DNA of 64,000 bases from Firmicutes bacterium CAG:582 (GTDB taxonomy: Bacteria; Bacillota_I; Bacilli_A; RF39; UBA660): contig FR884179.1 of assembly GCA_000435515.1 (NCBI GenBank), positions 2,780 to 66,779 on the forward strand. The letters are read 5' to 3'. This document shows, piece by piece, positions 1 to 64,000 of this stretch. How positions within the stretch are numbered: position 1 is the first letter of the stretch; the number at the start of each line of letters is the position of its first letter. Under the pieces are notes generated by a model. That model saw only the letters and a program-made list of their open reading frames with translations, was not told the DNA's origin and made no database searches. The position numbers were made by a program, and so were the translations under genes.

Positions 1-256
1 TTTTACCCCAAAGGGAAAAAGTTTCTTTTCTTTCTTCTTTTTCTTTTTTAAATGGCCAAATACTTTTAAAATAAAGTATAACTACCGCCAGTATAGCTCC
101 AAGTTGAATAACAACTTCAAATAACTTATAAAATTCACTTGTAACATTTAAATGAATAAAATTATTCAAAAGAATCATATGCCCAGTACTTGATATCGGA
201 AGCCACTCAGTTATTCCTTCAACTATACCAAATAAGATAGCCTTTAAAATTTCCAT
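1..256 (-). CDS. uppP: undecaprenyl-diphosphatase (UppP/BacA), N-terminal part; continues past the left window edge
   Basis: Absent from the ORF track because it is open at the window edge. Minus-strand translation from the ATG at 254-256 gives [33 protein letters not shown]..., which contains the [14 protein letters not shown] signature of BacA/UppP. Confidence 0.8.
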
Positions 257-343
257 AAATATCCTTCTTTCGCTTAATTCATTATATCATATATGAAAGT
301 TTTTTATTCGTAAAAAAGTTATTTTACATAAATCTTGATATAT

Positions 344-372
344 AAAAAAGTATGATATTTCTATCATACTTG
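344..372 (-). terminator. rho-independent terminator downstream of ssb
   Basis: Minus strand reads AGUAUGAUA-GAAA-UAUCAUACU followed by a U-run. Confidence 0.6.
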
Positions 373-391
373 GTGAGAAAACGTTTTTGTT

Positions 392-724
392 TTATTCTGC
401 TTCCCTTTTACTAGCTAAAAAAGAAACCTTATCAACAATTACTTCAGTTATATATTTTTCTTCTTCTTGCTCATTTTTATACTTTCTTGTTTGAAGACGA
501 CCTTTAACTCCAACTAAATCACCTTTATGGCAATAGTCACTTGTACTCTTAGCTATACCATTCCAAAGAATACATCTTATAAAATCAGTTTCATATAAAC
601 CATTTTCATTTTTATAGCTTCTTTGAACAGCTAAATTAATTGTAAGCATGTCTTTTTCATCGCCAATATTCTTAAGAGTTGGGTCTTCTGTAAGCCTTCC
701 AATTAAGTAAACAACGTTATGCAT
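392..724 (-). CDS. ssb: single-stranded DNA-binding protein, short SsbB-like form without an acidic C-terminal tail
   Basis: OB-fold SSB sequence MHNVVYLIGRLTEDPTL...GVKGRLQTRKY. The start is moved to the ATG at 722-724 because GGAGG lies 7 nt upstream of it. The protein ends ...SKREAE with no D-D-x-P-F tail. Confidence 0.85.
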   Translation of the reverse strand: MHNVVYLIGRLTEDPTLKNIGDEKDMLTINLAVQRSYKNENGLYETDFIRCILWNGIAKSTSDYCHKGDLVGVKGRLQTRKYKNEQEEEKYITEVIVDKVSFLASKREAE

Positions 725-855
725 TATCTTTCCTCCTTTCATGTTTTTTAGCCTATCACAAAGGCCTATTTCTTGTAAAAACGCAAAATTTTAAATTTGG
801 AGGGTCAGATCTTTAATATCTGTATTGATTTATATGCAAAACGTAAAAATCTGTC

Positions 856-888
856 AAAAAAAAGCTACCAATTTTAAAGTTTGGTAGT
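856..888 (-). terminator. rho-independent terminator downstream of sufB
   Basis: Minus strand: ACUACCAA-loop-UUGGUAGC followed by U8. Confidence 0.6.
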
Positions 889-901
889 TTTAACATTTTT
901 T

Positions 902-2209
902 TTAAATTTCTTTCATTAAACGGTTTAATTCAACAGCATATTCCATAGGTAATTCTCTCTTAAAATCACTTATAAATCCCATAATTAGCATCTCTTTTGC
1001 TTGATTTTCCGTTAATCCTTTACTTCTTAAATAAAACATCTTTTCTTCACTTATTTTAGAAACTGTTGCTTCATGTTCAAGCTTGCTTGAATCATTATTA
1101 ACTTCATTAATTGGATATGTATCACTTATCGCATTATCACTTAAAAGAATTGTATCACATTTGATAGATGCATATGAGTTCTTAGCGCTTTCAGCAATTT
1201 TTACTTTTCCACGATAATTAGCAACTCCACCATCATCTGCAATACTCTTTGAAACAATATTACTTCTAGTATTAGCGCCTATATGTATCATTTTAGCTCC
1301 AGCATCTAAATGTTGATTTTCTTTTGCATAGGCAATAGAAATAGAATTACCAACAGCATTATCTCCAAGTAAGATACAAGAAGGATATTTCATAGTAACT
1401 CCACTTCCAACGTTACCATCAACCCAATCCATTACCCCATTTTCTTCGACAATCGCTCTTTTAGTAACCAAATTATATACATCTTTACTCCAATTCTGTA
1501 TTGTTGAATACTTACATTTAGCTCCACGTTTTACATAGATTTCAACAACTCCAGCATGAAGTGAAGACACTGAATAACTCTTAGCTGTACATCCTTCAAT
1601 ATAAGAAAGTTCTGCACCTTCATCAACAATAATTATTGTTCTTTCAAATTGACCTAAAGAAGATGATTCTATTCTAAAATAACTTTGTAAAGGTCTATCA
1701 AGTTTAGTATAAGGAGGAATATATATAAAAGACCCTCCACTCCATAAAGCTCCATTTAAAGCTGTATATTTATTTTCATCATACTTAACAAGATTATTAA
1801 AATATTCTTTAAAAAGATCAGGATATTCTTTTAAAGCTTCATCTGTTGATAAAAATATTACACCTTTTTCTTGAATTTCGTCACGTCCATGATGATATAT
1901 TACTTCACTTTCAAACTGATTTGAAACTCCACTTAAATGTTCTTTTTCAGCATCTATTACTCCTAAAGTTTTAAATTTATTTCTAATGTCACATCTAACA
2001 TTATTCCAATCACTCGTTAAATTACCTTCTTTTTTATAATAATTTAATTTCGAGAAATCAAGTTCTATTTTAGGACCAAAATTTGGATTTTCAAGTTCTA
2101 AAAATTTTCTATATGAATTAAGTCTAAATTCAAGCATCCATTCGTCTTCACCTTTAGACTTACTTATTTTTTTTATTAATTCTTCACTTAACATTTCCAT
2201 AAACATCAC
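902..2209 (-). CDS. sufB: Fe-S cluster assembly protein SufB
   Basis: Full-length SufB-like translation, including ...YIEGCTAKSY...NWSKDVYNLVTKRA...GNVGSGVTMKYPS...HEATVSKISEEKMFYLRSKGL. The exact start is uncertain (GTG/ATG cluster, no clear SD). Confidence 0.9.
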   Translation of the reverse strand: MMFMEMLSEELIKKISKSKGEDEWMLEFRLNSYRKFLELENPNFGPKIELDFSKLNYYKKEGNLTSDWNNVRCDIRNKFKTLGVIDAEKEHLSGVSNQFESEVIYHHGRDEIQEKGVIFLSTDEALKEYPDLFKEYFNNLVKYDENKYTALNGALWSGGSFIYIPPYTKLDRPLQSYFRIESSSLGQFERTIIIVDEGAELSYIEGCTAKSYSVSSLHAGVVEIYVKRGAKCKYSTIQNWSKDVYNLVTKRAIVEENGVMDWVDGNVGSGVTMKYPSCILLGDNAVGNSISIAYAKENQHLDAGAKMIHIGANTRSNIVSKSIADDGGVANYRGKVKIAESAKNSYASIKCDTILLSDNAISDTYPINEVNNDSSKLEHEATVSKISEEKMFYLRSKGLTENQAKEMLIMGFISDFKRELPMEYAVELNRLMKEI

Positions 2210-2253
2210 GAAGATATTATATAATAAAAGAGTACATTTTTAAAGTACTCTTT

Positions 2254-2772
2254 TTAATCAAGTTCAAGTTCATATAGAAGTTCATCTCCTATATTACCTT
2301 CAATATCTTTTCTATAATCTTTTATCGTATCAATGAGTTCAAATCCAGCCTTTTCAAACATCAACTTAGCGCCAATATTTCTGCCATCACATGTAGCATA
2401 TAAACATTCCAAGTGACTCTTCTTCATTTCTCTTATAACACTTTTTAATACTTCTGTTCCATATCCTTTTCCCCAATGAGATTTTTCAATAAATATATTA
2501 ACTGATTTACTTCTACTATCCTCTTGATAAAGAAATACATACCCAATAATCTTATTGGTTTCTTTTTCTTGAATAACCGATCTAATCAAATATTCATCTT
2601 TATAAGCCCTCATAATATAGTCAGTGAAATCATCTATTGAATGAATATCTTTCATTTCAGGAATGTACATTAAAACATCCAAATCATTTCCCCATGTTTC
2701 ATACATAAGAGAAATATATTCAGGGATAAATTTTTTTATAATCAAACGTCTAGTTGTAAATTCCATAAACAT
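2254..2772 (-). CDS. GNAT family N-acetyltransferase (RimJ/RimL-like)
   Basis: Has the GNAT core ...HWGKGYGTEVLKSVIREMKK... and ...NIGAKLMFEKAGFE. Confidence 0.8.
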   Translation of the reverse strand: MFMEFTTRRLIIKKFIPEYISLMYETWGNDLDVLMYIPEMKDIHSIDDFTDYIMRAYKDEYLIRSVIQEKETNKIIGYVFLYQEDSRSKSVNIFIEKSHWGKGYGTEVLKSVIREMKKSHLECLYATCDGRNIGAKLMFEKAGFELIDTIKDYRKDIEGNIGDELLYELELD

Positions 2773-2843
2773 TCCTTCTATTCTTACGTTTATTATACCA
2801 TATCATAAATAAAAGTATACAAAAAAAATGTTGATGTGTAAAA

Positions 2844-3920
2844 CTAATCATCAACATCTGTATTGATATATAAAACAATAAATCTTATCAAATCACTTAT
2901 CATTTTCTTACTTTCTGAACTTAATTTTGTACTTTCTTTTAATATAGCTAATACATTTTTCAAATTTCTTCCTTTAAGTTCCAAAAGAGATGTAATATTT
3001 GCACGTTCAAATATAGAAAATAAATCTTTAACAAATTTCTCACGTGTTTCCAAGTCATATGTTTCTAACCATTCAGTTATACTTTTATCAACTCTTTTAC
3101 TGAACATTGAAAGCTTAACTCTTTTAAAATAATCCTCATCAACCATCCAACTTGTTAACTCATGAGCCATTATTCCCTTATTTGTAGATTTTACAACAAC
3201 ATAATCATTTTTATGATGTAACAAAAGTCCAACAACACTAGAATCTGGAATTATTAATTCATATTTAGGTAAAATTCTCATGTATTCTTTAGAGTCAATT
3301 TCGTGTTTTAAAATACCTGGTCCATCATTGCTATAAACTTTTATAATTTTATTTCTTATTAAAGGATTTGCATACATTGCAGCAACAAGAGCAATATTAC
3401 CACCCTTAGAATGTCCACCAATAATATATTTTCTTAAAGAAAAAGGAGAAATATGAGAGTTTATATATTTAATAGCAGCCCTTTGAGATGCAATTGGAAA
3501 CTTATATGCAAGTTCAAAATCTTCTCTCCATCCACTTACTAAATCATCAGTTCCTTCAAAAGAAATATAAGTAAGATTTTTATCAATATCGATAAATAAA
3601 CATGAGAATTGTAAATCACTGCTATATTGATAAGTATAATTATATAGCATCAAGTCTTTATATCTTTTTGTATCTTTAATACTTTCAAGAACTTCTACCG
3701 CATCTCTTGCCGCTAAAACAAAACCTTTTATTTCTTTTTTTGTATGATGTTCAAAATACTCAGTTGCACATGAATTAATACTTATTTTTTTATGTACCAA
3801 AATATCTTTATAATCAATATATGCAAGAGATGAAAATATTAAATTATCTACTTCATTAAAACCTTTTTCAGAAAAACTCTTATCTCCATAATTTTTTATA
3901 TAATCAAATATATTTGCCAT
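2844..3920 (-). CDS. alpha/beta-hydrolase, Mbeg1-like (DUF2974) protein
   Basis: Lipase-like nucleophile elbow GGHSKGGNIA. The length and N-terminal region fit my memory of the DUF2974 family; not searched. Confidence 0.6.
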   Translation of the reverse strand: MANIFDYIKNYGDKSFSEKGFNEVDNLIFSSLAYIDYKDILVHKKISINSCATEYFEHHTKKEIKGFVLAARDAVEVLESIKDTKRYKDLMLYNYTYQYSSDLQFSCLFIDIDKNLTYISFEGTDDLVSGWREDFELAYKFPIASQRAAIKYINSHISPFSLRKYIIGGHSKGGNIALVAAMYANPLIRNKIIKVYSNDGPGILKHEIDSKEYMRILPKYELIIPDSSVVGLLLHHKNDYVVVKSTNKGIMAHELTSWMVDEDYFKRVKLSMFSKRVDKSITEWLETYDLETREKFVKDLFSIFERANITSLLELKGRNLKNVLAILKESTKLSSESKKMISDLIRFIVLYINTDVDD

Positions 3921-3946
3921 ATAACCTCCACTTTAAAAAGAAAGAA

Positions 3947-4849
3947 CTAATCTTTCTTCATCATCATTCTCTTTAACACTTCTAGTAAAACGATTATCAA
4001 AGCTCCAATTATAAAGAATAATATATTAAATGTTTTAAAAGTCATCATTTCCATTGGAACTTCTAAAGTAGTTGGTCCATTAATTATTGCATATAAAGAA
4101 CCAACCATCATTCCTAAAATAAAATACACGGTTTTACTTCTATGGTTATTTAAGCAATTTTTTAATATTCTAACAAATGCTACAATACCAAATAAAACGC
4201 CTAAACCAAATATCATAAGCAAAGGAAATACTGAAAAATCAAAGCTAATAAATTTCTTTATTGCACCAATTATTGGAATATATAATCCAAATATCAATAA
4301 TAATGTTGAACCACTTATACCAGGTAAAACCATAGCCGTAATTGCAATAGCTGCTGCAAAGAATATATATATAATGTTGAAAAGACTTAAGTTATTAACA
4401 TCAACTCCTAAACTAGAGTGTGTTGTGAAATAACTTATTCCTGCTACTAGTATTGCTCCTAATATCAAGAATATAATATTTTTATAATGTCCTTTTACAG
4501 AATCCTTTTCTTCTTTAATAACTTGAGGAATTGAGAATATTATAAATCCTAAAAATAATGAACTCATTTCATATATCTTACTTGTAAACATATTTGAAAG
4601 CATGGTTGCAGCAAGTAAGAAACCAATTACCCAACCTAATCCTAATTTTATTAAGAACATAAATGCTTTTCTCTTTGAATCCATATTTCCTCTAAATAAA
4701 TCGTCTAAAGAATTTATAAACTCATCATAAAATCCTAAAAGAAATGCAATTGTTCCACCAGACACTCCAGGAACTGAATCAGCAAGTGCCATACAAAAGC
4801 CATTAAACACATTTATTAGTAATAATTTTATTTTTTTCATAATTACCAT
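3947..4849 (-). CDS. DUF368 family polytopic membrane protein (family implicated in undecaprenyl-phosphate recycling)
   Basis: N-terminal motif ALADSVPGVSGGTIAFLLGFYDEF, with an internal repeat of it (LPGISGSTLLLIFGLY). About 8 hydrophobic helices. Confidence 0.75.
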   Translation of the reverse strand: MVIMKKIKLLLINVFNGFCMALADSVPGVSGGTIAFLLGFYDEFINSLDDLFRGNMDSKRKAFMFLIKLGLGWVIGFLLAATMLSNMFTSKIYEMSSLFLGFIIFSIPQVIKEEKDSVKGHYKNIIFLILGAILVAGISYFTTHSSLGVDVNNLSLFNIIYIFFAAAIAITAMVLPGISGSTLLLIFGLYIPIIGAIKKFISFDFSVFPLLMIFGLGVLFGIVAFVRILKNCLNNHRSKTVYFILGMMVGSLYAIINGPTTLEVPMEMMTFKTFNILFFIIGALIIVLLEVLKRMMMKKD

Positions 4850-4901
4850 CCAATCTAGAATAATTATACATTACATACAAATTTAAAACAAGAAAAAAAC
4901 A

Positions 4902-6308
4902 TTAAGCATATTTCTTAATGTTTTCACTTGCTCTTTTTACATCTTTTTCATATGGAATCATTACATATCTTTTCTTGCTAGGTGCTGTATAAGTATTCAT
5001 TGATGCATCTGATCCAGATACACTTTGTCTTTCTATTTTATAAGCACTCATATCTTCAAGTTGATTCTTTACCATTAATGATATAAGACTACTTGGAATA
5101 TTAGTTTTATACAATTTACTTAAAGATGACAACGTTTTATCATACTTTAAAAGAATTGATTTATCAGTTGTAATTTTAGAAATGACAGCTTCTAATACTT
5201 GTTGTTGATTCAAAATTCGATGTCTATCTCCTAAAGCATATGCATGTCTTTCACGAGCATAACTTAGTGCCTCACCACCACTAAAATGATTCATCCCTTT
5301 TTTTACATTTGTTTTTATAGCTCCACCATCACCACAATAAGTTGTAAAAGCTTTATCACTTTCAATATCAATTCCACCAAGTAAATCAACTACCTCTACA
5401 ACTGATGAAAAACCAACTTTAATATAATAATCAATCTTAATATCAAACAAGTTTTCAACAGTTTTAACACTTGTATCTATACCATAAATACCTGCATGCG
5501 TAAGTTTATCTTTTAAACCAGTTTTACCATATACTGATACATAATAATCTCTTGGAATACTTGTTAAAAGTACTTTTTTATTTTTAGGATCTACACTTAT
5601 AATCATATTTACATCACTTCTAGTTTTACTAGCAATATAATTACTACGTGCATCACTTCCCGATAAGAAAATATTAAATGGCTTAAGTTCATCCACTAAA
5701 TTATCTTTTTTTACATTCTTTTTTATTTCAACATTAAAACTATATATTATATTAACTTTACTTTCATCAATTTCTTTTTCGTCAACAAGCATATTATAAT
5801 AAGTTTTATCAAGTAGCATTGAATTTACTTTATTATCTAAAAAATCATGAGCCAAAGAATACATGTCATCATAAGCGTTTTCACTTGCATTTACTCGTTT
5901 TTTTAATTCTTTTAAAGTCTCATCTGAATTTTCTTCATTTAGATATCCAAAATTTTTAATTGAACTTAAATCATAATTACTATCTTTTAAAACATAAACA
6001 CCATATTCACTTATTTCTACAGAATCATTATTAAAAGCATGACGCAGATAATCAATTGTTTCATTTCCATAATAATAACCAATTAAAGAAATAATAATTG
6101 TTATTATACTTATTACAAGACCAATTATATTAAGCCACTTTTTCTTTGTATATAAAAGTAAACTAATAAGATTAAATATAATTATAACACTTATAAATAT
6201 AATAAAATATTTATTTGGTAACATATTTAGACCTTTAATTGTAACTATACAAACAATTGATAATATAATGGTTAAAATACTAAGAACAATTTTTAATATA
6301 TTTTTCAT
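4902..6308 (-). CDS. LytR-CpsA-Psr (LCP) family cell-wall glycopolymer ligase
   Basis: N-terminal TM segments followed by an LCP core: ...RSDVNMIISVDPKNKKVLLTSIPRDYYV...LTHAGIYG...ALSYARERHAYALGDRHRILNQQQVL. Confidence 0.85.
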   Translation of the reverse strand: MKNILKIVLSILTIILSIVCIVTIKGLNMLPNKYFIIFISVIIIFNLISLLLYTKKKWLNIIGLVISIITIIISLIGYYYGNETIDYLRHAFNNDSVEISEYGVYVLKDSNYDLSSIKNFGYLNEENSDETLKELKKRVNASENAYDDMYSLAHDFLDNKVNSMLLDKTYYNMLVDEKEIDESKVNIIYSFNVEIKKNVKKDNLVDELKPFNIFLSGSDARSNYIASKTRSDVNMIISVDPKNKKVLLTSIPRDYYVSVYGKTGLKDKLTHAGIYGIDTSVKTVENLFDIKIDYYIKVGFSSVVEVVDLLGGIDIESDKAFTTYCGDGGAIKTNVKKGMNHFSGGEALSYARERHAYALGDRHRILNQQQVLEAVISKITTDKSILLKYDKTLSSLSKLYKTNIPSSLISLMVKNQLEDMSAYKIERQSVSGSDASMNTYTAPSKKRYVMIPYEKDVKRASENIKKYA

Positions 6309-6385
6309 AACATTCCCTCACATCGAGGCGTATTATAGCAAATTTTAAGTGCATTTGCAAGTTTCAACACATGCGAACAAACGTA

Positions 6386-6414
6386 TTGATTGTTTGTTGT
6401 TTTATTGTTATAAT
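6386..6414 (+). promoter_or_regulatory. sigma-A-type promoter of small-ORF module 1
   Basis: TTGATT, 17-nt spacer, TGtTATAAT (extended -10). Predicted start is ~6421, at GGAACAU. Confidence 0.55.
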
Positions 6415-6478
6415 TTATTTGGAACATCAGTTGTTGAGTGTCTGCCTCTAATCTTTATAGAGAGGAGGTTTGAGAGAT

Positions 6479-6571
6479 TTGAAAAAACGCGAATACTATA
6501 TAAAACTACTTCGTTACATATCACTCATTTTACTACTCTTAACCTTATTGGTTTTAGTAATAAAAAAATAG
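6479..6571 (+). CDS. 30-aa hydrophobic peptide, candidate type I toxin (module 1)
   Basis: GGAGG at 6464-6468, then a TTG start 10 nt downstream. Translation: (M)KKREYYIKLLRYISLILLLLTLLVLVIKK, stop TAG at 6569-6571. Different frame from track ORF 6349..6579. A paralogous module lies at 38404-38715. Confidence 0.5.
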   Translation: MKKREYYIKLLRYISLILLLLTLLVLVIKK

Positions 6572-6649
6572 ACACTTAATTCAAAAGAATTAAATGTCAC
6601 CACTAAAATAACGGGTAGACATTCAACATACCAAAACTGAATGTTCCCT
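6563..6649 (-). ncRNA. candidate ~85-nt antisense RNA convergent with the small ORF (module 1)
   Basis: Minus-strand TACAAT box at 6656-6661. Terminator GACAUUUAAUUC-UUUU-GAAUUAAGUGUC plus a U-run ends near 6563. Fully complementary to the ORF stop and 3' UTR. Ends are predicted only. Confidence 0.45.
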
Positions 6650-6714
6650 TTTTTTATTGTATGCAAATTTTCTTGCTAAATACATTTTACCATATTTTTA
6701 AATTGTTTTCTAGA

Positions 6715-7260
6715 CTAATTTATAGTATTTATTATGTCATTTGCAACAGTTTCAATTTTATCACTATAGTTTAGAATATCTGGATAATTTAAACAATTAT
6801 CAAAAAATGCTTTATATACCAGTTTTCCTTCTGCACTTTCAATAAATGATCCAAGTGATGTCAAAGCACCATCAGTTGAATATTCATTTCTAGATTTTGA
6901 ACCTATAACTAAAACTACCATTTTTTTATCTTTTAATTTTTTCTCACTATAAAGAGGATTTAACCTATCAATAAATATTTTTAAGTCACCTGATAAAGTA
7001 TTCCATCTCGTTGGTGTAATAAAAAGTAACACTTCTGCATTATTAACTTTATCAATATTTACTTTCATATCATCATTAAAATCACATACACCATTTTTAT
7101 CACAATCCATACATCCAGTACACAAATATATTTTTTGATTTCCTGGCACTATAATATCACTTGATATTCTATTTTTATCAAAAATGGATTTTAAACTATT
7201 AGCTAAATGAATTGAATTACCTTCTCTTCTTGAACCAACTATCATTAATATTCTAGACAT
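6715..7260 (-). CDS. flavodoxin-like NAD(P)H-dependent FMN reductase / iron-sulfur flavoprotein-like protein
   Basis: MSRILMIVGSRREGNS... flavodoxin-like N-terminus plus the Cys cluster LCTGCMDCDKNGVC. Confidence 0.6.
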   Translation of the reverse strand: MSRILMIVGSRREGNSIHLANSLKSIFDKNRISSDIIVPGNQKIYLCTGCMDCDKNGVCDFNDDMKVNIDKVNNAEVLLFITPTRWNTLSGDLKIFIDRLNPLYSEKKLKDKKMVVLVIGSKSRNEYSTDGALTSLGSFIESAEGKLVYKAFFDNCLNYPDILNYSDKIETVANDIINTIN

Positions 7261-7298
7261 ATTATCACCTAGAATTATTGTGTGATTAGTTCACATTT

Positions 7299-8339
7299 TT
7301 ATACATCTATTTTTTCTCTCGAATTTAAATATTTTTTGTCCTTATAACTTATAATTCCTAAAAACGCAAGTCGTGTATAATAAAATGTTAATGGAATATA
7401 ATTTTCTGAACAAAAATTAACTATTTCATTTTCACTCATAGTTTGCATTTTTTGAAAATCACTTTCTGATATCATACAATCTAACGCAAATCTATCTTGA
7501 CTATCCTCGTTTTCCTTATCATCCACAACTATCTTATTTTTCAATTTATTAAAATCTGTTTTAATGTGACCAAGTTCATGATACAAAGTAAAATATAATG
7601 ATGATTTTTCTTTAAACATTCTAGAAATGAATATACACGGATTATTCTTTTTAACCATTGAACAACCGCGAATCTTTGTTCCGGGTAAAGTGTCTTCGAT
7701 AATTAAATAAATTCCATACTTTCTAAATAAATTTTTAAGTAAATCTTCATCAAATTTTTGGAATCTTATTTTTTTTAATTCTTGTAACAAATCACCAATT
7801 TTTGATGAATTATATTCACCAATTTCCATATTTTGTTCAAGAATATTTTCACATCTTCTAATCCATAAATATGTTTTTAAATTATTTGCATTCTCACGCT
7901 TTTTAAATAAAACTTTACTATTAATATAAGGTAACACTTTATCAAAAGAATCGACATGTAGAAATTGTAATAAATCATAAGCATTTTGAAGATATGAAGT
8001 TTTATCTCTTAATACAATCCACTTATTCTTATAAAGATCATTTATATAAAAACTATCCAAATATTTTTTTATTTCCTTATCACCTTTAAAGCGGTCATGT
8101 AAATATATATCCAGTTTTTTAGAGTTTTCACAAAAGAAAATTAAATTAACGTCAATGTCCGTTATTAGAGAAATTGCTATCATTAATTCTAAAGATATAT
8201 ACGACTTATCATTTAATATTTCATTTAAATGCTTTTTAGAAATTCCAAGTCTTAATGCAAAATCAGTTTGGTTTATCTTATAATAATCCAAATAATCTTT
8301 TAACATTGGACCAAATCCTTGTTGTACTTTTCTTTCCAT
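7299..8339 (-). CDS. fused XRE-family HTH / ImmA-IrrE (M78) zinc-metallopeptidase protein; putative antitoxin or regulator
   Basis: N-terminal HTH (INQTDFALRLGISKKHLNEILNDK). HExxH site in YFTLYHELGHIKTD near residue 255. Begins 8 nt after the toxin-like gene ends. Confidence 0.7.
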   Translation of the reverse strand: MERKVQQGFGPMLKDYLDYYKINQTDFALRLGISKKHLNEILNDKSYISLELMIAISLITDIDVNLIFFCENSKKLDIYLHDRFKGDKEIKKYLDSFYINDLYKNKWIVLRDKTSYLQNAYDLLQFLHVDSFDKVLPYINSKVLFKKRENANNLKTYLWIRRCENILEQNMEIGEYNSSKIGDLLQELKKIRFQKFDEDLLKNLFRKYGIYLIIEDTLPGTKIRGCSMVKKNNPCIFISRMFKEKSSLYFTLYHELGHIKTDFNKLKNKIVVDDKENEDSQDRFALDCMISESDFQKMQTMSENEIVNFCSENYIPLTFYYTRLAFLGIISYKDKKYLNSREKIDV

Positions 8340-8347
8340 ATAATCAC

Positions 8348-8668
8348 CTACCCATCATTATAATGATTTAAATTTATTTCACTTAATTCTACTTCTACAA
8401 TATATACAAGATCTAAATTTTCATTTGCTGGTCTTATAAACAATCTTATTTTTTCATTTATTCTAGCTGTATAAAAAGATTTTAAATTACCACTTTTTTT
8501 CTCTATATGAAATATCTTGCTATAAGGATTATCAAGAAGCTCTCTCATATTACCTACAAGTTTTAAATACATTATAATTCTTTCAAGAGTTTCTATCTCT
8601 TTCTTCATATGCTTATTTAAAAGTTTTTTATAATCTCTTTTATATTTAGATGTATAATTTACTATCAT
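8348..8668 (-). CDS. RelE/ParE-superfamily toxin-like protein (HigB/YafQ-like)
   Basis: 106 aa. The N-terminus IVNYTSKYKRDYKKLLNKH resembles the RelE/YafQ beta1-alpha1 region; C-terminal ...INLNHYNDG. Toxin-first gene order, as in higBA. Confidence 0.55.
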   Translation of the reverse strand: MIVNYTSKYKRDYKKLLNKHMKKEIETLERIIMYLKLVGNMRELLDNPYSKIFHIEKKSGNLKSFYTARINEKIRLFIRPANENLDLVYIVEVELSEINLNHYNDG

Positions 8669-8686
8669 GTGTTCTCCTTTTTATGT

Positions 8687-8715
8687 ATTATAACCTCGAA
8701 AGTAAATATATGCAA
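8687..8715 (-). promoter_or_regulatory. sigma-A promoter of the toxin/XRE-M78 pair
   Basis: Minus strand: TTGCAT, 17 nt, TATAAT, about 15-20 nt upstream of the SD and ATG of the 8348..8668 gene. Confidence 0.6.
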
Positions 8716-8716
8716 C

Positions 8717-8743
8717 AAAAAAAAAGAAACAATTTATGTTTCG
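8717..8743 (-). terminator. rho-independent terminator at the end of the polysaccharide cluster
   Basis: Minus strand: GAAACA-UAAAU-UGUUUC followed by U9. Confidence 0.65.
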
Positions 8744-8867
8744 TTTGATATAATTTTTTTCCAAGAGCTATTTAGTAATTTATTATTTATTAAGGATTCA
8801 TCAAAATAACAAATTGAATTAACTACCTATTCAAGAGTTCTCTTTACACTGGACAAATTATTATGAT

Positions 8868-10400
8868 CTATTTTCTCTTTTTTAATCCTTTCAACATATT
8901 TATAAAATATTTAAAGTTTTCATCTTTTGAAAACAATAATAACATAATTACATTTGGAACGATTAAAGCAATTAATACATTACTTATGAATTGAAGATAA
9001 ACATTATCAAAACTTATTAATATAGCTAATGAATAAGTAAATCCTGCTATAAGAATAAATATTATAAAATAATAGATTGTCTCTTTAATATAATCAGAAA
9101 TTTTTCTTCCGAAAAGTTTATTATAAACATATTTCGGATAGCTATAGCACCATAAAACTAATCCACTTGCAATTGTTCCCATAAACACTCCCATAAGTCC
9201 AAATTTTTTAACAAATATAATTGATAAAACTATATTTAATAAAGATTCAATTATAGGAACAAAACGATCCTCATAAAATATACCTGCTGCTTCTTTAAAA
9301 GCTCCATATGTTGAACGTGATGAAACAATAAAGAAGTTAATTACCAAAACTAATAATACTTTTGTAGGTAAAACAAATTTATAACCTATCCAAATAGTTA
9401 TAAAACTATCCATTATCACAAATATACAAATCGATGAAAAACATGATATCCAGAAGTTAACAAAACGAATTTTATTAAAAATATCAAAGTGTTTTGTTTT
9501 TGATTCGGTTACAAGCAAATTACCAACACTAGCTCTTGTAGCTTGAATAATATGATTTATTACAGTTTGAACAGCATTAATAATCATATAATAATTAGAA
9601 TATAAACCAACAGTTACTAATCCTAAGTACTTAGAGATGATAATATTATCCGTTCCTGATACAATAAAAGTTCCTATTTTGTGAAAAAACAAAGCTTTAA
9701 TTTTTTGAAATATATCTTTTTCAGTTTTACTATCTAACTTTGTAACATTATTATCTAAAAGATAACTATATCTTCTATTAACATAAGAAGATATAACAAT
9801 ATTTTCAACTAAACGCATCATTACTTTTATTATTAAATATAAATAATAATCATGAGTAAAGTAAAGGAATGTAAGTTGCATTGTATTAACTAGTATTGTA
9901 TATCCCATATGAATTATATTTGTTATATACTCTTTTTGATCTGCATATAACATACTTCTCTTATAAGATAAAATATACGAGCAAATAGTTTCAAGCAAGA
10001 AAAGAATATAAACTAAATATACATTAATACCTACTGTAACACTTTCGATATCAACAATATATTTAATGAAAGGTATAATCATAATGCCTATAATTGAAAT
10101 TATTAATGTAATAATTCGATAACTTTTTTTATAAAATTGCATCAATGATTTAATTTTTTCATGGTTCTCCTCTGCAATTGGTTTATACATATTATAAATT
10201 ATCGCTGAACCCATACCCAGTTCAACAATACCAAGCATGGATATTACATTAGAAAAAAGACCATTTAATCCTAAATATTCAGATCCTAATATTTTAATAA
10301 AAACCGCTTGAGCAACAAGTCCAACTATAATCGTTAAAACATTTGAACTAACTGCAGTAATCATATTCTTAAAAGAACTTTTTTTACGTTCACTTTTCAT
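8868..10400 (-). CDS. wzx: polysaccharide/oligosaccharide flippase (Wzx, MOP superfamily)
   Basis: 510 aa with ~12-14 TM helices. Typical Wzx N-terminus (KNMITAVSSNVLTIIVGLVAQAVFIKILGSEYLGLNGLF). Sits inside a glycosyltransferase cluster. Confidence 0.75.
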   Translation of the reverse strand: MKSERKKSSFKNMITAVSSNVLTIIVGLVAQAVFIKILGSEYLGLNGLFSNVISMLGIVELGMGSAIIYNMYKPIAEENHEKIKSLMQFYKKSYRIITLIISIIGIMIIPFIKYIVDIESVTVGINVYLVYILFLLETICSYILSYKRSMLYADQKEYITNIIHMGYTILVNTMQLTFLYFTHDYYLYLIIKVMMRLVENIVISSYVNRRYSYLLDNNVTKLDSKTEKDIFQKIKALFFHKIGTFIVSGTDNIIISKYLGLVTVGLYSNYYMIINAVQTVINHIIQATRASVGNLLVTESKTKHFDIFNKIRFVNFWISCFSSICIFVIMDSFITIWIGYKFVLPTKVLLVLVINFFIVSSRSTYGAFKEAAGIFYEDRFVPIIESLLNIVLSIIFVKKFGLMGVFMGTIASGLVLWCYSYPKYVYNKLFGRKISDYIKETIYYFIIFILIAGFTYSLAILISFDNVYLQFISNVLIALIVPNVIMLLLFSKDENFKYFINMLKGLKKRK

Positions 10401-10413
10401 GCTTCACCTACTT

Positions 10414-11499
10414 TCAACTAAAAATGGACATATAAGGAACTGTCCTATCAGCCTTTAAAATACAATAATAATAAATCCAAAAACATAAAGCTAAAATTAA
10501 AAGTATAAACAAAAATATATTTTGATACTTCTTACCAACAAATATTTTAGGAAATTGTGGAATAGTAAATATTGAGAAATATAAATAATAATAAGAAAAT
10601 CTTTGAGCATAATTAGATATTTTTCCTAAGTTATAAAGAATAAACCCCATATAAATAACAAATGGAATATCTTTTAACTTTGTTTTACTAATAACTTTAC
10701 CACTAATAAAACATAATAAAGTTATCAAAATTACCATAACATGCTCAACACCAATAACATTTGATGAATTATCTTTTATATAGAATAAATATCTTTGACT
10801 TAGAATATTAGAATTAATTAAAAAACTAATTATTTCTTTATAAAAAATTACAAACATAACAACTAAAAACAATATAAAAATTTTTACTAAATTAGTGTAT
10901 TTACCTTTAAATAGACTAATTATTTTATACATTATAAATAAAATAAATCCAATAATAGCTGTATTATGAAATAAAAATGCCAACAGTATTAAAAATAAAG
11001 ATTTTTTATTATCAGTTTTATAAAAACAAAAAGAATATAAAATAATACTTATTGATATTGTTTGTCTGATCATGTTTAACGATCTATTATAAAAAAGTAA
11101 TAAAAACAAAAGATAAGAAATCCATGGAGGACAATCTTTTTCATAATAAACACATGCCTTCAAAATAAAATATTGTATTATAAATTGAAGAATAAAATAT
11201 ACTATATTTACACTTGGAATAGTTTTAACAACTAACATATTAATTAGTATATATAAGTATTCTATGTCTGTATGATTGGCAATATAAGGCATTGTTTTTC
11301 CTCTTAAACACAAATCATAAACTATTCTAACATAATTATTAGTGTCTGTTCCAATACCTGCTTGCCTAAATCCTGCTAAAAGTGATGGAAACAATATAGC
11401 AAAAATAAGAAACATTTTCTTTTTTGCTGAAGATGTTGTTTTACCATATAAAAATAGGAATATAGTACTTAATAAAAACACAAATAAATATATAAACAT
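10414..11499 (-). CDS. EpsG/Wzy-like polysaccharide polymerase membrane protein
   Basis: 361 aa, highly hydrophobic and polytopic, adjacent to wzx. The family call is by context and architecture. Confidence 0.55.
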   Translation of the reverse strand: MFIYLFVFLLSTIFLFLYGKTTSSAKKKMFLIFAILFPSLLAGFRQAGIGTDTNNYVRIVYDLCLRGKTMPYIANHTDIEYLYILINMLVVKTIPSVNIVYFILQFIIQYFILKACVYYEKDCPPWISYLLFLLLFYNRSLNMIRQTISISIILYSFCFYKTDNKKSLFLILLAFLFHNTAIIGFILFIMYKIISLFKGKYTNLVKIFILFLVVMFVIFYKEIISFLINSNILSQRYLFYIKDNSSNVIGVEHVMVILITLLCFISGKVISKTKLKDIPFVIYMGFILYNLGKISNYAQRFSYYYLYFSIFTIPQFPKIFVGKKYQNIFLFILLILALCFWIYYYCILKADRTVPYMSIFS

Positions 11500-11503
11500 G
11501 TTA

Positions 11504-12484
11504 TCACCTTTTTATCTTATAATAGATTTTATTAATTATAAAATAAAATCTATATTTTTTTTGAATTAATAACTTAGTAAGAAACCTATCTTTAAATTCT
11601 AAACTCTTTAAAGAATTCAAGTTTACTTGTATCATTTTAATATCAGTTTTTTCATAAATATAACTCATAATTTCTAAAAACTCTTTATAGTTTATGTTAG
11701 TTGTTTTAATCAAATATTTTAACTTCATATTTAATCTTTTAAAAATAAAAGTTTTCATAAAATCTGTATCATTACAATATTTAGAAAGTGATTTAAATAC
11801 ATTAACATTATCTATGCATTCTTTTACTCTTACTTCAACATTACTTTTCTTGGTCATGCTATTATCATTATATAGATAATTATATCCAACATAATCAACA
11901 TAACCATAACTGTTACCATTTGCAAAACACTCACATATAAACTTTATATCTTCAGCAAATTTTATACTTGTATCAAATCTTACATTTTTAATGATATCCT
12001 TTTTTAAAAAGATTCCGCCACCATAACCAAAAAATATATTTTTCATGATTAAATCCATTGAATCTTTTTTAAAGATAATATTTCCTAAAGGGTATTTTAC
12101 TTCATTAATTACTTTTCCATCTAAAGAAACATTTCTATACCCGCATCTTACTATATCGCATTCAGTTTTAGTAGCATAATTGTGTACAACTTCAATAAAA
12201 TCTTTATCGATGTAATCATCACTATCGACAAACATAATATAGTTCCCAGTTGATAAATCTATACCTAAGTTTCTAGCACTGCTGACTCCACCATTTTCCT
12301 TATAAACATATTTCAATCTCTTATCATTTACTTTTTCTATAATGTCTTTGGTATTATCAGTTGAACCATCATCTATAACTATTAATTCAATATTTTTAAA
12401 CGTTTGATTTAATATTGAATCAATACATTTTTTTATATACTTTGATGTATTATATGTTGGAACAATTACAGTAACAAGATTCAT
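11504..12484 (-). CDS. glycosyltransferase family 2
   Basis: VTVIVPTYNTSKYIKKCIDSILNQTF...IVIDDGSTDNT...FVDSDD (DxD). Confidence 0.85.
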   Translation of the reverse strand: MNLVTVIVPTYNTSKYIKKCIDSILNQTFKNIELIVIDDGSTDNTKDIIEKVNDKRLKYVYKENGGVSSARNLGIDLSTGNYIMFVDSDDYIDKDFIEVVHNYATKTECDIVRCGYRNVSLDGKVINEVKYPLGNIIFKKDSMDLIMKNIFFGYGGGIFLKKDIIKNVRFDTSIKFAEDIKFICECFANGNSYGYVDYVGYNYLYNDNSMTKKSNVEVRVKECIDNVNVFKSLSKYCNDTDFMKTFIFKRLNMKLKYLIKTTNINYKEFLEIMSYIYEKTDIKMIQVNLNSLKSLEFKDRFLTKLLIQKKYRFYFIINKIYYKIKR

Positions 12485-13357
12485 TTACATCGTCTCCAAT
12501 TCTTTAATTAACACTTTGCTAGACTTAATGGCATTTTTATAAACAAACAAATTTTTACTTCTTTTAGTCTTTTTAATCGAATTTGTAGCAGAATCTTCAT
12601 TGTGAAATATAACAATTTTAGGATTATATACAGATTTAAGCCCACATTTTTTTAATTTAGCAGCCAATATCTTCTCCTCCATATACATAAAAGTTCTTGA
12701 ATCCAATCCATTAAATTGTTCAAAATACTTTTTAGAAAATATTAAAAATGCTCCATGTAAAACAATATTCTCTTGTCTTTCATCAACACCATCCATATTA
12801 TAATAACTCTTTACTGTTCTTTTTTTCAAAAATATTTTTTTTAAACCATCATAAATAAAACTAATATAAAACAAGTTACAATAATAATTAACATATAATC
12901 TAAATACTCGTTTTTTCAACTCTTTTAAGGAAATCAACTCTTTTTGAATTGGATTTACTTTATTATCAGGAAGAAGTATTTTAGGCCCCATTACTGCATA
13001 ATGACTATTTTCATACTCATCTTTAACTAATTTATAAAAATTATCATCTAGTAAATAAGTATCATTATTGAGCATAACAACAAAATCAGCGTCAAAATTT
13101 TTATGAATATACTCAAATCCTAAATTATTACCATTCGCAAATCCCAAGTTTTTAGAAGAAAGTATAACCTCTATAGTTTTATCGTTTTCATACTCGGACT
13201 TTAAACTCACACCTGATTTATTCAGTGAATTATTATCTACAACAACAATTCTATAATTAGCATGAATATATTTTTTGATTGATTCAACACACTTTCTTGT
13301 ATCGTCAATTGTGTTATAGTGAAGAATTAAAAAAACAATATCAACTTTCTCTTTCAT
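12485..13357 (-). CDS. glycosyltransferase family 2
   Basis: VDIVFLILHYNTIDDT...VVVDNNSLNKSG...MLNNDT pattern of GT2 (rhamnosyltransferase-like). Confidence 0.75.
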   Translation of the reverse strand: MKEKVDIVFLILHYNTIDDTRKCVESIKKYIHANYRIVVVDNNSLNKSGVSLKSEYENDKTIEVILSSKNLGFANGNNLGFEYIHKNFDADFVVMLNNDTYLLDDNFYKLVKDEYENSHYAVMGPKILLPDNKVNPIQKELISLKELKKRVFRLYVNYYCNLFYISFIYDGLKKIFLKKRTVKSYYNMDGVDERQENIVLHGAFLIFSKKYFEQFNGLDSRTFMYMEEKILAAKLKKCGLKSVYNPKIVIFHNEDSATNSIKKTKRSKNLFVYKNAIKSSKVLIKELETM

Positions 13358-14021
13358 AAATTAACCTCTTTTCCCGTTTTTTTATCTCTAAAAGGAATTC
13401 ATTATCATCTTTGATATATGGTTTTAAAATATTATAGAATGATGAAGCATCGTCCCAATACTCATGATTTTTATACTTTTCTCCTAAAGTTTTTTCAACT
13501 CGTAAAGGAAACTTAAATGAATTATTATCCACTTTTATTGCACAACCATAATCAATAACCTTTATATTTTCTCGATTTATTATTATATTTTCTGGTCTAA
13601 TATCTCTATGTACAATTTTATAACTATATAAATAGTCTAAATATTCAATTATTTGCTTTAATATTTTATCATTGACCATATTTTCCTTTAAATACTCATC
13701 AAAAGTTTGGCCATCAACATATTCTTCTATAAAATATTTTTTAGATACTTTTAATATTCCAGGGACGAAATTACTTTGATTTAAAATATTCAAGATATTT
13801 ATTTCATTTTTATACAAATTAAAAATATCAAAACCTTTTATTATAACTTTCTCATTCAAGTACTTTCCAAAATAAACATTTGAACCACTAACATAATTAT
13901 GTTTCTTTCCTAATTGAATTGCTTGATATTCATTTTTAATTTTTTTATAAATTGAAGTGTTAAATAAATCATTAATTAAAATTATAATTCTATAATATAT
14001 AGCAACTAAATAATGTATCAT
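13341..14021 (-). CDS. minimal protein-kinase-like fold protein (Kdo/WaaP-like; possible sugar or polysaccharide kinase)
   Basis: Candidate VAIK-like Lys (VIIKGF), catalytic loop VHRDIRPENIII, and a DFG equivalent VIDYGCA. 226 aa. Overlaps both flanking GT genes. Confidence 0.55.
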   Translation of the reverse strand: MIHYLVAIYYRIIILINDLFNTSIYKKIKNEYQAIQLGKKHNYVSGSNVYFGKYLNEKVIIKGFDIFNLYKNEINILNILNQSNFVPGILKVSKKYFIEEYVDGQTFDEYLKENMVNDKILKQIIEYLDYLYSYKIVHRDIRPENIIINRENIKVIDYGCAIKVDNNSFKFPLRVEKTLGEKYKNHEYWDDASSFYNILKPYIKDDNEFLLEIKKREKRLIYERES

Positions 14022-14725
14022 TTTACCCTCCAGTATTCTACTATAAATATAATTCTATTTTTTATCATTTTAAACAAAGAATGATGTTTTAGCTCAGAAA
14101 CATTGTTACTATGTCTTCTATATCTAATTAATTTGTCGTTAATAAATACAACTTTCCCATGTTTTTCACATTGAATTCCAATCCATTGATCATGCATTTC
14201 AATATTATTTGGTATAGGTAAAATATATTTTTTCATATCTTCTCTTATAGCCATACAGCAACCTATATAAGAATTTCTTATTATATTCCTAATAATTCCC
14301 CTTTTAGAATTTCTTAATTTAAAAAAAGAATCATACAAAATATTATTTGTACCACTTTCAAATACAACATTGTCGTGAATAACACATGAACAACCAGTTT
14401 TATCAAAAGTATTTAGAACTTTTTCAACTTTAGAGGGTTCCCAAATATCATCCTGATCACTTAAAAATATATATTTTCCATTAGAATGACTTATAGCATT
14501 AGCAAAATTTTGTTTTACTCCCATCTTAGGACCTTCAATGACTTTTATACGCTTATCGTTAAAGTTTTTGATTATTGATAAAGTATTATCCAAAGAACCA
14601 TCATCAGAAATAATAACTTCATCATTTTCATTCAGTTGAACCAAAATTGATTCAAGCTGTTCCTTAATATATTTTTCCCCATTAAAAGAAGCTAAAGCAA
14701 CTGAAATAAAATAATCACGCTTCAT
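14018..14725 (-). CDS. glycosyltransferase family 2
   Basis: ISVALASFNGEKYIKEQLESIL...IISDDGSLDNT...LSDQDD. Confidence 0.85.
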   Translation of the reverse strand: MKRDYFISVALASFNGEKYIKEQLESILVQLNENDEVIISDDGSLDNTLSIIKNFNDKRIKVIEGPKMGVKQNFANAISHSNGKYIFLSDQDDIWEPSKVEKVLNTFDKTGCSCVIHDNVVFESGTNNILYDSFFKLRNSKRGIIRNIIRNSYIGCCMAIREDMKKYILPIPNNIEMHDQWIGIQCEKHGKVVFINDKLIRYRRHSNNVSELKHHSLFKMIKNRIIFIVEYWRVK

Positions 14726-15564
14726 TACTTTTTCCCCGCTTTCATTCCTAAAAATCTTGCTCCCATATCAAATGGATATCTAATAATTAAATGCCATTTA
14801 AAATCAGTAATAATACGTTTTAATACATATTTGGCAAGTTTTGCTCCACTTCCTGTTGTTCCAAATCTATCTAAATAAGAGTTTTCCTTAAAAAATTTAC
14901 CAGTTAATTTATATCTATCATATATTTCTTTTAACTTAAATTTATGAGAATGATTAACTACTGAATCAGCACAGTATTTTATTTTGAAACCATTCATAAT
15001 TATTTTATATGCAATATACATGTCTTCATTTATTGGTAAATTTTTATTATCATATCCATTTAACTCAACAAAAACACTTCTTTTTATAGCAGATGCTGCA
15101 TCAGAAAAGAAAAATGTTTTTAATCCTAATTCATCTATATTATCTTTTGAAACAATTCTCGATTTATTTGGATAATTAAATTCTCTAGTATATTTTTCAA
15201 TATTATTATATTTGGATATTTGTCTTGAATAAGTAGCTACAACTTCATCATTAATATCTTTTGTTAAATTATAAAGCCACAACTCATCAGTAATAACAAC
15301 ATCTTGAGTTACAAATACAACTATGTCTGCATCACTTTCCATTGCTTCTTTTTCTCTAACTAAACTATGTGAAAATTCACTTCTTCTAATCAAAGTATAT
15401 GAAATATTTGCATTATCCATTATCTCTTTAGTATTATCACTAGATTCAGTTAAGACATATCTTATTTTATTTAATAAAACATTCTTTTGCATTAAAAATG
15501 ACTTATTTAAATCTATAATATATTTACTTGCATTATAAAGTGGGCAAATAATATCAATTTTCAT
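14725..15564 (-). CDS. glycosyltransferase family 2-like
   Basis: KIDIICPLYNASKYI...VFVTQDV... GT2-like N-terminal Rossmann region. Confidence 0.65.
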   Translation of the reverse strand: MKIDIICPLYNASKYIIDLNKSFLMQKNVLLNKIRYVLTESSDNTKEIMDNANISYTLIRRSEFSHSLVREKEAMESDADIVVFVTQDVVITDELWLYNLTKDINDEVVATYSRQISKYNNIEKYTREFNYPNKSRIVSKDNIDELGLKTFFFSDAASAIKRSVFVELNGYDNKNLPINEDMYIAYKIIMNGFKIKYCADSVVNHSHKFKLKEIYDRYKLTGKFFKENSYLDRFGTTGSGAKLAKYVLKRIITDFKWHLIIRYPFDMGARFLGMKAGKK

Positions 15565-15610
15565 ACTTTCACCTCTATAAAAAAACTATATACATTTAAT
15601 TGTATATAGC

Positions 15611-16285
15611 TTATCTTGCACCATCTCTTTTAATAACAGAAATAATTGTCTTAAAAATAATTTTTATATCTAAACCAATGGATTGATGATTAACATAATA
15701 CATCTCTAATCTTATTCTATTAGCATAATTGGTTTGACTTCTACCATTACAAGCCCACCAACCTGTTAGACCAGGAGTAACACTTAAAAACTTACTTTTC
15801 ATCTTTCCATATTTATCAATTTCACCATCAATTATAGGTCTAGGTCCAACAATAGACATATCACCATTCATGATGTTTATCAACTGAGGAAGTTCATCTA
15901 AAGATGTCTTTCTTAAGAAATTACCGACTTTAGTCACCCTTGGATCGTTATGCAATTTAAAGTTTTCACTCCACTCTTTTGCTACTTTTGGATCTTTAAG
16001 TAACTCTGCTAATCTTTCTTGAGAATCTGTATACATCGTTCTAAATTTTAAGACATAAATATACTTTCCGTTTTTTCCAATTCTTTTATGTTTATAAAAT
16101 ACTTTACCTTTTGATTCAATCTTTATAGCAACTGCTATAATTAAAAATACTGGTAAAAGCACAATAAACGCGAATAAACTAGCTATACAATCAAATGTTC
16201 TTTTAATTCCTAAATATAAATTTCTTCTTATATTTGGATTTGTAACAGACATACTTTCTGCTACTGCAATACTTCCTTCGTTCAT
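15611..16285 (-). CDS. undecaprenyl-phosphate sugar phosphotransferase (small monotopic PGT; WbaP C-terminal / EpsL-like)
   Basis: KRTFDCIASLFAFIVLLPVFLI...KFRTM...DELPQLINIMNGDMSIVGPRP...PGLTGWWACNGRS, the bacterial sugar transferase signature. Confidence 0.9.
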   Translation of the reverse strand: MNEGSIAVAESMSVTNPNIRRNLYLGIKRTFDCIASLFAFIVLLPVFLIIAVAIKIESKGKVFYKHKRIGKNGKYIYVLKFRTMYTDSQERLAELLKDPKVAKEWSENFKLHNDPRVTKVGNFLRKTSLDELPQLINIMNGDMSIVGPRPIIDGEIDKYGKMKSKFLSVTPGLTGWWACNGRSQTNYANRIRLEMYYVNHQSIGLDIKIIFKTIISVIKRDGAR

Positions 16286-16456
16286 AACCTTAACCCCTCT
16301 TTTATGTACCCCCTACGTCTTGAATTGATAACTATACTAACACAAAAGAAGAAAAAAAGCAAATTTTCAAACGAAACATTCAAGTATTCTATAGTTATTA
16401 TAGCAAAAAGTAAGCATAATTCATTTAAAACAAACATTTTTAGGCACTTTATTTAC

Positions 16457-16480
16457 AAAAAAAAGAGGAAAATTCCTCTT
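16457..16480 (-). terminator. rho-independent terminator after the yjcZ-like pair
   Basis: Minus strand: AGAGGAA-UU-UUCCUCU followed by U8, overlapping the stop codon of the 38-aa ORF. Confidence 0.65.
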
Positions 16481-16595
16481 AATATGCATATATTGAACTA
16501 ACAATAATAGCAAGTAGAATAAATAATACAAGAATGATGAAGAATGTATTACCATAACCTTGATTATTTATTGAGGGTTTAGTATTACAATTCAT
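16479..16595 (-). CDS. YjcZ-family tiny sporulation membrane protein (38 aa)
   Basis: Absent from the ORF track. AGGAGGTG SD, then MNCNTKPSINNQGYGNTFFIILVLFILLAIIVSSIYAY. The VLFILL core is typical of the YjcZ family. Confidence 0.7.
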   Translation of the reverse strand: MNCNTKPSINNQGYGNTFFIILVLFILLAIIVSSIYAY

Positions 16596-16612
16596 GTCTT
16601 AACACCTCCTTT

Positions 16613-16705
16613 TTAGATAAATGCTCCTACTATGATAATTAATAAAATAAATAGAACTAATATGAAAGCAGCACCAGAAATATTATTATTGCAACATTTA
16701 TTCAT
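16613..16705 (-). CDS. YjcZ-family tiny sporulation membrane protein (30 aa)
   Basis: Absent from the ORF track. GGAGGGAG SD, then MNKCCNNNISGAAFILVLFILLIIIVGAFI, with the FxLxVLFILLIIVG core of the YjcZ family. Confidence 0.7.
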   Translation of the reverse strand: MNKCCNNNISGAAFILVLFILLIIIVGAFI

Positions 16706-16830
16706 TATTCTCCCTCCTTTTCATTACTCACTTTATTGTATGGTAAATCCATCACTTTTGTGCCTGTTTTAAAGAAATTAATATTATTTTTTTTATATAC
16801 GTGATATAATACCTATTAGGGAGGATAGAG

Positions 16831-17826
16831 ATGAAAAAGAAATTATTAGTTGTAGTAATGGCAAGTGTTATGCTTACTGGTTGTGGGAAAACAATTCCTA
16901 AGCTAAGTAATGGTGAAGAAGCAATCGTCAATTTTAAAAATGGTGATAAGATAAGTGTTAATGAAGTATGGAATGAAGTTAAAACTTCTTATGGACTTAA
17001 TGTAATCCTTGAAAAAATCGACACTAAAATATTAGAAGATAAATTTAAAGACAAAAAAGCTGATATTGATGAATATATGAAAAACTATGAAACATCATTA
17101 AAAGCTAATTATGTTGATAAAAGTGGAAATTATGATGAAACTGCACTTTTAAGTGCATTAAGTCAATATGGATATTCTTCATTAGAACAATACTTAACTC
17201 AACGTAGACTTTCTTATATGGAAAATTTACAAACTGAAAGTTATGCAAAAAGCTTAATCACTGATAAAGATATTGAAAAATATTATAAAAACAAACAAAA
17301 AGGTGACATCAGTTGTGTTCATATTTTAGTAAAACCTACATCTTCAAGCGATTCAGATACTAAGGCTGCTGAAAATAAAGCAAAAGAAATTATAACTGCT
17401 ATTGAAAATGATATAAAATCTGGTACAAGTGCTGCTGATGCTTTTGCAAAATACAAAGATAATTCAGAAGTAACATATCAAGATTTAGGATTCTTCAATC
17501 ATGGAGATATGGTAGAAGCTTTTGAAACAGCTGCTTATAAATTAAAAAAAGGTGAATATACAAAAGCACCTGTAAAAACAACTTATGGATATCATGCAAT
17601 ATTAAAAGTTGATGAAAAAGAAAAAGACACTTTAGAAAATCTAAAGGATAAAATTAAAGAAACACTTGCAAAAGAAAAAATAAATGATGATTCTACTATT
17701 TCTATTAATTCAATGGTTGAATTAAGAAAAGAATATGGTGTAAACTTTGATGATTCAGAAATTGAAAGTGCATATAATAAATATATAAACTATTTAATTA
17801 ATCAAAGTAAAAATTCATCTAATTAA
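16831..17826 (+). CDS. prsA: foldase lipoprotein PrsA (parvulin-type peptidyl-prolyl isomerase)
   Basis: Lipobox MLTGCGK. Parvulin domain ...ISCVHILVKP...GDLGFFNHGDMVEAFETAAYKLKKGEYT...TTYGYHAILKV. Confidence 0.85.
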   Translation: MKKKLLVVVMASVMLTGCGKTIPKLSNGEEAIVNFKNGDKISVNEVWNEVKTSYGLNVILEKIDTKILEDKFKDKKADIDEYMKNYETSLKANYVDKSGNYDETALLSALSQYGYSSLEQYLTQRRLSYMENLQTESYAKSLITDKDIEKYYKNKQKGDISCVHILVKPTSSSDSDTKAAENKAKEIITAIENDIKSGTSAADAFAKYKDNSEVTYQDLGFFNHGDMVEAFETAAYKLKKGEYTKAPVKTTYGYHAILKVDEKEKDTLENLKDKIKETLAKEKINDDSTISINSMVELRKEYGVNFDDSEIESAYNKYINYLINQSKNSSN

Positions 17827-17830
17827 AAAC

Positions 17831-17871
17831 AAAAAATAGAGAGGTTAACTTAATAACTTCTCTATTTTTTT
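17831..17871 (+). terminator. terminator of prsA (bidirectional hairpin overlapping the stop of the convergent gene)
   Basis: AUAGAGAGGUUA-loop-UAACUUCUCUAU followed by U7. Confidence 0.6.
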
Positions 17872-18933
17872 ATATGTTTCATCTTCTAATTCTATTTCAA
17901 AATCATTATCAACTGTTGTATTAGTTCTTTTTCTTAACCTTTTAGCAATTTTTATCAATCTTGCATAAATTTTTTCATGAGTTTCCTCGTATTGTTGAAC
18001 TAACCATGCAATATCAATGCCATGAGTTAAGTTATATGCATAATCCATAAAAACATCTTGTGGTAATTCTTGATACATTAAATGCAAGAAATCATATGCT
18101 CGGTGTCTATTAATTGAATAAACATAATCTGATAACAAAATCTCCATTTCTTCAGGATTATTATAATTAACATAAAAGTCATACATAAAACTGTTTATAT
18201 AATCATTATCACCTGTATAGAAATAATATCTATTCAATCCATTTTCAAGATCAGTTTGTTCCTTAAAACAATCCATTAAAACTGAAGGAACAGCTTCGAC
18301 ATGTTCCATTCTTCTAAAAGCATTTTTACTAATAAACTTACCAGCATAGGCCTCAATTAAAACATTTATGTAAGAAATCAAGATATCACGCATACTTTTA
18401 CTTTTTACATTTTTTTCTACATAATCTCTTGCTTCACCATATAATCCTCTATCTAAATACGATTTAATATTATTAACTATTTTATTTATATTTAATCTGA
18501 TAAGACTAAAAATTATATAATCAGACTTTTCTGATAAACTGCCATAAATTATATGATCATGATACAAAATTGTTCTTACAGTAAAATAGTCATGTAGATA
18601 AATACTTTCACGAATAAAATCATCCATTTGCTTTCTATTTGAATTCTTTCTTACCTCTAAGTCACTGAATTTTATGGAAGAAGTATGTAAATCAATATCA
18701 AGGTAATCACTTAATAATATTAAATAAGTATAATAATCACTTTTATCAGAAATTACTTTTTCTAATTTTTCTAAATAAGTTAAAACTTTCCCAAATTCAC
18801 CTTTTTTAATATAATTAAGTATCAAAATATTCAATACATATTCAGTACTGTGTTCTTTTTCATATTCTTCTAATAGTTCTATACCTCTTTCCCTATCTTC
18901 AATCAAAATTTTTTTTATTGTTTCTAATTTCAT
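17845..18933 (-). CDS. hypothetical all-helical (repeat-like) protein
   Basis: Long ORF with no motif I recognise. The N-terminus looks TPR- or helical-repeat-like. Confidence 0.4.
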   Translation of the reverse strand: MKLETIKKILIEDRERGIELLEEYEKEHSTEYVLNILILNYIKKGEFGKVLTYLEKLEKVISDKSDYYTYLILLSDYLDIDLHTSSIKFSDLEVRKNSNRKQMDDFIRESIYLHDYFTVRTILYHDHIIYGSLSEKSDYIIFSLIRLNINKIVNNIKSYLDRGLYGEARDYVEKNVKSKSMRDILISYINVLIEAYAGKFISKNAFRRMEHVEAVPSVLMDCFKEQTDLENGLNRYYFYTGDNDYINSFMYDFYVNYNNPEEMEILLSDYVYSINRHRAYDFLHLMYQELPQDVFMDYAYNLTHGIDIAWLVQQYEETHEKIYARLIKIAKRLRKRTNTTVDNDFEIELEDETYKKIEKLLS

Positions 18934-18997
18934 TTTTGGTTCTCCTTCATAAATTTATATATAAATATCTTTCAAATGAAAAACAAGCCCGAGCTTG

Positions 18998-19666
18998 TTA
19001 ATCACGATCATTTAATTGCATTAAAAGATAAATCATTTCTAACATAGATGAAATTACAGCAGCTACATACGTAAATGCAGCACTATTTAAAACAGCATCT
19101 ACTCCAGATTTCTCACTATCACTAATCATTCCATCACTAAGTACAATTGATTTTGCTCTTTTAGAAGCATCAAACTCAACTGGCAAAGTAACAAGTTCAA
19201 ATAAAAGGCCTAAAAATGTAAAACCTATTGCTGCATATACATAATTTAAGTAACTTAAAAACAAACCGATAATCATCACTACATAAGCAATTTTTTGACC
19301 AATATTTATAATTGGAAATATCATACTTCTAATTTTAAACCAAGTATACCCCTCTTTATCTTGAATTGCATGTCCACATTCATGAGCCGCAATAGCAAGT
19401 GAAGAAATACTAGTTCCATGATATACATCCGTTGAAAGTCTAACAGTCTTTCTTCTAGGATCATAATGATCACTCATGGTACCCTTTGTTTCAACAACAT
19501 AGATTTCCCCTAGATTGTTTTCATCAAGAATACGCCTTGCAACATCAAACCCTGTTAACTTTTTTTCATTATCTATTTTTACATACTTTTTATAACTTAA
19601 ATTTACCTTAATTGATGCGTAAACTGGTATAATTAACATCAATAAAAATATAATCAATAATTCCAT
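18998..19666 (-). CDS. membrane zinc metallopeptidase (Zn_peptidase_2 / YugP-like)
   Basis: HExxH in AAHECGHAIQD, flanked by TM helices. MSDHYDPRRKTVRLS is typical of this family. Confidence 0.75.
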   Translation of the reverse strand: MELLIIFLLMLIIPVYASIKVNLSYKKYVKIDNEKKLTGFDVARRILDENNLGEIYVVETKGTMSDHYDPRRKTVRLSTDVYHGTSISSLAIAAHECGHAIQDKEGYTWFKIRSMIFPIINIGQKIAYVVMIIGLFLSYLNYVYAAIGFTFLGLLFELVTLPVEFDASKRAKSIVLSDGMISDSEKSGVDAVLNSAAFTYVAAVISSMLEMIYLLMQLNDRD

Positions 19667-19668
19667 AA

Positions 19669-21069
19669 CTAATCACCTATTATTTTATAAGTTGTACCTT
19701 CTCTTGTATCAATAAGTTCAATTCCACGATTATAAAGTTCATTTCTTATTGAATCAGCAAGTTCATAATCACGACTTTTCTTTGCTTCATTTCTTTTTTC
19801 TATAAGCTCTAATATTTCTGAATCATCTTTTAAAGAAGTTTCTTTAATTAAATTTACCGAAAATACTTTATCAAATTTCTTTATTAGTTCAAGTTTTGTA
19901 TGTCCATTAACTTGTTCATCCTTTAAAAGCTCATACATAACTGATATAGCATTAGCTGTATTTAAATCATTAGATATTTCATTTATGAACATATTGTTAT
20001 AATTACTGAACTCACCTTCATCCAAAATACCTTCATCTTTAATATTAGCAATTTTATTTCTAAGTTTTTTTAACGTAGCTTCAGCTTGATTTAAAGCATC
20101 ATACGTAAAAACTAATTGTTTTCTATAATGACTATTTAAACACATAAATCTAAAACTTAATGGATCATAACCTTTTTCTTGAAGTAATGATACAGTTAAA
20201 AATTCACCCTTGCTTTTACTCATCTTACCTGTTGAATCTAAAAGATGTTCATTATGAAACCAGTAATTACACCATTTATGTCCAAGATATGCTTCACTTT
20301 GAGCAATTTCATTTGTATGATGTGGAAATATATTATCAACTCCACCACCATGAATATCCAAATACTCTCCTAAATATTTAATTGAAATACCACTACATTC
20401 GATATGCCAACCAGGATAACCTTTTCCAAATGGAGAATCCCAAAGCATTTCATGATTTTCAAACTTAGATGTTGTGAACCATAAAACAAAATCTGCTTGG
20501 TTACGTTTTTTTTCATCAACACTTACAGTTTCTCTTATTCCAACTTTATTACCATCAGCATTCATATTCGAAAGTTCATAATAGTTTTTGCAAGAAGAAA
20601 CATCAAAATAGATATTACCACCACTCTTATAAGCGATATCTTTTTTAAGTAAATCCTCAATTATTTTAATATACATATCTATATTTTCTGTAGCTTTCGA
20701 AACTATTTCTGGCATTTTACAATTTAAACTCTCAAAATCTTTAAAGAAAGCCTTTGTATAAAAATCAGCAATTTCATAAGCTGTTTTTCCTTCTCTTTTA
20801 CGAGCAACTTCCATTTTATCTTCACCAGTATCAGCATCACTTGTAAGATGACCAACATCAGTTATATTCATTGCTCTTTTAACATTATATCCTAAATATA
20901 AAAGAGTTTTTTCTAAAATATCGTGTCCAATGTAGTTACGCATATTACCAATATGTGCATAATGATATACCGTTGGTCCACATGTATACATATTAACAAT
21001 ATTTTCTTTATAAGGAACAAATTCCTCAATTTTTTTTGTTAATGTATTATAAAATTTCACATTTATCAC
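19669..21069 (-). CDS. cysS: cysteine--tRNA ligase
   Basis: Class I signatures HIGNMRNY (HIGH) and KMSKSKG (KMSKS). Full-length CysRS-like. Confidence 0.95.
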   Translation of the reverse strand: MINVKFYNTLTKKIEEFVPYKENIVNMYTCGPTVYHYAHIGNMRNYIGHDILEKTLLYLGYNVKRAMNITDVGHLTSDADTGEDKMEVARKREGKTAYEIADFYTKAFFKDFESLNCKMPEIVSKATENIDMYIKIIEDLLKKDIAYKSGGNIYFDVSSCKNYYELSNMNADGNKVGIRETVSVDEKKRNQADFVLWFTTSKFENHEMLWDSPFGKGYPGWHIECSGISIKYLGEYLDIHGGGVDNIFPHHTNEIAQSEAYLGHKWCNYWFHNEHLLDSTGKMSKSKGEFLTVSLLQEKGYDPLSFRFMCLNSHYRKQLVFTYDALNQAEATLKKLRNKIANIKDEGILDEGEFSNYNNMFINEISNDLNTANAISVMYELLKDEQVNGHTKLELIKKFDKVFSVNLIKETSLKDDSEILELIEKRNEAKKSRDYELADSIRNELYNRGIELIDTREGTTYKIIGD

Positions 21070-21113
21070 CTACTAAAAATTATTATACTAATTTATGAAG
21101 TGCAAAGCAACTA

Positions 21114-21938
21114 TTAACATAAATTGTTTGCCTTTACATACTCGCTTATCGAGCTTCCACTTATAAGCACAAGTTCATTCATCTCTTTATTTCCTTTATA
21201 ACTAAGTTCATAATTACCAAGTACAAGTAAATCTTTACTATCCTTTGAATTACATAAAGGGGAACCCGTCGTATCACCAAAGTTACTTGAAAGAATAAGT
21301 TTTCCATCATAAATTCGTGATACCTCTAAATTAATTGAATCCGTATTAAAAGAAACTTTCTCTAAAGACATTCCACTTAATGAATTAACACCTGTTAAAT
21401 TAACAATTATTTTACCATCTTCATTTATTCCAATTAAACGATTTTGTCTAGGTAAATTATTCTTTAAAAACAAAAACAATATATTATCAACTATAGAAAC
21501 CCTAGGTTCTAGCCTATCACATTCTCCAATATTAACATTATTAACAAGAATTTGATTTTTTCCATTTCCAGAAACCACATTTATTTTGAACTTATTTAAA
21601 CTATAAGAAAATTCAGTTGAGATATCATTTAAACTTATATCGATTACATTAAAATAATACTTATTTTTCTTTTCTGATGTAGTCTTTGTAGGAATATTTG
21701 CTATAACTTTTTTATTTGGTATATAAATATATACAATGAAAAATAGAAAAGCAGCAATAATTATAAGAATAATAGTTATAAATATAGCCGTTGATGGATC
21801 ATGCTCTTCACGATGTTTTTCATGGGTGTTTTCACACATGAAATCACCACTCGGCTTCACATCATTACTATCTTGTTCATCAACTTTAATAACTTTTGCT
21901 ACCCTGTTAATTTGGGGAATTTTATCATCATCCATCAT
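21114..21938 (-). CDS. hypothetical bitopic membrane protein
   Basis: Single TM (AIFITIILIIIAAFLFFIVYIYI) with an extracytoplasmic beta-rich domain. No recognised motif. Confidence 0.4.
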   Translation of the reverse strand: MMDDDKIPQINRVAKVIKVDEQDSNDVKPSGDFMCENTHEKHREEHDPSTAIFITIILIIIAAFLFFIVYIYIPNKKVIANIPTKTTSEKKNKYYFNVIDISLNDISTEFSYSLNKFKINVVSGNGKNQILVNNVNIGECDRLEPRVSIVDNILFLFLKNNLPRQNRLIGINEDGKIIVNLTGVNSLSGMSLEKVSFNTDSINLEVSRIYDGKLILSSNFGDTTGSPLCNSKDSKDLLVLGNYELSYKGNKEMNELVLISGSSISEYVKANNLC

Positions 21939-21981
21939 ATTTGAACCCTCTTTATAATTAAATTATACCATAAATATTTAA

Positions 21982-23802
21982 TTATGCCTTTGTTTTTATC
22001 TTATCAGTGTCTAGTTCATTGTCTAATAAAGATTCATCATTTTTATTATAGCCAACACACACCTCTCTTTTCTTTTTATCAAAAATTAAAAGAGAACTAT
22101 TAAAAACCACTTTATCACCCTTATTATCATATATATAACTTTTATCAATTATTGATTTAAATAAAGATATAACTTTCGGTGATGCTACTTCAATATTCTT
22201 TAAATAAATAAGCGTATATGGTTTATATTTTATCTTACTTATTATATTTGTATCATTATATCCGATATATCCTGGATCACTTCCAATAATTCTATTTATT
22301 GAAGTATCGGATATAAAATCTTTCATATCAAGTTCCAAGTAATTATATTTTAGTCTAGCAACTAAAAAATCAACCAATTCTTTTTTATTTTCTTTATTTT
22401 CTCCTAATAAAGTAAAGGTACTGGCCCTTCTAGCTTCACTTATATTCTTCAATACTTCTTCTAACCCACTAAATCCAAATCTTTCTTTTATTTCATGATT
22501 TATCTTCAATGCTTCATCTAAAGTAATAATTTTTATACCTGTCATACTTTCAACAGTTGTTTCAATGTCACTTAAATTCACACTTACTTTTTTCATAGTT
22601 TTTTTCTTAGTAAGATAAGCGTTTTTATAATCCTTATTTTTTAAATACAAATCTTCTTGACTACTTAAAAATTCATTTGAACAATTAATATTAACACGGG
22701 ATAAAACCGTATCTAAAAGATCTAAAGACTTATCAGGATTATGATTTATATACATATATTTATTAGCAAGATGTACAATATTTTTAATATTATCATCACT
22801 TATTTTAACATTATGATATGCCTCATACGAATTTTTTACACCTAAAAGTATTTGAATAGTTTCACTTTCAGTTGGTTCACTTACCATAACACTTTGAAAT
22901 CTTCTAGATAAAGCTTTATCCGGAGCAATAAACTTTTCATATTCCATAGTTGTTGTTGCACCAATTATTTTTATTTTATCATTAGCAAGATATGGTTTTA
23001 AAATGTTAGCAGCATCAATACTGCCTTCACCTCCACCAGTTTTAACGATAGTATGAATTTCATCAATAAATAATATTATATTTTTGCTTTTCTTAATCTC
23101 TTTAATAATATTATTAAGTCTTGTTTCAAACTCTCCACGATATTTTGTATTAGAAAGCATACTTGCCATATCAACAGAAATAATTTTTTTACCCCTCAAT
23201 TTTTCTGGTACTAAAGACGCATCAATTCTTCTAGCAAGTTCTTCAACTATGGCAGACTTGCCTACACCAGCTTCACCGATTAAAATAGGATTATTCTTAT
23301 TTTTTCTTAAAAGTATTTCAATAATTGAATTTATTTCCTTATCTCTTCCAATAAGTTTATTTGTTCCCACCAATTTTTCACCAATTTCATTTAATTCGCA
23401 ATAATCATCACTTGTTAACTCTTTATATAAACCATCAATATCGATATCAAGACCTAAAAGAAGCCTTAAAGCAATTCCATCATCACTTGTTAATAATATT
23501 CCTAATATTTCTTTTTCACTTATCTTTTTTTCTCTTGTAGCATCATCTATAACTTGACGAAGTAAAGGTGTATACAAAATAACTTCGCTTTTCTTACTAG
23601 CTTTTCCAACTACATTAATAAGCTCATTTTTTAAAATCTCATACGTCAAATTATATTTTTTAGTAATTTCACTTACACTCGCACACTTAAGCAAGCTTAA
23701 AAGCAAATGTTCAGTTCCTACATAAGGATGATTTAAACTCATACACTCCTTTTCTGCATTTTTCAATATTTTTTTTACTTCATAACTAAAATTATTATTC
23801 AT
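21982..23802 (-). CDS. ClpC/ClpB-like AAA+ protein with an intact D1 and a degenerate D2 domain
   Basis: Clp_N repeats (YVGTEHLLLSLLK...). D1 has Walker A GEAGVGKSAIVEELA and Walker B ILFIDEIH. The D2-equivalent has GENKENKK and YLKNIEVA in place of GPTGVGKT and LLDEIEKA. 606 aa. Confidence 0.75.
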   Translation of the reverse strand: MNNNFSYEVKKILKNAEKECMSLNHPYVGTEHLLLSLLKCASVSEITKKYNLTYEILKNELINVVGKASKKSEVILYTPLLRQVIDDATREKKISEKEILGILLTSDDGIALRLLLGLDIDIDGLYKELTSDDYCELNEIGEKLVGTNKLIGRDKEINSIIEILLRKNKNNPILIGEAGVGKSAIVEELARRIDASLVPEKLRGKKIISVDMASMLSNTKYRGEFETRLNNIIKEIKKSKNIILFIDEIHTIVKTGGGEGSIDAANILKPYLANDKIKIIGATTTMEYEKFIAPDKALSRRFQSVMVSEPTESETIQILLGVKNSYEAYHNVKISDDNIKNIVHLANKYMYINHNPDKSLDLLDTVLSRVNINCSNEFLSSQEDLYLKNKDYKNAYLTKKKTMKKVSVNLSDIETTVESMTGIKIITLDEALKINHEIKERFGFSGLEEVLKNISEARRASTFTLLGENKENKKELVDFLVARLKYNYLELDMKDFISDTSINRIIGSDPGYIGYNDTNIISKIKYKPYTLIYLKNIEVASPKVISLFKSIIDKSYIYDNKGDKVVFNSSLLIFDKKKREVCVGYNKNDESLLDNELDTDKIKTKA

Positions 23803-23846
23803 AAAAAAAATCCTCCTATTAATTATATGAGGAAATTTTTACATTA

Positions 23847-24578
23847 TTATACATATCTATCTTCAAGTTTTAATCTATCTGCTAAAGTTACAATGAATTC
23901 TCCATTAGTAGGTTTTGACTTATCACAATCAACAGAATTTCCAAATAACTCCTCCATATAGTCATAATCACCTCTACTCCAAGATATTTCAATTGCATGT
24001 CTTATTGCTCTTTCAACTCTTGAAGACGTTGTTTCATAACTTCTAGCAAGTCTTGGATATAACTCTTTTGTTATTGCTCCCATCATCGATGTATCATTAT
24101 ACATCATTTCGATTCCATCTCTTATATAAGAATATCCTTTTAAATTAGAAGGTATTCCTAAATTATGTAACATATCTGTTATTTTTAATTTTATAGTATT
24201 ATTACTTTTATTTTCTTTAAAATATATTGATGCAATAACTCTTTCAAGTTCACTGCAAGAATAAGGTTTCTTTAAGAAATAATTTGGTTGATATGAATTT
24301 ATTTGCATCATCATATCTGGACTCACATATTCACTTGTAATAATAACTTTTCTATTTATACCTAGTTCTTTCATCTTTGAAAGAATTAAACTACATAAAC
24401 ATCCACTTAGTAATAGATTGATAACTAAAACATCATAATCTTCAGTTATTGAAGACATTGCTTCATCCCTATTACTGATTGCTTTTACCACATTGACACT
24501 ACTAGAACTACTGAAATACTCCTCTACTGCATTTATATGATTAACATCTTCGTCAATCAACATTACACGTATCGCCAT
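23847..24578 (-). CDS. spo0A: sporulation master regulator Spo0A (atypical receiver domain)
   Basis: The C-terminal Spo0A DNA-binding domain is unmistakable: ITKELYPRLARSYETTSSRVERAIRHAIEISWSRGD. The N-terminal receiver has DVLVIN where the family has DVLVLD. Confidence 0.9.
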   Translation of the reverse strand: MAIRVMLIDEDVNHINAVEEYFSSSSSVNVVKAISNRDEAMSSITEDYDVLVINLLLSGCLCSLILSKMKELGINRKVIITSEYVSPDMMMQINSYQPNYFLKKPYSCSELERVIASIYFKENKSNNTIKLKITDMLHNLGIPSNLKGYSYIRDGIEMMYNDTSMMGAITKELYPRLARSYETTSSRVERAIRHAIEISWSRGDYDYMEELFGNSVDCDKSKPTNGEFIVTLADRLKLEDRYV

Positions 24579-24656
24579 AATATCTCCTTTTTCTAATAAT
24601 TATTCAACTGCTAGACTCATTATAGTATAAATAGATGTAAAGATAAAGAGTAAAAT

Positions 24657-24731
24657 ATGTCAATTTACGTCAACTATTGTCACATTATGTCGAACATAAA
24701 AAAATTGACACATTTTGTACTATTGTGTCAA
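24657..24731 (+). promoter_or_regulatory. array of 0A-box-like heptamers upstream of spo0A
   Basis: TGTCAAT (24657), CGTCAAC (24667), TGTCACA (24677) and TGTCGAA (24687) fall at exact 10-bp spacing. An inverted TGTCAAT lies at 24703-24709 and a direct TGTCAAT at 24725-24731. Confidence 0.5.
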
Positions 24732-25910
24732 TATTTCTATTGCTTTTTGAAGTTGATTATCCGTATCATCACAAGGATTTTTAGCATACTTTTTATCAAG
24801 AGTAACATATACACCAGGAGTAATTCCTATCTCATCTATTGAATTACCTAAAGGAGTATACCATTTAGCTGTTGTATATTTAAGCATTGTATTTTTTGTC
24901 AACCTATAAGTATTTTGTACTTTACCTTTTCCATAGGAAGTTGTTCCAACAACTATTGCTCCATAACTTTCTTTTAAAGATGAAGCTAATATCTCTGAAG
25001 CTGAAGCTGTTTTTCTATCGATTAAAACAACTACATCTTTGTCATACTCTTCTTTAGTTGTATCATAATAAGTTTGCTTTTTATTCTTTTCTTCTAAAGA
25101 ATAAAGAACATGTCCCTTTTTTAAAAACATATTTAATATATCAGTTACGCTGGTTAAATACCCACCAGTATTACTTCTTACATCAAATATAAGAGAATCA
25201 ATTTTTTCATTATCCAATTCTTTTAAAGCCGTTTTAACTTGACTAGCTGAATTTTCTGTAAAACTTGATAAATAAATATATCCAATTTTTTTACCATTTT
25301 TAGTAAAAACTTTTCTAGTAACAACTGGTTTTTCAATTGTTTTTATAGCTACTTTAAAATTCTTTTCTTCGTCATCACGTTTTACACTTATGTTTATTTC
25401 TTTTTTATCTTTAACTAAACTTAATACAGTTTCAATTGATGATGATGCATCTATTTTAGTATCATCAATTTTAACAATTATATCTCCACTTTTTAAACCT
25501 GCTACACCTGCAGGTGTATTTTCATAAACATTAACGATTTTAATTTTCTCATCAATCTTGCTTATTTCAATTCCAATTCCCTCGTAACTTCCCTCAAGTT
25601 TACTATCAAGATTAGTTGTTTCATCTGCCTTAAGATAACTTGAATATTTTTCATTCAAATAACTCATCATTCCATCAATTGCAGCACTTTCTAGTTCATC
25701 TTTATTAAATGACTTATAATATTCATTTTTTATTTTATCATAAGTTGCTTCTACCTTTAAAAGACTAGTATTTCCAACTATTTTAAATACAACAAATCCA
25801 ACAACCGAGCTAATTACTAAACTAACTACTAAAGTTACAATTAAAAGTTCTGAAAAACTATAACTAACATGTCTTTTTTTTATTTTAAATATCTTCTTGA
25901 TCTTTCTCAT
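24720..25910 (-). CDS. S41 family carboxy-terminal processing protease with PDZ domain (CtpA/CtpB-like)
   Basis: PDZ domain (TPAGVAGLKSGDIIVKID). S41 motifs DVRSNTGGY, TASASEILASSLKE and GKGKVQ. N-terminal TM anchor. Confidence 0.85.
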   Translation of the reverse strand: MRKIKKIFKIKKRHVSYSFSELLIVTLVVSLVISSVVGFVVFKIVGNTSLLKVEATYDKIKNEYYKSFNKDELESAAIDGMMSYLNEKYSSYLKADETTNLDSKLEGSYEGIGIEISKIDEKIKIVNVYENTPAGVAGLKSGDIIVKIDDTKIDASSSIETVLSLVKDKKEINISVKRDDEEKNFKVAIKTIEKPVVTRKVFTKNGKKIGYIYLSSFTENSASQVKTALKELDNEKIDSLIFDVRSNTGGYLTSVTDILNMFLKKGHVLYSLEEKNKKQTYYDTTKEEYDKDVVVLIDRKTASASEILASSLKESYGAIVVGTTSYGKGKVQNTYRLTKNTMLKYTTAKWYTPLGNSIDEIGITPGVYVTLDKKYAKNPCDDTDNQLQKAIEILTQ

Positions 25911-25935
25911 TTTGCCTCCAAAAAAAGACTTAAAA

Positions 25936-26469
25936 TTAAGCCTTACTAGATAATTCTTTTATGATTTCATCAATATTAGTTGTATAACTTACAATTTTTT
26001 TGCTTTTTACTTTTATTAAAGTCGGCTTAGTTAGCATTAAATCTTTAACATCTTTAACACTTACTTTTTCCTCACCAGCTACATTGTAATGATTTTTATT
26101 AACTGCTTCATCTAAGTTAACATAAAATATATCACTTTTAGTACTGCTTACTAAACTTGAATAAATTGAAGCTGACTTAGTATCCTCAGCATTATAAGCA
26201 AGAACATAATATTCATTCTTTTCACTTTTTAAAATATCATCAAGAGTAATAAGTTTAGTATTTATACTAACTGCATTTGTAGTGCTATCTTGAAATTCAT
26301 CTTTTGTTACATATTTACCATTTATAAAGAAAAGCAATCCAATAAATAGGGCTACAATAAGTAATACAACTAAAAAGCTAATAACTTTCTTTACATCATC
26401 ATTCATATATTTAGATTTTTTAATTTCTTTTGTTTCAAATCTTTTTGTTTCCTTTTTCATCCTAACCAC
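25936..26469 (-). CDS. hypothetical membrane-anchored protein
   Basis: One TM followed by a ~120-aa domain. No recognised motif. Confidence 0.4.
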   Translation of the reverse strand: MVRMKKETKRFETKEIKKSKYMNDDVKKVISFLVVLLIVALFIGLLFFINGKYVTKDEFQDSTTNAVSINTKLITLDDILKSEKNEYYVLAYNAEDTKSASIYSSLVSSTKSDIFYVNLDEAVNKNHYNVAGEEKVSVKDVKDLMLTKPTLIKVKSKKIVSYTTNIDEIIKELSSKA

Positions 26470-26529
26470 CTACTAAATATTTTATCACAAAATATATGTT
26501 TTATATATAAAAATATTAAAAAAATGGCT

Positions 26530-26700
26530 TTATTCAGCCACTTTAATCTCCTCAATATCATTTTCTAAAATAAAAGTTAGTTCTTTCTGCATTTTTTTTA
26601 TTGCTTCCTCGTTTTGTTTTATTTCTTCTTTTAAGATTTCATTTCTTGATTCAAATGCACTTAATAAAGCATTAATATCTTTTACTTTTTCGTCTTCCAT
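26530..26700 (-). CDS. 56-aa coiled-coil protein, unknown function (self-contained gene)
   Basis: Absent from the ORF track. TTGTAT-17-TATAAT promoter (26725-26753), GAGGTG SD, MEDEKVKDINALLSAFESRNEILKEEIKQNEEAIKKMQKELTFILENDIEEIKVAE, then a hairpin UGGCU-GAAUAA-AGCCA plus U7 overlapping the stop. Confidence 0.55.
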   Translation of the reverse strand: MEDEKVKDINALLSAFESRNEILKEEIKQNEEAIKKMQKELTFILENDIEEIKVAE

Positions 26701-26820
26701 AACTGCACCTCATTACAAGTGTTTATTATACTAAAATAGAATTCTTAATACAATCTTTTTATTTAATTATTTTAAATTTTTAACCAGAAAAAATGGCCAA
26801 TAAGCCACTTTTATCATCAT

Positions 26821-27969
26821 CTATTTTGTGCTTGCAACCAATGAAGTTCCATTTGTTATACTTTCAGCAATAGTCATCATTTCACTAGAATTTAATGTAT
26901 TGCTAGTTAAATAGAAATCTACTCCACTTGCACTCCAGTAAACTGAGTTATCTCCTAGTGCCCCAATTGTATTACCTAATATTACTGGTTCTCCATTAAC
27001 TGGAACAATTTCCATTTCATCATTAATTTTACTTGCTTCTTCTACTAATATAAATGGATCTACTCCAGCAAATGTCAAGATAACACGTTCACCATCATCA
27101 GTACTAACTTTATCCTTTGAATGAAGATATGTATCTGTTGGAACATATAAAGGATAAATTATATCATCAAGAACATTTCCAGTAGTTTCAGTTTTCTTAC
27201 ATTTATCTTTACATGTATCATCACTACAAGTGCTTATACAATCTTCTTCAGTTTTTTTATTTTCTTCTGTAGTTTTATTATCGGTTGTTTCAGTAGTTTT
27301 ATTTGTATCTTTATCTGTAGTTTTATTATTCTTTGAACTATCAGTTTCTTTAACTAGTGTATCTAATTTAAAATAATTTGAATCAAATTTTGGAGAATAG
27401 TTAATACTATTAACTTTAACTTTTAATAAAGAAACTCCTTCAGAATTTTTAACATTAATTTCTTTAATATCAAATTTCTTATCAGTTATAATAGTTTCTC
27501 TTTCAAGCTTTTGATTATTAGGATAATTAACTGATGAATCTATTTCATATCCACCATTAATCTCTTTAATAGTCGCTTTAGCATCATTATTAACGTCATT
27601 AATTAAAGACTCTATTAAATATGCTTGACTTGAATTACTTGGCCACTCACTCATGAATTTAAAACTTTTATTTAAGTTAGGTGTAACAACGTAAACCCCC
27701 TCAGAATTTTTTAATATTACTTGTTCATGATTGTTGATTGTATTCACTAAGCTAACTTTATAATTAGTTTTATTATCAACGCCAACTTTTATATTATAAG
27801 TAAATTCATCTTCATTACTTACAATAACCATCTCTCCAGTTAATTCATAACTATTTTTCTTCCCATTATAATCCTTAAATGACTTCATCAAGTCTTTAGT
27901 ATTGTTCATACATCCTGTTAAAAGGAAAACACTTAGGATTATAAATACTACCTTTTTTATATTAATCAC
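26821..27969 (-). CDS. lipoprotein, LolA-like fold / DUF4367-like C-terminus
   Basis: Lipobox LLTGCMN. A Thr/Lys/Cys-rich linker (CISTCSDDTCKDKCKK). The family call is tentative. Confidence 0.45.
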   Translation of the reverse strand: MINIKKVVFIILSVFLLTGCMNNTKDLMKSFKDYNGKKNSYELTGEMVIVSNEDEFTYNIKVGVDNKTNYKVSLVNTINNHEQVILKNSEGVYVVTPNLNKSFKFMSEWPSNSSQAYLIESLINDVNNDAKATIKEINGGYEIDSSVNYPNNQKLERETIITDKKFDIKEINVKNSEGVSLLKVKVNSINYSPKFDSNYFKLDTLVKETDSSKNNKTTDKDTNKTTETTDNKTTEENKKTEEDCISTCSDDTCKDKCKKTETTGNVLDDIIYPLYVPTDTYLHSKDKVSTDDGERVILTFAGVDPFILVEEASKINDEMEIVPVNGEPVILGNTIGALGDNSVYWSASGVDFYLTSNTLNSSEMMTIAESITNGTSLVASTK

Positions 27970-28005
27970 CCTTTCCTAATTAATTACTATGTCAAAAAGA
28001 TGTTT

Positions 28006-28031
28006 TTAATAACTAAAAAAGGAAAGTATTT
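28006..28031 (-). terminator. rho-independent terminator after the proS-like gene
   Basis: Minus strand: GGAAAGU-UAAAAU-ACUUUCC followed by U6. Confidence 0.6.
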
Positions 28032-28054
28032 TAACTTTCCATTAAATGACATTT

Positions 28055-29323
28055 CTAATTAAAATAATTTAAAACTAAATCAATATCAATATTATCTTTA
28101 GTTCCAAGTTGTATATCTTCTATCTCAATATTCTTACCATCAAATTTATTTCCTAAAACAATTAATTTTGGAGTTCCCAATAAAGAAACATCATTAATTC
28201 TATTACCTAATGAAAGATTTTCCCTATCATCAATTATAGCAGATATACCATGACTACTTAATACATCATATAAATTTTCAGCCACATTCTTATTATTTTC
28301 TGAATATATTATATGAACTTTATATGGAGCTATTTCATATGGTATTACAAAACCCTTTATCTTTCCATTTTTATATACCAAATTATTTTCTATGATAGTT
28401 GCCAATATTCTTCCTAATCCAATTCCGTAACATCCCATATAAAATGGCTTACTATTTCCACATTCATCTTGGTAGAATAATTTCATACTTTCTGAATACT
28501 TTGTGCCAAGTTCAAAATTATTTCCTAGTTCGACTGAGTTAACTTCAATCAAATCTTCCAACTTCAAATTGTCAAGCTGATTAATAAAGGTTTCTTTATC
28601 TTCAAATGACAAAACTTCTTTATTTATACCAATCTTTTTTTCCTTATCATATAAGATGATATCTTCACCTAATGAAGTAGGAGCTTGAAATTCTTCTGAG
28701 ACTCTACCTCCCATTGTTCCACCATCACTTATAACTGATATAACATTTATTCCAAGTCTTTTAAAAATATTAATATAAACATCATGCATTTTATTAAAAG
28801 TTTTATGCATATCCTCTTCGTTTTTATCAAAAGAGTATGCATCCATCATTACAAAGGTCCTAGGTCTAAATAAATATCCTCTAGTTCTAATTTCTTTTCT
28901 AAACTTTTCTCCTATTTGATAATAGATAGTTGGAAGTTGTCTATATGATAATAATCTATTAGCCCCAAATATAGTTGCACATTCCTCTGCTGTAGGGGCA
29001 AGTCCATATTCTCCAAGGTTATTTTTAAAATTAAACATTATATCTTTTTCAACTGTATATTGATTCCATCTGTTTGATTTTTCCCAAATACTTTTTGGTT
29101 GTAATTTAGGCCATTCAACCTGAATACAATCAGCTTTATCTAATTCCTCAATTATGATATTTTCTACTATTTTCTCAAATTTGGTCCATATATTTCCGTA
29201 ACCATAAATTCCACTTTCAAATTGATATAATTCACCTATTTTTAATAAAATATCTTGTGCTGAATAATTTTTATCAACATCTTCAAGATTTATTTTTTTT
29301 ATATTTAATTTACTTAATCTCAT
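28055..29323 (-). CDS. proS: proline--tRNA ligase-like class II aaRS, short form without the INS editing domain
   Basis: Motif 2 region YRQLPTIYYQIGEKFRKEIRTRGYLFRPRTFVMMDAYSF. Motif 3 GCYGIGLGRILATIIE. C-terminal anticodon-binding domain. Preceded by a T-box whose candidate specifier is CCU. Confidence 0.75.
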   Translation of the reverse strand: MRLSKLNIKKINLEDVDKNYSAQDILLKIGELYQFESGIYGYGNIWTKFEKIVENIIIEELDKADCIQVEWPKLQPKSIWEKSNRWNQYTVEKDIMFNFKNNLGEYGLAPTAEECATIFGANRLLSYRQLPTIYYQIGEKFRKEIRTRGYLFRPRTFVMMDAYSFDKNEEDMHKTFNKMHDVYINIFKRLGINVISVISDGGTMGGRVSEEFQAPTSLGEDIILYDKEKKIGINKEVLSFEDKETFINQLDNLKLEDLIEVNSVELGNNFELGTKYSESMKLFYQDECGNSKPFYMGCYGIGLGRILATIIENNLVYKNGKIKGFVIPYEIAPYKVHIIYSENNKNVAENLYDVLSSHGISAIIDDRENLSLGNRINDVSLLGTPKLIVLGNKFDGKNIEIEDIQLGTKDNIDIDLVLNYFN

Positions 29324-29394
29324 AAAATTATCCTCTCTTTCTATAATTTATATTTCAATCAAACGGTCGTTTTATTCTCATTCCTATTTTCCTT

Positions 29395-29606
29395 TCAAAA
29401 AAAAAGAATGATACCTAAGGAGTGCAAAAAGCACGGTACCATCCTACTATTAACTTAATTTAAATAACGGTATTACCGAAAATGTTTACATTTCACTCAA
29501 AAGATAGGAACTAATTATCCATATAACTTGTTCACACTATACCAAGCTCACTTTTATATTTCTTAATTAGCATTTCTTTATCATCGATTTAATAATAATT
29601 TGATTT
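29395..29606 (-). promoter_or_regulatory. T-box riboswitch leader (candidate Pro/CCU specifier) with terminator
   Basis: Minus strand has the T-box sequence AGUAGGAUGGUACCGUGC (29431-29448). The terminator GGAUGGUACC...GGUAUCAUUC is followed by U9. Candidate specifier GUU-CCU-A lies at 29506-29508. Promoter TTGATA-17-TAAAAT at 29613-29641. Confidence 0.75.
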
Positions 29607-29775
29607 TTGAATATTTTATGTAAAGATACAAAGTATATCAATACTATCATAGGATCTTCCATCAAATAATATTCATTGAGTTGACGTTTATAATGCCGCT
29701 TCCTGCTTAATTATAAACTATTGATAATTTTTTTGCAAATTTAACAATATAACAAGATAAATACTTTTTAATATC

Positions 29776-30561
29776 TTATTTTTTACATATGCATAACATG
29801 TGATTACTATATCCTTGTAATTCCTCTCTTTCACATGTAGATAAATGATATCTTACCCATACTTCAAATTCTTCATCACTTAAAGAATCAATTTTTTCTT
29901 TAAAATGATGAGATAATCCATCAGTTGCGATATTTTTTACTAAAGTTACATTGTGTTTTGCCATAATATCTTTAAATTCCTTAATATAAAATGCTGAGAA
30001 TATACCACCTGGGTAATTAATCATTTTAAAGTTTTTATCAAAGTCATTTGGATAACCATCAATTAAATGGTCTTTCTTTAATGCCCAATTAACAAATATT
30101 GAATCACTTGTTAAATAAGCGATAGCAACATATCCATCTTTCTTTGTAATTCTAATAGCTTCTTCTATTGCTTTATTAATATCAGTTTCATTATATAAGT
30201 GATAAAGTGGGCCAAGAACCAAAGTTACATCAAATGTGTTATCATTAAATCTTGATAAATCTAAAGCATCACCTTGTTCTGCATCGATATCCATGTTAGG
30301 TGTAATTTTGCTTTTTAAAATATCTACATTATGTTGAACAAATTCAATCGCGTTTACCTTGTACCCTTTATTAGCATAATATAATGAATACCTTCCAGTT
30401 CCTGCCCCTACTTCTAAAATTCTATCTCCATTTTTTAATAAATCATCAATATATTTTGTTGTTGTAATAAATTCTATACTACCATGTTTGCTTAATAATC
30501 TTTCTTCTTCATCACAATCTTCATTGTAAAATTTATTTAAGTTTACTGTTCTTTCGTCCAT
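29776..30561 (-). CDS. class I SAM-dependent methyltransferase
   Basis: Motif I ILEVGAGTGRYSL, followed by the acidic loop and post-I motifs. Confidence 0.8.
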   Translation of the reverse strand: MDERTVNLNKFYNEDCDEEERLLSKHGSIEFITTTKYIDDLLKNGDRILEVGAGTGRYSLYYANKGYKVNAIEFVQHNVDILKSKITPNMDIDAEQGDALDLSRFNDNTFDVTLVLGPLYHLYNETDINKAIEEAIRITKKDGYVAIAYLTSDSIFVNWALKKDHLIDGYPNDFDKNFKMINYPGGIFSAFYIKEFKDIMAKHNVTLVKNIATDGLSHHFKEKIDSLSDEEFEVWVRYHLSTCEREELQGYSNHMLCICKK

Positions 30562-30568
30562 AATTTAC

Positions 30569-31075
30569 CTACTTTCTTTTTAAATTGAAATATACATCAT
30601 CAACTTGCATGCCATTTCTTTCAACGACATTTTTTTCTCGCTTATATTCTTCAAAGCCTAATTGAACCATGCAATTAAGTGATCTTTCATTATCAGAAAA
30701 TACGATTGAATATATTTCATCTAGATTCAATACGTCAAATCCATAATTGATTAACCCTTTAATAATATCTTTCGCATAATGTTTCCCTTGCATTTTCTTT
30801 CTGATAGTTATTCCGATTTCTCCTCTATTATTATCTATTTCATTGAAAGAGCAATTACCAATATATTCTAAAGTCTCAGAATCATAAACAGAAAAAGTAT
30901 TATCTTCTTGATGAGCATTTATCCATTCAATTTCACTTTCTTTTGTAATTACTCTCTTTTTAGTGGACAACATTGATTGTATGCTTTCATCATTCATCAT
31001 TTCAACCATATCATCAACATTTTCTATATTTGGTCTTGCAAATATACATTTACCATATCTAAATATTTTTATCAT
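30569..31075 (-). CDS. GNAT family N-acetyltransferase
   Basis: ...RKKMQGKHYAKDIIKGLINYGF... and NERSLNCMVQLGFE, typical GNAT motifs A and B. Confidence 0.75.
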   Translation of the reverse strand: MIKIFRYGKCIFARPNIENVDDMVEMMNDESIQSMLSTKKRVITKESEIEWINAHQEDNTFSVYDSETLEYIGNCSFNEIDNNRGEIGITIRKKMQGKHYAKDIIKGLINYGFDVLNLDEIYSIVFSDNERSLNCMVQLGFEEYKREKNVVERNGMQVDDVYFNLKRK

Positions 31076-31148
31076 TATTCTTCACCTCCATTAAATTGCC
31101 CCTACTATTTTAGATAATTATAACATATAGTCTTTTGCTTTTAAAATA

Positions 31149-31184
31149 TAAAAAAGCACAATAATAATATTGCTTTATTGTGCT
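31149..31184 (-). terminator. rho-independent terminator after the 31191..31616 gene
   Basis: Minus strand: AGCACAAUAA-loop-UUAUUGUGCU followed by U6. Confidence 0.6.
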
Positions 31185-31190
31185 TCTGAC

Positions 31191-31616
31191 TTAGTTAAAT
31201 TGTCCCTTTCTTTGCCTTGAAAGTATTGGTCCCTTTTTCTTTGCCCATTTAAACGGACTTCCTACTCCATAATAATTTGGTTCACTGTCAAAACCTTGTT
31301 TATCCTCAAAGCCATATAAATATGCCATGTCATTACTGTATCTAATCATCCCATTTGCTTTTAAATATGCAAATAAATTTTCCTCAATATCATAATCTTC
31401 AATTAATTGACATTGTTCATTGTGACATGCAGCAACATCATACTCAGAATAATTTTCATCATCTCTTATTCCAAATCTTGGTTTTAAAGTGATGCTTATA
31501 AATGAATCAATCTCTAGTGTTGGACAACTCATTGTATTATCATCATACACAATAAATTCAATGACTATGCCATCAAATGATTTCGCATAAAATCTACCAA
31601 TTTCTTGTCTTTCCAT
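31191..31616 (-). CDS. hypothetical protein (141 aa)
   Basis: ORF with a GGAAAGGAAGTG SD-like region. No recognisable motif. Preceded by a structured leader. Confidence 0.45.
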   Translation of the reverse strand: MERQEIGRFYAKSFDGIVIEFIVYDDNTMSCPTLEIDSFISITLKPRFGIRDDENYSEYDVAACHNEQCQLIEDYDIEENLFAYLKANGMIRYSNDMAYLYGFEDKQGFDSEPNYYGVGSPFKWAKKKGPILSRQRKGQFN

Positions 31617-31787
31617 AAAATTTCACTTCCTTTCCTTTTTCGTGGAACAAAAAAAGCCACGAAAATATTTTTCGTGACTCCAATTAGATTGTGTAGGCTC
31701 TTTTACCATTAGCCCGAGATAGCTCACATTAATGCTTATATCTCCTCACTTGCCTAACAATTATACACTATTTTTTACTTTTGTCAA
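31617..31787 (-). promoter_or_regulatory. consensus promoter plus ~135-nt structured leader with intrinsic terminator (unclassified cis-regulatory RNA)
   Basis: Minus strand: TTGACA (31782-31787), 16 nt, TATAAT (31760-31765). The leader is locally GC-richer than its surroundings. Terminator CACGAAAA-AUA-UUUUCGUG plus GCU7 (31649-31678) lies ~35 nt before the ATG. Confidence 0.55.
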
Positions 31788-31826
31788 ATTATTATTTAAA
31801 TTACTAAAAAATTATTGATCAGCAAA

Positions 31827-32690
31827 CTATTTATTGCCAATTATTACTTTACCATCTAAGTTACATATATAACAATCCGGTAATTTTGAATTAATATAAC
31901 TTAATGCTTGTTTATCATTTTCAATTTTTTTACCAACTAAAACACCTTCAATTAGTCTTGGTGTAATTCCAAACATTATAGCAGCTTCTCTATCAGTCGT
32001 AGCAGCATTAAAATTTCCTTGAAGCATTTCAGGTAAAAAATAATTTGAGCAAAAATATTTCATAATGTCTTCTGTTCGATATTCAGGATTCCATACATCT
32101 TGCTTTGATACTTCTTCTGCATAATCACTCTCCATATTTAAAATAAACGCAATTTGGTTTTTATTTGAAAATAAACTTGGTACAAATCTTACTTCTTTTG
32201 TTTGTTCAGCACTCCATTGCCATACATCAGGTTCATTATTAAGCTCAACAAACCTTTTCTCTATTTTTCCACATGGAACCAATTCATAATAATCAGTTAA
32301 ACCTCTTTTTCTATCTCCGACTCTATATCTAATAGTTACACCACTATATAAAGTAATATAATCTTTTAAATACATATCTTCTTTTATATTCCACATACCC
32401 ACGCTATTTAAAATTTTCACTGTAGGTCTACCATTAAAGTCGCCACCGATAAAACCATTATCGCATACAAAATCAAAAATTTTAAAATTATTATATGAGT
32501 CTGATGATCCACCTAATCCGTGAATAAATGCACCTTTTTTTAAAAACACATCATCACCAACAATGTATTTATTTTTTTTGATTTCAACATTCTCTTGATA
32601 ATACAATTCCACATTTCTTAATAATAATTCTTTTGCTCGACCATTAAATCTTTCCTTAATAAATTGCTCATATTCTTCCTTAGTTTTCAT
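31827..32690 (-). CDS. hypothetical protein (287 aa)
   Basis: Long ORF with no recognised motif. Confidence 0.4.
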   Translation of the reverse strand: MKTKEEYEQFIKERFNGRAKELLLRNVELYYQENVEIKKNKYIVGDDVFLKKGAFIHGLGGSSDSYNNFKIFDFVCDNGFIGGDFNGRPTVKILNSVGMWNIKEDMYLKDYITLYSGVTIRYRVGDRKRGLTDYYELVPCGKIEKRFVELNNEPDVWQWSAEQTKEVRFVPSLFSNKNQIAFILNMESDYAEEVSKQDVWNPEYRTEDIMKYFCSNYFLPEMLQGNFNAATTDREAAIMFGITPRLIEGVLVGKKIENDKQALSYINSKLPDCYICNLDGKVIIGNK

Positions 32691-32789
32691 AATTTTTCCT
32701 CCTTATATTCATTTATAATTATACCTTTTTAGCTACCTTCTAACTTTATAAGTTTGGTGCAACCACTATTTTTTTCAAATTATAAGCAA

Positions 32790-32863
32790 ATAAAATAACA
32801 AGTGATATTTAATATTATATACAAAACCCGGATTTTGTCAACATAAAATAACAAGTGATATTT
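32790..32863 (+). repeat. two exact 21-bp direct repeats ATAAAATAACAAGTGATATTT, 53 bp apart, in a divergent promoter region
   Basis: Copies at 32790-32810 and 32843-32863. An inverted repeat ACAAAA-cccgga-TTTTGT lies between them. The second copy sits in a TTGTCA-17-(TGa)TATTTT promoter-like context. Confidence 0.7.
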
Positions 32864-32966
32864 TATAACAATAAAATTATATTTGAGACTCTTTCTAATT
32901 TTAAAATATTTCTATGTATAAAATCTTAAAAGCAATACAAAATAATACTAGAAATGAGGTGAAGGT

Positions 32967-33167
32967 ATGAATACATTACAAAAAGTGTGTTTAGTAGTTA
33001 CCATTATTGGTGCAATTAACTGGGGATTTATCGGTTTACTCGAAGTAAACTTGGTTGAATCATTGTTTGGAGTTGGAACTGTTGTTTCAAGAATAATCTA
33101 CTCTTTAGTTGGTTTAACTGGACTAATAAATGTTGGTATTTTATTCACTCATTTGGATGAAGATTAA
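32967..33167 (+). CDS. DUF378 family small membrane protein
   Basis: VVTIIGAINWGFIGLLEVNLVESLFG matches the DUF378 signature. GAGGTGAAGG SD. Confidence 0.75.
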   Translation: MNTLQKVCLVVTIIGAINWGFIGLLEVNLVESLFGVGTVVSRIIYSLVGLTGLINVGILFTHLDED

Positions 33168-33171
33168 AAAA

Positions 33172-33205
33172 ATAAGTACTTAAGAATTTAAACTTAAGTA
33201 CTTAT
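33172..33205. terminator. bidirectional terminator between the DUF378 gene and rpe
   Basis: AUAAGUACUUAAG-loop-CUUAAGUACUUAU, flanked by an A-run and a U-run. Confidence 0.65.
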
Positions 33206-33207
33206 TT

Positions 33208-33831
33208 TTATTTTAAAGAATCTATTTTTTCTTGAAAATTATCACTCATACAAATATAAGAACCACTTACTAAAACATCAGCTGAATTCAAAAATACTCG
33301 ACTTTCTAAATTAACTCCACCATCAATAGAAACAAGATAGTTATAGTTTTTTTCATGTTTCAATTTTTGTAAAATATCTAATTTTTCAATTGTTTCAGGA
33401 ATCATCTTTTGTCCACCTAAACCAGGATTAACACTCATTACTAAAACATATTCAACATTATCAAGGCATTCAACATTCATAACTCTAGTTTTAGGATTTA
33501 TTGCAATACCCGCACCAATATTATAAGAATGAATTAAATCAATATATTTTTTATAATCTGGAATTTCTGCATGAACAGAGATAAATCTAGGATTCAATTT
33601 TTTTAAAACCTCAATATAATTTGTAGGATTTTCAACCATTAAATGTATATCCAATGGTTTTTTTATACCTTTTAAACAATCTAAAAACTCATATTCATTC
33701 ATTGTTTTTTCACTTGTAAATTTTCCATCCATTATATCAACATGAATAAAATCAGCAGTAGTTTCATCAAGTTTTTCTAATGTATCTCTTACATCAGTTT
33801 TGTTTTTTAAAAAGGAAACCGATATTTTCAT
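33208..33831 (-). CDS. rpe: ribulose-phosphate 3-epimerase
   Basis: ...ADFIHVDIMDGKF...HLMV...MSVNPGLGGQK...IDGGVN, the Rpe TIM-barrel motifs. Conserved position after rsgA. Confidence 0.85.
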   Translation of the reverse strand: MKISVSFLKNKTDVRDTLEKLDETTADFIHVDIMDGKFTSEKTMNEYEFLDCLKGIKKPLDIHLMVENPTNYIEVLKKLNPRFISVHAEIPDYKKYIDLIHSYNIGAGIAINPKTRVMNVECLDNVEYVLVMSVNPGLGGQKMIPETIEKLDILQKLKHEKNYNYLVSIDGGVNLESRVFLNSADVLVSGSYICMSDNFQEKIDSLK

Positions 33832-34661
33832 TCCATCACCATCTTTTTATAATTTTCATATCTAGATTCAAGTATTACTTTGTTTTCTACATCTTCTAAG
33901 ACTTTACAACCAATTTCATTTATATGTTTACAATCTCTAAATTTACATTCATCATTTTTAAATTCTTTAAAAGCAAATTTAATATTTTCCTTTGGTACAT
34001 GAATATCTAAAGCTGAAAATCCTGGAGTATCAATAAAATAGATATCATTTATTTCAAAAAGTTCAACATGTCTAGTTGTATGTTTACCTCTACCTAAAGC
34101 TTCACTTATATCATCAGTTTTAAGATTTAAAGTTGGATCTAATTTGTTTATAAATGTTGATTTACCAGCACCAGTTTGACCAGTCAAAGTGACTGTTTTA
34201 CCTTTTAAATATTCAAACAAGCATGAATATTCAGTATTTAAAATAGTTTTATAGCCAACACTTTTATAATAATTTATTATATTATCAAATTCTTTTCTTT
34301 CTTCTTCAGTTAACAAATCATATTTACTGAAAACTATAATTGGTTCAATATCTGATAAAATAATATTAGTAAGCATCTTATCCAAAAGAAGAGATGAAAA
34401 GTCGGGATGTTTTAAACTAGTAACTATTAAACAAACATCTACATTAGCAACCCTAGGTCTTAAGAGTTCATTTCTTCTACTATATATATCAATTATATAT
34501 TTATTATCAAAATCAACTTTTACTCGATCACCAACTAAAGGAGTAAGCCCCATATTACGGAACTTACCCCTAGCTTGACAATCTACAAAAACATTATCAC
34601 ATTTTACAGTAAAAAGATTGCTTATAATTCTAACTATTATACCATCCATATAACTATTCAA
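33828..34661 (-). CDS. rsgA: ribosome small-subunit-dependent GTPase A
   Basis: Circularly permuted GTPase: FSKYDL, GQTGAGKSTFINKL, and the zinc knuckle CKFRDCKHINEIGC. Confidence 0.9.
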   Translation of the reverse strand: MNSYMDGIIVRIISNLFTVKCDNVFVDCQARGKFRNMGLTPLVGDRVKVDFDNKYIIDIYSRRNELLRPRVANVDVCLIVTSLKHPDFSSLLLDKMLTNIILSDIEPIIVFSKYDLLTEEERKEFDNIINYYKSVGYKTILNTEYSCLFEYLKGKTVTLTGQTGAGKSTFINKLDPTLNLKTDDISEALGRGKHTTRHVELFEINDIYFIDTPGFSALDIHVPKENIKFAFKEFKNDECKFRDCKHINEIGCKVLEDVENKVILESRYENYKKMVME

Positions 34662-36432
34662 TGTCGTCTACTCCATTATCAACTACTTCTTCAGAAATTT
34701 TTATTGTTAAAGTTTGACCATTTACAACGGCATCATCAGCTTTTTGACTTTGTTCAAAAATTGTTCCAGCCGGATATTCATCAGTTTCTACATATGAAGT
34801 TGTAAGTTTAACTCCATATTTTGTACACCATTCTTCAATTTGTTTCAAAGAATATGTTCCTTTAGTAAAATCTGGATAAGTTGTTGACATATCAGAAATA
34901 TAAAGAATAATTGTATCTCCTTCAACAAGCTTAGCACCAGCAGCAGGTTCAGTTTTTAATATTTCTTCACTAGTATGATTTCCTTTATCCTCAATTTTTT
35001 CAACTTTAACAAATAAATTATACATTTTTTCTAAGACAGCTTTTTCTTCAATATAATTTTTACCAGTTAAATCCTCCAATGTATATGCATTTTCACCACT
35101 TGAGATATAAATAGTAACTGATGCACCCTTTTTTCTAGTGCTTCCTTTTGATGGATATGTTTTAGTAACATTACCTTCTTTTATTGTAGAAGAAGATTCA
35201 CTCTTTTGTTCATCCGATATCGTAAATCCGGCACTTATAAGTTTACTTTCGGCATCCTCTACACTTAAACCTGTAACATCAGGAACTTTAATATCTTTTA
35301 CAGCTGTTATTCTAGGTATTAAAAATACTAAAGTAGTTACAATAAGTATTAATCCTGTAAATATAATTGCTAAGATAAGCAAAAATTTATTTTCCTTTTT
35401 TCTTAAATCTTTTTCAGTAATCTTTTTAGCTTTTATCTCGACATCTTCTTTCTTCTCTTCAATTTTTTCTTTATCTTTTTCAATTTCTTTTTTTGTTTGT
35501 TTCTTTTCTTGAGGCACTTCACTAGAAGGTACCTTCTTCTTTATTATATCCGCATCATCTTCAGGATATTCAAAAACATATTTTGGTTCATTTATTCTCG
35601 AATCATCCAAAGCCGTTTTTAAATCATCATGCATTTCTTTAGCATCTTGATAACGGTTTTTAACATTTTTAGCTGTTGCCTTCATAATGATGTTATCTAT
35701 CGATTGAGGTGTATTTGGTAAAAGTTCTCTTACCGATGGAACACTTTCTTTGATGTGTTTTAATGCTATTTCAACTGCATTATCGCCTTTAAATGGTAGA
35801 GTTCCTGTTAAAAGTTCATACATCAAAATACCCATTGAATAAACATCACTTTGAATTGTTGCTCCCTTACCACTTGCTTGTTCTGGTGGTAAATAATGAA
35901 CACTTCCCATAACGGAATTAGTTTGAGTAAGTTGAGTTGAATTAAGTGCCATTGCAATACCAAAGTCCGTAATCTTAATCAAACCATTTTCCAAAATCAT
36001 AATATTTTGAGGTTTAATATCACGATGTATTATATAAGAATCGTGTGCAGCACTCATACCATCAGTAACTTGAAGCATGATATCAACAACTTCAGTTAAA
36101 GTCAAACTTCCTCGTTTTTTTAGAAGCTGTTTCAAATGTTTTCCATCAATATATTCCATGACAATATAATATGAACCATTATCTTCACCAACATCATAAA
36201 CTTCGACAATATTTGGATGAGATAAACTGGATGCTGATAAAGCTTCTCTTTGAAATCTTCTAACAAACTTCTCATCTGTTGCTAAGTCTCCTCTTAAAAC
36301 TTTAACTGCAACATTTCTATCAAGAATAGTATCATATGCAAGATAAACATTGGCCATACCACCTTCACCAATTGTTTTGATGATTTGGTATCGGTCGTTT
36401 ATCTTTTGACCCTTCATTATCATACTACACAT
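34654..36432 (-). CDS. prkC: PASTA-domain Ser/Thr protein kinase
   Basis: Hanks kinase motifs GEGGMANVY, VAVK, HRDIKPQN and DFGIA. One TM, then PASTA repeats. The start codon is ambiguous (ATG cluster overlapping the prpC stop). Confidence 0.9.
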   Translation of the reverse strand: MCSMIMKGQKINDRYQIIKTIGEGGMANVYLAYDTILDRNVAVKVLRGDLATDEKFVRRFQREALSASSLSHPNIVEVYDVGEDNGSYYIVMEYIDGKHLKQLLKKRGSLTLTEVVDIMLQVTDGMSAAHDSYIIHRDIKPQNIMILENGLIKITDFGIAMALNSTQLTQTNSVMGSVHYLPPEQASGKGATIQSDVYSMGILMYELLTGTLPFKGDNAVEIALKHIKESVPSVRELLPNTPQSIDNIIMKATAKNVKNRYQDAKEMHDDLKTALDDSRINEPKYVFEYPEDDADIIKKKVPSSEVPQEKKQTKKEIEKDKEKIEEKKEDVEIKAKKITEKDLRKKENKFLLILAIIFTGLILIVTTLVFLIPRITAVKDIKVPDVTGLSVEDAESKLISAGFTISDEQKSESSSTIKEGNVTKTYPSKGSTRKKGASVTIYISSGENAYTLEDLTGKNYIEEKAVLEKMYNLFVKVEKIEDKGNHTSEEILKTEPAAGAKLVEGDTIILYISDMSTTYPDFTKGTYSLKQIEEWCTKYGVKLTTSYVETDEYPAGTIFEQSQKADDAVVNGQTLTIKISEEVVDNGVDDIE

Positions 36433-37174
36433 CCCCGCTTCTATCTTCTTTTACTAAATAAGCTATTGAAATGTTATCTTGTCCACCACGAACATTGCAT
36501 TTTTTAACTAACTTAATAAGTTTATCTTCAACACTTATATCTTCTTCATTTAAAACTTTTTCAATTTGTTCTTGAGTTAACATATTTGTTAAGCCATCGC
36601 TTGAAAGCATTATAGCATCAACATCAGTTTCAACCTCAAATATATCGAACTCACATGTATCAGCAGCTCCCAAAGCACGCATTAAAACATTTCTCTTTGG
36701 ATGATTTTTAGCTTCTCTTTCAGACAAATCACCAGTTTCAACTAAAAAATTAACTAGTGTATGATCATTCGTAATCTTTTTTAATTTACCATTTTTAAAT
36801 ACAAAACCACTTGAATCCCCTATATTAACAAACATCAAGAAATCCTTAGTTAAAAGAGCCATAACACATGTAGTTCCAAGTCCCATTGCTTCAGGATGTT
36901 CATCACTATATTTTAAAATACTAGCATTAACTTCATTTAAGTTTTCTCTTATCCAGTTAACAGCATCAATTTTTGTACCTATAGTTGACAAAGATTGAAA
37001 ACGAGAACCGATTTGAGTTACCACCATACTTGATGCAATTTCACCAGCTCTGTGTCCTCCCATACCATCAGCAACAATCATCAAATGTTCACTTGAAGAA
37101 TTCTTAACAATGGTAACTGAGTCTTCATTATGACTTCTAACTCTTCCTGAATCAGTTATATAAAATGATTTCAT
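36425..37174 (-). CDS. prpC: PP2C-family Ser/Thr phosphatase
   Basis: ...NEDS...VADGMGGHRAGE...SSDGL...GGQDNIS, the PP2C motifs. Confidence 0.9.
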   Translation of the reverse strand: MKSFYITDSGRVRSHNEDSVTIVKNSSSEHLMIVADGMGGHRAGEIASSMVVTQIGSRFQSLSTIGTKIDAVNWIRENLNEVNASILKYSDEHPEAMGLGTTCVMALLTKDFLMFVNIGDSSGFVFKNGKLKKITNDHTLVNFLVETGDLSEREAKNHPKRNVLMRALGAADTCEFDIFEVETDVDAIMLSSDGLTNMLTQEQIEKVLNEEDISVEDKLIKLVKKCNVRGGQDNISIAYLVKEDRSGDV

Positions 37175-38193
37175 CTTTCCACCTCATTTGCTCTAAGTTG
37201 CCCACAGGCAGCATCTATATTTCCACCAAACTCTCGTCTAACCGTTACATTTATTCCACGACGTTTTAAAGTATCATAGAATTTCATAACTCGATCATTT
37301 GGAGATTTTTTATACTCTATATGACTAGTTTCATTATAAGGAATTAAATTAACATAAACGTTCATTCCTCTAAGTAAATCTGCAAGTTCATTTGCATTTT
37401 CTTCACTATCATTTACCATACTAAGCATAACATATTCTATAGTAACTCGTCTATTAGTTTTTTCAATATATTCATTTATAGCAGCAATTAATTCACTTAT
37501 ATTATAAGCTTTATTTACTTTCATAATTTTATTTCTAAGTTCATCATTAGGTGCATGTAAACTTATTGCTAAATTAGTTTGCAAATCTTCCTCTGCATAT
37601 CTTTTTATCATTGGTACAAGTCCACTTGTTGAAACTGTAATATGTCTTGCTCCAATCGCGATTCCAAATGGTGAATTAATTATTCTTATGAAGTCCATTA
37701 TATTATCATAATTATCAAAAGGTTCGCCTATTCCCATTACCACTACACTAGAAATACGCATGCCCACATCTTCTTCAATCATAAGAATTTGTCTTACAAT
37801 TTCTCCAGGTAATAAATCTCTTACTTTTTTTAAACGTCCAGATTCACAAAAAGAACATCCCATATTGCATCCAATTTGACTTGATACACATACACTCAAT
37901 CCATAATCATGTCTCATAAGAACACTTTCAATTAAATTACCATCATCTAATTCAAATAGATATTTATTAGTTTCTTTACTTGTTTGACGTCTTACAAGTT
38001 TTAACATTGAAATATCAAAATCTTTTTTCAATTGTTCTCTTAATTCAAGTTTTATATTACTCATTTTATCAAAATCAAAAACACGTTTTTTATATATCCA
38101 ATCATAAATTTGTTTTGAAACAAATTTAGAATATCCATTATCTTCTAAATATGATGTTAAGTCTTCTAATTTAAAATCAAAAATACTTTTCAC
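37171..38193 (-). CDS. rlmN: 23S rRNA (adenine2503-C2)-methyltransferase, radical SAM
   Basis: CNMGCSFCESG radical-SAM cluster. C-terminal ...DAACGQL. Conserved rlmN-prpC-prkC-rsgA-rpe order, as in Bacillus. Confidence 0.9.
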   Translation of the reverse strand: MKSIFDFKLEDLTSYLEDNGYSKFVSKQIYDWIYKKRVFDFDKMSNIKLELREQLKKDFDISMLKLVRRQTSKETNKYLFELDDGNLIESVLMRHDYGLSVCVSSQIGCNMGCSFCESGRLKKVRDLLPGEIVRQILMIEEDVGMRISSVVVMGIGEPFDNYDNIMDFIRIINSPFGIAIGARHITVSTSGLVPMIKRYAEEDLQTNLAISLHAPNDELRNKIMKVNKAYNISELIAAINEYIEKTNRRVTIEYVMLSMVNDSEENANELADLLRGMNVYVNLIPYNETSHIEYKKSPNDRVMKFYDTLKRRGINVTVRREFGGNIDAACGQLRANEVER

Positions 38194-38403
38194 ACATTCA
38201 CCTCATATCCTATAGAAATTATATCAAAAAACAAATAAAAATAATAGAATTAACTATATCAGTTTTAAAATTTAAATATAAACGCCCTTATTTATAAAAT
38301 TATAATTCTATATAAAAATAGAACTCATTTTCTATTGAGTTCTCATTTAATATTAACTTTGTAAAAAAAAGTATATATCAATAAATAAAAAAACAATTAG
38401 CTA

Positions 38404-38432
38404 TTGCATATAAAACAAATGTTTGATATTTT
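38404..38432 (+). promoter_or_regulatory. sigma-A-type promoter of small-ORF module 2
   Basis: TTGCAT, 17-nt spacer, TGaTATTTT (extended -10). Predicted start ~38440, at GGAACAU as in module 1. Confidence 0.5.
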
Positions 38433-38494
38433 ATTTATAGGAACATTTAATAGTTGGGTGATTTGCCAAACTTCAAAAGAAGGGAGGCGATATT

Positions 38495-38578
38495 ATGAGC
38501 AAGAAAGACTTTTTAATCTTATCTTTAATCATTATTATCTTCCTATTAGTATCTTTGTTATACATAGTACTAATATAG
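38495..38578 (+). CDS. 27-aa hydrophobic peptide, candidate type I toxin (module 2)
   Basis: GGGAGG at 38482-38487, 7-nt spacer, then ATG. Translation: MSKKDFLILSLIIIIFLLVSLLYIVLI, stop TAG at 38576-38578. Different frame from track ORF 38404..38598. Confidence 0.55.
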   Translation: MSKKDFLILSLIIIIFLLVSLLYIVLI

Positions 38579-38581
38579 AAA

Positions 38582-38669
38582 TAAAAAAAATCACCTAACT
38601 CAGCAATGATTTAGGTGATTGCTAAAATATTACTAGGCAACACTCAACATGCGAATATTAAATGTTCCT
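38582..38669 (-). ncRNA. candidate ~85-nt antisense RNA convergent with the small ORF (module 2)
   Basis: Minus-strand TACAAT at 38676-38681. Terminator AAUCACCUAA-N12-UUAGGUGAUU plus U8-9 ends near 38582. Same layout and length as module 1. Confidence 0.45.
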
Positions 38670-38714
38670 CTTTTTATTGTATGCAAGTCTTTCTTGCTAA
38701 ATACATTTTACCAT

Positions 38715-38756
38715 AAAAAAAGTATTCATACAAGTTCAACGAATACTCTTTTTTTT
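38715..38756. terminator. bidirectional terminator after the AI-2E transporter gene
   Basis: AGUAUUC-N13-GAAUACU, flanked by A7 and U8 runs. Confidence 0.6.
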
Positions 38757-38760
38757 ACTT

Positions 38761-39978
38761 TTAATCTTTTTGCTTTTTACTTGGTTTAACGATTTTATCA
38801 AGCGTATAAGCTTCTGTTTCTACTGGTAACTTTTTATTCTTAAGTCTTTGATTTACTAAATCAATTACAAGTTCATATATAATCGTAAAACATGGAACTG
38901 CGATTAATAAACCAACAAGGCCAAATAATCCTCCAAATAAAGTAATTGCAAATAATACCCAAAATGATGGAAGTCCAGTTGCTTGTCTTTGAATAGCAGG
39001 CGTTACAAAATTTCCATCAATTTGTTGCAGTACAACAATGAATAAAACAAAAGTGATTGCTTTAACTGGAGAAATCATACAAATAAGCAAAGCTGATGGT
39101 ATAGTTCCAATATATGGTCCAAAATAAGGAATTAAATCAGTTAAACCCACTAAAGTAGCTATTAAAAGTGCATATGGATATTTACAAATAAGCAAGAATA
39201 AAAGTGTACAAGTAAATACAAATCCAAATGAGTCACATATCTTACCAATCATGAATTGACAGAATACATGATTAACATGTTTTACTTCATCAATAAAGGC
39301 ATCAACATGTTTTATATCAAAGAAAGAATATAAAGTTTTTCTAATTCCTGCTCCAAAGTTTTTAGTATTAGCTAAGATATAAACAGCAAATACTCCACCA
39401 ATTGCAAAGTTAAATATAAATGTTAAGAAGCCAAATACCCCACTTCTAACTTTATCTAAAGCCGATTGAGTTAATGGAGATATAACTGTATTTATTGCAT
39501 TCATTAAAGATTTAGAAATTTCATTATACTTTTCTAAAATATCAGCAGACAATTCTTTATTATTTGAAAGCCATCCAGTTATTGCACTCTCTAAATCTTT
39601 TAAATAATCCGGAACATTAACTAAAAGAGATTGAATACTCGTTAATAATTGAGGAATAATGATACTTATTAAAGCAACTAATAAACCAATAATAATAACA
39701 AATGTACATAGAATACTTAAATTTCTCTTGGTCTTTTCTTTTTCAATTTTATTAAACACTTTATTTTCAAATAAATTAACTATTGGATGCATTATATAAG
39801 CAAGCACTAAACCATATATCAAAGGCATCATTATATTTAAAATATTTTTAATAAAGTCAAATATTACTCCAATATTATAAATTATAAAAGAAAATAATAT
39901 TCCCGCAGCAATTACTAAAAAAGCAGTCACGCCAATTTGTACTACTTTATTATCAAATAGTTTTTTCACATTTATCAC
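38761..39978 (-). CDS. AI-2E family transporter (PerM/YtvI-like membrane protein)
   Basis: 405 aa, ~8 TM. ...GLTDLIPYFGPYIGTIPSAL... is typical of the AI-2E family. Confidence 0.75.
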   Translation of the reverse strand: MINVKKLFDNKVVQIGVTAFLVIAAGILFSFIIYNIGVIFDFIKNILNIMMPLIYGLVLAYIMHPIVNLFENKVFNKIEKEKTKRNLSILCTFVIIIGLLVALISIIIPQLLTSIQSLLVNVPDYLKDLESAITGWLSNNKELSADILEKYNEISKSLMNAINTVISPLTQSALDKVRSGVFGFLTFIFNFAIGGVFAVYILANTKNFGAGIRKTLYSFFDIKHVDAFIDEVKHVNHVFCQFMIGKICDSFGFVFTCTLLFLLICKYPYALLIATLVGLTDLIPYFGPYIGTIPSALLICMISPVKAITFVLFIVVLQQIDGNFVTPAIQRQATGLPSFWVLFAITLFGGLFGLVGLLIAVPCFTIIYELVIDLVNQRLKNKKLPVETEAYTLDKIVKPSKKQKD

Positions 39979-40021
39979 CTATAACAATTATAAAGAAAAA
40001 TTACTTTTTTGTAAACAAAAG

Positions 40022-41455
40022 TTAGTTCTTTCCAAGATAATCTTTAATTGTTTTCTTTAATATATTAATATTTGTTTCTGATATATCAATAAGAGTAATT
40101 ATATCACTTCTTAGTTCTTCATCGTTTTCTATCTGAGCCACCAAACCCGATAAGCCATAATTTTTTAGATTCAATAAAGCTTTGGGAAATATTTTTATGG
40201 AATTTAAAGATGCTTTTGCCGTTACTTTTATTTGACTTTTAATAACATATTCTAAAATGATTTCTTTCAACAATGCATCACAACTTACATAGTTTTGAGT
40301 AAATTTACCTACTCCATTTAAACAAACAAAAGCTTTTGCCATATCAAACAAGAATTCCGGTGGATCAAGTTCATACTTAGTAAATATCATAACCATATCC
40401 ATAAAATAATTAGTTACTTCTCTACCACGTAAGTTATCACAGTAAGTTTTAACTTCATCTTTTAACCTTTTCTTTTGCTTTTCGCTTAACGTACCATAAC
40501 GTGTTATTATAGAAAATATTTTTTCAAAATCACTTGTATAAGCTGCAAAGAAAAATTCTTTACAAAATTCAATTTCTTCTTTGCCTAAAGAAAACAACAA
40601 TCCCATATCTAAAAAATAAATATTACCAAAACTATCAACACATAGATTTCCACTATGAGGATCTCCATGAAAAATTACATTATCATTTTCTAAAAGAGAA
40701 TTAAAACTTAGTTTCAAATAACTATTTATAGCCGTTTTTATTAATTCTTTATTTTCTTTTGTTAAAGGAAGCTGATTGATAGTTTTATGAGGAATATAAT
40801 CCATTACAATAACATCACTTGATGATAATTCTTCATATACCTTTGGTATACATATTTTAGTTGTGTTAGCTACACTTCCATTTACCTTTTCTGAAAATTC
40901 ACCATATATTTTTATATTATTTATTTCATTATCAAAATTTGTCTCTTCGCTTATCCATTTTAAATATAAATTTAAGGCATGTTCTCCTCCAAAGAAATTT
41001 TTAAAATTGATAAACCTTCCAAATCTATGCATAAGTTTTTCTAATTTTTCAACATCTTTTACAATATTTTTTTCAACATCTTTTCTTTTAACCTTTATAG
41101 CAACATCTTTTCCGTTTTTAAGTTTAGCTTTATATACTTGAGAGATTGAAGCTGATCCAATCGGTGTTTCATCAATAGACAGAAATAAATCACGATAATT
41201 TTCCCCATAAGTACTTATCAAAGTATCTTCAACAATTTTAAATTCAACAGGTTCAATATCGTCACATATACTCGATAAAGCAACTCTATCACTTTCACTA
41301 AAATAATTTTGAAATTCATGTGTTGCTAACATTTGAGCAAGCTTTATATAAACAACACCCATATTAGTTGCAAAATCGCGAATCACTTCTCCATTTGATT
41401 TTCTTAACACTATTTTTTTCACTACAGCACGAAGTACTTCAAAATATAATTTCAT
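40022..41455 (-). CDS. ABC1/UbiB (AarF) atypical kinase family protein
   Basis: ...IGSASISQVYKAKLKNGKDVAIKVKR... and HGDPHSGNL...LDMG, the ABC1 kinase motifs. Confidence 0.8.
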   Translation of the reverse strand: MKLYFEVLRAVVKKIVLRKSNGEVIRDFATNMGVVYIKLAQMLATHEFQNYFSESDRVALSSICDDIEPVEFKIVEDTLISTYGENYRDLFLSIDETPIGSASISQVYKAKLKNGKDVAIKVKRKDVEKNIVKDVEKLEKLMHRFGRFINFKNFFGGEHALNLYLKWISEETNFDNEINNIKIYGEFSEKVNGSVANTTKICIPKVYEELSSSDVIVMDYIPHKTINQLPLTKENKELIKTAINSYLKLSFNSLLENDNVIFHGDPHSGNLCVDSFGNIYFLDMGLLFSLGKEEIEFCKEFFFAAYTSDFEKIFSIITRYGTLSEKQKKRLKDEVKTYCDNLRGREVTNYFMDMVMIFTKYELDPPEFLFDMAKAFVCLNGVGKFTQNYVSCDALLKEIILEYVIKSQIKVTAKASLNSIKIFPKALLNLKNYGLSGLVAQIENDEELRSDIITLIDISETNINILKKTIKDYLGKN

Positions 41456-41520
41456 AGAAAAAACTCCTTAAGAAAATATTATATATTATTTATTAACAAA
41501 AGAACATATATTTTTAACTT

Positions 41521-42927
41521 TTGGTTAAACTATTTAATGGTGATAATATGGACTATATAAAAAAGATAAATGAAGATTATAAAAACGTGACCGATTTAAA
41601 TATCAAAAAAATAAAAAATATCTATATTATCTATCTTGAATCTATTATTGATCAAAACAAAATAAACGATTATATTTTAAAAATCATACCTAAAAGTCAT
41701 ATACCTAGAGATATAAAAGAATTAATTCCAAGTCCTAATATAAAAGATGTTCCTGACTATGATACTTTATCCCTTTATTTGGAATCCGGTTTTACTATTA
41801 TTATAAATAGACATCAAATAATCGCGGTAGAAACAAGAGGAAACTTAGCACGTTCAATCGATACTCCAACTACTGAAAGTACAATATATGGTCCAAAAGA
41901 AGCTTTTGTTGAAAATTATCAAGTTAACTTAGGTTTAATCAAACGTCGAATAAAATCTAAACATTTAAAAAATAAAGATATCTTTATCGGAAGATATACA
42001 AAAAATACCGCAAGTGTTCTTTATATAGAAACAATTGCTGAAGAAAAGATATACAATGACGTTATTGAAAAATTAGAAGCCATTGATCGAGATGGAGTCA
42101 ATGATGTAACTCAGTTAAAAAAATATTTAGGTGATAAAACAAAAAACGCCTTTCCCGCTTTTAAAGTAACTGAAAGACCTGATGTTGTTGCCGCATCTTT
42201 ATTAGAAGGAAAAATAGTTGTTATTCTTGATAACTCTTCCAATGCTTTAATTTTGCCTTCATTTTTAGCCGATTTTATAAATCCAATTGCTGATCATTAT
42301 GAAAAAGCCATAAATATTAACTTTTTAAAAATATTACGTTTTCTTTGTTTCTTTTTAGCTATCTTAACACCAGCTATATATGTCGCTATAACAACATACA
42401 ATCAAGAAACTATACCAACAACCATACTTATCAATTTTCAAGAGCAACGCAGTAAGGTTCCATTTCCAGCTGTAATTGAATGTTTTATCACACTTATCAT
42501 ATGTGAAATTTTAAGAGAAAGTGATATTCGTTTTCCATCAAGTTATGGTTCTGCCACTTCTATTTTAGGAGCTCTTGTTTTAGGCGAAGCAGCTGTATCT
42601 GCAGGTATTGTTTCACCTATAATGATTATTATTGTTGCTATAACTTTTATTTCAAGTTTAATATTTACTGATCTTGAAATAATAAATTCTATAAGACATT
42701 GGAGATTTTTATTCTTATTTGTCGCAGCTATATATGGTCTTTTTGGAATAGGTATTTGTTTTATTGCATTAATTACTTCATTAACTAGTCAAGAAGTGTT
42801 TAATAAACCTTATTTTTATCCCCTATCACCATTTGATCTTACTTATATAAAACAAACCTTATTTAAAATGAAAACAAAGAAACGAAGCAAGTTATTAAGC
42901 AAAAATAGATATAAGGAGGCACCATGA
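41521..42927 (+). CDS. spore germination receptor, GerA-family A subunit
   Basis: GerA-family core ...ESTIYGPKEAFVENYQVNLGLIKRRIK... and C-terminal TM helices. The true start may be the ATG at 41548 (MDYIKK). Confidence 0.85.
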   Translation: MVKLFNGDNMDYIKKINEDYKNVTDLNIKKIKNIYIIYLESIIDQNKINDYILKIIPKSHIPRDIKELIPSPNIKDVPDYDTLSLYLESGFTIIINRHQIIAVETRGNLARSIDTPTTESTIYGPKEAFVENYQVNLGLIKRRIKSKHLKNKDIFIGRYTKNTASVLYIETIAEEKIYNDVIEKLEAIDRDGVNDVTQLKKYLGDKTKNAFPAFKVTERPDVVAASLLEGKIVVILDNSSNALILPSFLADFINPIADHYEKAININFLKILRFLCFFLAILTPAIYVAITTYNQETIPTTILINFQEQRSKVPFPAVIECFITLIICEILRESDIRFPSSYGSATSILGALVLGEAAVSAGIVSPIMIIIVAITFISSLIFTDLEIINSIRHWRFLFLFVAAIYGLFGIGICFIALITSLTSQEVFNKPYFYPLSPFDLTYIKQTLFKMKTKKRSKLLSKNRYKEAP

Positions 42928-43889
42928 AAAAACTAATTATTTTAATTCTAAGTATATTTTTTTTAACAGGATGTGCAAATTATCATGAACTAAATGATCT
43001 TGGAATTGTTTCCTCTATATTAGTAGACTATAAAGACAATCTTTTTTATACAACAATTGAAGTTATTGATGAAGAAGAATTTAAGACCTACTCTGGAATT
43101 GGAAATTCTTTAACAAATGCTTTAAATAACACTTTAATTGGTTCAAGCAAATATCTTTATTATGCTCATTTAAATGCTCTTATTTTAACAAACAATGTAC
43201 CAATTGAAACTACATTAGATTATTTTTTAAGAAGTCCTGAAACCAACAATACATTCTATCTTTGTATTACTGAAAAAACAGATATATATGATCAAGATAA
43301 AAATATGGGAGAAACATTAAAAAACATTTTAGAAAGAGTTTATAAAGATAACTTCTTTGATACAATAAAAAAACTAAAAGATAAAAACACTGACTTTGTA
43401 TTACCAATATTAGATGAAGACCTAAAAGTCAGTAAATTAAATCTATATAAAGGTAATAAAATGGTTACAACTCTAAATAATAATGAACTTAATACTTTAA
43501 AGTTGCTTTTTGGCTATGAAGAACTTTATATAAAAAATGGTAAAGATGATTACATTGAATTAAGTGTAAATAAAATTGATAAGAAAATTGATATAAAAGA
43601 AAAAATAAAAATAAGTTTAGATTTAGAAACAACAGTAAGGCAAATTACAACTGGCGAAGAAGCAAATAATATAAAAGACGTAAAAAAAATACAGAAAAGA
43701 TATAATAAAGAAATAGAAAATAATATTTATGAATTAATAGATAAATTAAAAACCTATCAAGTAGATGTTTTAGGAATAAACAATATGTTATTAAACAAAT
43801 TTCATAATATGGACAAACATTTCTATGATTATGATTTTGATATTGAAGTAAATACTCATATTAATAAGAAAGGACTTCTAATAAAATGA
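42924..43889 (+). CDS. spore germination receptor C subunit lipoprotein (Ger(x)C family)
   Basis: Lipobox FLTGCANYHELNDLGIV, typical of the GerAC/GerKC N-terminus. Overlaps both neighbours by 4 nt. Confidence 0.8.
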   Translation: MKKLIILILSIFFLTGCANYHELNDLGIVSSILVDYKDNLFYTTIEVIDEEEFKTYSGIGNSLTNALNNTLIGSSKYLYYAHLNALILTNNVPIETTLDYFLRSPETNNTFYLCITEKTDIYDQDKNMGETLKNILERVYKDNFFDTIKKLKDKNTDFVLPILDEDLKVSKLNLYKGNKMVTTLNNNELNTLKLLFGYEELYIKNGKDDYIELSVNKIDKKIDIKEKIKISLDLETTVRQITTGEEANNIKDVKKIQKRYNKEIENNIYELIDKLKTYQVDVLGINNMLLNKFHNMDKHFYDYDFDIEVNTHINKKGLLIK

Positions 43890-44836
43890 AAAAAGAATGG
43901 AACATTTTAAACTTTTTCAATATGCAAGGTTTATTTCTAGCAATAGGTTTTTCTAAGATACTGATTTCTTCCAAAGAAAAATTTCTATTTTCTATTTTAA
44001 TAGGTTATATTTTAGGAATGATACTTTTATATTTTCTAGATATCAAGAAAAAAAACAATATTTTTAATATCATACTTTATTCAATAATATCCGTATATGC
44101 TTTAGTAATTCTAATTAATATGGCATCAACTATGTATTTAAATTTAATGAGTAAATCAATGATAAGCATCCCTCTTTTGCTTTTGATGCTCTATGTATTA
44201 AATAAAAAGGAAATCGTCTTATATCGTGTAAGTAATATCATGATAGTTGTAAATATATGCATTTATCTTTTTGCTTTATTTTGTTTACTTCCATATTTTG
44301 ATATCACAAACTTTGTTTATACACATACTAAACCAATGAATATTTTAACGTCTGGTTTAAACTATACAATATTATCAACATCAATTGTACTTATGACTAA
44401 AGAAAATCAAAGAAAAGATGTAAGTATTTTAAAAACTTATACACTAGCAACAATATTTTTAATTATTGATTGTGTTATGATTTATGGAATATTTTCATAT
44501 CCACTTGTAGAAGTAGTAAGATATCCCGAATATGTTTTATTAAAAAAAATATCAATCGGAGGTTTTATTCAAAACTTAGAAAACTTAATTTCATTCATAT
44601 GGCTATTCAATATTATAATAAGCTTAGTATATTTAACAAATAGTATAAAAAATTGTTTACCTAATAAAAAAATAATAAATTTAATAGTACCTATTCTTTT
44701 CATATTTGCAAGTATAGTTAATAAATATTATGTAGCAATGCTTACGATGTATAAATACGAACCATTTATATTAGGTATAACATCATTAGTATTCATCATT
44801 TTTAATTATAATTTCAAGAAAAAAAACCACAAATAA
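43886..44836 (+). CDS. spore germination receptor B subunit (GerAB/GerKB-like permease), short form
   Basis: Polytopic membrane protein in the third position of an A-C-B operon (gerK-like order). 316 aa is shorter than the usual ~360 aa. Confidence 0.65.
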   Translation: MKKEWNILNFFNMQGLFLAIGFSKILISSKEKFLFSILIGYILGMILLYFLDIKKKNNIFNIILYSIISVYALVILINMASTMYLNLMSKSMISIPLLLLMLYVLNKKEIVLYRVSNIMIVVNICIYLFALFCLLPYFDITNFVYTHTKPMNILTSGLNYTILSTSIVLMTKENQRKDVSILKTYTLATIFLIIDCVMIYGIFSYPLVEVVRYPEYVLLKKISIGGFIQNLENLISFIWLFNIIISLVYLTNSIKNCLPNKKIINLIVPILFIFASIVNKYYVAMLTMYKYEPFILGITSLVFIIFNYNFKKKNHK

Positions 44837-44861
44837 GTGGTTTTTAATTGCTAAAATTTAC
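44818..44861 (-). repeat. left copy of an imperfect direct repeat flanking fic; a perfect terminator hairpin
   Basis: GAAAAAAAACCACAAATAAGTGGTTTTTAATTGCTAAAATTTAC. The hairpin AAAACCAC/GUGGUUUU works on both strands. Homologous to 46033-46076. Confidence 0.55.
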
Positions 44862-45924
44862 TTAATAATTCAATTAATCTTGTATTCTTATATATACTTT
44901 CTCTTCCTACTTTTTCATATTCAAGAAGACCAGCATCTACTAATTGATTTAGATAAGTTGCAGCAGTTTGTCTTGTAACCCCACAACTTTGTTCAATATA
45001 ATTTATTCTTGTATATACCTCAAAGAATAATGAATTCAATAATTCATCCGAATAAACCTTAGGCAATTTTTCTATAAATTCACTTTTAAAAGATTCCATT
45101 TCTTCTTGAATTTTTTTTATCAACTCTATCGTATTTTTTGATGTTTCTTCTACACCTTTTAAAATATAAACTATCCAATCCTCATAATTGTTTTCATTCC
45201 TAAATTCAGTAAATAGTCTATAATAGTCACCTTTATTTTTATTTATATAATTGCTTAAATAAAGAATCGGACTGTCTAATAAATTATTTAATACTAAATA
45301 CAAAACATTTAATATTCTTCCAGTTCTTCCATTTCCATCATAGAAAGGATGAATGCTTTCAAATTGATAATGGATTAATGCCATTTTAATTAATGGATCG
45401 ATGTCATCATCATAATTATTAATATAATCTTCCAAATTCTTTAACAAATCTCTGATTTCACTTTCAGATTGAGGTGGTGTATAAATAATTTCACCAGTGA
45501 GACTATTAACTAAATTAGTGCCCGGATTTTTTCTTATACCGCTCTTATTTGGTTCAATCATAGCTTGTAACTCAACTAATATATTTGTTGAAATAAATAC
45601 TTTTTCTCTTATTATTTCATATCCATGCCAAACAGCACTTCGATAATCAACTACTTCTTTTGCAGCACCATCTTTAAATCCACTTTCAGTTAGAACTTTA
45701 TAAATACTATCATGAGTTGTAACTATATTTTCAATCGCACTACTATCTTTTGCTTCATTTATAGTAATTGCATTTATAAGAATATGTTGATTTGGAATTG
45801 AATTAGCAAACCCTTTTAATTCGGCAAGAGATCTTGATGCATTATTTAAATATTCAAGAATTCTCGATGTCTTTAAATCATAGTCATTAAATGGTAATAC
45901 CTTCATAAATTCATCACTCCTCAT
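44851..45924 (-). CDS. Fic family protein (AMPylase-type) with an N-terminal inhibitory motif and a C-terminal winged-helix domain
   Basis: Fic motif HPFYDGNGRTGR. The N-terminal SSAIEN matches the (S/T)xxxE(G/N) auto-inhibition motif. The C-terminus ...GVTRQTAATYLNQLVDAGLL... looks like a wHTH. Confidence 0.85.
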   Translation of the reverse strand: MRSDEFMKVLPFNDYDLKTSRILEYLNNASRSLAELKGFANSIPNQHILINAITINEAKDSSAIENIVTTHDSIYKVLTESGFKDGAAKEVVDYRSAVWHGYEIIREKVFISTNILVELQAMIEPNKSGIRKNPGTNLVNSLTGEIIYTPPQSESEIRDLLKNLEDYINNYDDDIDPLIKMALIHYQFESIHPFYDGNGRTGRILNVLYLVLNNLLDSPILYLSNYINKNKGDYYRLFTEFRNENNYEDWIVYILKGVEETSKNTIELIKKIQEEMESFKSEFIEKLPKVYSDELLNSLFFEVYTRINYIEQSCGVTRQTAATYLNQLVDAGLLEYEKVGRESIYKNTRLIELLSKF

Positions 45925-46011
45925 GTTAAATAATACACTATTTTTTTAACATAAACAATAAATATGTTAAAATTTTACATTTTTTTTAACGTATTAAAAC
46001 AATGTGTTAAA
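45923..46011. promoter_or_regulatory. five alternating TGTTAAA / TTTAACA half-sites upstream of fic
   Basis: ATGTTAAA 45923, TTTAACAT 45945, ATGTTAAA 45964, TTTAACGT 45985, GTGTTAAA 46004. Spacing is 19-22 bp with alternating orientation. Confidence 0.45.
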
Positions 46012-46032
46012 AATTTTAAATAATTTGCATCT

Positions 46033-46076
46033 GAAAAAAACCACGAACAAGTAGTTTTTAATTATCTATAAAATTA
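46033..46076 (-). repeat. right copy of the direct repeat flanking fic; tyrS 3' end plus a degenerate terminator
   Basis: GAAAAAAACCACGAACAAGTAGTTTTTAATTATCTATAAAATTA. From CCAC to AATT there are 3 mismatches in 23 positions against the left copy. One mismatch breaks the hairpin. Confidence 0.5.
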
Positions 46077-47302
46077 ACTTTCAAAAATACTTTTTTACCT
46101 TTTTGTAATACTAAAGCATTATCTTTTAAGTCAGCATCTGTTACTATAAAATTTATATCATTTATTTTTTCTTGATTTAAACTAATACCATTTTGTTCAA
46201 TAAGTCTTCTTGCTTCAGATTTAGATGAAGCAATTTTTGCTTCAACTAGCAAATCAATTATATTTATATTTAGCATTTTTCTTGAAATATTAATTGATGG
46301 CATATTTTCAGATATTCCATTATTGTTAAATAGTTCTTCAGCTGTTTCTAGAGCTTGTTTTGCTTCAGCTTCTCCATGTACTAATTTTGTAACTTCAAAC
46401 GCAAGTAGTTTTTTCGCTTTTCTTATGTCATTTTTACATAATTCTTTAATATCCGATATTTCCATTCTTGTAAAAAATGATAGACTTCTTTCAACATCTT
46501 CATCAAAAGAATTTATCCAAGCTTGAAAAAATTCAAATGGTGTTGTTTTATCTCTTGAAACCCAAAGTGTTCCACTAGCTGTTTTACCCATTTTCTCTCC
46601 ATCAGCTTTTATAAGCAATGGACAAGTAAAACCATATAAAGGATCAATTTTTTTACCATTGTTATATCCTAGTTTTATAGAAAGATCAGCGCCTGCTAAA
46701 ATATTTCCCCATTGATCAGAGCCACCAATCTGTAATCGACATCCAAACTTTTCATTTAAATGCACAAAGTCGAATGCTTGCATTAACATATATCCCATTT
46801 CTAAAAATGTTAATCCACCGTTTTCTAATCTTTTTTTGTAACAATCAGCAGCAAGCATGTTGTTTACATTAAAATGAACTCCTATGTCTCTCATAAAATC
46901 AACATATGTCTTATCACAAATCCAGTCAGCATTATCTACTATAATAGCTGGATTCTCTCCATCTGTTTTAACAAATCTTTTTACTAATTCTTTAACTTCT
47001 GCTTTATTATGAGCAACCTCTTCTTTTGAAAGCATTTTTCTCATATCACTTTTACCTGTGGGATCTCCGATTAGAGCAGTTGCTCCTCCAATCAAGATTA
47101 TTCCATGATGTCCAAAGTCTTGAAGCCACCTAAATAATGTTAGAGCAAAAAAATGACCTATGTGCAAACTATCAGCAGTTGGATCAATACCTAAGTAAAA
47201 AGTCATAGATTCTCCATTAATTAATTCTATTATCTCATCTCTGTGAGTTAAATCTTTTACATATCCTCGTTCTTCAAGAATATCAAACAAATTCTTTTCC
47301 AT
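46058..47302 (-). CDS. tyrS: tyrosine--tRNA ligase
   Basis: HIGH (DSLHIGHF) and KMSKS-type (EKMGKT) motifs. C-terminal S4-like domain. Preceded by a T-box with a UAC specifier. Confidence 0.95.
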   Translation of the reverse strand: MEKNLFDILEERGYVKDLTHRDEIIELINGESMTFYLGIDPTADSLHIGHFFALTLFRWLQDFGHHGIILIGGATALIGDPTGKSDMRKMLSKEEVAHNKAEVKELVKRFVKTDGENPAIIVDNADWICDKTYVDFMRDIGVHFNVNNMLAADCYKKRLENGGLTFLEMGYMLMQAFDFVHLNEKFGCRLQIGGSDQWGNILAGADLSIKLGYNNGKKIDPLYGFTCPLLIKADGEKMGKTASGTLWVSRDKTTPFEFFQAWINSFDEDVERSLSFFTRMEISDIKELCKNDIRKAKKLLAFEVTKLVHGEAEAKQALETAEELFNNNGISENMPSINISRKMLNINIIDLLVEAKIASSKSEARRLIEQNGISLNQEKINDINFIVTDADLKDNALVLQKGKKVFLKVNFIDN

Positions 47303-47378
47303 ATTTTTTTATTTCTCCTTTTCTGTTTATATAGCTAATTAAAATTAATTCATTAAAGTAATAATAATAACTATCCAT
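47283..47378 (-). CDS. 31-codon upstream ORF with four consecutive Tyr codons, overlapping the tyrS SD and start
   Basis: Absent from the ORF track. AAGGAGGTG SD, 8-nt spacer, then ATG. Translation: MDSYYYYFNELILISYINRKGEIKKYGKEFV. Tyr codons at 47358-47369. Stop TGA at 47283-47285, inside tyrS and out of frame. Confidence 0.4.
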   Translation of the reverse strand: MDSYYYYFNELILISYINRKGEIKKYGKEFV

Positions 47379-47396
47379 ACAAACCACCTCCTTGAA

Positions 47397-47610
47397 ATAA
47401 AAAAGAGCAATAAGTCCAAAAAGGACGAATTGCTCGCGGTACCACCTTTATTCGTAATAATAGTTTATTACCTCTTCTTGATAACGGAAAAATCCGATTA
47501 AAATCATCATCTGTAATTCATTATTATAAAATTACTTGTTTACACCACCCACAAGCTCTCTATTTAACTCTTAAAATAACTACTTTAAATGAATCGCTTT
47601 TTAATTAACC
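47397..47610 (-). promoter_or_regulatory. T-box riboswitch leader (Tyr/UAC specifier) with terminator
   Basis: Minus strand: T-box AAAGGUGGUACCGCGAG (47433-47449). Terminator GAGCAAU...AUUGCUC plus a U-run. AGAGA box and distal loop CUUGU-GGGUGGUGUAA-ACAAG. GAAU-UAC-A at 47513-47515. Promoter TTGACT-17-TATATT at 47617-47645. Confidence 0.85.
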
Positions 47611-47718
47611 ATTAAAAATATACTATAATATATGAAAAAAGTCAAAACTTACCCTATTAATTTATCAAAACTTTTCGGCTAAATGACGATTTTTATTCGG
47701 TTAATCGCTGATTTTGGA

Positions 47719-47746
47719 TTAAAAAAACTACCTAAAAAGGTAGTTT
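47719..47746 (-). terminator. rho-independent terminator of ffh (overlaps its last codons)
   Basis: Minus strand: AAACUACC-UUUUUA-GGUAGUUU followed by a U-run. Confidence 0.65.
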
Positions 47747-49039
47747 CATATTTCCATTACTCATTTGTTTCATCATTGTTTTCATGTTTTCAAATTGTTT
47801 TAAAAGTCTATTGATTTCTTCAACACTTCTTCCACATCCTTTTGAAATACGTAGTTTTCTAGAATTTTTTATAACTTCTGGATGTTTTCTTTCATAAGGA
47901 GTCATTGAAAGAATTATTGCTTCTACATGAGCCATATCTTTTGGATCAATATTTATATTATTAAGTCCCATTTTTCTAGCTCCTGGCATCATTTTAAGTA
48001 AATTTTCTAAAGGGCCTAGTTTTCTGATTTGTTTCATGTTTGTTAAAAAATCTTCTAAAGTGTAATCACCTTTTTTCATCTTTTTAGCTAAATCATTTGC
48101 TTCATCTTCTGAAACAACGTTTTCAACTTTTTCAGCTATTGAAAGAATATCACCCATATCTAGAATTCTTTCAGCCATTCTCTCTGGATAAAATTCACTT
48201 AATCCATCAAGTTTTTCAGAATCTCCTATAAACTTAATTGGAATATTTGTTAAATGTCTTACAGATAAGGCAACTCCACCTTTTGTATTTCCATCCATTT
48301 TAGTTAAAATTGCACCAGTTAAATTAAGTTTATCATTAAATCCATTAATAACATTTATTGCATCTTGTCCCATCATTGCATCTATTACTAAAAGGATTTC
48401 ATCTGGTTTAAATTCATTTTCAACAGTTTTAAGTTCATCCATTAAAGATTCATCTATATGAAGTCTACCAGCTGTATCAATAATTATAAAATCATGATTA
48501 TTTTCTTTAGCATAAAGAAGGGCATCACTTACTATTTCTTTTACTGGTTTTGTTCCCTCTTCAAAAACTGGAATATTTAATTGTTTACCAATTTCTTTTA
48601 ATTGATCAATTGCTGCTGGTCTATAAATATCACACGCAACTAATAAAGGATTCTTTTTATTTTTCTTTCTAACTAAAGCTGCAATTTTACCTGAAGTTGT
48701 AGTTTTACCACTACCTTGAAGACCAACCATCATTACAATAGTTGGTTTTTTATTAACTTCAAGAGGAACATAATCTCCACCAAGTAAAGAAACAAGTTCA
48801 TCTTTAACAACCTTAATAAACACTTCTTCTGGTTTTAAAGATTTAGAAACCTCCATACCCAAAGCTTTATCTTTAACACTTTTAGTAAATTCTTTAACAA
48901 CTTCATAGTTAACATCTGCTTCTAAAAGAGCTGTTCTTATTTCTCTTATTGCATCTCCTATATTTGCTTCAGTAATTTTCCCCATGCCTTTAATATTTTT
49001 TATGGCATTGCTTAATCTATCTCCCATATATTCAAACAT
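47732..49039 (-). CDS. ffh: signal recognition particle protein Ffh
   Basis: NG domain GLQGSGKTTTSGK, DTAGRL and TKMDG. Met-rich M domain (MKQIRKLGPLENLLKMMPG). Confidence 0.95.
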   Translation of the reverse strand: MFEYMGDRLSNAIKNIKGMGKITEANIGDAIREIRTALLEADVNYEVVKEFTKSVKDKALGMEVSKSLKPEEVFIKVVKDELVSLLGGDYVPLEVNKKPTIVMMVGLQGSGKTTTSGKIAALVRKKNKKNPLLVACDIYRPAAIDQLKEIGKQLNIPVFEEGTKPVKEIVSDALLYAKENNHDFIIIDTAGRLHIDESLMDELKTVENEFKPDEILLVIDAMMGQDAINVINGFNDKLNLTGAILTKMDGNTKGGVALSVRHLTNIPIKFIGDSEKLDGLSEFYPERMAERILDMGDILSIAEKVENVVSEDEANDLAKKMKKGDYTLEDFLTNMKQIRKLGPLENLLKMMPGARKMGLNNINIDPKDMAHVEAIILSMTPYERKHPEVIKNSRKLRISKGCGRSVEEINRLLKQFENMKTMMKQMSNGNMKLPF

Positions 49040-49086
49040 AAACTCATCTCCTTGTAGTTAAATAATATAATTTATTTTATCATATC

Positions 49087-49752
49087 TTATTCATAAATAA
49101 TAAGAAAGTAATACTTGTTATCAACTTTATATATATTGATACCAACATAATTTAAATATTTATTTGTACCAACATCGGTATTCTTTAATGTTTCATTCGC
49201 GATAACTTTATAACCATTATTGCTGCTCAAAATATTACTTTGATATCCATAATAGTTATAACCATATAAATAACTTTTTAAACCTTCATCATGAATACTT
49301 TCCCATTTAATAGAAGCATCAATCGCTAAATCTCTTATATCCTTTTTCAAACTTAGGGTATTCAAACCATTTCTTTTTCTTGTATCATTAATAATATTAA
49401 AGATATTTAAACACCATTCATCAAGTTCACTTGGATTAACTATACTTACGATTTTCTCAGTTGTAGTTGTTATTCCTTTAGTTGTTATTTTTTTTGTTGC
49501 TGTTGTAGTAACTTTTGTTGAACTTGTTTTCGTCGTAGTTATCTCCGTAACTGCTTCTGTAACTATTTTTGTTGTTGTTTCAGTTGTTGATTCTTTTGTC
49601 GTTGTACTTTCTTGTATTGTTGTTTTATCATGTTTTGGTACTTTATTTTCTTCTTTAATATTAAAGTAAGTTATAACTGTAAAAGAAAGAAGTAATACAA
49701 CTATAAAGATAATTAAAGTTACTAACATTATTATTTTTTCTTTATCTCTCAC
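49087..49752 (-). CDS. membrane-anchored protein with a Thr-rich linker and a CAP/SCP(YkwD)-like C-terminal domain
   Basis: TM anchor, a low-complexity T/K/E linker, then ...IINDTRKRNGLNTLSLKKDIRDLA..., which resembles the CAP domain N-terminus. Tentative. Confidence 0.4.
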   Translation of the reverse strand: MRDKEKIIMLVTLIIFIVVLLLSFTVITYFNIKEENKVPKHDKTTIQESTTTKESTTETTTKIVTEAVTEITTTKTSSTKVTTTATKKITTKGITTTTEKIVSIVNPSELDEWCLNIFNIINDTRKRNGLNTLSLKKDIRDLAIDASIKWESIHDEGLKSYLYGYNYYGYQSNILSSNNGYKVIANETLKNTDVGTNKYLNYVGINIYKVDNKYYFLIIYE

Positions 49753-49775
49753 ATTCTCACCTAAACCTTATTATA

Positions 49776-52649
49776 CTAAATTTTACTTATATTAGATACA
49801 ACTATTTGATATTTATCCATTCTTTTTTCGACTCTTCCACGCACTTTAACTAAAGATCCAACTGAAACATCTTTTAATCCTGGAAAAGCTTCTTTAAATA
49901 TCGTAAATTCTGAAGTACCTGTTTCGTCACTTGCTTCTAAAAATGCCATATCATCACCATTTTTAGTTTTAATCTTTTTGATTTTTTCAACCAAAACTAC
50001 AGTATCAACAACTTTATCAAAGTTTTCTTTAATATTTGCTTGTTTAAATGAATTTACATATTTACTCGCTGGATGATTAGTAACATAAAAACCATAAAGA
50101 GAAAGTTCCATATTCATAAGTTCTCCATCATCAAATTCATCTACTTCATTCATAACAGGCTCACTTACTAAAGAAGAATCTAAATCGCGTATTAATTCAG
50201 CATAAGTTATACTGGAATTTAAATTGGTTATTAAAGTCTTTCTATTAATACCTAAATCATCAAAAACACCAGCTTTTATCAAAATTTCAACTATATTTTG
50301 ATTTACTATTTTTTTATAACATCTTGCAAGAAAATCATTAAAACTCTTAAACTCACCATTTTCTCTTTCTTTAATTATTCCATCTGTTACTTGAGAAGAA
50401 ATTCCTTTTATACTTCTAAATGGAAGTAATATGGCATTATTTTCACATTCATATAGATATCCTGATTTATTGATACTAGGTTTAATTATTTTTATATCAT
50501 TTCCTTTAGCTTCCGTAATATACTCTTTTGTTTTTTCTTCTCCACCAATATTAGTATTAAGTAAACTTGCATAGAATTCACATTTATAATTTACTTTTAA
50601 ATAAGCCATTTCATATGCTAAAAGTGCATAAGCAACCGAATGTGATTTATTAAAACCAAATGATGCAAATTTTTCAATAAACTTAAATACTTCTTCTGCA
50701 CATTCTTTAGAATATCCATTTTTTATTGATTCTTCAATGAATATTTTTCTTTCACTTTCCATTACTTCTACTTTTTTCTTGCTTATGGCTCTTCTAACAA
50801 TATCAGCATGAGCATAACTATAATTTCCCATCGTCCTTAAAATTTCCATTATTTGCTCTTGATATACAATTATTCCATAAGTTTCATCCAAAATACTCTT
50901 TAAAGACTCATCAAAAGTAGAATATTTAAAATGTTTGTTCTTACGATCACACAAAACATCAATATTTTCCATTGGGCCTGGTCTATATACTGCTAAAGCT
51001 AAAACCAAATCTTCAAATTTATCAGGTTTAAATTTTTTTAAAAAACTTTTCATTCCAAATGACTCAAATTGAAATATACCTAGAGTATGTGCCTCTTTAA
51101 AAAGATTATATACTTTTTCATCATTTAAGGGTATTGCCATTAAATTAAAATTATCATCAATTTTTTTAATTGTATTTTTAATAATAGTTAAATTTTTAAG
51201 AGCTAAAAAGTCCATTTTTAAAAGGCCAAGACTTTCAAGTTCATTCATTGTATACCCTGTTAAAGTTATATCACTTTTCTTAATTATTGGAATAACATCA
51301 GTTAATTTCACACTAGAAATAACTACTCCAGCAGCATGCATACTTTCATTTTTCTTTAATCCTTCAATAACACATGCTTCTTTATAAACTTTCTTTAGTA
51401 ATGAATTTCTATTTATTACTTCTAAAACATTTTTATTTAAATTGCCCTTTAAAGGCTTTTTACTATCAATAAATTGCAACAACGATTGAATTAAATTTTC
51501 TTTAACATTGTTGATTTTACCAACTGTTCTAATTGCTTCACGTGCTTGAAAAGTTCCGTATGTTATTATTCTTGCAACATACTCACTTCCATACTTTTCT
51601 TTTACATAGTTAAATACTTCATCTACTCTCTCATATTCAAAATCGATATCAATATCGGGCATAGTTATTCTTTCTGGATTTAAAAATCTTTCAAATAATA
51701 AATTATATTTTAAAGGATCAATTTCTGTTATACCAAGAGAATATGAAACTAAGGAAGAAACTGCACTTCCTCTTCCGGGACCAATTAGAATACCATTTTT
51801 CTTAGCATATCTAACATAATCAAAAACGATTAAAAAATAATTTGAAAACCCCATCTTATTGATTATATCTAATTCATATAAAAGTCTTTCTTTATATTTT
51901 AAAGGTACATCATTACTAAGTCTTCTATTTAATCCTTTAATTGCTAAATTCTTTAAATATTCTTGGCTATTTTCAACATATACCGGAATATATGAAGTAG
52001 CATTAGGAAATTCAATATCAATTAAATCTGTTAACCTAGAGGTATCATATTCTTTTATCTCTAAAATAGATTCTCTATAGTCTTTTAATGAAAATTCACC
52101 TAAAGTAATATTTTTATTTATCATATCTAAATAATTGATATATTTTGAAGCCTCTTCAGTTAAGGATAAAGTTTCATTTATATATATAACATCTTCACTT
52201 ATAGATAATTCATCTACTCTTTCTTCATCTGTTTTAAATGATAAAAATACTTTAGAAAAAATCTTCTTCATATTTTCATATATTTCTAAACTTTCATAGT
52301 TTATTACACATATAATATCTTCAGAATAATTTTTAAGAGTTTTAAAACTTTTTTCCTCTAAACTAGAAAATTTAAATAGATTAGTAAGTCCATGATAATT
52401 AACTGGATATAAATATACCTCTTTATCTTCAATTATAATATCTAAGCCTATTACTGGTTTTATATTATTTTTTTTACACATTTCATAAAATATATGTGAA
52501 GAATTTAAATTATCATCAAGAATTCCGATTACATTTAATCCATTATTTTTAGCATACAAAATATAGTCTTCAATTTTAATAAGACTTTTTAATATACTAA
52601 AATCAGTTTTAACACCTAACGGATAAAACATATCATCACCTATATCCAT
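49776..52649 (-). CDS. dnaE: DNA polymerase III alpha subunit, DnaE-type (short form)
   Basis: PHP domain, polymerase core (...GPGRGSAVSSLVSYSLGITEIDP...PDIDIDF...), HhH and a C-terminal OB fold. The start is probably MFYPLGVKTDFS at 52631. Confidence 0.9.
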   Translation of the reverse strand: MDIGDDMFYPLGVKTDFSILKSLIKIEDYILYAKNNGLNVIGILDDNLNSSHIFYEMCKKNNIKPVIGLDIIIEDKEVYLYPVNYHGLTNLFKFSSLEEKSFKTLKNYSEDIICVINYESLEIYENMKKIFSKVFLSFKTDEERVDELSISEDVIYINETLSLTEEASKYINYLDMINKNITLGEFSLKDYRESILEIKEYDTSRLTDLIDIEFPNATSYIPVYVENSQEYLKNLAIKGLNRRLSNDVPLKYKERLLYELDIINKMGFSNYFLIVFDYVRYAKKNGILIGPGRGSAVSSLVSYSLGITEIDPLKYNLLFERFLNPERITMPDIDIDFEYERVDEVFNYVKEKYGSEYVARIITYGTFQAREAIRTVGKINNVKENLIQSLLQFIDSKKPLKGNLNKNVLEVINRNSLLKKVYKEACVIEGLKKNESMHAAGVVISSVKLTDVIPIIKKSDITLTGYTMNELESLGLLKMDFLALKNLTIIKNTIKKIDDNFNLMAIPLNDEKVYNLFKEAHTLGIFQFESFGMKSFLKKFKPDKFEDLVLALAVYRPGPMENIDVLCDRKNKHFKYSTFDESLKSILDETYGIIVYQEQIMEILRTMGNYSYAHADIVRRAISKKKVEVMESERKIFIEESIKNGYSKECAEEVFKFIEKFASFGFNKSHSVAYALLAYEMAYLKVNYKCEFYASLLNTNIGGEEKTKEYITEAKGNDIKIIKPSINKSGYLYECENNAILLPFRSIKGISSQVTDGIIKERENGEFKSFNDFLARCYKKIVNQNIVEILIKAGVFDDLGINRKTLITNLNSSITYAELIRDLDSSLVSEPVMNEVDEFDDGELMNMELSLYGFYVTNHPASKYVNSFKQANIKENFDKVVDTVVLVEKIKKIKTKNGDDMAFLEASDETGTSEFTIFKEAFPGLKDVSVGSLVKVRGRVEKRMDKYQIVVSNISKI

Positions 52650-52694
52650 TATACACCATTACTTATCTAAACAAAATTAAAAACGTAAAAATTA

Positions 52695-52723
52695 TTGACT
52701 TATCTAAATTATCTTGATATAAT
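52695..52723 (+). promoter_or_regulatory. sigma-A promoter of rpmB
   Basis: TTGACT, 17 nt, TATAAT, about 30 nt upstream of the AGGAGGG SD. Confidence 0.65.
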
Positions 52724-52753
52724 CTTAAAGAATTCTTTAAAGGAGGGAAAACT

Positions 52754-52924
52754 ATGGCAAAGAAATTAACTGGTAGAAAACCTTTATTTGGAAATACTAG
52801 ATCACATGCATTAAATCATTCTAGAAGAAAACAAAAATTAAATACACAAACAAAGAAAATTGATGGTGTTAAAGTTACTTTATCAACTCGTGAATGGAAA
52901 ACATTAAATAAGGATGCAGCTTAA
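52754..52924 (+). CDS. rpmB: 50S ribosomal protein L28
   Basis: Absent from the ORF track (56 aa). MAKKLTGRKPLFGNTRSHALNHSRRKQKLNTQTKKIDGVKVTLSTREWKTLNKDAA contains the L28 core G(N)xxSHAxNxxxR. Confidence 0.85.
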   Translation: MAKKLTGRKPLFGNTRSHALNHSRRKQKLNTQTKKIDGVKVTLSTREWKTLNKDAA

Positions 52925-52958
52925 TCGCTGTTTTTTTATTTCTTTATAAGGAGAAAAT

Positions 52959-53702
52959 ATGGAAAATTATAAGGCTGATGTACACATACATTCTAGTTAT
53001 TCATTTGATTCGGATCTTCCAATCAAAACCATTATTGAAAGAGAAAAAGAACTTGGAAATGATGTTATAGCAATAACTGATCACGTTGAATTCGCTCAAA
53101 AAAATATTTTGCAAACTATCAATAGCTTAACAAAACGTGAAAAAGAAATAAGAAAATATGAACAAGGAAAAGATATATTAGTCATCAGAGGTATTGAGAT
53201 ATCAGAACCACATTTATATAAGGAATATGTTGAGTTTTTAAGAAATATGTATGGTATTGAATACATCATTGGAAGTATTCACCATCTAAATGGTAAATCA
53301 TTTAGATATAATAAAGATGCAGTTGATGATTATTTAAGATTAATGTTGGATATGGTTACCTATGGAGATATGGATACTCTTGCTCATATGGATTACATCA
53401 AAAAATATGGAACAAAAAAAAACCTCGATAAAGGCTTAATTGACGAGATTTTAACTACAATTATTGCAAGAGGTATAACTCTTGAAATAAACTCAAGTGG
53501 TTATCGAAGATGTGGGAGTCCATTTCCTAGTGTAGAAATTCTTGAAAGATATATTGATCTTGGTGGAAGCAATGTTGTTATTGGAAGTGATGCACACAAA
53601 AAAAGCGAGCTTTATGACGGCGTAAAACAAGCATGTGAAGATATAAAAGAACTAAAATTAAATAAAGGTGTTATTATTAATAAGCAATTTAAAAGTATAT
53701 AG
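52959..53702 (+). CDS. PHP-domain phosphoesterase (HisJ-family histidinol-phosphatase-like)
   Basis: DVHIHSSYSFDS at the N-terminus, then ...ITDHVEF..., ...GSIHH... and ...GSDAH..., the PHP metal-ligand pattern. Confidence 0.65.
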   Translation: MENYKADVHIHSSYSFDSDLPIKTIIEREKELGNDVIAITDHVEFAQKNILQTINSLTKREKEIRKYEQGKDILVIRGIEISEPHLYKEYVEFLRNMYGIEYIIGSIHHLNGKSFRYNKDAVDDYLRLMLDMVTYGDMDTLAHMDYIKKYGTKKNLDKGLIDEILTTIIARGITLEINSSGYRRCGSPFPSVEILERYIDLGGSNVVIGSDAHKKSELYDGVKQACEDIKELKLNKGVIINKQFKSI

Positions 53703-55610
53703 CTAAAAACTATATACTTTTTTCGTATCATAAAGTTCTTCATTAATAGAAACAAAAACACGATATCTATCACTAGGAATATCAATATTAAATACATTAT
53801 TAATATTCTTATCATCTTCATTTTTATAAACAAAAGAATATACTTTACCTCTTCTATTTAAGAAATAAAACTTAACTTCATCATTTTCATTTATTTTATA
53901 ATTTGTTGAAAAAGTATGCTTTGTAAACTCAAATGTATTTATCCATTCCATAGAAGAATCAACATCTATTTCATTTATTGATAAAACATCTAAATCAGAT
54001 TTTTCCACGGTATCAATGATATTAAATTGTTCCAAATCAACATTTTTAGTTTCTTCATCATAAAGATTATGTTTAAATGCACGATACTTACCTTCTTCAG
54101 TAGTAGCTTTAAATACTACTTTATCATTTTCATCCAACTCAATTATTAAACTATATATATCATCAACGTTTTTTTCAACTTCTACTAAACTATTATCACT
54201 TTTATCTCTAAAATCATCTTTTAAAATATAGCCACAATCCATAAACTTATGATTATTTTCTAAAACATTAAATATTCCATATTTTATAGAAAAATACTTT
54301 TTATCAAAATCACTTTTCCAAACAAGATTAGCCACATTATTTTTTATATCATAGATTTCCATAGCTGTATAAGCTGAATTATAATCCCCAACTTTATTGG
54401 ATTTATTTTCAAATGCTACTCCATAACGGTCATATCCGTTATTAAACAAAGCTAAATAACCATCTTTAGTAATTGTTGGAGTATGTTGCCCTAGTGGATA
54501 TCTTCCCGACTTTACTTTAACTAAATATTTTTTCCATACGTCAGAAGAGAATAAAGAATCAGCTCCTGTAAATACATAATTAAGTTTTTTGTTTTTATAA
54601 TCAAAATTAAACACTGTATTTATTTCTCTAAATGATACAACTAGATTTCCATTTTCTTCATCATAATAAAATCCGTTACGTATGGCTTTTGGTCCTAGAT
54701 ATTCTTCAGGAAAATCAGAATCTATTTCTTTTATTACTTCATATATATCAAGACCATCTATAACTTTTCCATCACTAGGATTCATTTCATAAATATATTG
54801 ATGATTAAAATAAATTGCTTTATCTCCACCTGCTAACATATAGTTACCATTTTTTAAAATTTGCATTTCAAATCCATAACCATGTTCCAAATTATAATAA
54901 TTATATATTTTTCCTAAATAATCCATTTCGACTAGACCAACAAAATTTTCACGAACCTGACCTTCAGAAGTACCAATTAAAAAATGTCCATTTGGAAGCC
55001 ACTCAACATCCATACGATTATCAACAGTTAAATAAAATCTTAATTTTCCATCTTTATCCCAGCCAGTAAAATAGGTTTTATATGAAGCAACCGTAAAGAT
55101 TATTCCGTTTTTATCGTTGATAACTTCATTTTTTTCAACATTTAAAGGATATTCAACATTTGCTTTTTCACATTTTATATAATATGTATATTCATACCCA
55201 TCCGTTTTCAAAGTGACTTTATTATTAAAGTCATCATATAAACCATATATTGGAATTACATGTTCTTGAGATTTTTCCATTTTAGTAAAGTATTCATCAT
55301 TAATATACACATCTATTGAATTTTTCTCTTTAGTTTGAAATATAATAATAGCTGATAATGGACTTATACCATAAGGATTTAATTCAACATATGCATTTTC
55401 AACGGTATATTTTTTACTTTTTCTAACCTTATCTAAACGATTATTTACCTTTTCTTGAATACTTACTTGTTCAATTGTTGAAGATAAAGTACTTCCTTTA
55501 AAGTAACTACTTAATCTTCTAGTTTCATTAAAACAATAAACTAAAACTACACCTAAAGTAACTATGATTAATATAATAAGATTAATTAATTTTTTCATAT
55601 CTACCTCCAA
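53703..55610 (-). CDS. membrane-anchored beta-propeller-like protein, possibly arylsulfotransferase (ASST) family
   Basis: N-terminal TM. NPYGISPLSAIIIFQT resembles the ASST N-domain. The rest is beta-rich. Call from memory only. Confidence 0.35.
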   Translation of the reverse strand: MEVDMKKLINLIILIIVTLGVVLVYCFNETRRLSSYFKGSTLSSTIEQVSIQEKVNNRLDKVRKSKKYTVENAYVELNPYGISPLSAIIIFQTKEKNSIDVYINDEYFTKMEKSQEHVIPIYGLYDDFNNKVTLKTDGYEYTYYIKCEKANVEYPLNVEKNEVINDKNGIIFTVASYKTYFTGWDKDGKLRFYLTVDNRMDVEWLPNGHFLIGTSEGQVRENFVGLVEMDYLGKIYNYYNLEHGYGFEMQILKNGNYMLAGGDKAIYFNHQYIYEMNPSDGKVIDGLDIYEVIKEIDSDFPEEYLGPKAIRNGFYYDEENGNLVVSFREINTVFNFDYKNKKLNYVFTGADSLFSSDVWKKYLVKVKSGRYPLGQHTPTITKDGYLALFNNGYDRYGVAFENKSNKVGDYNSAYTAMEIYDIKNNVANLVWKSDFDKKYFSIKYGIFNVLENNHKFMDCGYILKDDFRDKSDNSLVEVEKNVDDIYSLIIELDENDKVVFKATTEEGKYRAFKHNLYDEETKNVDLEQFNIIDTVEKSDLDVLSINEIDVDSSMEWINTFEFTKHTFSTNYKINENDEVKFYFLNRRGKVYSFVYKNEDDKNINNVFNIDIPSDRYRVFVSINEELYDTKKVYSF

Positions 55611-56479
55611 ATATCAAATGATACTTCATTAAAATATCTGTATAATGGATTTAATATTGGATCAACCTCTTTATTTTTTTCTATATCGGCATTTTCATAA
55701 ACTCCTGTTATCTCTAGAGAATTATAAATTGCATGAGTTGTTAATGCACTTAAATAAAAACCTTCATCTGTAAGTTCTAAAAATAATGATGTGTCATTTA
55801 TTAAAATATTATATTGATAATAATTAATAACATTCATCTTTAATTTATCATTGATATTTAAAGAATATCCTTTATTACCAAATGTTAAAGTTATATTATT
55901 TTTACCATTAACTTCAATTTTTTTATCATTAATATTTATTACATAATCGTCCAATCTTAAAGAATAACTTGAAACTTGTTTAATAAATCCATTTGTTTTA
56001 ACATCAATTGTTATAGTTTTAAAATCGGTACTATATATCTGATTTATAATATCTTTATCCAACTCATAAACTATAATATTATTTTTAGTTGTCTTATTAA
56101 CTATTAGTTCTGGTTCTAAAGTTTTTAAACTTGCAAATGTATCAATTATCTTAGTTAAAATAGACATATCAAACTCTAAAAAACCATCCTCATTTTCAAC
56201 AATATATATACCATTATCTAAAGAAAAATTATAATTAAACTCACTGGGATTGCTTTCTCCATGAGCACCCTTATATAGAGCATTAAGTTTTATTTTTCCA
56301 GTTTTATTAAAACTTATATTTATATTTCTTGCATAATCTCCAACTTTAATTATTTTTTCATTTAAATCATTAATAACGTAATCTCTTAACTTAAAATCAT
56401 CATTATATATTGTATGAATACATACAACACTTATAAAAAGAGCAACTATTATAAATAAAGTATTTTTTATTTTTTTCAT
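55601..56479 (-). CDS. hypothetical membrane-anchored protein
   Basis: N-terminal TM and a beta-rich ectodomain. Overlaps the downstream gene by 10 nt. Confidence 0.4.
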   Translation of the reverse strand: MKKIKNTLFIIVALFISVVCIHTIYNDDFKLRDYVINDLNEKIIKVGDYARNINISFNKTGKIKLNALYKGAHGESNPSEFNYNFSLDNGIYIVENEDGFLEFDMSILTKIIDTFASLKTLEPELIVNKTTKNNIIVYELDKDIINQIYSTDFKTITIDVKTNGFIKQVSSYSLRLDDYVININDKKIEVNGKNNITLTFGNKGYSLNINDKLKMNVINYYQYNILINDTSLFLELTDEGFYLSALTTHAIYNSLEITGVYENADIEKNKEVDPILNPLYRYFNEVSFDIWR

Positions 56480-56541
56480 ATTATCACCTATTGTATTAAT
56501 ATTATAACAACTAATAAATAAAAAAAAAAGTGCAACAAAGG

Positions 56542-57741
56542 TTACACTGGTGTATTTTGTAAAGTAACACAGTTAGAAAATCCACTAAAAGAACAAACTG
56601 TAGACATATCCTTGCTTGCCAAATTAAATGCACTTTCATTATATGCCCTTATAGTGGATGATGTTAGCTTGATTTCACCTAATTTAGTTAAATTATATCC
56701 AGAAATCATAAATATATTATTTGTTAAATAAAGATATATTTCATGTTTTTGTTTGACATTATTGATTAATACATATCCTCTAATATCACTTTTTTTCAAA
56801 TCATTTACTACATCTAAAATATAAACATTTTCCTGTAAAGTTATATTGTTTAAGGAATTTATTACATCATTTACTTTACTATGAAAATTTTCTTTTCCAC
56901 CATCTTTATCATACGAAAGATCATTTAAATTGCTACAGCCTTTCTTACTATATGAACGACATATATCTGCAACAGTTTTAGTTGAAATTTTCTCATCTTT
57001 TTTCATTATTTTTGATTTTTTAAATTCATCAACATATTTATAGTTAACATACATATACATATCATTATAAACTGTATAAACATATTTTATCTCACTTATA
57101 TCTTGAGCATCCACAATAATATATCCCGAAAACTCATCTTGATTAACTTCGTAATAATATATACCACTTGTATTAATCCCATTAATACTTTTTATTTTTT
57201 CAATTAATTTTGATTGAACATCATTTAAACCCGAGATAAATATATCTTTTGAACTTAAATTATCTTGAACTTTAAACTCGCCAGCTAAATTAATTTTATC
57301 TTCTAAATAAGATTTTATAACAATCTTTATTGACATATTTGTCTTTTTATAAGCAATTAAATTATATATCAACTTATCAGTTAAAATACTTTCATCCTTA
57401 AGCAATTGATAATTATCTTCACTTATTTTATAGTAGATTGAATATTTAACTAGTTCATTTGAAACATTTAAATCATTAATGTTTATTGAAAGAGTTACAT
57501 CCTTGTCTGTTTCATTTTTTATATCAATATATTTCTCATAAACATTTCCATATGTAATATCTGTATTAAACAAATTTCCAGCTTTATATGTTACTCCTAT
57601 ATCAACATTATCAACTAGTATTTTGCTTATATAATCGTTTTCATAATCTCCTTTAGAATCTTTTCTTTTAAACAAAAAAGAGATGCTTATTCCCAAAATA
57701 AAAACGATTATAATTATAATAAATGGTAACTTATTTTTCAT
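56542..57741 (-). CDS. hypothetical membrane-anchored protein
   Basis: N-terminal TM. No recognised motif. First gene of an apparent three-gene operon. Confidence 0.4.
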   Translation of the reverse strand: MKNKLPFIIIIIVFILGISISFLFKRKDSKGDYENDYISKILVDNVDIGVTYKAGNLFNTDITYGNVYEKYIDIKNETDKDVTLSININDLNVSNELVKYSIYYKISEDNYQLLKDESILTDKLIYNLIAYKKTNMSIKIVIKSYLEDKINLAGEFKVQDNLSSKDIFISGLNDVQSKLIEKIKSINGINTSGIYYYEVNQDEFSGYIIVDAQDISEIKYVYTVYNDMYMYVNYKYVDEFKKSKIMKKDEKISTKTVADICRSYSKKGCSNLNDLSYDKDGGKENFHSKVNDVINSLNNITLQENVYILDVVNDLKKSDIRGYVLINNVKQKHEIYLYLTNNIFMISGYNLTKLGEIKLTSSTIRAYNESAFNLASKDMSTVCSFSGFSNCVTLQNTPV

Positions 57742-57792
57742 ATCATCACCCTATTTTAATTATAATCGGCTTTTAAATTCATTTCAACTACT

Positions 57793-58116
57793 TTAGTTTT
57801 TAACTTTAAAAATTAATGTTACAATAGCTGCACATAAAATAGAAGATACTATACCTGTAGAAACATTTCCAAGCATATTTAAAATACCTAATTTTAATGC
57901 GCCATTATAAAGAGTATTACCAAAAGACATAATCACTACACTTGCTCCTCCTCCAAAGAACTTTACAAGTTTATCATAAATTCCCAAAAATCCGAGTAAA
58001 GCTCCAATAGAAACAAACAAACTAGTGATATGTCCACTTGTAAGTTTAGTATTATCTTTAATAATTTGTGCAATAACACAAACAATTCCTGTAAATATAA
58101 ATGATTTAATTATCAT
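57793..58116 (-). CDS. spoVAE: stage V sporulation protein AE (SpoVAEB-type)
   Basis: 107-aa polytopic protein with ...GHITSLFVSIGALLGFLGIYDKLVKFFGGGASVVIMSFGN... Conserved spoVAC-AD-AE order. Confidence 0.85.
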   Translation of the reverse strand: MIIKSFIFTGIVCVIAQIIKDNTKLTSGHITSLFVSIGALLGFLGIYDKLVKFFGGGASVVIMSFGNTLYNGALKLGILNMLGNVSTGIVSSILCAAIVTLIFKVKN

Positions 58117-59072
58117 AATACCTCCAATTCTACCACGTGAGCAATTGCTGGGATTGATTTTTTTTGATTAACAAGTGTAGGATTATGCAATGCACCAGTT
58201 CCAACAATAAGTATTTTCTTATTTCTTTTACTTAGTAAAACCTTATTGAATAGATAAAGTGGCAACACAACTGGACCACTTGCTCCACTTAATTTGTTTT
58301 GATTACTTTTATATAAACTAGCACCCGCATCAATTATATTAGATGCACTCATTCCATATTCTTCTTTTAAAATCATCAGTAAAAGTTCATTTCCTAAAGA
58401 GCCAAGATCACCTGTTAAAACAACATCATAATCATTTACTTTTTTATGCATATTCTTTAAATGTTCAACGATAGCCTTAGAAGCAGCTGGAGCCATAACT
58501 GCTCCCATATTTGCAACATCTTTAATATCATAATCAACTACGCTTCCAATTGTCGATGAAATAATTTTACATTTAGTTGTTTCATTAGATATTACACACC
58601 CAACACTTCCAGTTGCCGTAACAGTTGTATATTTTGCCTTTAATGAACCATATTCTATGGGGAATCTAAACTGTCTTTCACTCGTAAGTTCATGTGAACT
58701 TGTCAATAAACAAACTTTGTTTATTTGTTTTGAGGATATAAAATTAGCACCAATGATCATTGATTCTACAAAACTTGCACAAGCACCATAAACTCCTAAA
58801 AATGACATATTATTATTTTTTAATGTATAGTTCATACATCCAAGTTGATTTGATAGATCTCCTCCAATTACCAAATTGAAATCATGTACACTGGATAAAT
58901 TATTGATAACTGTCTTTTGCATCTTTATTTCTGCATCCTCTAAAGTCTTTTCTCCATAATATTTATCCTTTAAAACCATATTAACATTTTTAATGTTACC
59001 ATTTGCTTCATCACTTCCACATATTGTAAACCAATTATTCACATAAACATTATTGTATTTTATAGTAACCAT
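58113..59072 (-). CDS. spoVAD: stage V sporulation protein AD
   Basis: Thiolase-like SpoVAD sequence (...GGDLSNQL...GVYGACASFVESM...). Sits between spoVAC and spoVAE. Confidence 0.9.
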   Translation of the reverse strand: MVTIKYNNVYVNNWFTICGSDEANGNIKNVNMVLKDKYYGEKTLEDAEIKMQKTVINNLSSVHDFNLVIGGDLSNQLGCMNYTLKNNNMSFLGVYGACASFVESMIIGANFISSKQINKVCLLTSSHELTSERQFRFPIEYGSLKAKYTTVTATGSVGCVISNETTKCKIISSTIGSVVDYDIKDVANMGAVMAPAASKAIVEHLKNMHKKVNDYDVVLTGDLGSLGNELLLMILKEEYGMSASNIIDAGASLYKSNQNKLSGASGPVVLPLYLFNKVLLSKRNKKILIVGTGALHNPTLVNQKKSIPAIAHVVELEVL

Positions 59073-59461
59073 ATTAATCCTTTCACTAAAGCAAGTACAC
59101 TTGCAGATAATATTCCATATAGAATAACACTTCCAGCCAGTTTAAAATAGTTGCTTCCAATTCCAGTAATAAGTCCTTCATTTTTATATTCTAAAGAGGA
59201 TGAGGTAACTGAATGAGAAAATCCTGTAATTGGAATAATTACCCCCATTTTAAACTTATCAACAATATCATCAAAAACTCCAAGTCCAGTTAAAAAAGAC
59301 GCGAGAACAATCCATATAACAAGCATGTATTCAACCGAGAAACATTTTACTAAAATTTCTGAAATTGCTCCAATGGTTCCTCCAGATAAAAAAGCAATAA
59401 GCATATTTTTTAATCTATTCTCTTTTGGAGTTAAAGATTCAACTAACTTTTTATAATTCAT
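59060..59461 (-). CDS. spoVAC: stage V sporulation protein AC
   Basis: ...LIAFLSGGTIGAISEIL...GVIIPITGFSHS...GLITGIGSNYFKLAGSVILYG..., typical of SpoVAC. Confidence 0.9.
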   Translation of the reverse strand: MNYKKLVESLTPKENRLKNMLIAFLSGGTIGAISEILVKCFSVEYMLVIWIVLASFLTGLGVFDDIVDKFKMGVIIPITGFSHSVTSSSLEYKNEGLITGIGSNYFKLAGSVILYGILSASVLALVKGLIWLL

Positions 59462-59493
59462 ATAAAAACCTCCATTTATATTATGGAGATTTT

Positions 59494-60108
59494 TTAGGAA
59501 ATATATTCAAGCAATTCTTGTTTTCCTTTACTTTCCAATCTTGACACTTTTACCTGAGATATTCCCAAGACTTTAGCAACTTCACTTTGAGTCATATCCT
59601 CTTTATATCTATACTTAAGTACTAAAGATGATAAAGGATCTAAAGATTCAATTGACTCCATCAAAATCATCTCATCTTCATTTATGGAATTAACACCTAT
59701 TTGAATATTTTCATATTCATCATCTAAACTGAACATCTCTTCACAAAGCATCGATACATATTCGATTTCTTCCAGAGGAAATTCAATATAATCACTTATT
59801 TCTTTAAATGATGGTTCCTTATTTAAAACCTGTGCCAAATATGATCTTGCTTTAATTACAAGTTTATATAAATTGAGATAATACTTATTGAGTTTAATGT
59901 TACGACTTTTAACTGATAGTTCATACATCTCCCCAAAAATGTATTTATAAGCATAATTTAAAAAAGGTCCAAACTCCTCTTTATAGTTTTTTTGTGCTTT
60001 AATAAGCCCCAAATACCCAGCTTGGTAAAGATCTTCCTTTTCTACATTATAAAATTTCTTTGCTACTCTACGTATTAAAAATTCTTCTTCAGAAATTATT
60101 TTTTCCAC
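59494..60108 (-). CDS. sigF: sporulation sigma factor, SigF-type (short, 204 aa)
   Basis: Region 2 DLYQAGYLGLIKAQKNY. Region 4 RYKEDMTQSEVAKVLGISQVKVSRLESKG matches the SigF/G/B group. Lies between spoIIAA and spoVAC. The GTG start overlaps the spoIIAA stop (TAGTG). Confidence 0.8.
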   Translation of the reverse strand: MEKIISEEEFLIRRVAKKFYNVEKEDLYQAGYLGLIKAQKNYKEEFGPFLNYAYKYIFGEMYELSVKSRNIKLNKYYLNLYKLVIKARSYLAQVLNKEPSFKEISDYIEFPLEEIEYVSMLCEEMFSLDDEYENIQIGVNSINEDEMILMESIESLDPLSSLVLKYRYKEDMTQSEVAKVLGISQVKVSRLESKGKQELLEYIS

Positions 60109-60425
60109 TAAATTTTTAAAAGATCTAAAGCAACCAATTCATCAGTTATTTTATCAAATCTCAAACAAGTATTTACTTTATTATTTATTAATAATACACG
60201 ACCATCATTTTCTTTAACACTTTTTCCACCACTTAAAAGAGCATTTTCACCAACTGAATCAATAGATGAAAGTCCCTCTAAATTATAAACCATGTATTTT
60301 ATTCCATAATCTTCAATAATAGGTAATGTATATTCCATGAATTTTGGTGCAGTATTTTTATTTAAATTGCCCTTAAGTCTTACAAACAATATTCCCTTCC
60401 GATACTCTAAATTAATCTTCAACAT
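60108..60425 (-). CDS. spoIIAA: anti-sigma-F factor antagonist SpoIIAA (STAS domain)
   Basis: STAS fold with the conserved phospho-Ser context NLEGLSSIDSVGENAL (compare LSFMDSSGLG). The start is moved to MLKINLEY because GGGTGA lies upstream of it. Confidence 0.8.
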   Translation of the reverse strand: MLKINLEYRKGILFVRLKGNLNKNTAPKFMEYTLPIIEDYGIKYMVYNLEGLSSIDSVGENALLSGGKSVKENDGRVLLINNKVNTCLRFDKITDELVALDLLKI

Positions 60426-60497
60426 TTTTATCACCCACATTCGTTATAACTTAAATTAAATACGTATAAAAGAGATTCGACAAAATGATATTTTATC

Positions 60498-61646
60498 TTA
60501 CTTTTTTCTATGTAAAGTAAATATGATTATCTGTAAAGTAATAATAAGAAGAATAACGATTACTATAAATTTAATATTACTTGTTTTTTCTTTTGGAACT
60601 ATTTCATTAAATAAAGGTTCAGCTTGTAAAATCTCATTTTCTTCTAAATCTAAACCATTATTCTCATCACCGACTAATTTAGTTGTTGTAGTAGAAACTT
60701 TTTTTGGTTTAACCATTCTTGTAGTTGTTTTTGTAACCTTACTAGTTTTATCAATTGAAACGTCATCACTTATTTCTTCTTTTATTCTCGTATAGTAATT
60801 ATATTTAGTTATATAATCGTCATAAATTAAATTTTCTCCTTCAGTTACATAATCATTTAAAATAACTTTTTCTTCTCCATAACAATGATATTTCTTTATT
60901 TCTTTTTTGTAATATGGATTTAAAGATTCAAAAGTCTGACCATTTCCATTAGTAAAGCCATAATTTATAGACCCATATTTATTTTTAAGTTCATTAAAGT
61001 TAAGATCGTCAACAAAATATATATGGTTTGCTAAATTTTTAACAACTATTGTAGGTCCATTCTGAAAAAGATACATTGCTTTTGAATGAATTTCATCACC
61101 TATGATATTTATTATAATATCTTTTGCCAAATAACGACTTTGAATAAAAACCCCTATTTTATTACCATAAGATAAAGTGTAATAAGTACTTCTATCTCCA
61201 TCATTTAAATTTTTATAAATCTCTTTATTAGAATCCATAAATACATAATCGACCTTTTTATCACCACTAAAAACTTCAATTTCATATATTTTTACAGGTT
61301 CATCAAAATCATAAAAAGAGAAAGCTGTAAGAATAGAACTTGATGAAATTCCAACTGGTTGATATTTAATTCCTCCTGGTATTTCTTCCTTTGATTCTAC
61401 AGTTTCTAAAATATAGTCTGATGTATCACAGTTAATACACTCTTCTTTGTAACCCAAATCAACTTTCTTTATTTCATAAGTATTATAAAGTTTAACCTCC
61501 TCTCTTTTTAAAGTATCAGTTTCTTCCATATATTTATCAGTATTCATAATGAATTCTTGATATTCACCATAAACAACATTTGCATATACAAAAGACGGAC
61601 TTATAATCAAAAGTATAATTATAAGTATCAATATTTTTTTCTTCAT
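60498..61646 (-). CDS. hypothetical secreted protein with a C-terminal TM anchor
   Basis: Signal peptide, a Thr-rich stalk (KVTKTTTRMVKPKKVSTTTTK), and a C-terminal hydrophobic helix followed by HRKK. Confidence 0.4.
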   Translation of the reverse strand: MKKKILILIIILLIISPSFVYANVVYGEYQEFIMNTDKYMEETDTLKREEVKLYNTYEIKKVDLGYKEECINCDTSDYILETVESKEEIPGGIKYQPVGISSSSILTAFSFYDFDEPVKIYEIEVFSGDKKVDYVFMDSNKEIYKNLNDGDRSTYYTLSYGNKIGVFIQSRYLAKDIIINIIGDEIHSKAMYLFQNGPTIVVKNLANHIYFVDDLNFNELKNKYGSINYGFTNGNGQTFESLNPYYKKEIKKYHCYGEEKVILNDYVTEGENLIYDDYITKYNYYTRIKEEISDDVSIDKTSKVTKTTTRMVKPKKVSTTTTKLVGDENNGLDLEENEILQAEPLFNEIVPKEKTSNIKFIVIVILLIITLQIIIFTLHRKK

Positions 61647-61723
61647 ATATCCTCCCTTCTACTTATATATTTCGCGATAAAAATCAATTTTTCTTCTTTT
61701 TTACACCTTTTTTTAATATGAAA

Positions 61724-61752
61724 TAGACAATTAAGCAAAATTATAGTATAAT
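61724..61752 (+). promoter_or_regulatory. sigma-A promoter of rnj
   Basis: TAGACA, 17 nt, TATAAT, about 48 nt upstream of the ATG. AGGAGG SD. Confidence 0.6.
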
Positions 61753-61800
61753 CATAAGTACCTGGAATCTTTATTATAAACTTAATTTAGGAGGAAATTT

Positions 61801-63471
61801 ATGAAAGAAACAGAGTCCACTACGTCTGTTTTTGCTTTAGGTGGCTTAGGCGAAGTTGGAAAAAATATGTATGTTATTGAACATGAAAATGAAATAGTTA
61901 TTATCGATGCTGGAGTTATGTTTCCAGAGGACGACTTACTTGGAATAGATTATGTTATCCAAGATGTAACATATTTAAAACAAAATGAAAAGAAAATAAA
62001 GGCATTAGTTATTACCCATGGACATGAAGATCATATAGGAGGAATTACATTCTTACTTCAAAATGTAAATATTCCAGTTATTTATGCATCTCAAATTGCA
62101 AGTGACTTAATCAAGAAAAAATTAGATGACAAAAATATGAAATATGAAAATATAATAGTTTATAATAAAGATACCGTCATCAAATTTAAAAAATTAAGTG
62201 TAGAATTTATTACAACAACACACTCAATCCCAGATTCATTTGCAATCGTTATTCATACACCAAACGGCGATATTATTCATACAGGTGACTTCAAATTTGA
62301 TTTAACTCCAATTGGTCCAATGGCGGATATTCATAAAATGGCTGCATTAGGAACTAATGGAGTAAAATTACTTTTATCAGAAAGTACAAACGCTTTATCT
62401 CCAGGTTTTTCTGCAAGTGAAGCAATCGTTGATGAAGCTTTAGGTGATATTTTTGCTAAATCAAGTACAAATAGAATTATTCTAGCAACGTTTGCATCAA
62501 ATATCTATAGAATCAAGCACATAGTTGAAACTTGTCGCGAAAACAATCGTAAGATTATAACTTTTGGTAGAAGTATGGAATCTGCTAAAGAAATTGCATT
62601 AAAAAATGGTCTTATCAAAGATCCAACAATTTTTATAGATACGAATCAAGCTAAAGATTTAAAGAAAAATGAAATATGTATTTTATGTACAGGTTCTCAA
62701 GGTGAACCACTTGCTGCTTTATCAAGAATAGCAAATGGAACTCATAAGCAAGTTCAATTAATGCCAGATGATATAATCGTGTTCTCATCTAATCCAATAC
62801 CAGGAAATTCACAAAGCATTAATAGAATTATTAATAAACTTTACTTAAAAGGGGTTAAAGTTTATACAAATTCAGATGTTTCAGATATTCATACTTCTGG
62901 ACATGCTAAAGCTGAGGAATTAAAATGGATGTTAAGACTTATTAAACCTGAGTATTTAATGCCAATTCATGGAGAATATCATATGTTAAAAGCTCATAAA
63001 GATTTAGCTGTTTCCTGTGATATTCCAGAAAAGAATGTTTTCATTTGTAAAAATGGTGATGTTGTTTTAATGGATAAAAATGGATGTCGAAGAGGAAAAA
63101 GAGTTCAAGCCGGAGATGTTTATGTTGATGGATCTCGAATTGGAGACATTGGTTCAGTTGTCATAAAAGATAGAAAACTTATGAGTAAAGATGGTGTTTT
63201 AATAGCTATATTAAACATTGATTATTCTAAACATACTTTAATGATTAAACCAAATATCACAACAAGAGGATTCGTTCTTGTAAATGAAAATGCATCATTA
63301 ATAAGAGAAATAGAATACAAAGTTACAGAAATAGTTAACAAAGCTTTAAATGGACGCTACAACGTAACAGACATTAAAAATCAAGTAATACTTGAATTAA
63401 ATATGTTTATAAATGAAAAAACTGGAAGAAGACCTATGATTCTACCAGTTATCATGGAAGTGAAGAAATAA
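61801..63471 (+). CDS. rnj: ribonuclease J
   Basis: Metallo-beta-lactamase / beta-CASP protein: ITHGHEDHIGG, ...HTGDFKFD..., ...HTSGHA..., with the RNase J C-terminal domain. Confidence 0.95.
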   Translation: MKETESTTSVFALGGLGEVGKNMYVIEHENEIVIIDAGVMFPEDDLLGIDYVIQDVTYLKQNEKKIKALVITHGHEDHIGGITFLLQNVNIPVIYASQIASDLIKKKLDDKNMKYENIIVYNKDTVIKFKKLSVEFITTTHSIPDSFAIVIHTPNGDIIHTGDFKFDLTPIGPMADIHKMAALGTNGVKLLLSESTNALSPGFSASEAIVDEALGDIFAKSSTNRIILATFASNIYRIKHIVETCRENNRKIITFGRSMESAKEIALKNGLIKDPTIFIDTNQAKDLKKNEICILCTGSQGEPLAALSRIANGTHKQVQLMPDDIIVFSSNPIPGNSQSINRIINKLYLKGVKVYTNSDVSDIHTSGHAKAEELKWMLRLIKPEYLMPIHGEYHMLKAHKDLAVSCDIPEKNVFICKNGDVVLMDKNGCRRGKRVQAGDVYVDGSRIGDIGSVVIKDRKLMSKDGVLIAILNIDYSKHTLMIKPNITTRGFVLVNENASLIREIEYKVTEIVNKALNGRYNVTDIKNQVILELNMFINEKTGRRPMILPVIMEVKK

Positions 63472-63476
63472 TACCT

Positions 63477-64000
63477 TCACTTCTTTTTTATTAAATAAAT
63501 TAAAAATATAATCACACCAATTGGAACTCTAAAAATAAAAAATGCAACTATTCCCACACCAACAATATCAACTGTTGTATACTTTTTAACTTTTAAAGTA
63601 TATTCTTTAGTATTACTATATGCATCAGTTAATAACACTTTATATGCTACATCATATTGAAGATTATCATCTAAATTTAATACTTTATCATCATGATATA
63701 AAGTTAAAAATGCTTCTGTATTATCTAGCTGATAAACAATATCTTTTACTTTAGGATAAGAAAAGACATTAACTTCTATTAAACTACCATTTATATTTGC
63801 AGTATTACCATCAACAACAAATTTTTTGATAACATAATCCGATTCTTTTATTTTTCTCTGAATATTAAGAGTATAAAGTTTTTCACTTTCATCCTCAGCA
63901 ATTACTTTTATAACAAATTCACGATTCTCATCAACATTAAAATTATCTTTATCACCAATAATATCCACTTTTGATTTTGAATCATTTAAAACAACATCAA
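63477..64000 (-). CDS. C-terminal part of a larger surface protein (beta-sandwich repeats plus C-terminal TM anchor); 5' end lies beyond the window
   Basis: The reading frame stays open upstream of the track start (...DVVLNDSKSKVDIIGDKD...), so the gene is truncated by the window edge. Ends with the hydrophobic anchor IVAFFIFRVPIGVIIFLIYLIKKK. Confidence 0.5.
   Translation of the reverse strand, partial: DVVLNDSKSKVDIIGDKDNFNVDENREFVIKVIAEDESEKLYTLNIQRKIKESDYVIKKFVVDGNTANINGSLIEVNVFSYPKVKDIVYQLDNTEAFLTLYHDDKVLNLDDNLQYDVAYKVLLTDAYSNTKEYTLKVKKYTTVDIVGVGIVAFFIFRVPIGVIIFLIYLIKKK

Follow-up and report, generated by a model that had tools for sequence, protein, structure and literature searches.

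A candidate type I toxin-antitoxin-like module with a predicted end-to-end closed mRNA in an uncultured gut Bacilli lineage

Known type I systems and the layout of the locus

Type I toxin-antitoxin systems with the same Firmicute layout as the locus analysed here are TxpA/RatA, BsrG/SR4, BsrE/SR5, BsrH and YonT/SR6 in Bacillus subtilis and SprG/SprF in Staphylococcus aureus. Shared with this group are an mRNA for a hydrophobic peptide and a convergent antisense RNA, each with its own promoter. The overlap of the two RNAs in the group extends over roughly 75–125 nt at the 3' end of the mRNA and takes in the last part of the ORF (PMC8594479; PMC8167048). In BsrG the Shine-Dalgarno sequence (SD) lies in a paired region and is affected by antitoxin binding at the 3' end. 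Traits of Gram-positive type I systems in T1TAdb comprise a 3'-side antisense RNA over the ORF end, SD/anti-SD pairing and a 5'-3' long-distance interaction (PMC8594479).

A 5'-3' interaction also closes the full-length toxin mRNAs of Hok/Sok (plasmid R1) and AapA1/IsoA1 (Helicobacter pylori), which are thereby stable and inert, and both systems additionally have local metastable anti-SD structures (PMC8167048; PMC8594479). The antisense target in these Gram-negative systems is the 5' region of an mRNA from which 3' processing has already cut off the closing element. In AapA1 the long-distance interaction conceals the SD directly, and in Hok the refolding that it enforces does so. Fst/RNAII (par, Enterococcus) and SprA1/SprA1as have in common with the present locus a Gram-positive peptide of ~30–33 aa with one transmembrane helix, convergent RNAs, a common terminator region and a translation-limiting 5' structure, but in those two families the pairing that matters for function involves 5' repeats or the translation start and not the 3' overlap.

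The locus was analysed within a 64,000-nucleotide stretch of DNA, hereafter the window. A type I toxin-antitoxin-like module not named before probably occupies the gap between the LCP gene and the flavoprotein gene (module 1). A second copy, at 38404–38733 (module 2), is a paralogue whose layout matches that of the first. The original prediction of a candidate type I locus in this gap, whose listed sequence features were all found where it had placed them, is supported by conservation of the ORF, by conserved convergent promoters and terminators and by a covarying closure helix. The peptides of 27–30 aa and mRNAs of ~235 nt fall within the small hydrophobic peptides (<60 aa) and short mRNAs (150–400 nt) of the type I class, and in silico both an antisense RNA complementary to the mRNA, with its own promoter and terminator, and an mRNA structure that would block premature translation by SD/anti-SD pairing and 5'-3' interaction were found. 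The layout also agrees with the T1TAdb traits of Gram-positive families. As in the TxpA/BsrG/SprG group, the predicted antisense RNA is convergent and overlaps the mRNA 3' end together with the end of the ORF, by 85–97 nt compared to roughly 75–125 nt in that group.

No sequence or profile similarity to the TxpA/RatA, BsrG/SR4, BsrE/SR5 and SprG/SprF family was found. Nothing relevant was returned by Rfam, either at gathering thresholds for the whole window or at E≤10 for both modules; the BsrG model scored 11.6 bits (E = 2) against a threshold of 55 and nothing else came near its threshold. Pfam and NCBIfam (E≤10) and PADLOC gave no related family for the peptides, in line with the earlier remark that the peptide resembled no named family. 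Neither the peptide nor the RNAs could be placed in an established toxin or antitoxin family, so the type I assignment is one of architecture. Prophages or the skin element are the usual location of systems in the TxpA/BsrG group; the modules described here lie among core genes. AapA1 is 30 aa long, as is the module 1 peptide, but the Gram-negative systems are unrelated to the module in sequence. The predicted antisense RNA of the module lies at the mRNA 3' end, over the closing element, and not at the 5' part of a 3'-processed mRNA, and a local hairpin distinct from the closure helix masks the SD. As SD/anti-SD pairing persists with or without the closure helix, only the long-distance interaction is shared with Hok/AapA. 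The best reading would be a new type I family that combines a layout like TxpA/RatA or BsrG/SR4 with an end-to-end helix like that of Hok/AapA.

The peptide gene and its relatives

The module 1 mRNA promoter TTGATT-17 nt-TGtTATAAT (6386..6414, + strand), originally predicted in exactly this form, was present with its TG element and places the predicted +1 at G6421. Within 6000–7400 the TTGATT-17-TATAAT match is joint best (10/12), and only two TG-extended 10/12 matches occur there, the second being the divergent promoter of the LCP gene. A promoter-like site was observed at equal distance from GGAACA in every relative. The predicted peptide ("toxin") mRNA of ~235 nt spans 6421..6655 (+ strand) and ends in a U7 run (6649–6655); its ends, like all RNA ends of both modules, were predicted on the basis of consensus motifs and of folds. 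The GGAGG SD (6464–6468) and the TTG-started ORF that it had been proposed to serve were both found. The ORF, (M)KKREYYIKLLRYISLILLLLTLLVLVIKK, has 30 codons (6479..6571, + strand) and a TAG stop at 6569–6571, and its product begins with a basic segment, continues into one hydrophobic helix and ends in a KK tail. The start is taken to be 6479 and not the TTG at 6470, because orthologues have ATG at the position matching 6479. A 76-aa ORF annotated at 6349–6579 was judged spurious since it begins upstream of the predicted promoter and its frame differs from that of the conserved peptide ORF.

In module 2 the mRNA promoter TTGCAT-17 nt-TATTTT (38404..38432, + strand) gives a predicted +1 at G38440. 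The predicted mRNA extends over 38440..38675 (+ strand), with its SD, GGGAGG, at 38482–38487, and the ORF, MSKKDFLILSLIIIIFLLVSLLYIVLI, encodes 27 aa (38495..38578, + strand). One database relative (P0289) has this ORF at its C-terminus.

The peptide family was recovered using an alignment whose first row is a 52-aa read-in homologue. It comprises 49 homologous clusters from gut and rumen metagenomes, mostly of exactly 30 aa, with the consensus MKTKTFIIKVLKLIAIILLLSTLLVLAIKK. The start codon is ATG in nearly all relatives and GGAGG is found 9–10 nt 5' of it. Substitutions among relatives preserve the basic N-terminus, hydrophobic core and KK tail, the last being a trait of the module-1-type copies. 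Values of dN/dS ranged from 0.09 to 0.83 and were below 1 in all 45 of 45 ORF pairs; on this evidence the ORF is under purifying selection, with conserved length and hydrophobic pattern.

Relatives of the complete module come from gut and rumen metagenomes and occupy at least 7 genomic contexts, including tandem and decayed copies. Two copies lie ~9 kb apart in L043, and three are arranged in tandem in L039. The module was found between otherwise adjacent conserved genes, and some copies are intergenic beside tRNAs. Relatives with AI-2E identities of 86% and 67% have just 71–82 nt at the module 2 site. Synteny searches from the flavoprotein and AI-2E genes showed the modules to be absent at the matching sites in relatives and revealed no further orthologues. 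Exact 19–20-mers of the antisense promoter block matched only two orthologous loci in GTDB species genomes, five true and eleven chance sites in metagenome contigs and none in IMG/VR. Two genomes of "uncultured Bacilli" hold orthologues with ATG at the matching position and a CCUCC/GGAGG inner helix. The module was not found in plasmid and phage collections searched with blastn, nor in IMG/VR by a peptide-pattern scan. An 11-member nhmmer profile detected only the two copies within the window; a blastn match at 43373–43312 and weak tblastn matches elsewhere in the window were rejected as lying inside ordinary genes or being chance-like. On the genomic evidence, the multi-copy, tandem, inserted and decaying occurrence is selfish-module behaviour. 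In the decayed copies (L035, L039a) the antisense promoter is kept and the mRNA promoter or ORF start is lost, and this retention of the antisense side is an indirect hint that the peptide is toxic.

A rather improbable alternative is that the peptide is a non-toxic small membrane protein, for example a stress, sporulation or envelope micro-protein, tuned by a cis-antisense RNA and with no addiction or toxin function. Both modules sit among housekeeping genes with no evident mobile element; the neighbours are core genes with cell-envelope and rRNA-modification functions, and the lineage is a spore-former with other tiny membrane peptides of the YjcZ family. Together with purifying selection on the peptide and the lack of a plasmid or phage link in the collections searched, this agrees with a cellular role. 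A housekeeping micro-protein would however be expected at a fixed locus, whereas the module is multi-copy and tandem, varies in context by genome, is missing at the syntenic sites of close relatives and has decayed copies. Toxic products are furthermore the typical target of such heavy silencing, which here combines a closure helix, an anti-SD and an antisense RNA driven by a strong promoter.

The predicted convergent antisense RNA

The predicted antisense ("antitoxin") RNA of module 1 is ~116 nt long (6562..6677, - strand) and overlaps ~94 nt of the mRNA. It consists of a hairpin SL1 (6676..6663), an A-rich linker, SL2, which is the complement of the mRNA 3' arm, and the terminator SL3. The intrinsic terminator (6562..6598, - strand) is formed by a hairpin at 6598..6571 followed by U7 at 6568..6562 and overlaps the ORF stop codon. 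This hairpin and U-run had been picked out from the start and are the sole terminator-like site found in the region, where 0.3 were expected. The minus-strand unit itself had been drawn from a TACAAT box as an RNA of ~85 nt. The box is present (6656..6661, - strand), and as a second conserved -10-like element it reads TATAAT or TAAAAT in relatives, but the conserved promoter lies further out and gives the longer RNA. This promoter, P1, overlaps the flavoprotein stop region (6684..6712, - strand) and has a -35 TAGAAA (6712..6707), a 17-nt spacer and TGgTAAAAT (6692..6684). The latter is most likely the antisense promoter as judged from its conservation, and the TACAAT box is possibly an alternative start or simply part of the linker. 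The module 1 antisense transcript could also come from read-through of the flavoprotein gene, without an independent promoter.

In module 2 the predicted antisense RNA is likewise ~116 nt (38583..38698, - strand) and terminates at a hairpin (38620..38589) followed by a U8 run. Its promoter P1, TTGTAT-17 nt-TGgTAAAAT (38705..38733, - strand), is placed downstream of the terminator of the AI-2E transporter gene (38722–38760).

In unrelated genomic contexts, each of the two convergent units retains a sigma-A-type promoter and a terminator of its own. The antisense terminator, a hairpin and U-rich tail that is degenerate in a few copies, follows just past the stop codon in the copies examined, its hairpin sequence differing from copy to copy while its position is constant. 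SL1 shows compensatory changes (GCAA/UUGC, GCAAG/CUUGC, GAAG/CUUC, GCAAA/UUUGC and UCAA/UUGA). Across copies the predicted antisense RNA matches the last 85–97 nt of the mRNA with perfect complementarity, a stretch that comprises the final codons, the post-ORF hairpin and the 3' arm of the closure helix in full. An interaction of the Fst/SprA1 type, between the antisense 5' domain and the translation start, was rejected, as the duplexes between the antisense 5' segment and the first 75 nt of the mRNA had the same energies as shuffled controls. No 5'- or translation-start-targeting antitoxin was thus found, and the peptide had no Fst match in Pfam or NCBIfam.

That there is no independent antisense RNA is very improbable. 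The hairpin and U7 would then be the terminator of the flavoprotein gene, which ends at 6715 and has no terminator before 6598, and the plus strand would hold an ordinary small gene with a convergent 3' UTR overlap. Against this, the AI-2E gene at module 2 has its own terminator ahead of the conserved promoter block. Antisense promoters of relatives (TTGACA, TTGACT or TTGAAA, 17 nt, TGnTAWWAT) and the covarying SL1 are moreover kept in unrelated flanks, beside tRNAs and in tandem arrays, and a 26-nt block covering the promoter is invariant between the two paralogues despite ~40% peptide identity of the ORFs.

The closure helix and its possible role

Folding of 6421–6656 gave z = -6.6 and folding of the module 2 mRNA z = -7.5; in a comparison of 11 copies the values were -7.3 for module 1 and -8.3 for module 2. 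In the MFE fold of module 1 the first 27 nt, constituting the 5' arm GGAACAUCAGUUGUUGAGUGUCUGCCU (6421..6447, + strand), pair with the 3' arm (6613..6647, + strand), which lies wholly within the antisense-covered region. The helix has 27 bp including 3 G-U, one bulged A and a 7-nt internal loop, close to the ~26 bp with 2 G-U originally proposed. The alternative for the 3' arm is a weak local terminator hairpin of -10.6 kcal/mol. In module 2 the arms are 38440–38467 and 38636–38668, and a 14-nt perfect inverted repeat links 38439–38452 with 38656–38669. A read-through 3' extension of module 2 that pairs with its own start region through a 14-nt perfect complement was rejected, being outside the MFE fold and absent from module-1-type copies.

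A closure helix of 21–27 bp was present in the MFE folds of all 11 of 11 distinct full-length copies (z from -5.6 to -9.5), the first 21–28 nt of the mRNA pairing with the last 30–35 nt before the U-run. Alignment with MAFFT and RNAalifold on full-length mRNAs mis-registered paralogues and under-reported the helix; per-sequence folds and a custom test of cognate versus non-cognate arm duplexes were used instead. In this test, which comprised ~11 sequences from few lineages, cognate arms had a mean duplex energy of -31.5 kcal/mol compared to -24.3 kcal/mol for non-cognate arms, and none of 20000 permutations was as good. Compensatory changes between modules 1 and 2 include CAGU/ACUG versus UUAAUA/UAUUAA and UGCCU/GGGUA versus UUGCC/GGCAA. 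By these measures the arms co-vary across copies. The original prediction was open to refutation by homologues that conserve neither the ORF nor the long-range helix; both proved to be conserved in the copies compared. To our knowledge, a 21–27 bp helix that joins the very ends of the mRNA and offers its 3' strand as the antisense target is not a characteristic of the TxpA/BsrG group.

The SD is masked by a local stem (6445..6468, + strand) of the anti-SD CCUCU (6445–6449), a small hairpin and the SD itself. This pairing, also part of the original prediction, had a probability of 0.5–0.6 in the full-length module 1 RNA and ~1.0 when the 3' region was masked or removed. In two further copies (L001 and L002) it was 0.9–0.99. 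The pairing partner of the GGAGG SD in module-1-type copies is a local CCUCY anti-SD. The closure originally proposed occurs in every distinct full-length copy, and the SD is masked mainly by the local anti-SD hairpin and not by the closure helix. In all states that were modelled (full-length, truncated and antisense-bound) the SD remains paired, meaning that translation activation is not explained by the model. It is highly implausible that the plus-strand RNA is a structured non-coding RNA or repeat element with an untranslated 30-codon ORF, as a very strong RNA structure signal, a mostly base-paired SD and the TTG start of module 1 might suggest, given the length of 30 codons in most of the 49 clusters, the near-universal ATG with GGAGG 9–10 nt upstream in relatives, dN/dS below 1 in every pair and the retained basic, hydrophobic and KK pattern.

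Under the type I reading, the closed, SD-masked mRNA would be stable and poorly translated. The complementarity, and RNase III, which is encoded on a related contig, suggest that the antisense RNA would silence the toxin through mRNA decay, a block of translation or both. It would outcompete the imperfect 5' arm for the 3' arm, the resulting long mRNA-antisense duplex could be cleaved by RNase III, and the freed mRNA 5' end would be open to decay, as described for TxpA/RatA and BsrG/SR4. Upon loss of the antisense RNA the peptide would be made, insert in the membrane and arrest or kill the cell, and this would favour retention of the module.

More speculatively, the module might be a three-way RNA strand-exchange device of a kind not described for Gram-positive type I systems, although we consider this unlikely. 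One 3' segment would serve as terminator stem, then as partner of the 5' end and then as antisense landing site, with antisense SL2 repeating the sequence of the mRNA 5' end. Beyond making an RNase III substrate, the antitoxin would displace the 5' arm and uncap the mRNA for 5'-end-dependent decay. The 3' arm of module 2 has no local hairpin, so termination at the U-run would need the long-range helix itself. The 5' arm has further conserved complementarity to the post-ORF hairpin (GAGUGUC/GACACUC; GGGUGAUU/AAUCACCU in module 2), and this pairing would give a co-transcriptional intermediate.

If true, the family would be new and, within these searches, restricted to one uncultured, spore-forming lineage of Bacilli from the guts of humans and animals. 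Decay of mRNA in Firmicutes depends on the 5' end (RNase J, RNase Y), and the fate of a 5'-3' closed mRNA in such a host could be studied on this compact module, which comes with ~50 peptide variants and with natural sequence differences that already point out the functional RNA helices. It would also indicate that a recognisable mobile element is not needed for insertion of such modules between core genes. A recurrent unannotated gene pair is hereby flagged in metagenome catalogues, along with several gene-calling artefacts, namely TGA read as Trp and read-in ORFs.

Two copies of the module in the window

Module 1 occupies the 406-bp gap between an LCP gene (4902-6308, minus strand) and an FMN-reductase or flavodoxin-like gene (6715-7260, minus strand), and all the elements named there in the original prediction were found. 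The promoter of the peptide mRNA, TTGATT-17-TGtTATAAT (6386-6414), has a 10/12 match and the TG extension and is the joint best in 6000-7400. The SD sequence GGAGG (6464-6468) is followed 10 nt further on by the TTG that begins the 30-codon ORF (6479-6571). Folding of 6421-6656 resulted in an MFE structure that joins the first 27 nt to 6613-6647, the long-range 5'-3' closure that had been proposed, at -62.9 kcal/mol versus -35.4 ± 4.2 kcal/mol in dinucleotide shuffles (z = -6.6). The sole terminator-like site detected in the region (0.3 expected) was the minus-strand hairpin 6598..6571 with its U7 run. The 76-aa ORF of the ORF track (6349-6579, plus strand) was rejected, as it begins upstream of the predicted promoter and its frame differs from that of the conserved peptide ORF.

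Alignment of the module 1 gap against the window, whose G+C content is 26%, gave 87% identity between 6619-6694 and 38640-38715 (blastn). The latter belongs to module 2 (38404-38733), which has the same layout and lies in the 567-bp gap between the RlmN and AI-2E transporter genes; an nhmmer search with an 11-member profile placed the number of copies in the window at exactly two. In module 2 the mRNA promoter reads TTGCAT-17-TATTTT, the predicted RNA begins GGAACAUUUAAUAG, the SD is GGGAGG and the ORF has 27 codons, MSKKDFLILSLIIIIFLLVSLLYIVLI. The minus-strand terminator is a hairpin after the ORF with an A-run before it, and the mRNA ends in a 3' arm and then a U-run. This mRNA also folds into a 5'-3' closure (z = -7.5), and pairing is preserved between the two copies through changes in both the outer helix (CAGU/ACUG to UUAAUA/UAUUAA) and the inner helix (UGCCU/GGGUA to UUGCC/GGCAA). 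The strongest DNA conservation between them lies beyond the mRNA U-run and includes a 26-nt block invariant in both. A further minus-strand hairpin, AGAACTCA...TGAGTTCT with a T-rich tail (38310-38353), separates module 2 from the RlmN promoter and might shield RlmN from read-through.

Closure of the mRNA and the antisense unit

A 5'-3' closure of 21-27 bp was present in the MFE fold of each of the 11 distinct full-length copies (z -5.6 to -9.5). As MAFFT and RNAalifold put the paralogues out of register, co-evolution of the arms was tested directly by calculating duplex energies for every 5' arm against every 3' arm. Cognate pairs averaged -31.5 kcal/mol versus -24.3 kcal/mol for non-cognate pairs, and the cognate mean was reached in none of 20000 permutations. 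The closure duplex amounts to -27 to -38 kcal/mol; folded in isolation, the 3' arm yields no more than a weak, large-looped hairpin (-6 to -13 kcal/mol). That of module 2 (38630-38677) does not form a local terminator hairpin (-2.9 kcal/mol, z ~0); there the long-range helix is the sole stem before the U-run, and the next plus-strand terminator is found at 38722-38760. Complementarity also exists between the 5' arm and the left arm of the post-ORF hairpin, both in module 1 (6434-6443/6570-6579, GAGUGUC/GACACUC) and in module 2 (38452-38464/38588-38600, GGGUGAUU/AAUCACCU). This pairing could serve as an alternative co-transcriptional closure, with a marginal outcome in the cognate versus non-cognate test (1033 of 20000 permutations).

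Sequestration of the SD was predicted in every modelled state of the mRNA. In module-1-type copies a CCUCU or CCUCC 15 nt upstream is predicted to pair with it, at a probability of 0.5-0.99 in the full-length RNA and of ~1.0 once the 3' region is removed or is masked, which mimics bound antisense RNA. In module 2 the partner is a CUUCC inside the ORF.

Alignment of minus strands across copies with unrelated flanks yielded four conserved elements in fixed order. The first is a canonical promoter in which a -35 of TTGACA, TTGACT, TTGAAA or TTGTTA lies 17 nt from an extended -10 TGnTAWWAT, represented in module 1 by TAGAAA and TGgTAAAAT (6712..6684). It is followed by a 5' hairpin, SL1, with compensatory stems (GCAA/UUGC, GCAAG/CUUGC, GAAG/CUUC, GCAAA/UUUGC, UCAA/UUGA), then by an A-rich linker and a second stem-loop, SL2, complementary to the mRNA 3' arm, and finally by the terminator, which abuts the stop codon. 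The predicted convergent RNA and its terminator were supported; the promoter at TACAAT and the length of ~85 nt were revised, since the covarying SL1 downstream of the conserved extended -10 (6692..6684) argues for a start at ~6677 and an RNA of ~116 nt. The TACAAT (6661..6656) is conserved within the linker as a TAYAAT or TAAAAT box, albeit with no convincing -35, and is a possible second start site. One related contig, L041, lacks SL1 as well as this box, and its extended -10 directly adjoins SL2.

The antisense RNA of module 2 could be regarded as a mere 3' UTR of the AI-2E gene, a reading rejected on the account of that gene's own terminator, which precedes the antisense promoter. Antisense RNA and mRNA overlap by 85-97 nt at the mRNA 3' end in perfect complementarity, including the 3' strand of the closure helix. 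Outside the overlap, pairing of the antisense 5' part with the 5' region of the mRNA did not exceed that of shuffled sequence.

A 14-nt perfect inverted repeat was also observed in module 2 (38498-38511 and 38685-38698). Here ORF codons 2-5 (AGCAAGAAAGACTT) are complementary to the plus strand of the SL1 region past the mRNA U-run, so that the antisense 5' hairpin shares sequence with the toxin translation start. The repeat pairing was absent from the MFE fold of the module 2 read-through transcript and was not seen in module-1-type copies.

The peptide family and its genomic contexts

A phmmer search of 1.84 billion representatives with the 30-aa peptide returned four matches, in all of which it forms the C-terminus of an over-extended ORF. 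A profile search with one of these, 52 aa long, as the first row of the alignment gave 49 clusters at 90% identity, with the consensus MKTKTFIIKVLKLIAIILLLSTLLVLAIKK. The majority of members are exactly 30 aa, and the longer ones arise from 5'-UTR read-in (P0241-P0244, P0247 and other database 'proteins'), loss of the stop codon, or JGI calls in which a TGA stop is read as Trp (L041/L042 10001-10147; P0268, P0280-P0282). The last look like genetic-code mis-assignments, as TAG or TAA stands at the same position elsewhere and code 11 leaves the genes of the window intact. No member has a name beyond 'hypothetical protein'.

The ORF is coding and under selection: its length is constant at 30 codons in most clusters, GGAGG lies 9-10 nt 5' of the start, substitutions preserve the basic N-terminus, the hydrophobic core and a KK or KN tail, and dN/dS was 0.09-0.83 in all 45 pairs of ten DNA copies (Nei-Gojobori).

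An exact 20-mer from the 26-nt block matched two gut genomes of 'uncultured Bacilli' obtained from Hadza samples, both carrying module 1 orthologues in the same LCP/flavoprotein gap. Their ORF, MKTKTFILRFLKFICIILLL[F/S]TLLVLAIKK, has an ATG at the position of the window's TTG 6479, and their inner helix is CCUCC/GGAGG. Hits in the metagenome scan were either chance matches or copies nearly identical to modules 1 and 2.

Look-ups of six family peptides placed modules between PFOR and ABC-F genes (L029-L034), behind glycosyltransferase genes (L035-L038), next to tRNA genes (L041), at 6971-7290 of L040, in triplicate in tandem (L039, 9635-10623) and twice ~9 kb apart on one contig (L043). The AI-2E-to-RlmN spacing is just 71-82 nt in close relatives (AI-2E identity 86% and 67%), so module 2 is a lineage-specific insertion of several hundred nt. 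No module lies beside the flavoprotein gene in a genome where that protein is 83% identical, and no copy was found in the plasmid, phage and viral collections searched.

The decayed copies fit toxin-antitoxin logic. A 5'-truncated module (L035, 5985-6240), without its own mRNA promoter or 5' arm, and the first tandem copy (L039a), without an ORF start, both retain the antisense promoter. The one copy whose antisense promoter is doubtful, L040, has lost its stop codon and carries a proline in the basic N-terminal segment (...IFKPKNL...).

Relation to known systems and neighbouring features

The reading as a candidate type I toxin-antitoxin locus was upheld in silico, with the antisense promoter and length corrected. 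We are highly confident in a conserved module of peptide mRNA and antisense RNA, and a genuine toxin-antitoxin pair is likely. The closed mRNA would be stable and little translated. Its closure helix, imperfect through G-U pairs, a bulge and an internal loop, may be invaded by the antisense RNA; this would expose the mRNA 5' end and yield a substrate for RNase III, as in TxpA/RatA and BsrG/SR4 (PMC8167048). Loss of the antisense RNA would then permit synthesis of a membrane-damaging peptide. RNase III is encoded in the clade.

Gram-positive families in T1TAdb have the same arrangement, with the asRNA at the 3' side covering the ORF end (PMC8594479). The module is unrelated in sequence or profile to TxpA, BsrG/E/H, YonT, SprG, Fst and SprA1. 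Hok and AapA1 resemble the module in their long 5'-3' interaction but differ in that this interaction controls SD access and that 3' processing precedes binding of their antisense RNA, which is directed at the 5' region. On these grounds the module is filed as a putative new family, belonging to no named one, within the well-known type I class. It would be a well-delimited family from an uncultured gut lineage in which known regulatory features are unusually combined.

Other features were noted in the window. A pair of genes at 7299-8668 (minus strand), ~600 nt from module 1, probably represents a type II toxin-antitoxin or defence system: a 106-aa RelE/YoeB-like ORF with weak NCBIfam matches, followed by a 346-aa protein with HTH and M78-peptidase domains and a HigA-like N-terminus (PADLOC PD-Lambda-2_B, 2e-20). 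The clade is spore-forming, because GerA and Spo0A genes are present. Two adjoining minus-strand ORFs (16479-16595 and 16613-16705) encode tiny hydrophobic peptides of 38 aa and 30 aa, the first scoring 24.6 bits and the second 12.9 bits on the YjcZ sporulation-protein model TIGR01732 (cut-off 21.35), and the pair recurs in the related contig L019 (2695-2918). The sole Rfam match at gathering threshold in the window was a T-box leader (RF00230, 100 bits) at 47418-47606 on the minus strand.

Follow-up and report, generated by a model that had tools for sequence, protein, structure and literature searches.

What occupies the gap between rlmN and the AI-2E transporter gene, and does it belong to a class of locus that is already known? 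Within the 64,000-nucleotide stretch of DNA analysed here (the window), the initial annotation had marked 38404-38715 as a two-strand module, and our direct re-reading of its features from the sequence finds this module 2 to be real, one slip of a single nucleotide apart. The gap appears to hold a compact two-strand pair, made up of a folded mRNA for a putative 27-residue membrane peptide and a predicted antisense RNA of ~85 nt. We give a probability of about 0.7 to the reading of the pair as a chromosomal type I toxin–antitoxin-like module, for which we infer the transcription of both strands, the transcript ends, the toxicity and the mode of repression. Type I systems are hard to detect by homology and have been catalogued for few phyla, in 24 families (PMC8594479; PMC12390103). 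The host lineage consists of uncultured gut Bacilli with a GC content of 26%, and the module 2 locus lies outside prophage.

Layout of the locus and the small ORF

The sense promoter of module 2 is present where it had been placed (38404-38432), as TTGCAT-17-TATTTT with a TG upstream (Table 1). It is weak (TATTTT), falls below the threshold of the promoter scan and is not listed there; the module 1 promoter, TTGATT-17-TATAAT with TG, is listed by the same scan. Orthologues of the copy-2 type carry canonical boxes (TTGCGT-17-TATAAT in L010 and TTGATT-17-TACAAT in L018) at 7 nt from GGAAC/TAT, a distance identical to that in module 2, and three of nine strains have TA changed to CG in the module 2 −10 box. 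At the far end of the predicted mRNA, the U-tract at 38669-38675 is likely its termination tail. On the opposite strand the same tract forms the A-run between the sRNA −10 box and the sRNA start.

Table 1. Positions of the predicted elements of modules 2 and 1 in the window.
Feature	Position	Strand	Basis or remark
Module 2 sense (toxin mRNA) promoter: −35 TTGCAT, 17-nt spacer, TG-extended −10 TATTTT	38404-38432	+	read from sequence
Module 2 predicted toxin mRNA, ~235 nt, from G of GGAACAU to U-tract past closing helix	38440-38675	+	ends predicted
Module 2 long-range helix, 5' arm: GGAACAUUUAAUA + GUUGGGUG..UGCC	38440-38467	+	MFE fold, family consensus, duplex energy
Module 2 Shine-Dalgarno sequence (SD) GGGAGG, 7 nt before ATG	38482-38487	+	predicted paired in full-length fold, unpaired probability 0.03
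Module 2 small ORF, 27 codons + stop, type B peptide MSKKDFLILSLIIIIFLLVSLLYIVLI	38495-38578	+	read from sequence, family alignment
Module 2 long-range helix, 3' arm: GGCAACACUCAAC, 7-nt bulge loop AUGCGAA, UAUUAAAUGUUCC	38636-38668	+	MFE fold, family consensus
Module 2 U-rich tract adjoining closing helix	38669-38675	+	read from sequence; kept in family, but part of scan pattern
Module 2 antisense terminator: stem AAUCACCUAA/UUAGGUGAUU (38589-38620), 12-nt loop, U8 tail	38581-38620	-	read from sequence, family covariation
Module 2 predicted antisense sRNA, ~85-87 nt: 5' hairpin, single-stranded linker, Rho-independent terminator	38582-38668	-	covariance model R1
Module 2 antisense promoter: −10 TACAAT (38676-38681), palindrome GCAAG-N5-CTTGC (38683-38697), AT-rich upstream block to 38715	38676-38715	-	43-unit anchored alignment
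Paralogous module 1	6386-6694	+	promoter and minus-strand terminator both listed in scans, nhmmer, covariance model
Module 1 sense promoter	6386-6414	+	
Module 1 predicted mRNA	~6421-6655	+	fold closes 6421-6647
Module 1 ORF, type A peptide MKKREYYIKLLRYISLILLLLTLLVLVIKK, TTG start	6479-6571	+	
Module 1 antisense sRNA	6647-6563	-	
Module 1 antisense promoter block	6656-6694	-	

GGGAGG at 38482-38487, the 7-nt spacer, the ATG at 38495 and the 27-codon frame that encodes MSKKDFLILSLIIIIFLLVSLLYIVLI (38495-38578) all read exactly as first described. The result is what a type I system has on its toxin side: a short mRNA that carries its own SD and codes for a hydrophobic peptide of <60 aa. Size and hydrophobicity are the two properties from which we judge the peptide to be a putative toxin. 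The type B peptide consists of one hydrophobic helix following MSKKD, and all eight intact type B ORFs have 27 codons (pN/pS 0.27); type A ORFs have 30 codons in 12 of 13 cases and 31 in the other (pN/pS 0.47). Across the family the SD lies 6-14 nt upstream of the ORF. Two copies, L011 and L034, have a frameshifted ORF.

The predicted mRNA fold and its long-range helix

The closing helix was claimed to have 13 perfect base pairs, and GGAACATTTAATA (38440-38452) is indeed the exact reverse complement of 38656-38668. Its extension GGCAACACTCAAC is also present, at 38636-38648 and not at 38637-38649, which is the 1-nt slip mentioned above. Minimum-free-energy (MFE) folds of 38440-38680 (−69 kcal/mol, z −7.3) and of 6422-6660 in module 1 (−59.6 kcal/mol, z −5.6) both close with this 5'-3' helix, none of 200 shuffles folds as well as either window copy, and the arm-arm duplex of module 2 alone amounts to −28.7 kcal/mol. 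The claimed pairings of the helix are therefore part of the MFE structure of both copies, and the RNAalifold consensus of 23 distinct family members retains the 5'-3' helix together with the terminator.

Covariation argues for this helix at the level of the family. The proposed compensatory switch from CAGUU/AACUG to UUAAU/AUUAA is borne out by covariation at alignment pairs 9:252, 10:251 and 11:250. In the 23 full modules pairing reaches 99.2% and 97.6% in the two sub-helices, and six pairs are compensated. The first seven helix pairs, the U-tract and the −10 box were set by the scan pattern or the selection regex, so that the lack of variation at these positions in most sequences is in part built in. 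Over the whole consensus 95.6% of the cells are paired, against 88% for shuffled and 37-44% for slid partners, although the relatedness of the family members makes the shuffle controls overstate significance; double changes occur at 13 pairs of the same alignment. Helix cells with G·U (~46) far outnumber those with A·C (~3), which points to the 5'-3' helix as a structure of the plus-strand RNA, and 18 of the 23 sequences have G·U at pair 20:235. The bulge loop between the two sub-helices, in the 3' arm, measures 7-9 nt across the family, and in module 2 its sequence complements that of the sRNA 5'-hairpin loop.

The full-length folds also bury the SD, with a mean unpaired probability of 0.16 across the family, so that the predicted structures would keep the mRNA inert by SD sequestration and/or the 5'-3' interaction, as in type I systems. 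When the 3' arm was blocked in constrained folding, the mean SD unpaired probability fell from 0.16 to 0.08, and in module 2 alone it rose from 0.03 to 0.53. We do not claim that antisense binding frees an anti-SD that then closes the SD, because constrained folding gave no uniform answer. The idea came from L001 and L002, where a CCUCC has two possible partners, the SD and a GGAGG of the 3' arm.

The predicted antisense RNA unit

Both minus-strand signals of the initial annotation were recovered, namely the terminator AATCACCTAA-N12-TTAGGTGATT followed by T8 (38620-38582) and the TACAAT at 38676-38681. Covariance model R1 scores module 2 at 71.5 bits on the minus strand (E 3e-13) and 15.3 bits on the plus strand, and module 1 at 83.1 bits against 34. 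Across the family the predicted sRNA gene spans 75-86 nt behind a TACAAT or TAAAAT box. In the anchored alignment of 43 distinct units the promoter reads TTGCATA(C/A)AAT-A5-7-G, with a −10 box that is invariant (in part by construction, as noted above) and lies at a fixed distance from GGAAC; the TAAAAT box is retained in three divergent units that were recovered by nhmmer and not by the pattern. This alignment yielded no convincing −35 element, and the exact promoter motif occurs in the window only at the two modules.

Strand-specific covariation accompanies these signals. Pairing in the 5' hairpin of the sRNA is 98.9%, and on the minus strand 59 of its cells are G·U against a single A·C; nine of the 11 pairs of the terminator stem have compensatory changes, with G·U pairs on the minus strand only. 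We rejected the idea that the hairpin at 38589-38620 terminates the plus-strand transcript, there being no plus-strand U tail and family variants giving C·A mismatches on that strand. As the sRNA starts opposite the last helix base and ends at its own terminator just past the ORF stop, the predicted transcripts make it fully complementary to the mRNA 3' UTR, the 3' helix arm included. Its 5' end and that of the mRNA are nearly identical in sequence. Predicted cognate sRNA–mRNA duplexes reach −138 to −146 kcal/mol, against about −50 kcal/mol for the non-cognate cross-duplex. An antisense RNA gene complementary to the toxin mRNA, the second mark of a type I system, is thus indicated here by sequence signals only.

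The paralogous copy and the wider family

Formal tests support the claim that modules 1 and 2 are paralogous RNA-based modules, each with a promoter, a structured mRNA, a small ORF and a convergent antisense RNA of ~85 nt. The 54 nt at 38662-38715, described as about 90% identical to 6641-6694, match in 51 of 55 aligned columns (93%, two mismatches and two gaps), and the 26-mer TTTCTTGCTAAATACATTTTACCATA is found at two places in the window and no others, with none expected. By its sequence this block is the 3' helix arm joined to the putative sRNA promoter. It does not behave as a generic repeat: all 43 distinct instances lie at the 5' side of an antisense unit, mostly linked to a small ORF. 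The view that the interiors of the two copies cannot be aligned stands for the peptides, which are of two different types, but not for the interior as a whole, which is 61% identical, with helix 2, the SD region and the terminator context all aligning. In nhmmer module 2 is a full-length match (E 7e-32), and neither nhmmer nor the unfiltered covariance model matches anything in the window beyond the two known modules.

A pattern scan of metagenomes returned 33 loci, giving 23 distinct full modules and 43 distinct antisense units, and the family is multi-copy within single genomes. A scan of GTDB genomes with a 20-mer of the 54-nt block matched only two MAGs (Hadza gut), both of them module 1 orthologues, so the exact block is narrow in range. 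The L002 module shares the flanks of module 1, an orthologous site across species, and L006, flanked by rpoC and polC, places a copy-2-type peptide under copy-1-type UTRs; the two peptide types are interchangeable cassettes. Orphan sRNA-only units and tandem arrays occur at six loci (L004, L007, L024, L028, L029 and L030), some orphan units retain a remnant of the ORF 3' end, and 3' units alone persist as intact promoter-to-terminator units. Among nine strains the 229-nt module (38440-38668) has no variable site, against ~18 in 338 flanking nt of the same intergenic region, a contrast that we read as selection within the species. For the neighbouring RlmN protein the public-assembly index has entries in 196 blocks.

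Database and literature searches

At the Rfam gathering threshold the whole window yields only a T-box and no match at the modules, and at E <= 10 both modules have chance-level matches only (PyrR, 26.7 of 54 bits; BsrG, 11.6 of 55 bits). Pfam and NCBIfam searches with four peptides at E <= 10 likewise returned chance-level matches only. Distant-mode blastn against plasmid and phage collections gave no match, and a pattern scan of IMG/VR gave none either. Against 1.84 billion protein representatives the 33-codon reading of module 1 has four matches, all of them longer, mis-called ORFs that end in the peptide. Our literature searches did not turn up any type I system described from this lineage.

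Discussion

The features described here suggest how the two RNAs of the module may act. The extreme 5' end of the mRNA would pair with its 3' end in an interrupted helix of 22-26 bp that abuts the U-tract, with the SD buried in the interior fold, and from this we expect a full-length transcript that is compact, stable and little translated. First contact with the sRNA could plausibly be a loop-loop interaction between the loop of its 5' hairpin and the 7-9-nt bulge loop between the sub-helices, and the terminator loops of both RNAs could also meet. The duplex would then extend and displace the mRNA 5' arm, after which RNase III may cut the long duplex and the freed 5' end would be open to decay; in most family members the SD is predicted to become even less accessible after antisense binding. 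The net effect would be to block peptide synthesis for as long as the sRNA is produced.

This architecture has a close and experimentally studied counterpart in bsrG/SR4 of B. subtilis, in which bsrG 5' nucleotides 1-35 pair with 3' nucleotides 232-262 (P1) and SR4 overlaps the 3' part (PMC3834814). More generally, the module design matches the layout described for Gram-positive systems (PMC8594479), in which the antisense RNA lies towards the 3' end, the SD is sequestered and the 5' and 3' parts of the mRNA interact. It shares with bsrG/SR4 a short mRNA, a small hydrophobic peptide, an SD in a double-stranded stretch and a P1-type interrupted 5'-3' helix whose 3' strand is overlapped by a convergent antisense RNA, a likeness of architecture only; first contact by loops is described for bsrG/SR4 (PMC3834814) and proposed for the module. 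The two have no sequence relation (in cmscan, Rfam RF01412 BsrG reaches 11.6 bits with E = 2, where the gathering score is 55), and the module peptide has no family match. The module antisense RNA, at ~85 nt, is shorter than SR4 (183 nt) and spans the 3' UTR, reaching into no more than the last codons of the ORF, and the module mRNA has no separate terminator hairpin past its closing helix, which the U-tract directly adjoins. The predicted response of the module SD to antisense binding also differs in being non-uniform (less accessible in most members, more so in module 2), as does its setting outside prophage in AT-rich, uncultured gut Bacilli. Because the whole design closely matches the bsrG/SR4 layout, we regard the modules as a previously unannotated multi-copy family in such Bacilli that forms a new family of a known class and not a new class.

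In hok/Sok of plasmid R1 and AapA1/IsoA1 of Helicobacter pylori the full-length toxin mRNA is reportedly locked and the primary transcript inert, as work attributed to Franch et al. in 1997 is said to have found. Both systems belong to Gram-negative hosts; their antisense RNAs target the 5' region, and the mRNA has to be activated by 3' or 5' processing. The module resembles them in its long-distance 5'-3' lock and SD sequestration, which have been described in general terms as keeping toxin primary transcripts inert (PMC8594479). It differs in that its antisense RNA is complementary to the 3' arm and its antisense unit lies at the 3' end, and the module peptides have no Pfam match to the Hok/Gef family.

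Fst/RNA II, of the par locus of Enterococcus faecalis pAD1, and SprA1/SprA1as combine a peptide of ~30 residues with structured 5' ends and loop-loop initiation. In par, direct repeats give the two RNAs complementary 5' ends, and a bidirectional terminator is shared. The repeats of the module are inverted, so that its two 5' ends are alike and not complementary, and its U-tailed terminator hairpin serves the minus strand only. Among the four module peptides, Pfam and NCBIfam searches at E <= 10 gave no match to the Fst_toxin family beyond chance level. The common ground lies in a Gram-positive host, a peptide of ~30 residues, structured 5' ends, a start by loop-loop contact (proposed for the module) and a convergent toxin mRNA and sRNA. 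The layout has been summarised for Gram-positive systems (PMC8594479).

The locus might instead encode a small, non-toxic membrane protein, with a cis-antisense RNA that tunes the level of an accessory or regulatory micro-protein and no toxin–antitoxin logic. The structure, ORF and antisense data fit this equally well, and it would suit both the placing of modules among housekeeping genes (here rlmN and the AI-2E transporter gene; in L006, rpoC and polC) and their absence from plasmid and phage collections. We nevertheless consider it unlikely, since it sits poorly with multi-copy paralogy inside single genomes, with two unrelated peptide cassettes exchanged under one RNA scaffold, and with frameshifted copies and promoter-down variants in some strains. 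Orphan antisense genes that remain after loss of the ORF 5' part are usual for toxin loci and not for a needed protein, and heavy SD burial combined with 5'-3' closure is a hallmark of type I toxin mRNAs (PMC8594479).

It is quite improbable that only the minus-strand sRNA is functional and acts in trans, with the plus-strand helix and ORF left as relics or by-products and the 5' arm derived from the sRNA 5' end by duplication and divergence. In its favour, no part is more conserved than the sRNA unit, which can also stand alone, and the near-identity of the two 5' ends would follow from such a duplication; however, the 5' arm departs from the sRNA at fixed positions that create G·U pairs, as at 20:235, which duplication or gene conversion would not produce, the helix arms covary, the ORF is under purifying selection with a fixed length, and the whole 229 nt are invariant among strains and not the sRNA part alone. 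A miniature inverted-repeat mobile element, with GGAACAT...ATGTTCC arms as transposase-recognised terminal repeats and an incidental ORF and hairpins, would match the ~230-bp size, the imperfect inverted repeats of 25-30 nt at the ends, the multiple copies at varied intergenic sites and the paired arm changes, but is very improbable and was rejected on the strand-specific G·U pattern, in which arm mismatches are nearly all plus-strand G·U, unpredicted by DNA-level selection, and a second, G·U-rich pair set is specific to the minus strand; it also fails to account for an ORF constrained in length and amino acids, for half-elements (the 3' unit alone) that remain intact from promoter to terminator, and for orthologous sites kept across species, and no target-site duplication was noted at either window copy.

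The type I-like reading could be extended to a lineage-specific RNA network built on mimicry, although a displacement switch, trans-acting orphans and a promoter-palindrome operator taken jointly seem to us possible at best and rather doubtful. In such a network the sRNA, sharing the sequence of the mRNA 5' arm, would compete for the 3' arm, and the mRNA would flip between a closed, stable state and an open one that is degradable or silenced. Several paralogous toxin mRNAs would be trans targets of the orphan sRNAs encoded in tandem arrays, and the conserved palindrome of the sRNA promoter would be an operator that places antitoxin supply under a protein regulator.

In summary, a common lineage of uncultured human-gut Bacilli with a small genome carries, several times per genome, a family that protein and RNA family libraries and gene callers have not seen. 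As its architecture matches bsrG/SR4, it brings little that is new in principle. Its comparative record is unusually clean, with covariation on both strands, swappable peptide cassettes and orphan antitoxins, which makes it a good case for the study of module evolution, and the covariance model is ready for the annotation of such modules in metagenomes.

Module architecture

On sequence evidence, the locus between rlmN and the AI-2E transporter gene (module 2) and its paralogue, module 1, form part of a predicted family that is new and well supported. The family falls into a known class, that of type I toxin–antitoxin modules in which the antisense RNA overlaps the 3' side and the mRNA is closed by 5'-3' pairing. 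Direct reading, a script and folding together confirmed the observation of module 2 as a whole, and the neighbours claimed in the initial annotation were recognized by Pfam as RlmN and the AI-2E transporter. The promoter-like element, the perfect 13-nt inverted repeat, the 27-codon ORF, the minus-strand hairpin and the minus-strand TACAAT were each found as described by reading and script (see table), as were GGGAGG, its 7-nt spacer and the ATG. The second helix segment is likewise present, but its coordinates had been off by 1 nt and are corrected in the table. The claimed likeness of the terminal 54 nt to module 1 was borne out at 51/55 identical columns, and exactly two occurrences of its 26-mer core were counted across the window (26% G+C), where none was expected. 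Going by the anchored sRNA units, the block is made up of the terminal stretch of the 3' helix arm, a U/A-run and the sRNA promoter. Two hairpins with T-runs on both sides lie around module 2 and look like bidirectional terminators insulating it from its neighbours.

Coordinates of module features and associated loci (window positions unless a contig is named)
Feature	Position	Detail
Promoter-like TTGCAT-17-(TGa)TATTTT	38404-38432
Inverted repeat GGAACATTTAATA	38440-38452 with 38656-38668	perfect, 13 nt
Second helix segment	38636-38648	corrected
Small ORF	38495-38578	27 codons
Hairpin AATCACCTAA-N12-TTAGGTGATT, then T8		minus strand
TACAAT	38676-38681	minus strand
54-nt block	38662-38715	counterpart 6641-6694
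Antisense promoter palindrome	38683-38697; 6663-6676	abuts -10 box
Hairpin AGAACTCA-N8-TGAGTTCT	38320-38343	between rlmN start and module 2 promoter
Hairpin GTATTC-N..-GAATAC	38722-38758	A7 and T8 at flanks; directly past AI-2E transporter stop
TA->CG, sense -10 box	38427-38428 (equivalent)	L039, L042, L043
TA->CG, antisense promoter upstream block	38698-38699 (equivalent)	L039, L042, L043
HTH_3 protein	7299-8339 (-)	346 aa, domain at N-terminus
ORF adjoining HTH_3 protein	8348-8668 (-)	106 aa
Rfam BsrG (RF01412)	38453-38623 (+)	11.6 bits, E = 2
T-box leader	47418-47606 (-)	100.2 bits, gathering score 93
Full module and orphan	L006 3100-3800	between rpoC and polC
Two full modules	L023 4909-5144; 8735-8971	same orientation
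Frameshifted type B copies	L011 2390-2625; L034 3710-3948	T-run, codons 6-8
CCUCC in 5' UTR, with its SD and 3'-arm partners	L001 7690-7730, 7850-7870	equivalent in L002

The predicted closed plus-strand RNA

Minimum-free-energy folds close both copies with a 5'-3' helix, at -69 kcal/mol in module 2 (z-score -7.3) and -59.6 kcal/mol in module 1 (z-score -5.6). RNAalifold applied to an alignment of 23 distinct full modules retained this two-part helix together with an internal hairpin, with 95.6% of cells in standard pairs, compared with 88.2 ± 0.6% in column shuffles and 37-44% when the 3' partners were slid, and with 13 double-change pairs. Sub-helices 1 and 2 are 99.2% and 97.6% paired and hold six compensated pairs together, among which is the proposed compensatory switch from CAGUU/AACUG to UUAAU/AUUAA. 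Because the outer seven helix pairs were set by the scan pattern and the 5'-arm regex, only the inner pairs constitute independent evidence. Helix cells that depart from Watson-Crick pairing comprise ~46 G·U, read on the plus strand, versus 3 A·C, an asymmetry that a plus-strand RNA helix predicts and a DNA-level repeat does not. The U-tract directly following the closing helix suggests that this helix is itself the mRNA terminator.

The predicted minus-strand sRNA

All 43 distinct 3' units were anchored on the -10 box and read TTGCATA(C/A)AAT, an A5-7 run and G(G)AACAU; three divergent units outside the pattern selection keep the box as TAAAAT. The predicted sRNA is 75-86 nt long, and its consensus runs from a 5' hairpin (9 bp, 98.9% paired, 59 G·U cells versus one A·C) through a linker to an 11-bp terminator with compensatory change at nine pairs and a U-run after it. 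Since the same positions read on the plus strand give C·A mismatches and lack a U tail, the terminator hairpin belongs to the minus strand. Standalone sRNA units (L004, L007, L024, L028, L029 and L030), some in tandem and some retaining a remnant of the ORF's final codons, mark the sRNA unit as an independent gene and form the pattern expected from toxin loss with the antitoxin kept. In every case a short palindrome (GCAAG-N5-CTTGC, GCAA-N6-TTGC or TGCAATATTGCA) sits within the antisense promoter's spacer, as seen in both window modules, L023 and others; in the L023 variant TGCGATATCGCA both halves are changed. A dimeric regulator controlling the antitoxin RNA might use this palindrome as its operator.

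Distribution, variation and peptide cassettes

Scanning GTDB with a 20-mer from the 54-nt block turned up two MAGs from Hadza gut, each labelled "uncultured Bacilli bacterium" and each carrying a module 1 orthologue. In metagenomes, the pattern ATGTTCC-N1-3-TTTTTATTGTATGCAA hit 33 loci; their sources were human gut and, judging from contig names, at least one ground-squirrel sample. A profile search of all retrieved DNA added copies without the exact scan pattern; among these are complete second copies, others in which the 5' part is replaced, and units of the 3' half only. Within the window, nhmmer and the unfiltered covariance model found just the two copies and no third; plasmid, phage and IMG/VR searches of mobile DNA gave no match to the module. 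In L006 the interval between rpoC and polC holds one full module plus a degenerate orphan that has kept the toxin's final codons together with the terminator, the 3' arm and a promoter reading TAAAAT; modules therefore insert between core housekeeping genes. Two full modules in L023 lie on either side of a ~3.6-kb segment encoding a 788-aa nSTAND3 NTPase together with a protein of the YunG/uracil-DNA-glycosylase family. This segment could represent a defence islet with the module repeats as its borders. Next to module 1, the HTH_3 protein and its adjoining ORF, for which a Pfam search gave no match, are reminiscent of a type II toxin–antitoxin or immunity-repressor pair.

Across the window and eight further contigs encoding identical RlmN, the predicted transcribed region (38440-38668, 229 nt) is identical in all nine sequences, with 0 variable sites, whereas the other 338 nt of this intergenic region hold ~18. 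Three of the nine strains carry a TA->CG change in the sense -10 box, and the same three carry one in the upstream block of the antisense promoter.

Every intact copy has a Shine-Dalgarno (SD) sequence; its ORF spans 30 codons in type A (consensus MKKRTFIxKxLRLIxIILLLLTLLVLAIKK; exceptionally 31 in one copy) or exactly 27 in type B (MGKKDFLILSLIIIINLLIALLFIALK-like, including module 2), with pN/pS of 0.47 and 0.27, respectively. Two type B copies have their frame broken by a 1-nt length change in a T-run; they are pseudogenes unless the change reflects a homopolymer error in assembly. UTRs of the module 1 type can also flank type B ORFs (L006 and others), and the peptide is therefore a swappable cassette in a single RNA scaffold. 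The peptides match no Pfam or NCBIfam family, and 1.84 billion protein representatives yielded four matches only, all longer ORF calls ending in the peptide.

Proposed mechanism and relation to known systems

The mRNA 5' arm runs h1 and then directly h2, the 3' arm runs h2', a 7-9-nt bulge loop, h1' and the U-tract, and the sRNA runs h1, loop, h2, linker and terminator, with h1 pairing h2 through G·U pairs. By this geometry the sRNA repeats the sequence of the mRNA 5' arm and is perfectly complementary to the 3' arm, and its hairpin loop is predicted to face the bulge loop of the closed mRNA. Predicted cognate sRNA-mRNA duplexes reach -138 and -146 kcal/mol, cross duplexes between the paralogues about -50 kcal/mol, and the 5' arm/3' arm duplex -29 to -36 kcal/mol. 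By analogy with bsrG/SR4 (PMC3834814) and general Gram-positive RNA decay, we infer that contact would start loop-loop, that the sRNA would then displace the mRNA 5' arm, and that RNase III cleavage and decay would follow. A possible translational switch was examined by constrained folding: the SD stays largely paired whether or not the 3' arm is blocked, its mean unpaired probability going from 0.16 to 0.08 on blocking, whereas module 2 moves the opposite way (0.03 to 0.53). In the module 1 orthologues L001 and L002, a CCUCC in the 5' UTR can pair with the SD (AAAGGAGG) or with GGAGG of the 3' helix arm, which suggests a three-way anti-SD/SD/SD-mimic arrangement that is absent from module 2.

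T1TAdb places the antisense RNA on the 3' side in Gram-positive families and names SD sequestration and 5'-3' interactions as key determinants (PMC8594479). In architecture the closest match is bsrG/SR4, in which helix P1 of the bsrG mRNA joins nt 1-35 with 232-262, a short helix holds the SD, and the 3' part is overlapped by the antisense RNA (PMC3834814). Rfam searches found no homology to it at sequence or model level, the BsrG score on the toxin mRNA being sub-threshold and not significant; the only family above threshold in the window is a T-box leader. The module lacks defining features of Fst/par and of hok/Sok, and a literature search found no description for this lineage. The interpretation of an RNA-based module family is supported. 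Rather than in a new principle, its worth lies in clean comparative evidence and in the annotation of a common uncultured gut lineage.

Follow-up and report, generated by a model that had tools for sequence, protein, structure and literature searches.

Control of aminoacyl-tRNA synthetase genes in Firmicutes is usually regarded as complete with the T-box riboswitch. The tyrS leader in the 64-kb stretch of DNA analysed here (the window) raises the question of whether such a riboswitch can be followed by a second, translational layer that senses charged tRNA-Tyr, as the original prediction had proposed for a short, Tyr-rich upstream ORF (uORF) lying between the T-box terminator and the tyrS start codon. 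Its hosts are uncultured bacteria that are abundant in the gut and have small genomes, and little is known of their regulation.

Organization of the tyrS leader

The coordinates in Table 1 refer to the whole window, and every feature of the tyrS leader lies on the minus strand. The uORF, its Shine-Dalgarno sequence (SD1), the 8-nt spacer, the ATG and the 31 codons with TAT TAT TAT TAC at codons 4 to 7 were all found at the predicted coordinates. The uORF also runs, as proposed, across the Shine-Dalgarno sequence and start codon of tyrS (ATG at 47302-47300), and its stop begins 17 nt inside the gene in the +1 frame.

Table 1. Positions of the promoter-like site, T-box, uORF, RNA helices and gene at the tyrS locus of the window
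Feature	Position	Strand	Basis and remarks
Promoter-like site TTGACT-17-TATATT	47617..47645	-	Consensus scan, 10/12 matches; pattern match only; just 5' of the T-box leader
T-box leader (RF00230), Tyr-specific	47418..47606	-	cmscan, 100.2 bits; GAAUUACA kept in all relatives
Specifier codon UAC (Tyr)	47513..47515	-	Sequence and cmscan alignment
T-box terminator stem-loop, GAGCAAUUCGUCC / GGACUUAUUGCUC + U6	47399..47435	-	Sequence; matches the 3' end of the Rfam model
P0 5' arm, UUUUAUUUC	47394..47402	-	MFE and centroid fold; overlaps the end of the terminator U-tract
uORF Shine-Dalgarno (SD1), AAGGAGGTG = AAGGAGGUG	47385..47393	-	8-nt spacer to ATG; in the P0/P1 internal loop
uORF, 31 codons + TGA, peptide MDSYYYYFNELILISYINRKGEIKKYGKEFV then stop	47283..47378	-	ATG 47378-47376; TGA 47285-47283
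Tyr run TAT TAT TAT TAC, codons 4-7	47358..47369	-	Within the hairpin 5' arm
Hairpin P1-P2(-P4)	47325..47384	-	Window fold and covariation
P1 pairing, GUUUGUAUGG (including uORF AUG) with CUAUAUAAAC	47384-47375 with 47334-47325	-	
tyrS Shine-Dalgarno GGAG (47318-47315) and P0 3' arm GAAAUAAAA (47315-47307)	47307..47318	-	
tyrS, 414 aa, class I TyrRS with S4-like C-terminal domain	46058..47302	-	Pfam

The cmscan score of the T-box exceeds the RF00230 gathering score of 93, and the match covers the full model (1-219). The specifier context (GAA-U-UAC-A, 47518-47512) holds UAC, a Tyr codon that matches the regulated gene and is kept in all 33 relatives, and the genome has one tRNA-Tyr(GUA) gene. 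The T-box sequence, beginning AAAGGUGGUACCGCGAGC, is followed by the terminator stem (GAGCAAU.../...AUUGCUC) with its U6, giving the antiterminator/terminator arrangement; a simple terminator scan missed this terminator because the stem has an internal mismatch. Downstream, the tyrS product carries the Pfam domains PF00579 (2.5e-73), PF22421 and PF01479.

The genome has 11 T-box leaders, in 9 of which the gene's own Shine-Dalgarno sequence and start follow directly after the terminator. SD1 lies at this same post-terminator position, where ribosomes normally load. An insert between terminator and gene is present in only 2 of the 11, which rules out a general habit of the genome. The proS T-box in the same window is followed by a mini-uORF (MRIKRPFD and a stop) that resembles a duplicated gene start; the closest proS relatives do not conserve it.

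Conservation of the uORF and its tyrosine codons

Among the checks named in advance was whether relatives keep the uORF and its Tyr run ahead of tyrS, and they clearly do. A uORF of the form MDSDYYYY(Y/C)F... is present in 33 of 33 genomes of the TyrRS clade that includes the window, and homologous uORFs were found in 74 metagenome loci, with about 50 distinct metagenome variants. The clade with the uORF is monophyletic (support 100/98), and no uORF was found at about 60 outgroup tyrS loci. In the 32 aligned leaders the near-perfect SD1 is invariant (diversity 0.055), as are the uORF ATG and its spacing to SD1. Diversity at the three codon positions of the uORF (0.086, 0.117 and 0.109) is far below that at tyrS third codon positions (0.344).

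Judged by these comparisons, the element is not a chance ORF. A reading frame arisen by chance in the A/T-rich DNA between genes, or what is left of an earlier, decayed tyrS start, could be imagined from the non-conserved proS mini-uORF and from the genome-wide frequency of Tyr codon runs: in this genome of 27% G+C, runs of at least four TAY codons occur 27 times, compared to 17-27 times in Markov-simulated genomes. In itself, a run of four or more TAY codons is unremarkable. Nevertheless, this explanation is already contradicted by the conservation of the uORF across clade genomes and metagenome variants and by its low diversity relative to tyrS synonymous sites, and it is scarcely credible. 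Furthermore, the run in the tyrS leader is the only one of the 27 with a Shine-Dalgarno sequence and start no more than 12 codons upstream.

The Tyr run comprises 3 to 6 codons in every clade member (4 in the window) and does not vary among 15 peptide variants found in one protein cluster. It stays constant while the partner arm of the RNA structure described below takes four versions (FDDCNLIN, NELILI, ENSFLIN and that of locus L041), and it is also kept in unstructured, in-frame 'MNCFET' variants. Tyr9 is changed to Cys (TAC to TGC) in 9-10 genomes and Tyr6 to Cys in one. Both changes preserve a base pair (A-U to G-U), and part of the conservation of the Tyr run could therefore be structural.

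The reading frame is kept open where the sequence itself varies. The tail upstream of tyrS differs in sequence and length among relatives, but a stop in the uORF frame occurs in only 1 of 24 unique variable tails, compared to 18 of 24 and 12 of 24 for the other two frames. The frame offset of the uORF relative to tyrS varies (+1, +2 and 0), and the tyrS Shine-Dalgarno sequence is crossed all the same. The uORF crosses both the tyrS Shine-Dalgarno sequence and the start in 32 of 33 genome loci, the exception (L016) ending between the two, and it is open through both in 48 of 50 distinct metagenome leaders. Wherever it is separate from tyrS, it is 23-42 codons long and ends nearly always 1-43 nt inside the gene, most often at +17.

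Two ways in which the overlapping frames might form one protein were rejected. A programmed frameshift from the uORF into tyrS is ruled out by the variation of the offset among close relatives, and by the fact that tyrS has its own conserved Shine-Dalgarno sequence and start, with an N-terminus (MEKNLFDILEERGY) whose alignment to relatives starts at residue 1. That the uORF encodes the true N-terminus of TyrRS is ruled out for the clade of the window; this reading holds only for the in-frame 'MNCFET' variants.

The peptide itself might be the product under selection, as a functional, Tyr-rich micropeptide that is co-expressed with tyrS and acts in trans. The first 19 residues are conserved, and the uORF has been predicted by gene callers in public assemblies, where it forms a protein cluster of 40 members, none of them named. 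On the other hand, the C-terminal third shifts in frame and sequence between relatives, the coding region overlaps the tyrS start, and the uORF shows no codon periodicity, from which it follows that most of the constraint acts at the RNA level. The substitutions observed (Tyr to Cys, Asp to Gly and Cys to Arg) track base-pairing rather than residue chemistry. Such a micropeptide is very unlikely.

RNA structure around the uORF

A long hairpin (P1-P4), supported by covariation, takes its 5' arm from the uORF start and Tyr run, and an outer helix (P0), which also covaries, pairs the post-terminator U-tract with the tyrS Shine-Dalgarno sequence and spacer. In the window, the fold has a free energy of -20.6 kcal/mol (z = -4.0). 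Paired cells amount to 93.3% in A1 and 96.8% in A2, compared to 32-61% when the partners are slid, and 5 pairs in A1 and 11 in A2 are changed on both sides. Such two-sided changes affect 3 of the 7 P0 pairs in A1 and 5 of the 7 in A2, including UA/AU swaps at two adjacent pairs, while P1 shows a compensatory change from G-C to A-U. The original prediction contained neither this hairpin, with the uORF start and Tyr run as its 5' arm, nor P0.

The two ribosome-binding sites differ in their accessibility in the fold. SD1 is mostly unpaired, with a probability of being unpaired of 0.88 in the window fold. The tyrS Shine-Dalgarno region of the window has a value of 0.12; most members of the main clade fall within 0.12-0.45, and two outliers (L041 and L039) lie at 0.77-0.89. 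P0 is weak, being A/U-rich, and pairs the tyrS Shine-Dalgarno sequence only partly. The uORF AUG is buried in P1, so that initiation on the uORF could be limited. The 5' arm of P1, which comprises the 3' end of SD1, the spacer and the AUG, has a diversity of 0.038, compared to 0.205 in its pairing partner; the constraint on the 5' arm therefore exceeds what pairing requires. No further known RNA family was found in the 160 nt, where the best Rfam matches had E-values of 7.7 or worse.

These features could also be read as those of an element that works as RNA, with translation of the ORF serving no purpose. The hairpin might be a processing or stability signal (e.g., an RNase III site or a block to a 5' exonuclease), or it might bind a protein or tRNA, and SD1 would then be at most a ribosome-binding stabiliser, like the Bacillus STAB-SD elements. 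The strength of the structural support, the predominance of RNA-level constraint and the burial of the AUG are all in keeping with this possibility. However, it does not account for a frame that stays open over the variable tails and through the metagenome leaders, for the invariant ATG and its spacing to SD1, or for the in-frame variants, which retain SD1, the ATG and the Tyr codons but not the hairpin. A purely structural role is accordingly considered improbable.

A predicted translational attenuator and its relation to known systems

The ribosome-binding site, open frame and Tyr run of the uORF are conserved, and the hairpin and P0 are supported by covariation. Together these features suggest, with somewhat more confidence than doubt, that the element is a cis-acting translational attenuator behind the tyrS T-box, which combines the logic of the leader peptide rtpLP with that of ermC and in which pausing at Tyr codons frees the tyrS site. 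Translation of the uORF, stalling of the ribosome on the Tyr run and an increase of tyrS translation upon stalling are predicted from this arrangement.

In the proposed mechanism, transcripts that extend past the T-box terminator would present, in order, the U-rich 5' arm of P0, SD1, the uORF with its hairpin, and the tyrS Shine-Dalgarno sequence with its spacer. The uORF start codon and codons 4-9, with the Tyr run, would make up the 5' arm of P1-P4, and in the folded state the tyrS ribosome-binding site would be partly masked. A ribosome initiating on the uORF would melt P1-P4. When charged tRNA-Tyr is scarce, it would pause at the Tyr run, 9-27 nt past the uORF start, and would occupy the 5' arms, preventing the hairpin and P0 from re-forming; ribosomes could then initiate independently at the tyrS binding site, which would lie open 35-50 nt beyond the pause. 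With charged tRNA-Tyr in good supply, the uORF ribosome would cross the tyrS Shine-Dalgarno sequence and start and terminate 17-43 nt inside tyrS. Its transit would occlude the tyrS site and the structure would then snap back, keeping tyrS translation low. The T-box would thus read uncharged tRNA-Tyr in transcription, and the uORF would read charged tRNA-Tyr in translation.

The proposal of a second, translational layer stands in part: the conserved uORF and Tyr run and the frame kept open over the tyrS site fit it, while the missing codon periodicity and the recurrent, pair-preserving changes from Tyr to Cys weaken it. The simple occlusion of the tyrS Shine-Dalgarno sequence that had been envisaged is retained as transit over the site, in the manner of rtpLP, but that model lacked the unmasking of structure known from ermC. 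Given the covarying hairpin and the P0 mask on the tyrS site, unmasking plus transit is more likely than simple occlusion. The effect could go in either direction, as activation by stalling or as loss of coupling. In the in-frame 'MNCFET' variants upstream initiation would yield an N-extended TyrRS, so that stalling would not obviously raise output.

A rival reading is a constitutive device for translational coupling. In that case, ribosomes loaded at SD1 would unfold P0 and P1 and feed the poorly accessible tyrS start by termination and re-initiation, and the Tyr codons would be a by-product of an A/U-rich hairpin and sense nothing. The end of the uORF shortly inside tyrS, mostly at +17, is at a distance suited to re-initiation, the tyrS Shine-Dalgarno sequence and spacer are masked by P0, and both the lack of periodicity and the preservation of pairs by the Tyr-to-Cys changes agree with codons that have no sensing role. 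However, the Tyr run outlasts replacement of the partner arm and loss of the hairpin in some variants, and the cassette is linked to the function of a tyrosyl-tRNA synthetase, whichever of three enzyme forms follows it. Furthermore, TAY accounts for about 5% of codons in long ORFs, so that 4-6 of them in succession behind a start codon, in precisely the Tyr T-box leader, are unlikely to be a by-product. Coupling with no sensing is thus rather unlikely, and attenuation through pausing at the Tyr codons remains the preferred reading.

Compared to known leader-peptide systems, the predicted attenuator shares features with several and matches none completely. In the anti-TRAP system of B. subtilis, transcription and translation both respond to uncharged tRNA-Trp, the latter via a leader peptide coding region (PMC4027176). 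The at (rtpA/yczA) operon, in the account of Chen & Yanofsky (2003/2004) as cited in PMC4027176, carries a Trp T-box followed by rtpLP. The two-layer design therefore has a precedent in this operon. In both leaders the mRNA that carries the T-box attenuator goes on to a short ORF, located between the terminator and the gene, which has its own ribosome-binding site and consecutive codons for the sensed amino acid. In both, the position of the ORF relative to the downstream Shine-Dalgarno sequence, which the ORF here overlaps, would let ribosome progress set translation, and tRNA charging would be sensed twice, which for tyrS is predicted. The tyrS leader differs in that the amino acid is Tyr instead of Trp and the target is the aminoacyl-tRNA synthetase itself. 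While rtpLP has about 10 codons, the tyrS uORF is longer, crosses the downstream Shine-Dalgarno sequence and start with its stop usually inside the gene, and lies within a long covarying hairpin whose outer helix falls on the downstream ribosome-binding site. A sequence relationship between the two peptides is not expected.

In attenuation of the ermC/cat type, stalling on a leader peptide opens a hairpin that hides a downstream ribosome-binding site. The tyrS leader resembles these systems in having a leader ORF with its own exposed Shine-Dalgarno sequence, a presumed stall site in the 5' arm of a hairpin, and a downstream ribosome-binding site within a helix that would depend on that hairpin for its stability. 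In contrast to them, it would presumably respond to a lack of charged tRNA instead of a ribosome-bound antibiotic, two nested helices take the place of four alternative segments, and the leader ORF continues over the downstream site. With pheST (pheM) of E. coli and with trpL, pheL and hisL the leader shares a short peptide with consecutive cognate codons that controls, or here would control, an amino-acid-linked gene, which in pheST likewise encodes an aminoacyl-tRNA synthetase. However, pheM, trpL, pheL and hisL act on transcription termination at a terminator 3' of the leader ORF. The only terminator of the tyrS leader lies 5' of the uORF, upstream of SD1, and between the uORF and tyrS no stem with a U-run was found, the hairpin being followed by GGAG and an A-rich spacer. 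Classical transcription attenuation was rejected on these grounds, and any effect of the uORF must therefore be on translation or mRNA stability.

To our knowledge, a T-box with a cognate-codon leader peptide behind it as a back-up has been described only for the B. subtilis anti-TRAP operon. Full-text searches of the literature found no description of a tyrS T-box with a leader peptide, of a T-box riboswitch with a uORF, or of a Tyr-codon leader for TyrRS. If the proposed mechanism is correct, the two-layer design was invented, or kept, for a synthetase gene itself, ribosome stalling is combined with the unmasking of RNA structure, and the leader, at about 110 nt, offers a small system in which to test how cells combine uncharged and charged tRNA read-outs.

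The element would, moreover, behave as a portable module. A tentative and rather doubtful extension of the proposal is that uORF and hairpin together act as a portable switch, which is actuated by ribosomes, responds to charged tRNA-Tyr and works in series with the T-box, and that this leader has stayed in front of different types of TyrRS through recombination at the start codon. Among 80 metagenome loci, none showed a tryptophanase/TPL-family gene behind the cassette. In metagenomes the same cassette precedes three forms of the enzyme, namely the type found in the window, the 'MNCFET' type and a type-2 catalytic core, and the type-2 core found behind the cassette is only 31-36% identical.

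Organization of the tyrS leader and of other T-boxes

The upstream ORF with Tyr codons (uORF), which lies between the tyrS T-box terminator and tyrS, ends 17 nt into tyrS in the +1 frame. The details of uORF, T-box, and tyrS on which the original prediction was built were all correct when checked on the sequence and are collected in the table together with the proS features.

Features of the tyrS and proS leaders in the window
Feature	Position	Strand	Remark
T-box leader, full length	47606-47418	minus	100.2 bits vs gathering score 93
T-box specifier UAC (Tyr)	47515-47513	minus
T-box terminator stem and U6	47435-47399	minus
SD1 (uORF Shine-Dalgarno) AAGGAGGTG, then 8-nt spacer	47393-47385	minus
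uORF, 31 codons, MDSYYYYFNELILISYINRKGEIKKYGKEFV	ATG at 47378, stop 47285-47283	minus
tyrS GGAG	47318-47315	minus	traversed by uORF
tyrS ATG	47302	minus	traversed by uORF
Stem III 3' arm and Tyr run (11-mer ACUAUUAUUAC present twice in the main clade)	47453-47463 (Stem III 3' arm), 47358-47369 (Tyr run)
proS T-box	~29415-29593	minus
proS	28055-29323	minus

The original prediction had cautioned that TAT is a common codon. For a single genome the caution is fair, as the 1.29-Mb genome (27% G+C) holds 27 runs of at least four TAY codons compared to 17-27 in Markov-simulated genomes. However, only 1 of the 27, the run in the tyrS uORF, is preceded within 12 codons by a Shine-Dalgarno sequence and a start codon, and a chance ORF, for which the commonness of such runs might speak, is scarcely credible.

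The genome contains 11 T-box matches. In nine of these leaders, the terminator U-run is followed within ~10-25 nt by the Shine-Dalgarno sequence and start of the regulated gene itself. In the tyrS leader, this usual position is held by the ribosome-binding site of the uORF, and tyrS starts 76 nt further downstream. A second tyrS, 45% identical, is found outside the window on another contig (C20:2032-3231, minus strand), where it is preceded by a further T-box match (C20:3911-4032) and a HAD-like ORF; in most genomes of the family, the C20-type tyrS is the only one.

Two further observations concern these leaders. First, behind the proS T-box terminator lies a mini-uORF that encodes MRIKRPFD* and has a Shine-Dalgarno sequence of its own (window 29323-29415, minus strand). 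Its first codons (ATGAGAATAAAA) are similar to the proS start in relatives (ATGAGATTAAAA), which gives the impression of a duplicated gene start. This mini-uORF is not conserved in the closest T-box-bearing relative (69% ProRS identity), in which the terminator is followed directly by a Shine-Dalgarno sequence and proS. Second, leaders of the main clade (L012 and relatives) carry two copies of the 11-mer ACUAUUAUUAC, one forming the Stem III 3' arm of the T-box and one within the Tyr run. Either copy could pair with the 5' arm of Stem III (GUAAUAA), and the repeat could be a coincidence, a trace of duplication, or an alternative pairing.

Conservation of the uORF and its hairpin

Conservation was assessed on 80 tyrS loci from species-representative genomes, which were fetched through the TyrRS protein and are thus unbiased towards the uORF, and on 30 further tyrS loci from the family. 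A homologous uORF (consensus MDSDYYYY(Y/C)FDDCNLINYT...) was found at every locus whose TyrRS is at least 72% identical to that of the window, and the 33 uORF-bearing rows form one clade in the maximum-likelihood TyrRS tree (support 100/98). The conservation of the uORF and its Tyr run upstream of tyrS, to which the original prediction had tied its reading, was therefore borne out at every locus of this clade. The uORF was absent at ~60 outgroup tyrS loci, most of which have a T-box. The exceptions outside the clade are L054 and L056, two loci of a separate clade whose TyrRS starts MNCFET; here the same SD-ATG-MDSDY(Y/D)Y opening is continuous with the TyrRS reading frame and lies 54 nt ahead of an internal Shine-Dalgarno sequence and ATG.

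When 401 sampled genomes of the order were searched with a covariance model of the element, 10 had a match, one copy each, and these represent nine genera within a single family; five genomes from the same genus as the window had none. Thus, the T-box-uORF-tyrS unit is patchy in distribution and probably accessory. Those relatives that have a name in public records are MAGs of uncultured gut 'Bacilli/Tenericutes', such as Clostridium sp. CAG:1000. Metagenome contigs were covered by one exact-pattern scan, which yielded 80 loci; as the pattern demanded three Tyr codons, these data are unusable for measuring Tyr conservation.

Folding and alignment folding revealed a long imperfect hairpin, missed in the original prediction, whose 5' arm consists of the uORF start and the Tyr run. 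In helix P1, the 3' end of SD1, the spacer, and AUGG pair with uORF codons ~17-22; in P2-P4, codons 2-9, including the Tyr run, pair with the next codons (FDDCN...). An outer helix, P0, forms between the U-rich stretch that follows the terminator and the final bases of the tyrS Shine-Dalgarno sequence together with its A-rich spacer. The window folds at -20.6 kcal/mol (z = -4.0 vs shuffles). The predicted folds bury the uORF AUG and leave most of SD1 in an internal loop; in most main-clade members the tyrS Shine-Dalgarno region has an unpaired probability of 0.12-0.45 and the tyrS AUG is free.

In 32 protein-found leaders, 93.3% of cells are paired, and sliding the partners by 1-3 columns lowers this to 32-53%. 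Changes on both sides occur at 5 pairs, and two adjacent P0 pairs alternate between UA and AU, although the clade sequences are kin by descent, so that sequence counts overstate independent events and the shuffle controls on pair counts ignore kinship. The 74 metagenome matches (56 distinct), aligned by fitting to the model and hence biased towards the structure, are 96.8% paired with both-side changes at 11 pairs; one P1 pair is G-C in 45, A-U in 5, and G-U in 4.

Four lines of sequence evidence indicate that the uORF itself is under selection, and two observations count against it. First, SD1 (AAGGAGGUG), its spacing, and the ATG are invariant in the aligned leaders, and nucleotide diversity is 0.038 in the P1 5' arm (the 3' end of SD1, spacer, and AUG), compared to 0.205 in its pairing partner and 0.344 at tyrS third codon positions; constraint on the 5' arm therefore exceeds pairing. 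Second, the stretch of 20-27 nt ahead of the tyrS ATG is variable in both sequence and length, and the frame of the uORF relative to tyrS is +1, +2, or 0. A stop trinucleotide occurs in the uORF frame in only 1 of 24 unique tails, past the tyrS Shine-Dalgarno sequence, against 18 and 12 of 24 in the other frames. Third, in the independent sample of metagenome contigs, the uORF is open across the tyrS Shine-Dalgarno sequence and start in 48 of 50 distinct leaders. Fourth, the Tyr run is retained despite variable flanking residues and a replaced partner strand. The partner arm exists in at least four versions (main clade; window and L039; L043; L041) with the same Tyr codons in all, and unstructured in-frame variants also retain them, an asymmetry that points to selection on the Tyr codons in their own right, beyond their role as one half of a helix.

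On the other side, uORF diversity at codon positions 1, 2, and 3 is 0.086, 0.117, and 0.109, so the uORF, lacking codon periodicity, evolves unlike an ordinary protein gene. At Tyr9, a TAC-to-TGC change that gives Cys (9-10 genomes) is the commonest one in the Tyr run and turns an A-U pair into G-U. An element acting only as RNA, for stability or processing, would fit the lack of codon periodicity, and the open frame speaks against it; we consider it improbable. A micropeptide acting in trans seems very improbable; the peptide is predicted by gene callers in public assemblies, in a 40-member cluster with 0 named members.

In its distal arm (47325-47357; AAUGAAUUAAUUUUAAUUA, peptide NELILI), the hairpin of the window agrees with that of L039, a basal member of the clade, while the nearest TyrRS relatives of the window have a different one (GAUGAUUGUAAUUUAAUUA, peptide DDCNLI), which hints at recombination within the leader. 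As the leader is L039-like yet the window's TyrRS sits within the crown group, the TyrRS tree may differ from the history of the leader.

A candidate translational attenuator

The original prediction held that the uORF and its Tyr run form a second, translational layer sensing charged tRNA-Tyr. A translational attenuator is the simplest model that would use all five features, namely the very strong and exposed SD1, the AUG and Tyr run in the hairpin 5' arm, P0, the open frame, and the Tyr T-box upstream. The data show that the ribosome-binding site, the frame, the Tyr run, and the helices are conserved; we infer that the uORF is translated, that ribosomes stall on it, and that stalling would favor tyrS. 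A ribosome paused at the first Tyr codons would shield the uORF from about nt -6 to +36, a span that corresponds to the 5' arms of P1-P4. With P1 lost, the 7-9 A/U-rich pairs of P0 would be unlikely to hold, and the tyrS site would become free. Without a pause, the ribosome would cross the tyrS site and terminate just inside tyrS, and the structure would re-form. Constitutive coupling, in which the conserved ribosome-binding site and frame would serve tyrS and the retained Tyr run would sense nothing, is unlikely.

Classical transcription attenuation was excluded, because no terminator follows the uORF. The attenuator model joins the principle of the anti-TRAP leader peptide of B. subtilis with structure unmasking of the ermC type. 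In the anti-TRAP case, uncharged tRNA-Trp affects both transcription and translation (PMC4027176). In full-text literature searches, no account of a uORF with Tyr codons downstream of a tyrS T-box was found.

Genes behind the leader in metagenomes

Most of the 80 metagenome loci have the window-type TyrRS behind the leader, and several have the MNCFET type in frame with the uORF. At ~16 loci (L146, L148, L163, L173, L181, L183, L189, L193, L215, and others), the start codon is the junction between a near-identical leader and a type-2 TyrRS core, which has only 31-36% identity to the window's enzyme and is confirmed as a TyrRS core by a Pfam PF00579 match. By eye, its C-terminal S4-like domain (...SKSEARRLIEQNGISLNQEKI...LQKGKKVFLKV) resembles the window type. 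With a window-like leader and C-terminal domain around a distant core, this TyrRS looks chimeric, which suggests that its catalytic core was swapped by recombination inside the locus. With the same leader before differing TyrRS types, the leader tracks tyrosyl-tRNA synthetase function, not one protein lineage.

Two loci carry other genes. In L142 (contig OCTX011326052.1, 2.6 kb), the uORF (MDSDYYYYYFDD...) is fused in frame to a fragment of a queuosine-salvage protein, the mid-part of Pfam PF10343 (profile positions 138-238); with only one short contig, a deletion or a chimeric assembly may account for it. Queuosine is present in tRNA-Tyr of many bacteria. In L207 (contig JAEEGL014418693.1), the Tyr T-box and the uORF with its hairpin precede not tyrS but a gene for a 311-aa protein without a Pfam match, which begins 28 nt after the uORF stop and is followed by an ORF whose N-terminus looks RNase J-like.
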